The position numbers and the translations under genes are program-made. Under the pieces are notes generated by a model, which saw nothing but the letters and a program-made list of their open reading frames with translations, was not told where the DNA came from and searched no databases. Below, piece after piece: positions 1-30,463 of a stretch of DNA of 30,463 bases. How positions within the stretch are numbered: position 1 is the stretch's first letter; the number at the start of each line of letters is the position of its first letter. The stretch is taken from the NCBI GenBank assembly GCA_964013405.1, contig CAXGWI010000027.1:1-30463 (forward strand). Direction: 5' to 3'. The stretch is from an uncultured Myxococcales bacterium (GTDB lineage Bacteria; Myxococcota; UBA4151).

Positions 1-1296
1 TCGTGCGTAGAGCGGCGACATGCGACGAGGCCTGGCGCTGTCATCCTCTTCTTGCGGCCAACTCATGGTGTAGTGCTTGGCGTAATGTTCCAGGGTCCGC
101 TCACGAACCCATTGGGGATCCCCGTGATGATCATGAAAGCGGCGGATGTCCACAGGCCAAAGATCCATGGGCGGCACGCCGGCCTCGATCCATTCGGCGA
201 GGGCACGTCCTGCCCCTCCACCGGCGGCGATGCCATAGGCATTGAAACCCGCACCCACATAAAAGTTCTTCACCTGAGGCGCTTCGCCCAGAATGAAGTT
301 CCCATCCGGCGTAAAGGCTTCGGGGCCGTTGATGAGCTTTTGAACCCCCACCTCGCCAAGGACTGGAACCCGCGCCAAAGCCAACTCCACCAAATCCTGA
401 AAATGGTCGAAGTTCTCCGGCAACAACTGGAAGTCAAAATGCTCGGGCAAGCCCTTCACCGCCCAGGGGATTGGATTGGGCTCATAGCCGCCCATGCACA
501 GACCGCCGACCTCCTCCTTGAAGTACACGAGCTTGTCCGGATCCCGCAGGGTGGGCAGATCTCGATGCACGCCGGGAATCGGCTCACTGATCATGTACTG
601 GTGCTCCACGGAGCAGACGGGCACGGGCACGCCGGCCAAAGCACCGATCTCCCGGGCCCATTGCCCGCCGCAGTTCACCACCACCTCGCACCAGACCCGT
701 CCCTTGACCGTATCCACCGCTTTCACAGCGCCGTTTTCCACCACGATGCCCTGGACCTTGCAGTGCTCCACAAAGGTGACGCCGCCGACCCGAGCCCCTT
801 TGACCAAGGCCATCGTGGTGTCACTGGGACTGGCGCTACCATCGGTGGGCAAAAAGGCCGCGCCCACCAAATCGTCGATCTCCATCAGGGGCCAAAGATC
901 AAAGGCCTCCTGGGGGCTGAGCAGGTGCATCTCCAAGCCAAAGCTGCGGGCCGTGGTTGCCGCCCGCCGCAACTCCGTCATCCGGGCTTCCGTACAGGCC
1001 AGTCGCAGACCGCCACACATCTTCCAGCCCGTGGCTTGACCGGTTTCTGCCTCCAGATTGTCGTAGAGTTCGACACTATACTTCAACAGCTGGGTGATGT
1101 TGGCGCTGGAGCGGAGCTGCCCCACCAAACCGGCTGCATGCCACGTTGAGCCGCTGGTGATTTGGGATTTTTCGAGAACCACAACATCCCGAAGCCCTAA
1201 CTTGGCCAAATGGTACGCGGTGGAAGCCCCCACGATGCCACCGCCGATAATGACCACCTGAGCGTGACTGGGCAGCGTGTTGCGTGGGGGGCTCAT
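1..1296 (-). CDS. GcvT-family FAD-dependent oxidoreductase (sarcosine/dimethylglycine dehydrogenase-like); 5' part only, runs off the left edge
   Basis: Not in the ORF track; translated by hand from ATG at 1296: MSPPRNTLPSHAQVVIIGGGIVGASTAYHLAKLG...EKSQITSGSTWHAAGLVGQLR...LINGPEAFTPDGNFILGEAP...GFNAYGIAAGGGAG...VDIRRF...RPRRMSPLYAR. Has the GxGxxG FAD motif and the family-typical GSTWHAAG and FTPDG motifs. The ATG overlaps the upstream TGA (ATGA). Confidence 0.93.
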   Translation of the reverse strand, partial: MSPPRNTLPSHAQVVIIGGGIVGASTAYHLAKLGLRDVVVLEKSQITSGSTWHAAGLVGQLRSSANITQLLKYSVELYDNLEAETGQATGWKMCGGLRLACTEARMTELRRAATTARSFGLEMHLLSPQEAFDLWPLMEIDDLVGAAFLPTDGSASPSDTTMALVKGARVGGVTFVEHCKVQGIVVENGAVKAVDTVKGRVWCEVVVNCGGQWAREIGALAGVPVPVCSVEHQYMISEPIPGVHRDLPTLRDPDKLVYFKEEVGGLCMGGYEPNPIPWAVKGLPEHFDFQLLPENFDHFQDLVELALARVPVLGEVGVQKLINGPEAFTPDGNFILGEAPQVKNFYVGAGFNAYGIAAGGGAGRALAEWIEAGVPPMDLWPVDIRRFHDHHGDPQWVRERTLEHYAKHYTMSWPQEEDDSARPRRMSPLYAR

Positions 1297-2468
1297 CGTT
1301 GGGCCAACTCACCGCTGAGGGCCCGAAGAAAGAGGGGTTCCATGTTCTCCGGCGTCAGGGGTCGGGGGTTGGTGGGGGCCGTCGGATCCTGGGCGGCGGG
1401 ACCAGCCAACAGCGAGGCATGATGGGGCTCAAAACCCAGGGCTTCCAAGGTGTGGGGGATCTGGAGCCGCTGCCGCAATTCAAGCACCCAGGCCATCACC
1501 GCGCTGAGCCCCTCACCGGGCAGGTCGAGGGCCCGGGCCAACAGATCCATACGCGGACCGATCACATCGGCGTTAAACTCAAGGACGTAGGGCATCACGA
1601 TGGCGTTGGTCAGCCCGTGGTGGGCCTTCAGGTGAGCGCCGATAGGGTGGCTCATGGAGTGCATGGCCCCTAAGCCCTTTTGAAAAGCCGTGGCCCCCAT
1701 CATGGAGGCTACCAGCATGTCCTGGCGGGCGCCGAGGTCGCCCCCGTTCTCGACGGCGCGGACCAGGGCCTTCTGAATCAACCGCATCCCCTCGAGGGCA
1801 ATGCCATCGGCTTGAGGATGGTAGCCAGGCGCACAAAAGGCTTCGAGGTTGTGGGACAGGGCGTCCATACCCACGGCCGCGGTGACTTGCGCGGGCAAGC
1901 CCACCGTGACCTCCGGGTCGAGCAGCACCCGCTCCGGCAACATGCGGGCGTGGAAGATGATCACCTTTCGCTTCTCAGCTTCGTTGACGATCACCGAGCA
2001 ACGCCCCACCTCGGAGCCGGTGCCGCTGGTGGTGGGGACTGCGACGCAGGGCAGCATCCCGGCTTCATCCACCCGCTGCCAGTTATCGCCGGCATCCTCG
2101 AAGGCCCAAAGGGGGCGGGTTTGTCCGGCCATCAGCGCAACCGCCTTGCCCACATCGAGGGCGCTGCCGCCACCAAAGGCGATGACTCCATCGTGCTCGC
2201 CCCGGCGGAGGGCCTCGACGGCCTCCTCGACATCCCTACCGTTGGGGTTGGGGTTCACCCCGTTAAAGACCCCCACCCCGAGCCCGGCCCCCTCGCAGTG
2301 TTCGACGGCTTGGGCGACGATGGGGAGGTCTGCGAGCCCCTTGTCGGTCACGAGGATGGGTTGAGTCATCCCCAGCTCACGGCAAGCCTCGGGCAACTGG
2401 GCAAGACAGCCAGGACCAAAGCGGATGGGTGTCGGGTAATTCCATGTCCCAGAAGACGGTATGCTCAT
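1293..2468 (-). CDS. Iron-containing alcohol dehydrogenase
   Basis: Motifs GGGSALD, PTTSGTGSE, DALSHNLE, HSMSH and HHGL (metal ligands); 391 aa. Confidence 0.95.
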   Translation of the reverse strand: MSIPSSGTWNYPTPIRFGPGCLAQLPEACRELGMTQPILVTDKGLADLPIVAQAVEHCEGAGLGVGVFNGVNPNPNGRDVEEAVEALRRGEHDGVIAFGGGSALDVGKAVALMAGQTRPLWAFEDAGDNWQRVDEAGMLPCVAVPTTSGTGSEVGRCSVIVNEAEKRKVIIFHARMLPERVLLDPEVTVGLPAQVTAAVGMDALSHNLEAFCAPGYHPQADGIALEGMRLIQKALVRAVENGGDLGARQDMLVASMMGATAFQKGLGAMHSMSHPIGAHLKAHHGLTNAIVMPYVLEFNADVIGPRMDLLARALDLPGEGLSAVMAWVLELRQRLQIPHTLEALGFEPHHASLLAGPAAQDPTAPTNPRPLTPENMEPLFLRALSGELAQR

Positions 2469-2478
2469 AAGCTCAGCC

Positions 2479-3867
2479 CTAGAGTTGGCGCAGGTGAAAA
2501 GATTTGGGTCGGGTGAGATGCTCGAATCCCACCGTGCTCAAGGTGCAACCCCGGCCTGAATCCTTCACCCCCACCCACGCGAGTTGGGGGTCCAGATAGT
2601 CACAGCGGTTCATGAAGACGGTGCCGGTTTCCAATTGGTCGCCCAAGGCCTCGGCCGCATCGAGGTCCTCGGTCCAAAGGCTTGCCGTCAGACCAAAGCG
2701 ACTGTCGTTCATCAAACGCAGGGCTTCTTCGTCGGAGCGGACCTTCATGATGCCCACCGCCGGGCCAAAGGTCTCTTCCCGCATCAGATCCATGTCATGG
2801 GTCACATCGACCAGCACCTGCGGCGCCAAATAAGGGCCTTCATCCCCATGGGCCGGGAAATGGCTGGGGTCCACGAGGCTGCGCGCCCCCCGATCGATGG
2901 CTTGCCCGATTTGCCGCCGCACATGGTCGGCGGCGCTGGCGCGGACCATGGGCCCCAAGTCCACCTGGGCATCGAGCGGGTTGCCCAAGCGATAGCCCTT
3001 CAACTGATCCACATAGCCCGCAACCACCCGGTCGTAGACATCCTCGTGGACGTAGATCCGCTCGACCCCACAGCAACTCTGCCCCGAGTTGAAACAAACC
3101 CCTTCCACCAGATTGGGAATGGCATGATCCAAGTCGGCATCAGCCCGGACGTAGGCCGGGTCTTTCCCCCCAAGCTCTAGGCCCATGCCGATGAATCGCC
3201 CTGCGGCTGCTTGGCTCACCGCCCGGCCCCCCTCAACGCTGCCGGTGAACGCGACGAAATCGACGCGGGCATCTTGGATGACCTGGGCCACCTGTCCGTG
3301 GGAGCAGTGGATGAACTGGAGCAGACCTGGGGGCAGGCCTGCTTTCTCCCCGGCCGCCACGATGCGCTCGGCGCACAGCGGGGTTTGGTTGGAGTGCTTG
3401 AGCAGGACGGCGTTGCCCGCCGCCAAGGCCGGTATCACCGCATTCACCGCACAGAGATAAGGGTAGTTCCAAGGGGCCAAGCAAAAGACCAGACCGAGGG
3501 GCTCCCGCCGGATAAAGCGCTCGAAGCCGGGTTTGCCCGGTGGCACCACGTCGGCCAAGGCCCCGGGTGCCAGATCGAGCATGGTCCGGGCCCGGTCCTC
3601 AAAGCCGCCCACCTCGCCGGGGGTTTGGGACAGCGGGCGACCCATCTGCCAGGTGAGCTCTTCTGCGATCGCCGCCTTGTCGGCGACAAAAGCGTCAACC
3701 AGCGCCCCAAGGACCCGGAGGCGCTCCGACAGGTCGGCTCGACGCCAGGCCAACTGAGCCTGTTGCCCCCGGGCTAAAGCCCGATCGATGTGGGCATGAT
3801 CGGCCTGGCTACGCTCCACGTAGACCGAGCCATCGACCGGAGAGCGGGTTTGAAACCGTGCTGTCAT
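2479..3867 (-). CDS. NAD(P)-dependent aldehyde dehydrogenase
   Basis: Motifs PWNYP, FTGS, LELGGKDP, NSGQSCC and EETFGP. Start placed at ATG 3867, which has GGTGAGGT 8 nt upstream, rather than 3885. Confidence 0.95.
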   Translation of the reverse strand: MTARFQTRSPVDGSVYVERSQADHAHIDRALARGQQAQLAWRRADLSERLRVLGALVDAFVADKAAIAEELTWQMGRPLSQTPGEVGGFEDRARTMLDLAPGALADVVPPGKPGFERFIRREPLGLVFCLAPWNYPYLCAVNAVIPALAAGNAVLLKHSNQTPLCAERIVAAGEKAGLPPGLLQFIHCSHGQVAQVIQDARVDFVAFTGSVEGGRAVSQAAAGRFIGMGLELGGKDPAYVRADADLDHAIPNLVEGVCFNSGQSCCGVERIYVHEDVYDRVVAGYVDQLKGYRLGNPLDAQVDLGPMVRASAADHVRRQIGQAIDRGARSLVDPSHFPAHGDEGPYLAPQVLVDVTHDMDLMREETFGPAVGIMKVRSDEEALRLMNDSRFGLTASLWTEDLDAAEALGDQLETGTVFMNRCDYLDPQLAWVGVKDSGRGCTLSTVGFEHLTRPKSFHLRQL

Positions 3868-4012
3868 CCTGAGGCACCTCACCATCTAGGTGCCGCTCTA
3901 TACAAATCTTGGGGGCTGGCTGCACCCGACAAGAACACCTGGCTCACAAAAACTCGAGGCAGGCCTTGGTCATCAACGGGTCTGTGTCAGGGTTCGGCCG
4001 ACCGGAGTGGAG

Positions 4013-4759
4013 CTAGCGGCGAAAACGGACGTGCATGTGATCCTCGTGGTCCGCGGCGTTATGGCCGGCGAAGCGCAGTTTGTCTGAAGCCCATTTGAGG
4101 GCATTCTTCGATGCGCCGAGTCGACGACCTGCGGCCAGCAGGCGAGTTTTGATGTGGGGCTCCACGAGGACCTTCTCGACGGGTCTCGAAGGGTTGGCGC
4201 GAAGGGCCATCAAAAAGGCCCAGTTCAATTCCTCGTCAAAACGCACCTGCCCCCAGCGCCCCTCCTCGTTAAAGTCGCGCCGATACATACCCAGGGGTGA
4301 TCCCAATTCGGGCCGACTGGGTGAGACCCGCCCCTTCCGGTCTCGCCCGATAAACACGATGTCTACATCTCGCCCCCAGCGATGACTGAGATGTCCCAGC
4401 ATCGGGCCCCCTTTGGGCCAACTGATGTCTTGAACGGCCAGACGAAACTCCGGGTGGTCCTTTTGAACCCGTTCACAACTGCGCTGAAGGGCCTCGATCA
4501 CCGAGGCCTGACCATAGGTCCGCTTGAGGTGCCAGGCCCAGCGGTTGTGGGCATGAACGCAGGGGCCATGAAGGGGCAGGCGGCGCCACCCGGAGGTAGG
4601 TTCAGCGAAAAATCCCTCAACAAAATGCATCGTGCGGTCGTGGGCTTTTTTCAGGTAGCGGGTGGTCTTTGGCCGATCCCAGGCTGCAGCACCAATGAGG
4701 CCCACCGGAATGAGCATGAAAAGAAGTGAAGCCAGCACCATACCGCGACGACGAGCCAT
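4013..4759 (-). CDS. Penicillin-insensitive murein endopeptidase (MepA/peptidase M74-like) with N-terminal hydrophobic anchor or signal
   Basis: Motifs DISWPKGGPMLGHLSHRWGRDVD (HxSH...D) and C-terminal HEDHMHVRF; GGAGG RBS upstream. Confidence 0.85.
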   Translation of the reverse strand: MARRRGMVLASLLFMLIPVGLIGAAAWDRPKTTRYLKKAHDRTMHFVEGFFAEPTSGWRRLPLHGPCVHAHNRWAWHLKRTYGQASVIEALQRSCERVQKDHPEFRLAVQDISWPKGGPMLGHLSHRWGRDVDIVFIGRDRKGRVSPSRPELGSPLGMYRRDFNEEGRWGQVRFDEELNWAFLMALRANPSRPVEKVLVEPHIKTRLLAAGRRLGASKNALKWASDKLRFAGHNAADHEDHMHVRFRR

Positions 4760-4807
4760 CGGATCCTCCCGACCGGCTTCAACGACTCGGCGGACCGCTT
4801 ATTCCGC

Positions 4808-7048
4808 TTACTGCTTCGCCAGGTCCATACCGCCGGGGTAGGCGTACGAGACATAGTCATCGTAGGCATAGACCATGATCCCAAAGGGCTGCCCGTCCAA
4901 GGCCTTGATGTGATGACGGCCGGGCCCCAGCTTGATCACCGAGCGCATCCAATGACCGTCACCGATGGGTTCATCGGCTTCGGCCAGCCAGGGCAGTTGC
5001 TCCTCAGAGAACATCTCCCCCAGGTTCATGCCGATGTCATCGAGGAGGATCTCGGCGCCGGGCACGTGGATGATGTTGACGTACTGAGCCCAGTAGGTCG
5101 AAGGCGTGAGAAAGATGTACTCGGTACGGTACTGCTCGGTGGGCGGCACGATCGTCATCGCGGGATCGCCGGCATGGTCGCCGCCGCTGCGACCGATGCA
5201 CTGGCCTAAGAAACACCGACCACCGTCGCAGTCGTTGTCGCTGCGGCAGCCCCCCGCCGGATTGGGCCGGGTGCTTTCTTGACCACTGATGAATTGGGTC
5301 AGTTGGATGCGGTTGTTCGCCCGCAGGACAAAATCTCGCTGCGTGCCGAATTCACACCACTGCCCAGCCCCCAAAACAATCTGTCCACCGGCCTCCACAG
5401 CCTCGGTGCAGTTGGGGAGGCCTCGGGCCATTGGCGGCATCGGGCTGAGCTCATTCATGGGTGGGTCGATGGTGATGCGGGTGCCAGCTTCCGCCACCTG
5501 GACCCGGTAATAGTTCACTTCGGTCGGCTGCTCGCCCCGGAGCAGGGTGTGGGCGGCCACGTACTCGGCCCGCCAGGTGGAGACCGGCATCACCACGGTC
5601 TCGAGGTGATCACAGGCGTTGCTGTCATGGGGAATGTCCGTGCACACATGGCCACCAAAGACGCTCACCTCGGTGCTCGCGGCGATCCGAACCCCTGTAA
5701 GGTCAGCCTGGGCACCAGAGCCCCCACTGGTCACCAGGGTCAGGACCTCATAAGGCTCCAGTTCTGTACGCAGCGTGCCCCCTTGCAGTTGAAGCCCCGG
5801 CGGGAGCGAAACCTGCCGAGCGCCGAGGTCTATATCCAAGGTGGTGGCCTGCTCGCTGGCAACCACCGTCAGGAATCCGGGCCGACTCTGGTGGGTTGCC
5901 GAAACGGCCAAATACTCCAGGCCCTGGGAGCCGGCGGGAATCAGCAGGGTCGCGTCGTTGGTAAAGCTGTAGTTACAACACAGGGGTTGGAACTGATAGG
6001 CCGTCACCGGACCATCGGTCTGCACCCGATAGGCCCGGGTCGCCACCTCGCTCACGTAATCCACTCGGTTGCCTTGCACCACGGTCCCGGCGGAACGGCT
6101 GGGCAAGATAAAGGTGCCGATGCCCTGGGCTGGAATCTCTACCCCTTCGATGGGCCCACTGGCGTCTCTCACCTCGCCATCGGCCGTCTCCACCTGGGAT
6201 GCTACAGAGACATCACCACCGGGGACCAGCGTCGGTCCCGCAGCCTGGGCGATGGAGCCATCGGCCCAATCGATCGTGACCCGCACACCGTAGTTCTGGG
6301 TGTTCGCAAGCACCACGGCAAAGGGATGTTGGTCTTGCCGGCGTTCAGCTTCGCCGATCTGGGGTAGATCCACCGCAAAGAACGTGCAGCCATCATAGGA
6401 GCTGCGGGCTCTCGCCATGTCACAGGCGTCCTTGCAGCGACCATTGTCGCAGATCGTGCCAGCCTCGCAGGTGGATTCAACCTCCCAATTGCTCCCCTCC
6501 CCATTGCAACGGCCGATGGTTCGGTCATCGATACAGCCCGTGCTGTCGGGCCGGCAAATGGTGGGCTCACAGCGCCCCTCGCCCCGGCAGCGTTCCCCCC
6601 GCCGACAGGGAGACCATACCCACACCATGCCATCGTCATCACAACGCTGGCGGTCTAAGTCTCCGTCGTCGTCCTCGGTGCAACGATAAGCGCCTGCTTC
6701 GCAGACTTGATTCACGCACTGGCCACGGTCGTCACAGGCCGTGCCCCCCTCACAAGGGGCTTCAAGCCACTCACTGCCATCGGTCGAGCATTGCTCCCGC
6801 AGGCCACCGGCCCGACAGCGAAGCGCGCCGGGCTCGCAAACAGCCGACTGGCAACGCCCGTCGAAGCAGCGTTCGTCGAGACCGCAGTCTTCCACCGAGT
6901 TGATCCCGCCCACACAGACCGAGAGGGAGGTCCCGTCGTGACACTGAGGGGCCCGGGCTTCACAGGGCGTCCCGGGACCTGCTCCGCCGGGCTCGTCATC
7001 GGGGCAAGCGACGAGCAGGGTGATCAAGACCAGACTTCCCAAGCGCAT
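4808..7048 (-). CDS. Cys-rich lipoprotein with an IgGFc-binding-protein-like domain
   Basis: Likely start ATG 7048 (GGGGGAG RBS) giving MRLGSLVLITLLVA-C-PDDEP (lipobox). About five Cys-rich repeats, then SYDGCTFFAV...YQFQPL...FTNDATLLIP...VFGGHVC...CDHLE...GDPAM...YAYDDYVSYAYPGG, typical of myxobacterial IgGFc-binding proteins. Confidence 0.8.
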   Translation of the reverse strand: MRLGSLVLITLLVACPDDEPGGAGPGTPCEARAPQCHDGTSLSVCVGGINSVEDCGLDERCFDGRCQSAVCEPGALRCRAGGLREQCSTDGSEWLEAPCEGGTACDDRGQCVNQVCEAGAYRCTEDDDGDLDRQRCDDDGMVWVWSPCRRGERCRGEGRCEPTICRPDSTGCIDDRTIGRCNGEGSNWEVESTCEAGTICDNGRCKDACDMARARSSYDGCTFFAVDLPQIGEAERRQDQHPFAVVLANTQNYGVRVTIDWADGSIAQAAGPTLVPGGDVSVASQVETADGEVRDASGPIEGVEIPAQGIGTFILPSRSAGTVVQGNRVDYVSEVATRAYRVQTDGPVTAYQFQPLCCNYSFTNDATLLIPAGSQGLEYLAVSATHQSRPGFLTVVASEQATTLDIDLGARQVSLPPGLQLQGGTLRTELEPYEVLTLVTSGGSGAQADLTGVRIAASTEVSVFGGHVCTDIPHDSNACDHLETVVMPVSTWRAEYVAAHTLLRGEQPTEVNYYRVQVAEAGTRITIDPPMNELSPMPPMARGLPNCTEAVEAGGQIVLGAGQWCEFGTQRDFVLRANNRIQLTQFISGQESTRPNPAGGCRSDNDCDGGRCFLGQCIGRSGGDHAGDPAMTIVPPTEQYRTEYIFLTPSTYWAQYVNIIHVPGAEILLDDIGMNLGEMFSEEQLPWLAEADEPIGDGHWMRSVIKLGPGRHHIKALDGQPFGIMVYAYDDYVSYAYPGGMDLAKQ

Positions 7049-7199
7049 GACAGACTCCCCCGTGGATTTCACTCTACCTTTTGCCGGCCTAGGCCCCCAT
7101 CGGCGTATCGTCGTAGAGAGGAAAAAGGGGGCTGTGACCACAGTCTTGGCAGCTTGAAGGCCTCTCGATAGGTTGCCCGTCCTGTTAGGAGCCCCAACC

Positions 7200-9119
7200 A
7201 TGATCCGAACGGTGGTGGTCCCGTCGCACTTCCCCTTTTCCTCTTGGCTCGGACGCCTTTGCGTTCTTGCCTGCTTTCTCACCGTCGTTGCCTGCCCGGG
7301 CCCCTTGCCCGACTTGGTGGATCCCTTGGCTGGGGAGGCTGCAAAATGCGGTGATGGCATCGTCAATCAGACCGAGGAAACCTGCGATGACGGCAACACG
7401 GTGAACGAAGATAGCTGCACGAATAGTTGTGAAGCGGCAGTCTGTGGTGATGGAATCAAGCGGTCGGATCTGGGCTTGGGCGCGCCAGGCTTTGAGGCCT
7501 GCGACGATGGGAACCAAGAACAGACGGACGCGTGCCGCAACGACTGCTACGCCAACGTGTGTGGCGATGGCTTTGTCTATGGGGGAATCGAGGAATGCGA
7601 CGACGGCAATCAGGTGGATACGGACGCCTGCCGAAACACCTGCGATGAGGCCGTTTGTGGAGACAATGTGGTCCAAGATGGTGTTGAGGAATGTGACGAC
7701 GGAAATGTCATCAACGAAGACGCCTGCATCTCGACCTGCATGCTCGCCACCTGCGGCGACGGCTTCGTTCGCGCTGGCTTAGAAGCCTGTGACGACGGCA
7801 ACGATGTAGAGACCGATGCCTGCCTGGGCACCTGCCTGAACGCTCGGTGCGGCGACACCATCGTCCGCCTCGACGTGGCGGTCGGCAACCCGGGCTATGA
7901 AGCCTGCGATGATGGCAATCAAGATCGCGCTGATGCCTGCCTACCGGATTGCACAGCAGCGAGGTGTGGAGATGAGATTATTCGCCAGGACCTCGAACAG
8001 GGGGCTGAGGGCTACGAAGAATGCGACGATGGCAACGATGTAGACCGGGATGAGTGTACCACTGAATGCCAGACTGCCCGCTGCGGTGATGGCATCGTCC
8101 GACAGGATCTGAACGAAGGCGTTGTCGGTTACGAAGAATGTGAAGATGGTAATGATGTCGATGACGACGACTGCGCCAATAATTGCTTCGCCAATATCTG
8201 CGGCAATGGACGCGTCGACGTGGGCGAAGAGTGTGATGATAACAATCAGGACAACAATGATGGCTGTGTTGAAGGTTGTCGTGCTGCGCGGTGCGGTGAT
8301 GGTTTCCTTCGAGCCGGTGGTGAAGAAGAATGCGATGATGGAAATGACTCGGATTTAGATGCGTGCACGGCCGAATGTCTCATTTATCCCAACGGTGACA
8401 GCCAGCAAAACGCGATTGTAAACTGCACGGACCACAAACTCCATTATCCCGATGCAACCAACGGTCCTATCTGGGCCACCAAGCCCAACGGTGATGTCTT
8501 TCAAAGCTACTGCGACTTCACCACCGACGAAGCCAATGGGCCCTGGACTCGCTGCATGATTCTTGGCCCAGGGGCCGATGGCTACGAACGTAATCGCTTC
8601 AACGACTGCAAGGACTGGGGCGCGACCAAAGCCCTGCTCGTCGCCTATCGGACAAGTCACCGTGTGGACGAAGGGCTTGAGAACGCTGCAAAGTCTGAGA
8701 TTGTCCGACTCAGCCAGACCCCGTCAGGGATCAACAACCTGTTTACGCTCACAAACGGTGAGAATGACAACTGGCGGCTCGCTTCCGCAAACTACGATGT
8801 CACCGATTTAGGGGGCGACTTTCCCGCCCGTAACCACAACAACCGCGTCTATGTAGACTGGAACGGATTAGCCTACTGTACCGAAATCGACCTCCGGCCG
8901 CTTCGTTATGTTGCCCCCCTAGGCATGCGGGCCGAACTCTGTATCGGTGGAGAGCAAATCCCTTATCCCGATGCCTACCTCACCTGCCCACACCCCGACA
9001 CCCAGCAACTCTTCTGCATCTCAAGCACCAGTTTTCATGCCAATCAGGGGATGAGCTTTGCCGGGACGAATCAAGGGGCCTGGACCTTTACGGCCTTCGT
9101 CAATGCAGGAAACGAGTGA
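7200..9119 (+). CDS. Putative lipoprotein with 10 DUF4215 (Myxococcus cysteine-rich) repeats and a C-terminal fibrinogen-like (YCD...GxW) domain
   Basis: ATG 7200 after AGGAG; possible lipobox VVA-C. Ten CG[DN]x..E.C[DE]D[GN]N....D.C...C units, then GDSQQNAIVNC...YCDFTTDEANGPWT. Confidence 0.85.
   Translation: MIRTVVVPSHFPFSSWLGRLCVLACFLTVVACPGPLPDLVDPLAGEAAKCGDGIVNQTEETCDDGNTVNEDSCTNSCEAAVCGDGIKRSDLGLGAPGFEACDDGNQEQTDACRNDCYANVCGDGFVYGGIEECDDGNQVDTDACRNTCDEAVCGDNVVQDGVEECDDGNVINEDACISTCMLATCGDGFVRAGLEACDDGNDVETDACLGTCLNARCGDTIVRLDVAVGNPGYEACDDGNQDRADACLPDCTAARCGDEIIRQDLEQGAEGYEECDDGNDVDRDECTTECQTARCGDGIVRQDLNEGVVGYEECEDGNDVDDDDCANNCFANICGNGRVDVGEECDDNNQDNNDGCVEGCRAARCGDGFLRAGGEEECDDGNDSDLDACTAECLIYPNGDSQQNAIVNCTDHKLHYPDATNGPIWATKPNGDVFQSYCDFTTDEANGPWTRCMILGPGADGYERNRFNDCKDWGATKALLVAYRTSHRVDEGLENAAKSEIVRLSQTPSGINNLFTLTNGENDNWRLASANYDVTDLGGDFPARNHNNRVYVDWNGLAYCTEIDLRPLRYVAPLGMRAELCIGGEQIPYPDAYLTCPHPDTQQLFCISSTSFHANQGMSFAGTNQGAWTFTAFVNAGNE
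7347..8379 (+). repeat. Coding tandem array of 10 DUF4215 repeats (short ~32-aa and long ~39-aa variants)
   Basis: Counted directly in the translation. Confidence 0.9.
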
Positions 9120-9129
9120 CCAAACAGGC

Positions 9130-11211
9130 TTACTCAGGGGCGTTAGGGTCGCCTTGTTGCTGAGATTCCAGCTCCTCCACCCGTCGCTCTAGGGAATCGA
9201 GTCGGGGCTCCAAGGCCTCGACTGAAGATCCGTCGACGGATGCCTCCTCGCCGTCCGCTGCTGCGAGTCCGTCGCCAGCCTCCTCGTCCTCGTCCTCTTC
9301 ATCCTCGTCTTCATCGTCGAGCTCATCGCCATATTCGGCGGCCATCAACTCGTCGAGACGCATGACCGCAGGTGCCTCTTCGCCGTCCTCGTCTTCATCC
9401 CCGTCTTCGGTCATGACGAGGGCTTCCTCCTGGATGCCCTTCAACCAATTGACGGGCCCAATGGAGACGGCTGGCACATAGGTGACGATCAAGAGCCCCA
9501 CCAACATCACCCGAGTAAAGGGGAAGGTGGCCCGGATCACGTCGCCGATGCTGCGTTTGAAGAGACTGGAGCTGACGAAGAGGTTGAGCCCCATGGGCGG
9601 GGTCAAATAGCCGATCTCTAGGTTGACGATGAAGATGATGCCCAAGTGAACCGGGTCGATGCCCAATTCCATGGCCATGGGCGCCACCACGGGGGCCACG
9701 ATCAAGATGGCGCTCATGATGTCCATGAGGGCACCCACCACCAGCAAGAACAAGTTGAGGATCAACAAGAAGCCGATCCGCTCCAGGTTCAAGCTCGACA
9801 GCCAGCCAAGGGCTTTCTCCGGCACCTCCGCGTCCACCAAGAAGCCATTGAAGCCCAGGGCCATGGCGACGATCACCAACAAGGCCCCCAGCATGACCAT
9901 GGAGTCCAACAGGTGGGGCACCATGCCCCGCCAAGTAAGGGCCCGGTGGACAAAACGCTCCACCAAGGCGGCGTAGACGACCGCCACCGCCGCCGCTTCC
10001 GTCGCATTAAAGAGCCCGGAGTAAATGCCGCCGAGGATCACCACCGGCAGCATGAGGCTCCAAAAGCCATCGACCACCGCGTGGCGGAGTTCTTTCCAGT
10101 CCAGCGGGCAGAAGGCCACCGCCACGACAAACAACGTCGGCACCCCCAGGAGGAGCACCGATGCCCCCACCCGACCCATGACCGCCAAGGCCCCCAGACC
10201 CAAGCTCAGCACCACGGCGAGGCCGACCGCGATCATGCCCCGCTTCACCGGCGCCGACAGGTTCCCCCGGCGCAGGCCTTCTTTGATGCCGTAGGCCGAG
10301 AGGAGACCGCCGATTAACAGGCCCGGACCGACGCCGGCCAGGAAGAGATCCCGAGGCAGCACCTGGGCTGCACCGGTCACCATGATGGCGTAGACGATCA
10401 TGGGGATGGAGGGGGGAATCAGGATACCGAGGGAGCCGGCACTGGTCACAAGGCCCAGGCTGAAGGGCTCCCGAAAGCCGGCCCGCAACAGGGCCGGATA
10501 CATCATCGAGCCGATGGCGATGACCGTCACCGGCGAGGAGCCACTGATGGCCGCAAAGAAGATACAGGCTGCCACCGTCACGATGGCAAGGCCGCCTGGC
10601 ATCCAACCCACCAAGGCCCTCGACAGGTTGATGAGGCGCTCCGCGATGGCCCCTCCCGTCATCAGCGCACCCGCGATCACGAAGAAGGGAATGGCCAGCA
10701 GCACCTCTTTATTGGTGAGCTCACTGACCTTCCGGATCAGTTCGGTGAAGTCATCAAGGCTCGTGTAGGCTTTGTCCCCGACCCCGAGATAGAAGAGACA
10801 ACTGACGGTGACTGCGCCGATGATCGCAAAGAGGGGCAAGCCCAGGAGAATGCCCAACAAGGCGCCCCCCAAGACGATGAAGGTGCCGGGCTCAAGCCCC
10901 AGAAACATCCACAGGCTGAGCAGCCCGATGACCGCAGCGCCTGCGGGCTTCTCGGAAAATGCCAAGGCCCCCACGATCAAAATGGCGAGCTCCAGCCAAG
11001 CGGCGATAATCGCGCCGGTGCCTCGGCCCTCGCTGACGAGGAAGAGGTTGGCGATCAACAGGACCACGATCCCCACGGCGAGACCCACGGGGGCCTTCTT
11101 CGCAGCAGGCTTATTGCGTGCGTCGATGCGCTCGGCCATCTCGATCAACTCGAGATCGATGGGGCGCGTGCCGGCTAGAACCCGAGGACTGCGCTGCGAT
11201 GGCTCGCTCAT
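9130..11211 (-). CDS. dctM: TRAP transporter large permease (DctM family) with extra hydrophobic segments and an acidic C-terminal tail
   Basis: Motifs LLAIPFFVIAG, FAAISGSS, GSLGILIPPSIPMIVY, ATEAAAV, IDPVHLG and EIGYLTPPMGLNLFV. Confidence 0.93.
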   Translation of the reverse strand: MSEPSQRSPRVLAGTRPIDLELIEMAERIDARNKPAAKKAPVGLAVGIVVLLIANLFLVSEGRGTGAIIAAWLELAILIVGALAFSEKPAGAAVIGLLSLWMFLGLEPGTFIVLGGALLGILLGLPLFAIIGAVTVSCLFYLGVGDKAYTSLDDFTELIRKVSELTNKEVLLAIPFFVIAGALMTGGAIAERLINLSRALVGWMPGGLAIVTVAACIFFAAISGSSPVTVIAIGSMMYPALLRAGFREPFSLGLVTSAGSLGILIPPSIPMIVYAIMVTGAAQVLPRDLFLAGVGPGLLIGGLLSAYGIKEGLRRGNLSAPVKRGMIAVGLAVVLSLGLGALAVMGRVGASVLLLGVPTLFVVAVAFCPLDWKELRHAVVDGFWSLMLPVVILGGIYSGLFNATEAAAVAVVYAALVERFVHRALTWRGMVPHLLDSMVMLGALLVIVAMALGFNGFLVDAEVPEKALGWLSSLNLERIGFLLILNLFLLVVGALMDIMSAILIVAPVVAPMAMELGIDPVHLGIIFIVNLEIGYLTPPMGLNLFVSSSLFKRSIGDVIRATFPFTRVMLVGLLIVTYVPAVSIGPVNWLKGIQEEALVMTEDGDEDEDGEEAPAVMRLDELMAAEYGDELDDEDEDEEDEDEEAGDGLAAADGEEASVDGSSVEALEPRLDSLERRVEELESQQQGDPNAPE

Positions 11212-12572
11212 GCCGCCTCCTCTTTCGATTCGGCCTCAGCCTCTTCACGCTCCGCGAGGAGGGCTTCCAACTCGCTCTGATCCACGTCGATCCCAGCGGC
11301 GGCCAGGTAGGGATCATCCTCTTCTGCTTCGACCCCATCCCAGAGGTTGTCTAAGCCGATGGCCAACATGCGCAGACCGGCCACACCCAGACCCACTGGG
11401 ATCGCTAACTGCACGGTCCAATAGGGTATCGGAATGCTGGGATAGATCTTCAGCGCCGGGTTCTCAGCCCACTCGATGTAGTCGGTCCACGTCTGCATTC
11501 CCCCGAGCCAGGCGAGGAAGAAACACGCAGCGGCCCCACCCACATGGGCACCGAAGCCAAAGAGCGGCTGCATGCGATCGGGCACCGATTTCCGTACGGC
11601 ATCGACGGTGATATGTCGGCCTTCACGGGCCGCGACCGCGGCACCAAAGAAAGCCAGATAGAACAACATGCCCGAAGCGATCTGCAGAGCCCCCGGGATG
11701 TCCGAGGGGAAGGCCCAGACGAAACCGTGGCAGAAACCGTAAAATCCGGCGGCGATGACGAGCCCGGCTGCCAAGCGCATCGCCAGGCTCTTCCACTGGG
11801 TCACCATGGCCCGCTCGGTGGCGAAGATGAGCAGCAAACTCATCACGAGCCAGAGGATGATGACCGTCTGCTGACCGGAAGCCACCTGGGCTTGCATACA
11901 GTCGTTGAGGGCGCCCAGCTCGGGGTGGCTGCCCCCCTCAGAGAGGGCATCGAGCAACGCGCTGCGGTCCTTGCCATCGGTGGCGACGGCCTCTGCGCAC
12001 AGATAGGACGAAGCGCTCGGGTTCATCACCTCGCCCAAGCGATTAACGCCAGTGTCCCCCACCAACTTGGTGACGTTGCGGTGCAGAACAGAGAGGAAGG
12101 TCACCAAAGTCATGGCCGTGGCAGCGATGACGATCATCCCCACCTCGAGACGCTGCCAAGGCCGATCAAAGGCCCGAAAGAAGCGACGGAGGTCCCCCAC
12201 GACCCGAGCGACCCAGGTCAGCACCCTGGTGATCGTTTGGCGCGGCATGGTCAGGAGACCGAGGACGATGCCCCCCGCAACGATCCACCGCAGGGCCCCA
12301 CGCAGCTCGGCCCAGCCCTCCGGCGCCCACCAGGCGACTGCGACCATCACCAGGATTGCGAGGCGAGCCCATCGCCGCCAATCCATGAGGCGGAAGAACT
12401 GGGGCACGACCTCCAAGAGGGTCCAGAGCAGCAAGCCGGCCACAAGCCAAAGGGGCAAAACCGCAGGCCAGTCGAGCCCTCGGGCCCAGACGCCCCCGTA
12501 GACTTCTAGGAGCCCAGCGAGCAGTCCATAGGCGCTCAGCTTGAGCGCCGACTGAACAAGGGGGTGGTTCAC
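11208..12572 (-). CDS. dctQ: TRAP transporter small permease (DctQ family), enlarged to 454 aa
   Basis: Lies between dctP and dctM with 4-nt overlaps; C-terminal half carries the DctQ signature FFGAAVAAREGRHITVD...IPYWTVQLAIPVG. Confidence 0.8.
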   Translation of the reverse strand: MNHPLVQSALKLSAYGLLAGLLEVYGGVWARGLDWPAVLPLWLVAGLLLWTLLEVVPQFFRLMDWRRWARLAILVMVAVAWWAPEGWAELRGALRWIVAGGIVLGLLTMPRQTITRVLTWVARVVGDLRRFFRAFDRPWQRLEVGMIVIAATAMTLVTFLSVLHRNVTKLVGDTGVNRLGEVMNPSASSYLCAEAVATDGKDRSALLDALSEGGSHPELGALNDCMQAQVASGQQTVIILWLVMSLLLIFATERAMVTQWKSLAMRLAAGLVIAAGFYGFCHGFVWAFPSDIPGALQIASGMLFYLAFFGAAVAAREGRHITVDAVRKSVPDRMQPLFGFGAHVGGAAACFFLAWLGGMQTWTDYIEWAENPALKIYPSIPIPYWTVQLAIPVGLGVAGLRMLAIGLDNLWDGVEAEEDDPYLAAAGIDVDQSELEALLAEREEAEAESKEEAA

Positions 12573-13600
12573 TTGCCTCGACGGTAGGCCTTAAGCCCTT
12601 TCTCGATCGCGGCGAGGAGCTTTGCCCCCTCAGGTCCGCCGAAGCTCTTGAACAGCTTGTGCACCTTCTTCGCCCGCTTCGCCATCTTCTGACGCTCGCC
12701 GGCCGACACCTCGTGCACTTGGACTTTCTTGAGCTTGAACTGCTCGAGGAGCGGGGCGTTGAGCTTACGGATCAACTGGCGGCCCTTCTTGGTCTCCTTC
12801 TCCCGATACTTGGGATCGAGGAGCACTTTTTGCAGTCGCTTGTCTTGGCGATCAAACCACTTCTTCGAAGCCACCAGCACGGCCGGTTGGTAAATGTGGC
12901 CCGTGAGGCTGTAGTGCTTGATGGAATCCACCCAGTTGGTGGCGAAGGTAAACAGAGGCGTGTTCGTGAAACCATCGACGACCTTGTTCTGCAGCGCCGA
13001 AAGCACCTCGGGCACCCCCATCTCCACCGGGCTCCCCCCGAGGGCGCGGAAGGTCTCCAAATGGACACGGCTCTGCTGAACCCGCAGTTTCAGGCCTTTG
13101 AAATCGTCGGCCCGCTTGATGGGCTTTTGCAAGGTCGCCATGCCGTGCCAGCCGTTCTCGGAGAAGCCGAGGAGCACGAAGCCCTGGCGGGCAAGGATCT
13201 CCGACACCTGATCGAAAACCACGTTGTCGAGAACATGGTCGGCCTCGGCACTGTCCCGGAAGAGGTAAGGCAGTTCGAAGACATTCAGGGATGGAGCGGC
13301 CGTTGCGATCGCCCCCGTGGAGACACCGATCAGGGGCAGGCGCCCGAGCCGGCACTCTTCCACCATCTCCTTCTCACCACCGAGCTTACCGCCCAAAGCC
13401 GGCTTGATGCGGACATTCATGCCCGCCGCCTTGGCCTGCTTACTGACCCGCTTAGCGAACTGCTTGAGCCAGATGGCCCAAGGGGTCCCCTGGGGTGCCA
13501 CCGAGCCGGCCCGCACGGAGATCTTCTTCCCCTTGGCAGCGACGGCTGGCCCAGACGCGAGGCCCAGGCCCAAACACATAACGACAGCGAGGGAGCGCAT
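12569..13600 (-). CDS. dctP: TRAP transporter substrate-binding protein (DctP family)
   Basis: Signal peptide; motifs GSVAPQGTPW, GGKLGGEKEM, FELPYLF, FKGLKLRV and EVLSALQNKVVDG. Confidence 0.93.
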   Translation of the reverse strand: MRSLAVVMCLGLGLASGPAVAAKGKKISVRAGSVAPQGTPWAIWLKQFAKRVSKQAKAAGMNVRIKPALGGKLGGEKEMVEECRLGRLPLIGVSTGAIATAAPSLNVFELPYLFRDSAEADHVLDNVVFDQVSEILARQGFVLLGFSENGWHGMATLQKPIKRADDFKGLKLRVQQSRVHLETFRALGGSPVEMGVPEVLSALQNKVVDGFTNTPLFTFATNWVDSIKHYSLTGHIYQPAVLVASKKWFDRQDKRLQKVLLDPKYREKETKKGRQLIRKLNAPLLEQFKLKKVQVHEVSAGERQKMAKRAKKVHKLFKSFGGPEGAKLLAAIEKGLKAYRRGK

Positions 13601-14514
13601 TAGAAGCGGTCTTCCGATTCTTCGAGAAGGGCTTTAGCCTTCACCTTCTCACGGGCCAACTCCGGTGCGAGGTCGGCGTAGACCGCCTCGGACACCTCTT
13701 TAAGGGACTCGATGTTGAAGGCCATGACCTGCTTCAAGCTCTTCTCATAGTTGGCCTTGTCGTCCTGCTTCGTATAGAGGAGGTCGGCCCGCAACACGAC
13801 CGTGGTCATGTTGAAGGGAGCGATCTCGAGGCTCTTCTTGAAGTACTCGGCGCTCTTGTCCATGTCGCCGCCAGCAAAGGCAGGAGCGATGGAGTAGAAG
13901 GCCCCCCAGTAGCGGGGAACGGCACCATGAAAGAAGCCGTTCTTCGGATCATCCAGAGCTTCGACCCGGCTCATGATCGCCTGAATGGTGCTCTTTTGAC
14001 CAAGGACAACAGCGAAGCCTTTCTTGCGGGCCCACTTACCCAGGTTGGTCGCGTACCAGTAGGCGGCCGGCAGGCTCTCTTTGCCGATCACGTTGATGGA
14101 TTCCCCGACGTTGCCATCGGTCTCTTCCATCTTCGTCCGGAAAGCCGGGCTCGAGAAGAACAGGGCCTGCTCCGCAGCCTTTAGCCCCTTCTGATAGGTC
14201 TCCAACATGCCTTCACCCTCGCCCTGGAAGCGCAGGTACGCATCGCTGAGGAAGTAGTTGGCCCGGGCGAGGCTCGTGAGCACCTCGACATCGTCGGAGA
14301 TTGCGACGACCTGCTCCCAGGTTGCGATCGCCTTCTTCAACGCTTCCGGGTCGTGACGATTGGCCCAGTGGGCTGCCGCCTGCTCCTTAAGCTGGGTGAT
14401 CTGATCTTCCTTACCGGTGCTGGCTTTCGCCGCACGGGCCTTCATAAACGCGTGACCGCCGGAACAGCCTGTCATCAGGCCGAGGGACACGAGGAGGATG
14501 ATTTGATGGCGCAT
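13600..14514 (-). CDS. TRAP-associated TPR-like lipoprotein (TatT family, T component)
   Basis: ATG 14514 with AGGAG RBS; lipobox MTG-C. Helical protein with YWYATNLGKW, FFHGAVPRYWGAFY..APAFAGGD....EYFKKSL and C-terminal KAKALLEESEDRF; stop overlaps the dctP start. Confidence 0.8.
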   Translation of the reverse strand: MRHQIILLVSLGLMTGCSGGHAFMKARAAKASTGKEDQITQLKEQAAAHWANRHDPEALKKAIATWEQVVAISDDVEVLTSLARANYFLSDAYLRFQGEGEGMLETYQKGLKAAEQALFFSSPAFRTKMEETDGNVGESINVIGKESLPAAYWYATNLGKWARKKGFAVVLGQKSTIQAIMSRVEALDDPKNGFFHGAVPRYWGAFYSIAPAFAGGDMDKSAEYFKKSLEIAPFNMTTVVLRADLLYTKQDDKANYEKSLKQVMAFNIESLKEVSEAVYADLAPELAREKVKAKALLEESEDRF

Positions 14515-14620
14515 GAAATAACTCCTGATCCAAGTTTTCGGCACCGGGTTAGTGCCAGTTGCTTGCGATTGCAACGACCTTTGAAGCAACCGATTCAATC
14601 GGGCCCCATGGAAAATCCGC

Positions 14621-15472
14621 TCAGGCCAGGTCCTTACGAACGGAATCCACGAATTGTAGCCAGGGGGAAGCGGCCTCCTCGCCCCGGGCAGTCAAGACCT
14701 CAACACCATCCTCAGTGACGAGGATGGTGTGCTCAAACTGAGCGCTCTGCAGCCCATCTTCCGTCAAGGCGGTCCAGCCATCGCTCAAGGTCCGGTTACG
14801 ATGGGTACCCAGGTTGATCATGGGCTCGATGGTGAAGGTATTGCCGGACTTGAGCGCGGGTCCCCGTTGCGGACTGCGGTAGTGGATCACGTTCGGCGGT
14901 GTGTGGAAGGTATCGCCAATGCCGTGCCCAACGAAGTTGCGAACCACGCCGTAGCCATGCCGATCTGCTTCGGCGTGAATGGCCCGGCCGATGTCGTTGA
15001 GGCGCCGATAGCGGCGACGACCGGCCGGCTTGGACAACTCTTCAGCCTCAAAACAGATCGCAGCAATACCCCGGTAGAGGCAGGCTTGGGTGTGTTCCAC
15101 CAAGGCCACGACCTCCGGGGCAACCTCCGGCATGATGAAGGTTTTCGACGTGTCGCCGAACCAGCCCTCGAGGGTGACCGTGATGTCGAGATTGATGATG
15201 TCCGTCGGCTGCAACACTTCCTCAGCATTGGGGATCCCGTGGCAGACAACCTCGTTGCGACTGCTGCAAATCGACTTGGGAAAACCATTATAATTGAGGG
15301 GGCTGGGATAGGCCCCGGCCTCAACGATGTAGTCATGACACATATCATTGAGTTCCAAGGTGCTGATCCCCGGCTGCACGTGGGGTTCGATGAACTCGAG
15401 CACCTCGGCCGCGAGCCGGCCTGCGGCCCGCATCCGGTCGATCTCTTGCGGCGTTCTACGTGGTAGTCTCAC
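14621..15472 (-). CDS. map: Methionine aminopeptidase, type I
   Basis: Motifs FPKSICSSRNEVVCHGIP, NLDIT, GDTS, GHGIG, TIEPMIN and AQFEHT. Likely start GTG 15472, 4 nt after the upstream stop. Confidence 0.95.
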   Translation of the reverse strand: MRLPRRTPQEIDRMRAAGRLAAEVLEFIEPHVQPGISTLELNDMCHDYIVEAGAYPSPLNYNGFPKSICSSRNEVVCHGIPNAEEVLQPTDIINLDITVTLEGWFGDTSKTFIMPEVAPEVVALVEHTQACLYRGIAAICFEAEELSKPAGRRRYRRLNDIGRAIHAEADRHGYGVVRNFVGHGIGDTFHTPPNVIHYRSPQRGPALKSGNTFTIEPMINLGTHRNRTLSDGWTALTEDGLQSAQFEHTILVTEDGVEVLTARGEEAASPWLQFVDSVRKDLA

Positions 15473-15476
15473 GGTA

Positions 15477-16361
15477 TCAAGTGACCGCGATGAACGCGAT
15501 CCCACCCTCCACTGTCTGGGCCTTTTGCAGGGCCTCGTCGGCGGCCCCCATGATGGAGAGGCTGACACAGCCTTTACCCATGGCGCTGCTCACACCGCCG
15601 ATCACCGGCTGCTCATCGAGTGCCATCCGCACATCCTCAAACAGGCGTTCTAGGCAAACCTTTGCATCCTCGGGTCCCGTTTCGGGCAAGAGCAGCGCAA
15701 AGCGAGCCTCACCGATTCGAGCGAGGAGGTCGTTCGTCCGCAGGGTCCGACTCAGCACCCGGCTTACCTTGCGCAGGCGCAAATCCGCCCAGATGCGGCC
15801 GACCCGCTCCACGTACTCTTCGAAGTTGCGTAACTCCAACACGGCCACGCTGACACCACGGCCATAGCGACGGGCCCGGGCACATTCGTTATCGAGACAT
15901 TGATTGAACACCACCCGTTTTGCAGCCCCAGTGAGCCCATCTTCACGGGCCACATCCACAAGCAGATCCTGATACTTCCCTTCAATGCCCTTGCCACACA
16001 GGAAGCGCATCACGGTCCGCCCCAAGCGCAGCTCATCGCCGTCGCTCAGGAGCGACTCGGTGACAGGCTGGTCGTTGACCGCCGTGCCATTGGTGGAACC
16101 CAGGTCACGAACCATATAGCCATCGGGGGAGACAAAGACGCTGGCATGGCGACGGCTTGCGCTGTCATTGCGCAATTGGATGTCGCATTCACGACTGCGA
16201 CCGATGACCGTTTCCTGGCGCCCCATCGGCAACCGCCGCCCCACCTCTTCACCGTAGACCACGACCAAGCAGGCTTCGTCGTTGAACAGCAAGCCCCGGC
16301 TGACGCCAGAGATCACCGTGACCACCGTACTGTCGCCGGTGCCATCCATGATGTCAGTCAT
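15477..16361 (-). CDS. FHA domain plus degenerate GGDEF domain protein
   Basis: FHA motifs IGRS, SRRHA and DLGSTNGT. GGDEF-like region starts DGLTG, but the signature reads RTNDLLARI-GEARF. Confidence 0.88.
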   Translation of the reverse strand: MTDIMDGTGDSTVVTVISGVSRGLLFNDEACLVVVYGEEVGRRLPMGRQETVIGRSRECDIQLRNDSASRRHASVFVSPDGYMVRDLGSTNGTAVNDQPVTESLLSDGDELRLGRTVMRFLCGKGIEGKYQDLLVDVAREDGLTGAAKRVVFNQCLDNECARARRYGRGVSVAVLELRNFEEYVERVGRIWADLRLRKVSRVLSRTLRTNDLLARIGEARFALLLPETGPEDAKVCLERLFEDVRMALDEQPVIGGVSSAMGKGCVSLSIMGAADEALQKAQTVEGGIAFIAVT

Positions 16362-16385
16362 CCGTCCGCTCGCAAACGCGTGGCC

Positions 16386-18680
16386 CTAAGGCGCCGGCTC
16401 TTCCTCGGGCGGATCCTGGCAGGAGCGCTCGGTGCACACCTCACCTTCATCACACTCCGCATCGGCATCACAGTCGACCAGCGCGCAGGCTCCATTGCCA
16501 CCGGTGCACTCCAGGGCGGTGAAGCTCTTGGTCACATCGTTGATGCCGTCGAGGTTCGTGGCGTTGAAGGCGAGAATATCACCGAGGGACACATCATCCG
16601 TGCCAAAGGCCTGAACCCAGGGGCTCTCTGCCCGGTCATCGAATCCGTCAGGCACCGCAGGCACGACGATCTCACCTGTGTGATCGGCCCCATCCACGTA
16701 GATGGCCCAGCCCTTACCGGCATCGAGACCACTCATCTTCAAGCGATAGAATGTGGCACCTTCGGCGCCGGTCCCGGCCGTGTACGTGCGGTTCCGAACG
16801 TCATAGTTGGAGCCGGTCGTGAAACCCATGAAGCTGTCTGCAACGGCCTGGCGCTCACAACTTTGGAGATCGGCGCAAACGGGCAGACGCGGCGTGCGCA
16901 CGACGATCCCGCTCAACGCGGTCCCATCCTCGGCGAGAAGACCATCAACGTCGAGACTCAAGAGGAGTCCCCAGTGGTCATTGCCATCAAGGCCAGAGTG
17001 CCGGCGGGCGTAGGTGATCGCGAGTTGGTCGCCAGGCTGATCATCTTGACCCGAAACCCGGCCATCGGCTGGATCATCTTCACCGAGGCTATCCACGCCC
17101 ACGCCCAAACCGAGGGGCACCACGCCCTGACCGGGGACTTCCACAGCCACCAGCCCTAAAGCCGCGCTCAACCATCCCTCACCGCCACCTGGGCGGGCGG
17201 GCAGGGCGGGCACGGAGAACGACGTGCGGAAGTCCAAACCACCGGAAAGGGGCAGCACATGCTCCTCAAAGTCGCCGGTCACCCGCTCGGGGCAATCATT
17301 CTCTTCGGTGGGGTTACAGGTCACCAGGTTCACCTGGGTGCCCAACTTCACACCGTGGGTCATCTGGTTGATCAGGGGCGACAATGCGCCCAACAGGGTG
17401 CCGAAGGGGAGGTTGTCCAAGTCAGCATCTTGAATGAGCGGGGCGATGGTCGGCAGCAGGCTCGTGATGTCGCTGAGACGGAAGGCAGCGCCTAAGCCCC
17501 AGAGTGTACGTGTCCCTTCCAAGCCCAAGGCCGTGAAGCTCGGCTTAAACTCCTGGGGCCCGAAAGCCAGGGTGATGCCCTGGGGCAGCGGAACCCCCTC
17601 ATCGGGGAGCGGCAGGCCGGGGATGTTGACCTGCGTCGGCACCAGATCACCGATGAGGCTCATGAAATCGATATCTGCGAAGCTGCCCTGCAGTGAGAGG
17701 CCCGCCAGCCCAACCTTCAGGTCACGATCCGGCAACTTACTGAAGTCGAAGCGGCCCTTCACGCCCGAGACTTTGCCCACGGGGTAGGTGGTGACCGGAA
17801 TCATCAAGTCGTTGCCTTGGGGCTTAAGGATCGTCACGTAGTCCGCTTCCCAATCCGCGTTGCGATAGAACAAGCTCACCGAGGTCACGGGCCCGGCCAC
17901 AACACCGAAGTCAGCGATGCCGGCATCGTCTGTGACGAGCGTCTGATCTTCAGCGGCGTCCACCACCACGGTGGCACCAACGAGCGCACCGCCCGTCCGG
18001 CTATCCACAGCCACGACGCGCATGCTGTCGTTCGCGACGTCCGCATAGTTACGACCGGAAAGGGTGCATTCGACAGCGGTCCCCGCAACCGTTGCCTTCA
18101 CGGTCCAGTTTCCGTCCGCTGAACCGCCGGTCATCACGCCCTCTGCCGAGACGGCGATTTGAGTATCACCGGCCCCAACGCTGTATTCGTAAGCCATTCG
18201 ACTCACCACGGCACCGCCACTGGAATAGGCGACGGCCGCCAACTGAGCGGTCTCCCCTTGGCGGGTCACTTGCGCACCGGTCAGCGAGCAGCTGGCAACG
18301 CTGGCCGGGTCGGGGGCGATTTGGCAGGCGCCACCGACACAGACGCGACCCGCGCCACACTCACCATCATCGGTGCAGATCTGGTCCGTGCACTGACCCG
18401 TGTGGGCGATGCAGACTTGCCCCTCTTCGAGGCAGTCGTCGTCCGTCTCACACGCAACCTGGAAGCAGAAACGATTGGTGCAGGCATAGCCCGGAGCACA
18501 CTCATTATCTTCCTTGCAGCGGCAAGCCTCACCACCGATCTTTCCATCCACAGCGCTGGTGCAGGGGGCCGCGGGCGGTCCCGCATCGTTGCCACCATTG
18601 GGTTCGTCATCGGGACATCCAGCCAGAGCGAGCGCCAGCGGCAGGATCAGGGCGAGAGGTAATTGAGTACGCACGAGCAT
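16386..18680 (-). CDS. Large Cys-rich lipoprotein with Ig-like and carboxypeptidase-regulatory-like segments and an uncharacterised core
   Basis: AGGAG RBS; lipobox LAG-C-PDDEP. CxxDxxC Cys-rich units at both termini; VVAVDSRTGGALVGATVVV...TDDAG segment. Confidence 0.7.
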   Translation of the reverse strand: MLVRTQLPLALILPLALALAGCPDDEPNGGNDAGPPAAPCTSAVDGKIGGEACRCKEDNECAPGYACTNRFCFQVACETDDDCLEEGQVCIAHTGQCTDQICTDDGECGAGRVCVGGACQIAPDPASVASCSLTGAQVTRQGETAQLAAVAYSSGGAVVSRMAYEYSVGAGDTQIAVSAEGVMTGGSADGNWTVKATVAGTAVECTLSGRNYADVANDSMRVVAVDSRTGGALVGATVVVDAAEDQTLVTDDAGIADFGVVAGPVTSVSLFYRNADWEADYVTILKPQGNDLMIPVTTYPVGKVSGVKGRFDFSKLPDRDLKVGLAGLSLQGSFADIDFMSLIGDLVPTQVNIPGLPLPDEGVPLPQGITLAFGPQEFKPSFTALGLEGTRTLWGLGAAFRLSDITSLLPTIAPLIQDADLDNLPFGTLLGALSPLINQMTHGVKLGTQVNLVTCNPTEENDCPERVTGDFEEHVLPLSGGLDFRTSFSVPALPARPGGGEGWLSAALGLVAVEVPGQGVVPLGLGVGVDSLGEDDPADGRVSGQDDQPGDQLAITYARRHSGLDGNDHWGLLLSLDVDGLLAEDGTALSGIVVRTPRLPVCADLQSCERQAVADSFMGFTTGSNYDVRNRTYTAGTGAEGATFYRLKMSGLDAGKGWAIYVDGADHTGEIVVPAVPDGFDDRAESPWVQAFGTDDVSLGDILAFNATNLDGINDVTKSFTALECTGGNGACALVDCDADAECDEGEVCTERSCQDPPEEEPAP

Positions 18681-18731
18681 CGTCTCCTATTGGTGTTGCG
18701 GCCGCACAAGAGGGGCCGAACTCGGGGCGGG

Positions 18732-18760
18732 TTGTTACCGTTGCAATTGGGGGCTGTCAA
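18732..18760 (-). promoter_or_regulatory. Candidate sigma70 promoter for the minus-strand gene run starting at 18680
   Basis: Minus strand reads TTGACA, then a 17-nt spacer (GCCCCCAATTGCAACGG), then TAACAA, about 50 nt upstream of the ATG. Confidence 0.5.
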
Positions 18761-18946
18761 AGCAAACCAAGGTCGTTTTGGCGATCATCTCCCGAGGGGC
18801 CAGTCCAAGGGCCGGGCGTGACCTGGCGCACAAGTTGAGTTAGTCTCACCCCCAGTTGAACATTCCAGGGCTTGCGCCCGGTTCCAAACAGGGCTTTCGT
18901 GGTCTCCGATAAGCCATCACGCCCGCTGGGCGAGAGAGTGTCTCCT

Positions 18947-21900
18947 ATGCGCCCCTTCGCTATCTTGACCCTGTTCGCCTTCGGCTCGCTCTTGGCCTGC
19001 TCTGGTGAGGATGAGCCCGGCCCAGAAGACCGGCCCGGGCAATCGCCTGTACCGAAGCCCGCCTGCGAGGGCGATCAGATCAACGACCCGCTGGCCGGGC
19101 GCTGTGTTGCCCCTCTGGGTGCAACATTGCCTTGCCCTGAGGGCAGCTTCCTCGATGCCCACGAGTGGCTTAATGAAGAGGCCCGCGTTCTCTATGTGGA
19201 GTCTGGTGCGACGGGCGGCGATGGTTCCGCGAAGAAGCCACTGGGCAGCATTGCGGAAGCCCTCAGTGGGGGGGATGCCCAGGTTGTATTGATGCTGGCG
19301 AAAGGCAGCCATCCCGCACCAGAACAGATCACAGGCCCAGAACGAACCGTTCGAGTGATCGGTGCATGCCCCGCGGAAACCCTGATCACCGGCGAACTCA
19401 AGGCTTCAGAAGTGACAGGCCTGGGGTTCTCGGCCCTCCAAATCGATGGTGGAATCATGGCCACTGCGGTCAAAACCATCGAATTGCATCAGTTGATCGT
19501 CGCCCACCCGGGCGGCTCAGGCATCCAGGTCACGGGCGACAATCTCGACCGCTTCGATCTATGGCTTAGCGATATCGAAGAGACCGGCGCACACGGCCTA
19601 TCGGCCCAAGGGGCGCTGGGCTGGTGGACAGTTGACGGCGCCAACTTCAAAGGCCCCATCGGCGGTGACGGGATCTCGCTCATCGATTTCGGTGGCAGTC
19701 AATTCCGCTTTCGCAATGGCACGGTGGGGCAGGTTCTAGGCGCAGGGATCAACGGCGAGCGGGCCCTGGGCTGGTGGACGGTCGACGGCGCTAACTTCAC
19801 GGGACCCATCGGTGGTGACGGGATTTCGCTCGTCGACTTCGGTGGCTCGCAGTTCGATGTGGTGGAGACCACCTTTCGCGAGGTGGAGGGCCACGGCATC
19901 CATGGCGACGGAGCCCTCGGTTGGTGGACTGTCGATGGCGCCAACTTCCAAGGCCCGATCGGCTCTGATGGCATCTCTCTTATCGATTTCGGTGGTTCAC
20001 AGTTCACGGTCAGTGGCAGCGAGTTCAGCCAACTGGGCGGTTCAGGCATCATGGCTTTCCAAGGGGGCGGCGAGTGGTCGGTGGCCCGCAATCTGCTCAG
20101 TGGCCCCGTCGCTGGCGATGGTTTCCGCTTCACGGACTTTGCAGCCGGTAGCAGCCTAAGTGTCAGCGAGAATACGATTTTAGGCGTGGCAGGCTCGGGT
20201 ATTCTGGTCGACGGTGGCGACCTGAACGCCACTTTAAGCGGAAATCAGATCAGCGACTCCGGTGCGATGGGTATCGACATCGCCAACACGGCTGCAGGCA
20301 GTTCAATTGCGGTGACGGAAAATCGGATTGAAAACGCCACTGGGGTCGCCATGGGTCTAGAGGCAACGGCGGCTGAGATCATGCTGAGCGGCAACGAGAT
20401 CGTGGGCACCGGCACAGGAGATGTCGGTGGCGATGAGGGGGTCGATGCCCACGGCTTCGGCCTGACCCTGCTCGATGTCGGCAACGTGACAGTGCACCAG
20501 AATCACCTCAGGGAGAACACCACGGCAGGTGTGCTCATCGACTTAGAATTGTGGGGGTATTACGCCGATCGTTCCGACTTGGTCGGCCCAGCCAGTATTG
20601 CCATCACCGAAAACGACTGTGCCGGACACCATGACCCTGAGACGCGGGCAGAAACCAACATCGTGATCCAAAATGTCGATCCGGACCACAGCGTGACTGT
20701 CGATCATGCCCAGGCTGAGCCCCCCACAGAACCATCATTAGGTCCTGACAATAACTACACGATGAAGCGGGGCCGGGATCGCAGAGCGCAAAGCTGTGGC
20801 GATGGAACCGTCCAGCGTTGGGAAGACTGTGACGACGGCAACAATCGGGAAGACGATGGCTGTAATACGAATTGCCGGCTGCCCACATGCGGTGATGGCC
20901 GGGTTGATCCCACGGAAGACTGCGACGACGGAAACAACGATCCAGCGGACGGGTGCTCGAATCAATGTGAGACGGTCTATGTTCAAGACCTCGCCATCGG
21001 CTTTAAGCATTTATGCGGTCTTTGCGCTGAAGGCAGGGTCTGCTGCCAAGGGACGAATCAGCGCGGACAACTTGGCAAGGGAACACGGAATGAACTCGAG
21101 GGGGTTCACCGTGTCGTTGGCGTCCAGCATGCTGTCGAAGTGGCTGCGGGGCGGACTCACACCTGTGCACGCATACGGTCGGGCCGAGTCGCCTGTTGGG
21201 GGGGCAACGACTACGGGCAGTTGGGCTCTGGTAACCAAACAGCTTCAGCCTCGGCGACCTGGGTGCGAACTGACGACGGCAACGTACTCACCGGCGTCCG
21301 TCAGCTCTTTGCCGCGTACAACAATACGTGTGCCATTAAAGTCAATGGCGAGACCTTCTGTTGGGGAGACAACCGAAAGGCCCAGGTTTTAGGCGGGCCT
21401 GGCGCCACAGATTCCGTGCTCAACGCCAGGAGGCTAGATGTGCTCTTAGACGCAGCCGACGTCGCTATTGGCATCAACCACGTCTGTTCTCTCAATTCAG
21501 AAGGGCAGGTCGCTTGCTGGGGCGATACAGATGAGGGTGCACTCGGCGGAACCCCACCATCGCAAGCATGCCCTGGAGAGGCTGAAGGTTATGAGTATTG
21601 TGTTAGCACACCATTGCATGTCTCCTTTCCCGAAAACTATACCGCCAGCGCGCTCGCAAGCGGCGACGGGTTCTCCTGTGCCGTCGCTGGTCCGGCCAAC
21701 AAGGTCTTTTGCTGGGGCTCAAAATATCAAGATGGAAGACTTGGTCACGCCGACCCGGACCAAGCGTTATCACCAACCGCTGTGGTTTATGGCGATGGCT
21801 ACCTCGTTGACGTTGCCAAACTGGCCCTAGGCCCAAGTCACGGCTGCGCCCTGAAAATAGACGGGACGGCTTTCTGCTGGGGCAACGGAGAAGACGGAAG

Positions 21901-22138
21901 AATCGCCACCGATGGCAACCATCGACAGCCCTGGCGACCTAACCCACTGCTTCGGTCGTCTCAGGGGCCGGGCTCCGAGGGGCCGCTGGAAGGCATTACA
22001 TCCCTGCAGCTGGGCTATTATTCGGGTTGTGCTCGCTCAAACATCGAGCCGGCAGGCACCTACTGCTTCGGCAAGATCTACGATGGCGAAGATTTCACGA
22101 TCTACGAACGGGCCGAATCGTTGATGGGGGGCGACTGA
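18947..22138 (+). CDS. Modular lipoprotein: right-handed beta-helix with 50-aa repeats, 2 DUF4215 repeats and an RCC1-like beta-propeller
   Basis: ATG 18947 gives MRPFAILTLFAFGSLLA-C. N-terminal GDGSAKKPLGSIAEAL motif common at the start of beta-helix proteins; G-I-x-x...N-x-I repeats; CGDG...CDDGN twice; repeated AGxxHTCA...GxVxCWGxNxxGQLG units. Confidence 0.85.
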   Translation: MRPFAILTLFAFGSLLACSGEDEPGPEDRPGQSPVPKPACEGDQINDPLAGRCVAPLGATLPCPEGSFLDAHEWLNEEARVLYVESGATGGDGSAKKPLGSIAEALSGGDAQVVLMLAKGSHPAPEQITGPERTVRVIGACPAETLITGELKASEVTGLGFSALQIDGGIMATAVKTIELHQLIVAHPGGSGIQVTGDNLDRFDLWLSDIEETGAHGLSAQGALGWWTVDGANFKGPIGGDGISLIDFGGSQFRFRNGTVGQVLGAGINGERALGWWTVDGANFTGPIGGDGISLVDFGGSQFDVVETTFREVEGHGIHGDGALGWWTVDGANFQGPIGSDGISLIDFGGSQFTVSGSEFSQLGGSGIMAFQGGGEWSVARNLLSGPVAGDGFRFTDFAAGSSLSVSENTILGVAGSGILVDGGDLNATLSGNQISDSGAMGIDIANTAAGSSIAVTENRIENATGVAMGLEATAAEIMLSGNEIVGTGTGDVGGDEGVDAHGFGLTLLDVGNVTVHQNHLRENTTAGVLIDLELWGYYADRSDLVGPASIAITENDCAGHHDPETRAETNIVIQNVDPDHSVTVDHAQAEPPTEPSLGPDNNYTMKRGRDRRAQSCGDGTVQRWEDCDDGNNREDDGCNTNCRLPTCGDGRVDPTEDCDDGNNDPADGCSNQCETVYVQDLAIGFKHLCGLCAEGRVCCQGTNQRGQLGKGTRNELEGVHRVVGVQHAVEVAAGRTHTCARIRSGRVACWGGNDYGQLGSGNQTASASATWVRTDDGNVLTGVRQLFAAYNNTCAIKVNGETFCWGDNRKAQVLGGPGATDSVLNARRLDVLLDAADVAIGINHVCSLNSEGQVACWGDTDEGALGGTPPSQACPGEAEGYEYCVSTPLHVSFPENYTASALASGDGFSCAVAGPANKVFCWGSKYQDGRLGHADPDQALSPTAVVYGDGYLVDVAKLALGPSHGCALKIDGTAFCWGNGEDGRIATDGNHRQPWRPNPLLRSSQGPGSEGPLEGITSLQLGYYSGCARSNIEPAGTYCFGKIYDGEDFTIYERAESLMGGD
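19610..20155 (+). repeat. Coding direct repeats with 150-nt period (three conserved copies, one degenerate)
   Basis: xALGWWTVDGANFxGPIGxDGISLxDFGGSQF begins at 19610, 19760 and 19910; a degenerate fourth copy begins near 20060. Confidence 0.92.
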
Positions 22139-22602
22139 CGTATCTCGCGCCGCCATAAGACAAGAGCATAGATCACGGTGACGATGAGCAAAAACACCTG
22201 AATCGGCTTGAGCCCCAGGGGGCCGCTCGCCGGACTGTCCCCCCGGAAGAACTCGCTCAGGCAACGAAACGAGGCATAGCCGAGCAGGTAGAGGCGAAAC
22301 AGGCTCCCCCGCACGCGCAGTCGGTCTCGCATACGAAACAGGACGAAGAACAACACCGCATCGAAACCGATTTCGTAGAGGGGAGAGGGGTGCACAGACA
22401 AGCTGTGGCTCGCAGCGTCCCCGAGCAATCCCTGGTGATGATGGAGTATGTGGGCCGGTGAGCCTGCCGGGGTCGGTCGTCGGATTTCTGAAGCAGTAAG
22501 ACGACCACCACACTCAGCCCCAAGGGGGCCTCCAAGCCAAACCAAGCCCACGGCGAACGCCCCTTGCGCTCCGCAGGCGAGCAGAAGGAGCTATGGGGTC
22601 AC
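22102..22602 (-). pseudogene. Prolipoprotein diacylglyceryl transferase (Lgt)-like pseudogene
   Basis: C-terminal Lgt-type motifs PAGSPA, VHPSPLYE and GSLFRLYLLGYASFRCLSEFFRGD. An in-frame GTG at 22602 overlaps the upstream stop and is followed by TAG at codon 4 (22591-22593). The frame is only about 166 codons and lacks the central GRxGxF region. Confidence 0.75.
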
Positions 22603-23183
22603 TTTTTCGGTGGAACGACCGGCACCCACCCCTGGTCCGTTGAGAGCGTTACGTCTCCTGATCCTAAGTGGCCAGCGACGAAGCCGACCCCCGCGCCAAC
22701 GATGGCATAGCCACCCACCAGCAAGGGGCCAAGAGTCACCACCTGTGGCAGGTCCCGGGGCAGATCCAAATCGCCCTGGAGCACCAGGATGGCTAAAACG
22801 CCACCACCGACGATGGCACCACCGACAGCGCCCCAGGTCGTCGCTCGCCGACCCACGACCCAGCGGCGAACATTCGGTCCCGTAAAAGTCACAGCAGTGA
22901 GTTCGTTCATCGGTGCAGCGACCGGCCCTTCAGGCCCCTGGAGGATCACTTGGTCGCCGGCCCGCCGAATAAAGGGAGCGCTCACATCGCCAACAGTCAC
23001 CTCTCGCACGTCCCGACTCGAACGAACAACAGCAACCCGCTGTTCGAGAACCTCACCCTTCACCAATAAGAATTCCGCTCTGTTGATCTCCTTTGGTGGC
23101 ATACCATCGTAGACCATCGGCGGTCGGGGGCCGACCACCTGGCAAGCGCACAACAAGAGAAGCCCGAGGACACCGAATCTCAT
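22599..23183 (-). CDS. Hypothetical lipoprotein with C-terminal Gly-rich hydrophobic hairpin
   Basis: MRFGVLGLLLLCA-C lipobox; segments WGAVGGAIVGGGVLAIL and LVGGYAIVGAGVGFVAG; ATGA overlap with the upstream gene. Confidence 0.75.
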   Translation of the reverse strand: MRFGVLGLLLLCACQVVGPRPPMVYDGMPPKEINRAEFLLVKGEVLEQRVAVVRSSRDVREVTVGDVSAPFIRRAGDQVILQGPEGPVAAPMNELTAVTFTGPNVRRWVVGRRATTWGAVGGAIVGGGVLAILVLQGDLDLPRDLPQVVTLGPLLVGGYAIVGAGVGFVAGHLGSGDVTLSTDQGWVPVVPPKK

Positions 23184-23878
23184 GGCTGCACAACCTCGAT
23201 TTGGAAGTGCTCCCGGTCAATGAGGTAAATCGGCTCCACCGGGCGTCCTTCGAAAAATGCTGCGGATGCCAAGGTGCCCAAGGCCGCTCCAGTGGGCACA
23301 GTCACCGGCGAGGTAAGCAGGGCAACAAAGCCGCCGAAATCATCAGAGGTGGCCAAGGAACCCGCGATGCCGGCGACGACCAAGGCACCACCGATCCATC
23401 CAGCCCGAGTGCGCCGAACATTTCGGCTCAGGGACCCACCCGGTGAAACCCCGACAATCCCAGACATCGGTATTTGATGTGAACCGCTGTTGGTGGCCAA
23501 CTTGACGAACTGACCACCGGGATCAACGTGGGCCAACCGGCCCGAACCGCGATGAAGAATCCATTGGCCCGACGGGTTCGGCAGCATCCAGCCGAGGGCG
23601 AGTTGATCACCGACCACGAGTTCGACGGACTCCTCACCGGAATGAAGCCGTAGGCCCAGCGCGCTGCCCTGAGCGACCGCTGTATCGGCGGAGAACAGGG
23701 GGGGCGGGGTGGTCACGCAGCCGGTTAAGAGCATGGGCCCAAACGGGCCAGCCCCCGTCGGCGATATGCTTGTCGCGTAGGCGAGGGTAAAACAGATCGC
23801 CGCGGCAAAGAGGCGGCGGCGCTGCCGGCGGCTGGAGTTCATGGCGTCAATCTGCCGCCGTCGGCCCCGCCTGGTCAA
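23180..23878 (-). CDS. Hypothetical membrane protein or lipoprotein with C-terminal Gly-rich hydrophobic hairpin
   Basis: Arg-rich N-terminus, hydrophobic segment and possible lipobox LTG-C; segments GWIGGALVVAGIAG and VPTGAALGTLASAAF. Start uncertain (TTG 23878 overlapping the upstream TGA, or ATG 23842). Confidence 0.7.
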   Translation of the reverse strand: MTRRGRRRQIDAMNSSRRQRRRLFAAAICFTLAYATSISPTGAGPFGPMLLTGCVTTPPPLFSADTAVAQGSALGLRLHSGEESVELVVGDQLALGWMLPNPSGQWILHRGSGRLAHVDPGGQFVKLATNSGSHQIPMSGIVGVSPGGSLSRNVRRTRAGWIGGALVVAGIAGSLATSDDFGGFVALLTSPVTVPTGAALGTLASAAFFEGRPVEPIYLIDREHFQIEVVQP

Positions 23879-24045
23879 GCGTCCACCTGAAGGGAACTGC
23901 CTGGCAGGCTCTGAGGCGCTGGGGGATGGACGACCGCCCCCACGAGCTCGGCCCGCAGTGGCTCAAGGACCTCGGCCTCAAGACCGTCCCGAAAAAAGAG
24001 ATTGTAGGTGTCGAAGGGAATCAAACGACCATCTTCCGGATGCAG
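23875..24045 (-). pseudogene. C-terminal remnant resembling a COG1964/MJ0619(Tes)-like radical SAM protein
   Basis: Frame reads LHPEDGRLIPFDTYNLFFRDGLEAEVLEPLR..., matching the H..PDGRIIPF[CD]xYN C-terminal motif I recall for this family. No CxxxCxxC-containing part is present upstream. Confidence 0.6.
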
Positions 24046-24049
24046 TGAC

Positions 24050-24673
24050 TCAGTGGACGAAGTCATTTGCTGCCTCACCAAACGAGTTGAGACTCGCCAA
24101 ATACGCGATCACGCGCTCGATGCGAGCCGTTGGACTGAGTTCTTCAAGGAGCTGCTGTCGGTCCATGACGTCGGGGATCAATTGCCCCGAGATCAGGTCC
24201 GCCAACTCCACCGGGTTGTCGAGACCCTTGGTGAGTTCGGCGATGCCCTCTTTCAGGGCTTCGGAGTCGCCAGAAAGGCCCTCGAGAAAGTCGAAAAGGA
24301 GGAGCCCTACCTCCTCAGGAACGGTCTCGCTGCGATCCGGCAACTCGGCGACCTCGGCCTCCCGGTAGGGCTTCTCCGGTGGCAACTCGCGCTCGAGGCG
24401 AACACGCTTCGTACCGAAGACCAGGATCTGGTAGCGACCATCTTCCATACGCTCTTCCATGAGCACCTGACCCATCCCCATCACCGGGAAAATCGCCGGC
24501 CTGCCGTGGTAATCATCCTCATAGCCCGGCTGTAACAGGGGGATGGCCAGCTTCCGATCGCCTGCAAGGCAATCTTCGATCAGCTTCCGATAGCGGGGTT
24601 CAAAGACGTGCAGCGGGACGATATTGCCGGGAAACAGCACGACGTTTGGCAGGGGAAAAAGCGGTAAACGCAC
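24050..24673 (-). CDS. Stand-alone Lon peptidase substrate-binding (N-terminal) domain protein
   Basis: LPLFPLPNVVLFPG...PLHVFEPRY, DGRYQILVFG and RQQLLEE motifs; no AAA+ or protease domain. Confidence 0.92.
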   Translation of the reverse strand: MRLPLFPLPNVVLFPGNIVPLHVFEPRYRKLIEDCLAGDRKLAIPLLQPGYEDDYHGRPAIFPVMGMGQVLMEERMEDGRYQILVFGTKRVRLERELPPEKPYREAEVAELPDRSETVPEEVGLLLFDFLEGLSGDSEALKEGIAELTKGLDNPVELADLISGQLIPDVMDRQQLLEELSPTARIERVIAYLASLNSFGEAANDFVH

Positions 24674-24777
24674 GAACGGTAGATCTCCGGAGCGACTCGC
24701 ATTAAGGTTTCATAGCGCAGCGGGCAAGAGCAAGCCTTCGCCCGCGCTGCTTGCCACCATGCTCGGGGATCCATCTT

Positions 24778-27003
24778 ATGCGCTACACCGTGCTCCTCCT
24801 GTTACCCCTCGCTGGCTGCCCCCAGGAGGAACCAACTCCGGGCTCCGATGCGGGGTCAATCCCAGTGGACGCAGGCAGCGAAGAGGATGCCGGCCCCGCG
24901 GAGCTCGCCTGTAATGATGGCAAGGGTGCATTGCCCGACGGGCTGATCACCCAAAGCTGGTTTGCCGACGAGAATTGGCGAGACATCTTCGACATCAACT
25001 GGGTGTATCAGAATCAACGCACCGTGGAGTTACCCCAATGGGAGGCCGCCCAGTTTGAGTTGGACCGGAAGGCCCGGGTGCACGGTTACAGTGTTCGCTT
25101 CCGCCGCATCGCTCGCCGCCATCAAAACGAAGATCCGTTAACCGTCAGCTTGCTCCCCGATTTCGGCTATGACGGCGCCAACTTTGGCAGCCATGAACCG
25201 TTGGCGAGCGTGAGTCGCTGTGTCAAAGACGCCGATGAGGCTGGTGTCCTCGATCAGTGGCTCACCTATAAGTTAGAGACCCCGATCGATGTGGACGGCC
25301 CCGGTTTGGTCTGGGTGGGCTACTTTAAGGAAGATGCCCAATCCCCCGTGCTGGCGCTGGCCAGCAGTCCTGATCCAGAACGAAACTGCGAGGGCCCCTA
25401 CCAGGGCTGCCACTCGGCCTGGGGCTTTCCCACCCTCGAAGACTGGTGGTTCAACGGCCTCTCGATTCCCATTCAAGTGGACTACGCAGTCCAGTTGCAC
25501 TTCGAGTACATCGAGCCGGAGCGCAGCGCCGAGGAGATGGTGTTTCGACGGGACGGCGACCAACCCAACTTCGGTGGGCGTGTCGCCATCGCAGACTACA
25601 ACGGCGACGGCTGGGCTGATGTCTTTGCCGGCGGGAAACTGTGGCAAAATGTCGAGGGCCGGTTCGTCGACGCCACCGAAGGCTCTGGCCTTCTTGCCAC
25701 CGGGAATGAGGCCTATCCCGGCGCAGGGGCGGGAGGTTCGGGCATCTGGGGTGATACCGACAATGACGGCTGTCTCGACCTGCTCACCTACGGCACCTAC
25801 GAACGGCTCTTTCTCGGCGATTGCCAGGGTCACTTTCGCGATGTCACCGACGAGACCGGTATCGATGACCTCCAAGACGCCATCGACTGCAACGATGATC
25901 CGGACGACCTCGAACATGCACCGGCCCAAGCGGCTGCTTGGATCGACATCAACAACGACGCACAACTGGATTTCTACCTGGCGAATAGCGAGTGCTGGCG
26001 GGGCGACCGAGGCGACTTTTATGCGGACCAGTTCTACCTGAAGCGGGAGGGGAATCGCTTTCGAGACATCATGGGAAGAAATGGCTGGGCTGCCTACCAG
26101 GATTACACTCGAGGGGCCAACCCCATCGACGTGGATCACGACGGTGATGTCGACTTGCTCGTGAACAACTACCGCCTCAAACCCAATCGCCTCTGGATTA
26201 ACGATGGGCGAGGGCGTGTCTCCGAGATGGGCGCTCCCATGGGCCTTGCGGGCAATCAGATCAACGGCGCCTACGGACACACCATCGGCGCCGCTTGGGG
26301 CGACCTGAATCACGATGGCTGGTGGGATGTGATCCTCACCAACCTCTCTCACCCCCGCTTTTATCATTTCTCCGACGTGTCCTTCTCCATGCTCGGCACC
26401 GAGGCCGGCCCCTGGGAAGCTGTCGAGCCCAGTGGCTTTCGCTTCCAAGAGACCCACTCCGTTCCGGCCCTGGCCGATTACGACAGCGATGGAGACTTAG
26501 ACCTGGTCATTTCGGCCACCTATCCTGGTCGCCCCACCGACTTTTACTGGGGTCAAGGCGACGGTAGCTTCGTCGGCGACCACGGCGGCAGTGGCCTCGA
26601 TATTCGCGGGGGTTGGGGCGTGGGCGCCTCCGACTTTGATCACGATGGCGATCTCGACCTTATCTACAACGGTTATTGGACGAACCAGCACCCACAGGGA
26701 CAATCCCTGCACTTCAGCGTCCTGGGCGATGGGGTGACGGTGAACAGCTATGCTTTGGGTTCGACGCTAAGGGTCCAAGTGGGCCAACGCCACTACCTGC
26801 GCTATGTCGATGGGGGCAGCAGCCAGGGTGGGCAAAACCTAGGCCCCATCCATGTGGGCATCGGCGACGAAGCGCAGGCCGAGCAGGTCACTGTCAGCTA
26901 TCCCGGTGGCGCGGAGCGCAGCTTTGCTGGCCCCTTCGTCCCGGGCACCCACTACTGGCTCCTGTTCGACGGTCGAATCGTTGAGGGTTGGCCCAAACCT
27001 TAG
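24778..27003 (+). CDS. CRTAC1-family lipoprotein (FG-GAP/VCBS repeats plus ASPIC/UnbV-like C-terminus) with an extra N-terminal domain
   Basis: ATG 24778 gives MRYTVLLLLPLAG-C. Repeated DxxxDGxxD loops (DYNGDGWAD, DTDNDGCLD, DVDHDGDVD, DLNHDGWWD, DYDSDGDLD, DFDHDGDLD); C-terminal NSYALGS...GGSSQGGQN..PIHVGIG. Confidence 0.88.
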   Translation: MRYTVLLLLPLAGCPQEEPTPGSDAGSIPVDAGSEEDAGPAELACNDGKGALPDGLITQSWFADENWRDIFDINWVYQNQRTVELPQWEAAQFELDRKARVHGYSVRFRRIARRHQNEDPLTVSLLPDFGYDGANFGSHEPLASVSRCVKDADEAGVLDQWLTYKLETPIDVDGPGLVWVGYFKEDAQSPVLALASSPDPERNCEGPYQGCHSAWGFPTLEDWWFNGLSIPIQVDYAVQLHFEYIEPERSAEEMVFRRDGDQPNFGGRVAIADYNGDGWADVFAGGKLWQNVEGRFVDATEGSGLLATGNEAYPGAGAGGSGIWGDTDNDGCLDLLTYGTYERLFLGDCQGHFRDVTDETGIDDLQDAIDCNDDPDDLEHAPAQAAAWIDINNDAQLDFYLANSECWRGDRGDFYADQFYLKREGNRFRDIMGRNGWAAYQDYTRGANPIDVDHDGDVDLLVNNYRLKPNRLWINDGRGRVSEMGAPMGLAGNQINGAYGHTIGAAWGDLNHDGWWDVILTNLSHPRFYHFSDVSFSMLGTEAGPWEAVEPSGFRFQETHSVPALADYDSDGDLDLVISATYPGRPTDFYWGQGDGSFVGDHGGSGLDIRGGWGVGASDFDHDGDLDLIYNGYWTNQHPQGQSLHFSVLGDGVTVNSYALGSTLRVQVGQRHYLRYVDGGSSQGGQNLGPIHVGIGDEAQAEQVTVSYPGGAERSFAGPFVPGTHYWLLFDGRIVEGWPKP

Positions 27004-27086
27004 GGCCTGTCCCCCTTTTGACGGAGGAACCCAACCGAAGTGCACCCGATAAAGCTCCCGGGTAGAATCCCCCCTGGAGGCAAACC

Positions 27087-29036
27087 ATGTCGGCTCATCG
27101 CACTGCTCTTCTCGCCCTCTGTGCCCTCGTTTCTCTCGCCTGTGTACCGGCTGATGACAACGGCAACGGCAATGGCAACGGTAACGGCACCCCGCCGCCC
27201 CGGGCCGATGCGGGCCCAGGCCAACCCCCGGAAACTGATGCCGGTGTGACCCCAAGTCAGGATGCGGGCAATCAGCCTGCCGCTGATGCGGGGAATGCGA
27301 ATCCGGACCCGATCTGCGGCAACAACATCGTCGAAGGCGATGAAGAATGCGATGATGGTAATCTCCAAGATGGCGACGGCTGTTCGGCCGATTGCTTAGA
27401 AGAAGAAGAAGATCCCATCGAAGTGAGCGATGAAGGCGAACTGGCCCTGGGTGACCCCCAAGACCGGGAACTGGCCGCCGGCATCATCCATGGCTTCACC
27501 GTTAACCTGACCGAGGCCGGGGCATACGCCTTTGGAACCCGTTCGGATCGGGACACAAAATGCGAGCTCCATAGCGACGGTGGGGCCATTGCCGATGACG
27601 ACGACTCGGGCGAAGGGACGAACTGCCGCATCGAGATCCTCGTCGACGCTGGAACCTACGAGTTGCGCGTCCGTCTCTACAGCGACAACACCGCAGAGGG
27701 TCCCTACACCGCCTACGCGGAACGCCTAGAAGGCACGGTGTGTGGCGATGGCGAGGTTCAACCGGGTGAGTACTGCGACGATAATAACCAGGTCGATGGT
27801 GACGGCTGCAGCCGCCTCTGCCAGCGGGAGCCCTTGGAGGATCTCCACGGGAACTCGAAGGAAGAGGCCACGGCCATCACCCTGGGGAGCCAGACGGCCG
27901 GCCTCATGGACGAAGGGGACGAAGATTGGTTCGCCATCGAATTGCCCGGCCGGGCTGTGATCCGATTCCACACCACGGGTGACGGACGGGCGAACTGCTT
28001 CCTCCACGACGAGGACTCCAGCCGGGCTAGCGACTACGGCCAAGGGGAAGAAGGGCACTGCGACACCACGATCGGTGTCCAGCCAGAAGGCACCTTCTAC
28101 CTGCGCCTGGCACCTCGCTTTGGGGCCGAGCCAGGACCGTACACCCTCCACATCGAGGGCATGCCAGGACCGGTCTGCGGTGATGGTGAGATGGAGCATT
28201 GGGAGCAATGTGACGACGGCAACCAAAACGACGGGGACGGCTGCAGTGCGGACTGCGAGGGCGAGGATCCCCACGGCAACACCCAAGAGGCAGCCACGAA
28301 CTACACCCTCGGGGAACAGGTCAACAGCGGCATCGACTTTGCTGGCGACGAGGATTGGTTCCATTTCCAAACCGCTGACGGGGGCCTCCACGAGCTCGGA
28401 ACGGGCACGGTCGAGGGAAGCCCCACCACCGACACCCGCTGCTATCTACTGGATGCCGACGGCACGGTGGTGGCCGACAATGATGACGGCCGCCGAGATG
28501 GAGACCTCGGTGCGAGCACCAACTGCTTTATCGAAACAGATCTCGAAGCGAACCGAACCTACTACCTGCAAGTTCGTCACTTCCGCGATACGGGCACGGG
28601 CCCCTACTGGGTGATGGGGCGTCGTATCGCCGATGCGGTCTGCGGGAACGGTGAGCTGGAGCGAGGCGAACAATGCGACGATGGCAATGCCGATCCCGGC
28701 GATGGCTGCGACGCAACCTGCCTCAACGAAGCCCAAGATATCGAGGTTGGCGCCGAGGTGGAAGCAGCCATCGATGTCGGTGGAGAAGAAGACGTCTACA
28801 GCTTCGTGGCACCGGCCGATGGAAACTATACGGTCTCCACCAGCGGTGACAACGACACCAGATGCTGGCTCGACGACGCTCAAGGCCACCAGATCAACTA
28901 CAATGATGATGGTGGCGAGGGATTCAACTGTAGTCTGACTGAAGAACTGGCAGCAGGCGCAACGTATCGGATTCGAGTCAACTTCTTTCGCGCCGGACTC
29001 ACCGGCCCCTATACCCTGCGGGTGACCGCAGAGTAG
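27087..29036 (+). CDS. Lipoprotein with four alternating [DUF4215 repeat + PPC-like beta-sandwich] modules
   Basis: GGAGG RBS; lipobox SLA-C. Four CG[DN]...CDDxN...DGC units, each followed by a roughly 100-aa domain (D.DWF.F, DTxCxL, NDDxG..xNC, GTY.LRV, GPY.L). Confidence 0.85.
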   Translation: MSAHRTALLALCALVSLACVPADDNGNGNGNGNGTPPPRADAGPGQPPETDAGVTPSQDAGNQPAADAGNANPDPICGNNIVEGDEECDDGNLQDGDGCSADCLEEEEDPIEVSDEGELALGDPQDRELAAGIIHGFTVNLTEAGAYAFGTRSDRDTKCELHSDGGAIADDDDSGEGTNCRIEILVDAGTYELRVRLYSDNTAEGPYTAYAERLEGTVCGDGEVQPGEYCDDNNQVDGDGCSRLCQREPLEDLHGNSKEEATAITLGSQTAGLMDEGDEDWFAIELPGRAVIRFHTTGDGRANCFLHDEDSSRASDYGQGEEGHCDTTIGVQPEGTFYLRLAPRFGAEPGPYTLHIEGMPGPVCGDGEMEHWEQCDDGNQNDGDGCSADCEGEDPHGNTQEAATNYTLGEQVNSGIDFAGDEDWFHFQTADGGLHELGTGTVEGSPTTDTRCYLLDADGTVVADNDDGRRDGDLGASTNCFIETDLEANRTYYLQVRHFRDTGTGPYWVMGRRIADAVCGNGELERGEQCDDGNADPGDGCDATCLNEAQDIEVGAEVEAAIDVGGEEDVYSFVAPADGNYTVSTSGDNDTRCWLDDAQGHQINYNDDGGEGFNCSLTEELAAGATYRIRVNFFRAGLTGPYTLRVTAE

Positions 29037-29054
29037 CGGAACAACAGGTCGACG

Positions 29055-29089
29055 GAACGGGGGGCTTCGGCCTCCCGTTCTATTTTTTT
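29055..29089 (+). terminator. Intrinsic (Rho-independent) terminator
   Basis: GAACGGGGGGC-TTCG-GCCTCCCGTTC forms an 11-bp stem (one G-U pair) with a cUUCGg tetraloop, followed by TATTTTTTT, 18 nt after the stop at 29036. Confidence 0.9.
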
Positions 29090-29113
29090 CGGGGGCCCTG
29101 TATCCAAGCCACC

Positions 29114-30298
29114 ATGGATAGCGAACATTGGCTTCTCGACCCCCAGGTCACTTTCTTGAATCACGGCAGTTTTGGTGCCTGTCCCCGTCGCGTCCTTGAG
29201 ACGCAACAGCGCTGGCAGCGCGTGCTCGAGCGGGAGCCCATCGAGTTCTTCCTCAACCGCCTTCCCCCTCTCCTCGAAGAGGTTCGAGACACCCTTGCGC
29301 CGGTCATGGGCGCAAAGGCTGAAGATCTCGCTTTGGTGTCGAATGCCACAAGTGGGATCAATACGGTCCTCCGTAGTCTCGATCTCGCACCCGGTGACGA
29401 ATTGTTAGGCATCAGCCAAACCTATGGTGCCTGCCGCAGCGCACTCGATTGGGTCGCTGAGCGAGCAGGGGCCCAGGTCCGTTATGCCCAGTTGCCCTGG
29501 CCCGTCGACGATCCAGAGCAGATCACGGCAGCGATTTTGGCCGCGGCGAGACCGAACACTCGACTGGCGCTCGTGGACCATGTCACCAGTCCGACGGGCC
29601 TCGTCCTCCCCATCAAAGCCATCGTTGATGGTCTGCGGGAACGTGGGATCGAAACCCTCGTCGACGGTGCCCACGGTCTCGGCATGATCTCCCTCGACCT
29701 CGATGGCTTGGGCGCAGCCTACTACACCAGCAATGCCCACAAATGGCTTTGCACGCCCAAAGGCTCGGCCGTGCTGCACGTGCGTAAAGATCTGCAGGAT
29801 GGGATCAAGCCCCTTCACCTGAGTCACGGCATCGGCTGGAAGGGCCCGGCCTATGACAGCCCCTTTCGCATGGCTTTCGACTGGACCGGCACCGACGACC
29901 CCACCCCATGGCTTTGTATTCCCGAAGCCCTGCGCTTCCTCAGTGGTCTCGTCGATGGCGGTCTAGAAGCCCTGATGGCCCGAAACCGGGATCTGGCCTT
30001 GGCCGGTCGCCGGCTCCTCTGCGACCGCCTGGGGCTTGCGGCCCCAGCACCAGAAGCGATGATCGCCAGCCTTGCGGCGATCGAATTGCCGGAAGATGAC
30101 TACCAGCCCACCCAGCCGGACGATTTCGGCCCTCTCTATCATTGGCTGGCCACCAGCCGTCTCATCCAGGTGCCCATCTTTCCTTTCCCGGCACCACCAC
30201 GACGCATTCTCCGCATTTCGGCCCAGTATTATAATGACTTGGGTGATTATGAGAGGCTGGCCGATGCCCTCGACGAGCACGGTTTCCAATCCCGCTAA
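29114..30298 (+). CDS. Class V PLP-dependent enzyme (isopenicillin-N-epimerase / cysteine desulfhydrase / Egt2-like)
   Basis: Motifs FLNHGSFGACP, DHVTSPTG, VDGAH, YTSNAHKWLCTPKG (PLP lysine), FDWTGTDD and RISAQYYN. Confidence 0.9.
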   Translation: MDSEHWLLDPQVTFLNHGSFGACPRRVLETQQRWQRVLEREPIEFFLNRLPPLLEEVRDTLAPVMGAKAEDLALVSNATSGINTVLRSLDLAPGDELLGISQTYGACRSALDWVAERAGAQVRYAQLPWPVDDPEQITAAILAAARPNTRLALVDHVTSPTGLVLPIKAIVDGLRERGIETLVDGAHGLGMISLDLDGLGAAYYTSNAHKWLCTPKGSAVLHVRKDLQDGIKPLHLSHGIGWKGPAYDSPFRMAFDWTGTDDPTPWLCIPEALRFLSGLVDGGLEALMARNRDLALAGRRLLCDRLGLAAPAPEAMIASLAAIELPEDDYQPTQPDDFGPLYHWLATSRLIQVPIFPFPAPPRRILRISAQYYNDLGDYERLADALDEHGFQSR

Positions 30299-30425
30299 AT
30301 TCGCTGAATATCAGAAAAGGCTTGAGAAATCGCCCCGGTAGCCTTGTCGGTCCTGTGCAGCCCGGCTAGCTTCTCACCCGCCGTCGGCCATTTGTCATCA
30401 ACTCGCCGACAACAGAAAGGTTCCC

Positions 30426-30463
30426 ATGAAGAAATTATTAGTTCCATGTCTCGCGATCGCTTT
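30426..30463 (+). CDS. Start of a probable secreted protein (truncated by window end)
   Basis: AGAAAGG RBS, then ATG at 30426 giving MKKLLVPCLAIA, a signal-peptide-like start. Confidence 0.55.
   Translation, partial: MKKLLVPCLAIA

Follow-up and report, generated by a model that had tools for sequence, protein, structure and literature searches.

Tes joins the tails of archaeal lipids by a carbon-carbon bond, and the enzyme of M. jannaschii (MJ0619, GDGT-MAS; structure 7TOL, model NF045702) represents the family here. For hundreds of bacterial Tes homologs no function has been demonstrated; in the available part of PMC8941075 they serve as candidate markers of brGDGTs, lipids employed as climate proxies. 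Mss is another bacterial radical SAM enzyme that joins acyl tails (available parts of PMC13159169 and PMC13459092), but it is only remotely related to Tes (PMC13159169), and those parts describe no link to Lgt. TrsS (NF045646), a radical SAM (seleno)protein, appears as a table row in PMC13188914. Protein lipidation itself is represented by Lgt, the phosphatidylglycerol:prolipoprotein diacylglyceryl transferase (E. coli, 5AZB/5AZC; PF01790), which is inactivated by mutation of His103 (available part of PMC8689077).

The window analyzed here is a 30,463-nt stretch from an uncultured Myxococcales bacterium (CAXGWI010000027.1). It contains, in this order, a Lon N-terminal domain (Lon-N) gene, a Tes-like radical SAM gene reduced to its tail, the intact lipoprotein genes orfA and orfB, a broken membrane-protein gene and the C-terminus of an Lgt paralog (Table 1). 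Both enzyme genes are destroyed, the two client membrane-protein genes are intact, and four separate lesions lie inside 1.6 kb. We read the locus as a pseudogenised five-gene protein-lipidation cassette, and of the decay itself we are highly confident. A sequence-only reading had described a decayed four-gene operon; the decay was borne out, whereas the count rises to five with the extra broken gene for a membrane protein of about 60 amino acids.

Table 1. Features of the decayed cassette and its intact neighbor
Feature	Position	Strand	Basis and remarks
Lon N-terminal substrate-binding domain gene	24050..24673	-	PF02190, E 1e-37; intact neighbor bounding the deletion, outside the cassette
Radical SAM relic: ~45 conserved codons from the end of the gene and the tail; first ~440 codons missing	23875..24048	-	tblastn, profile, NF045702
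orfA, 220-aa predicted lipoprotein	23180..23842	-	hhalign, structure model, leader comparison
orfB, 194-aa predicted lipoprotein of the orfA family	22599..23183	-	hhalign, conserved Cys14
Remnant of a gene for a two-helix membrane protein of ~60 aa	22464..22602	-	profile A9; GTG start, stop at codon 4, frameshift near 22575
Lgt paralog relic, C-terminal 120 codons (residues 150-269 of 270)	22102..22470	-	tblastn, profile, PF01790

The 4-nt strings by which the earlier reading had chained the frames (TTGA 23875-23878, ATGA 23180-23183 and GTGA 22599-22602) are present, and the open reading of the two middle frames was confirmed. However, the first of these overlaps is unlikely to couple stop and start in practice, because orfA most likely starts at ATG 23842 and not at TTG 23878. 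With this start the lipobox cysteine falls at residue 42, as in the cassette homologs (41-46); moreover, P0002 in the protein collection uses ATG 23842, and the TTG of the sister genome precedes an in-frame stop. GTG 22602, formerly taken as the lgt start, instead begins the small membrane-protein gene, while the lgt relic begins at about 22470 and has no lgt-derived start.

The upstream peptide had been called a Tes-like radical SAM remnant. In agreement, an intact cassette enzyme (487 aa) maps to 24033-23905 with its residues 443-485 (65% identity; tblastn E 2e-10 genome-wide), and there is a profile match (E 9e-11) as well as a weak match to positions 459-482 of 486 in NF045702 (E 0.094). 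The rubredoxin, N-terminal cluster and CX3CX2C cysteines conserved in intact enzymes are missing from this relic. The downstream frame is likewise a true Lgt remnant, matching positions 135-237 of 240 in PF01790 (E 2e-13), the intact paralog (tblastn E 3e-26) and the paralog profile (E 1e-42). Its N-terminal half, including the Arg143 motif, is deleted, and the remainder keeps 16 of 16 invariant residues. Profile A9 of the small membrane protein matches 22464-22574 (E 0.0017), its sole match in the genome. An assignment of 22536-22471 to lgt was rejected: the segment belongs to the small gene, read in the wrong frame, and counting it as lgt would break invariant lgt residues kept elsewhere in the relic. 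The small protein is cysteine-free in most loci and usually encoded just before lgt; the candidate role of cysteine substrate in the subfamily was discarded because alignment A9 contains no conserved cysteine. Predicted complexes between it and the Lgt paralog (0.16 and 0.25 vs a mark of 0.32) weigh neither way.

Intact versions of the cassette recur elsewhere. The Lgt subfamily comprises 24 clusters at 90% identity from Myxococcota and Marinimicrobia, with a radical SAM gene in 18, client homologs in 20 and the small protein in 22; where 5.5 kb or more of upstream sequence was available (24 loci), the radical SAM gene was found in 22 and clients in all 24. A contig scan with one Lgt paralog gave two loci. 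In intact loci, homologs of both middle genes stand between the radical SAM gene and lgt, as the sequence-only reading would have it. Loci L068-L072 and L088 have the gene order of the window, whereas the same-family genome G002 carries the window's parts reshuffled. The sister genome G001 shows the same Lon-N/orfA/orfB order, with a Lon-N ortholog (78% identical) in the equivalent place; no Lgt paralog or radical SAM gene was found in it. Six other Myxococcota loci encode a different client, a membrane protein of about 105 amino acids ending in Cys-Gly-Gly after a helix, and in eight Myxococcota loci the two enzymes stand head to head with no detected client of the orfA/orfB family. Full-text searches of the literature outside subscription journals listed no publication on the cassette, although supplementary tables of Tes papers may mention the neighborhood.

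The intact radical SAM enzymes align with 7TOL (E 4e-66) across the rubredoxin, N-cluster, radical SAM and C-terminal regions. Unlike Tes, they occur in bacterial hosts coupled to lgt, and their C-terminal cysteine pattern differs from 7TOL, one C-terminal Tes cysteine being replaced by Asp or Glu. The Met439 site varies and the Tyr459 site is not kept, both being dispensable in Tes. The NF045702 cut-off of 450 bits was missed by all three intact enzymes tested (265-317 bits, with 286 as one score). NF045646 (TrsS) was the best NCBIfam match, at full length, for two of the three, but its cut-off was also missed (317-329 of 490 bits), and the frames are open without UGA. By sequence, the enzyme is a soluble Fe-S protein without a signal peptide.

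The intact Lgt paralogs match the full-length PF01790 fold (E 2e-17) and are encoded beside exported Cys-bearing proteins. They keep the equivalents of Tyr26, Arg143, Tyr235, Arg239 and Arg246, the last four being invariant in alignment A4. However, they are second copies besides a housekeeping lgt, they miss the TIGR00544 equivalog score (53 of 118.9 bits), and the His103 site is aliphatic, with Ile, Val or Leu in 38 of the 38 rows in which the motif was located (46 rows in total). In six of six housekeeping Lgts of the family this site is Tyr. A Cys-Cys motif was dismissed as a mark of the paralog, since housekeeping Lgt copies also have it.

The clients are Sm-like barrel proteins with a glycine-zipper hairpin. 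orfA consists of a long leader, a lipobox with Cys42 (23717-23719) and Pro at -6, an Sm/SH3-like barrel and a hairpin lacking cysteine; orfB has a short signal peptide, Cys14 (23142-23144) and, again, a hairpin without cysteine. Comparison with the cassette clients by hhalign gave 96.6% (E 5e-10) for orfA and 95.0% (E 4e-8) for orfB, and homolog searches returned two and six proteins, respectively. Cys14 of orfB is invariant in five of five aligned homologs and has Cys at -2 (Ser in one homolog). orfA fits the lipobox consensus used for both proteins, [LV][ASTVI][GAS]C (available part of PMC8689077), but at residue 42, compared with a signal peptide of 16-26 residues. The orfA model was confident (pLDDT >90) for residues 61-130, while the first orfB model was poor (pLDDT 57), and Foldseek returned nothing at E 0.001 for either. 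The client barrel aligned with YaeO (Z 7.7, rmsd 3.2, 70 aligned) and with Hfq, Lsm and MscS middle domains (Z 5-6.3), although Z below 8 may reflect merely a common arrangement. Neither orfA nor orfB had a Pfam match at the gathering threshold, and searches of the ESM Atlas gave only unnamed clusters (0.92-0.94) plus weaker glycine-zipper clusters. Pfam glycine-zipper families (PF13488, PF13441 and PF05433) matched 2 of 49 clients weakly (E up to 0.01); no family covers the whole client, and the long leader and lone hairpin cysteine are traits of the cassette.

A hairpin cysteine occurs in 54 of 60 clients from intact cassettes and is single in 49, counts that are overstated because the rows are related. 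At 1.2% Cys, a 55-residue hairpin would hold one cysteine 48% of the time; the Cys frequency in the adjoining barrel is 0.13%. The cysteine does not occupy one alignment column, the best holding 24 of 72 rows. Among 12 stand-alone family members, 10 carry a hairpin cysteine pair and 11 at least one, whereas the client family of the window has none (0 of 7). The lipobox cysteine, the target assumed in the earlier reading, cannot be the general one, because the Marinimicrobia clients have no lipobox and carry the hairpin cysteine only. Alignment A6 includes 10 lipobox-bearing clients, each of which, like orfA, has its Cys at 41-46 and Pro at -6; this pattern is present in 3 of 149 crude lipoproteins of the window's genome. 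The L136 client has a different leader spacing, and the orfA orthologs in G001 and P0163 have ordinary signal peptides. The clients of the window lost the hairpin cysteine before the split of species that are 55-60% identical, while the lgt relic looks recently broken; therefore, the hairpin cysteine was not the sole target here. Unrelated client families have in common a lone membrane cysteine.

We infer that the clients are lipid-modified by the cassette enzymes; in other marine bacteria, copies that are still intact likely place an unusual lipid on one client cysteine. Somewhat short of an even chance, judging from sequence, is the fuller proposal that a lipid with joined tails is placed by the intact cassette on a free cysteine in its own glycine-zipper membrane proteins. 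By analogy with the action of Tes on archaeal lipids, the radical SAM enzyme would work at the cytoplasmic face, where it would link two acyl tails within a glycerolipid through a C-C bond. The Lgt paralog, with its head-group residues kept but His103 missing, would read the long two-part leader and pass the diacylglyceryl to the client thiol, generally the hairpin-tip cysteine and, where it exists, leader Cys42; the small membrane protein would be an accessory and not a substrate. In the window's genus, where the enzymes have been deleted, the clients would be passing to the housekeeping Lgt via ordinary signal peptides. More doubtful is the specific version in which the His-less Lgt of marine Marinimicrobia and Myxococcota places a membrane-spanning, tail-joined lipid on a cysteine of the hairpin tip, at a distance from any lipobox. 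On this version the window's genus would represent a natural knock-out, with clients that lose the cysteine and revert to ordinary lipoproteins.

The division of labor could also differ. The radical SAM enzyme might act on the client itself, either joining the Cys sulfur to a lipid-tail carbon or cross-linking the lipidated client, with the Lgt paralog only presenting lipid or client. The paralog's lack of both His103 and the housekeeping Tyr would suit this arrangement, as would the frequent direct coupling of the radical SAM gene to the first client gene in intact loci and the passage of Tes chemistry through a sulfur-carbon intermediate (available part of PMC9433317). We nevertheless consider it unlikely: the enzyme is soluble whereas the clients are exported, and the phosphatidylglycerol head-group residues kept in the paralog fit transfer. 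It is similarly improbable that the product of the two enzymes is a free lipid of the membrane, either membrane-spanning or resembling brGDGTs, with the paralog moving head groups and the clients serving as carriers or scaffolds. Bacterial Tes homologs have been proposed as brGDGT makers (available part of PMC8941075), and in several Myxococcota loci the enzyme pair is accompanied by a gene of the fatty-acid hydroxylase family without an orfA/orfB-family client. However, the available part of PMC13159169 reports that the diabolic-acid producers tested yielded no Tes homologs and that just 3 of 14 acidobacterial producers of iso-diabolic acid have them. The lone membrane cysteine shared by unrelated client families also speaks against this reading.

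Two further explanations concern the decay. A mini-frame of 63 aa could begin at an in-frame ATG at 24066 and run over the radical SAM relic. The tail might then be a spacer of 63 translated codons by which Lon-N is coupled to orfA, and the lgt half a small membrane protein, both kept on purpose; the retained invariant lgt residues, and the synonymous nature of four of six differences to a related strain, would agree. This is very improbable, since G001 has lost nearly all of the radical SAM tail, an invariant tyrosine is altered in X6, a related strain (one contig, depth 3.5), and the lgt relic lacks an lgt-derived start. Comparably improbable is that the breaks are assembly errors in an organism with an intact cassette. 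Among 8 of the 13 listed read runs (contigs of 151-327 bases), no contig crossed either deletion junction. Assemblies of this sort can hold errors or strain variants, as in the G002 radical SAM gene, which has one in-frame TAG absent from the 98%-identical locus L066. One contig (X5) runs from 24044 into intact Tes-like sequence, but it differs at 4 of 51 bases and thus comes from another strain or organism. Four separate lesions would all have to be errors, tblastn and profile searches found no further piece of either enzyme gene in the 94% complete genome, and in the independent genome G001 Lon-N adjoins orfA and no radical SAM gene was found.

If the hairpin-tip version is true, Tes chemistry would for the first time be seen to make a protein anchor, and unexplained bacterial Tes homologs would gain a function. 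Should many of these homologs tailor protein anchors with a dedicated Lgt, their reading as brGDGT markers would change, and a new kind of lipidation at an internal cysteine would emerge. The locus itself is dead but points to the compact intact versions L066, L069 and L071, and it singles out the key residues: the cysteine in the hairpin, Cys42 together with the Pro at -6, and the absent His103.

No plasmid match was found for the locus, and no sigma-70 promoter or terminator was found in 21900-24900. A contig from an RNA library (X7) covers 21886-22209 and carries no strand or level information. Upstream of orfA, a spaced match common to G001 is a candidate promoter.

The window is contig C27 of its source genome. 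Its minus-strand locus belongs to an undescribed module, of which the copy in the window is very probably decayed and dead. The sequence-only reading had described an operon of four frames chained by 4-nt stop/start overlaps, with the middle two intact, and the three overlap strings and both intact genes, the clients orfA and orfB, were found as stated. The upstream frame, read there as a radical SAM remnant, matched residues 443-485 of a 487-residue intact Tes-like enzyme at 65% identity, and a genome-wide search of the source genome (94% complete) found no further pieces of this gene. The downstream frame is an Lgt remnant, as proposed (residues 150-269 of a 270-residue Lgt paralog; the housekeeping lgt lies separately on contig C20), but GTG 22602, taken as its start, opens a fifth gene between orfB and lgt, and the four-gene count has to be given up. 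This gene encodes a membrane protein of ~60 residues and precedes lgt in intact loci; in the window copy, codon 4 is a stop and the frame shifts near 22575; the sole match of its profile in the source genome is at 22464-22574. Because the lgt relic starts near 22470, a second deletion fused the small gene to mid-lgt. Judging by sequence, ATG 23842 is the most likely start of orfA: it places the lipobox cysteine at residue 42, matching homologs, and in the same-genus genome G001 a stop closes off the upstream TTG.

Table. Features of the window by position (G000, source genome of the window)
Feature	Position	Strand	Remark
TRAP transporter operon	9130-14598	-	with TAtT component
764-aa frame	16386-18680	-	without Pfam match
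Gene for 1088-aa beta-helix, cysteine-repeat, RCC1-repeat protein	18872-22138	+	three internal near-repeats; tail-to-tail overlap of 37 bases with lgt relic
Broken region, small gene relic and Lgt relic	to 22102	-	
orfB, intact	22599-23183	-	
orfA, intact	23180-23842	-	
8-base and 9-base blocks, also in locus L005	23842-23880		identical spacing ahead of in-frame ATG in G000 and G001, in otherwise diverged DNA; could be a regulatory site
Open frame, end of Tes-like radical SAM gene	runs to 23875	-	after Lon-N
Lon-N gene	stops at 24050	-	upstream neighbour of cassette remnant

Decay is supported, indirectly, by four lesions within 1.6 kb and by the arrangement in G001 (93% complete; contig ends inside orfB), in which Lon-N, orfA and orfB stand in identical order, the radical SAM tail is at most a trace, and no Tes-like gene, Lgt paralog or small gene was found. 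Read mapping, suggested earlier as a guard against misassembly, neither confirmed nor contradicted the deletion junctions, as no bridging read spanned either of them in the 8 runs compared, out of 13 listed; that the breaks are misassembly is most improbable. The lgt relic keeps all 16 invariant residues and 35 of the 39 that are highly conserved; its branch (0.75) does not exceed three intact relatives in length (0.89-1.24), so the lgt deletion appears recent. In a related strain from run X6 the relic differs at 6 sites, 4 of them synonymous and one hitting an invariant tyrosine (single contig, depth 3.5). It is very unlikely that the relics are kept on purpose. Both the radical SAM and lgt relics look recent, yet G001 has the same neighbourhood, and the relic deletions in the two genomes may be independent.

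The same-family genome G002 holds a radical SAM gene with one in-frame TAG, the small protein, the Lgt paralog and a tandem of three lipoproteins. A metagenome search with 46 aligned paralogs retrieved 354 relatives. Among the best 80 of the 354, fetched as loci, the radical SAM gene was present in 44, the client family in 65 and the small protein in 70; where at least 5.5 kb lay upstream, the first two were present in 22/24 and 24/24. Clustering of these 80 at 90% identity gave 24 clusters, with radical SAM in 18, client in 20 and small protein in 22. The source names include Marinimicrobia, Poribacteria and an FCB-group bacterium. Six loci (L068-L072 and L088) have the gene order of the window, and the enzyme occurred in 20 of 401 sampled genomes of the phylum. 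In 19 loci fetched beside G002, an lgt-like gene was coupled on the same strand in 7, on the opposite strand in 8 and missing in 4, and the window's client family was absent from all 19; 6 of the 7 same-strand loci hold a ~105-residue membrane protein with C-terminal Cys-Gly-Gly. Thus, the radical SAM and Lgt pair is the constant element, and the client differs between loci.

Profile comparison related the orfA and orfB families to the cassette clients at 96.6% and 95.0%, respectively. In the structure model of orfA, a barrel is predicted with confidence (residues 61-130 at pLDDT over 90) and a helical hairpin less surely; the barrel is similar to Sm/Hfq-type folds, with Z scores of 5-7.7 that stay below what would prove kinship. 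After 5 truncated or misassigned sequences were dropped from 65 non-redundant clients, a hairpin cysteine was found in 54 of 60 rows, which are related rather than independent, and was single in 49, mostly with small residues next; none occurred in the 7 orfA/orfB-family rows. As a control, 17 distant matches in the phylum were read, of which 12 looked like true family members; no lgt or radical SAM gene lay within 1.5 kb of any of the 12, of which 10 have two cysteines, 1 has one and 1 has none. This suggests a disulfide for the pair and a free thiol for the lone cysteine. Common to the clients is a long leader, made up of a helix and then a second segment. In lipobox-bearing clients (10/49 rows, about four lineages) this leader terminates at a cysteine in position 41-46, with Pro at -6, the pattern also of orfA (Cys42, Pro at -6). 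Such a Pro was found in 3/149 crudely called lipoproteins of the source genome, by a pattern that caught only shorter leaders. Two orfA orthologs, the one in G001 and the protein P0163, have ordinary signal peptides. In low-GC loci the leader lacks a cysteine, leaving the hairpin cysteine as the sole candidate thiol.

The paralog can be aligned with E. coli Lgt along its length and retains equivalents of Arg143, Tyr235, Arg239 and Arg246, described as binding the lipid head group, whereas the site of His103, the proposed base (PMC8689077), is aliphatic in the paralog and Tyr in housekeeping copies of this family. The match of the radical SAM enzyme to GDGT-MAS (E 4e-66) includes the N-terminal metal sites, and the enzyme scores under the cut-offs for both Tes and TrsS; GDGT-MAS is reported to join lipid tails via a sulfur-carbon intermediate (PMC9433317). 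Tes homologs in bacteria were already known, with brGDGT synthesis proposed as their role (PMC8941075), and later work describes other enzymes for diabolic acids (PMC13159169). A term search for 'lipoprotein' in a review from 2026 on radical SAM enzymes that modify lipids (PMC13459092) gave no occurrence, and literature listings yielded no publication on the lgt-radical SAM link. New here are the client built of barrel and hairpin, with its leader and lone cysteine, the small partner that lacks cysteine, and a lineage in which the system is being lost.

From these sequence comparisons we tentatively favour a dedicated route. In it, a tail-joined glycerolipid would be the product of the radical SAM enzyme, the paralog would transfer this lipid to a client cysteine that the long leader selects, and the small membrane protein would be accessory. 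The hairpin cysteine disappeared from the window's clients long before the paralog was broken; Cys42 of orfA would thus be the last target. Radical SAM chemistry acting on the client itself, or a free-lipid pathway formed by the enzymes, each appears unlikely.

The Tes-like gene of G002 (L041:8508-9971, G002:C162) has an in-frame TAG at codon 200, absent from the 98%-identical L066, either a strain-level break or an assembly error. L047-L050, L052 and L054 carry an lgt-like gene, a radical SAM gene and a coupled gene for a three-helix protein of ~105 aa with Cys-Gly-Gly at its C-terminus. The Marinimicrobia-type loci (L073-L135) pair near-identical lgt paralogs with radical SAM enzymes of two subtypes (about 472 and 520 aa); unrelated genes often lie between clients and lgt. 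In a Myxococcota variant (L055-L057, L059 and L060; e.g., L056:2972-3748), the radical SAM gene and a gene of the fatty-acid hydroxylase family (PF04116) are arranged head to head, accompanied by an lgt-like gene, a ~130-aa protein and an unassigned ~300-aa membrane protein. L065 has no lgt, and its more distant Tes-like radical SAM gene sits within a cluster of genes resembling ketoacyl synthases.
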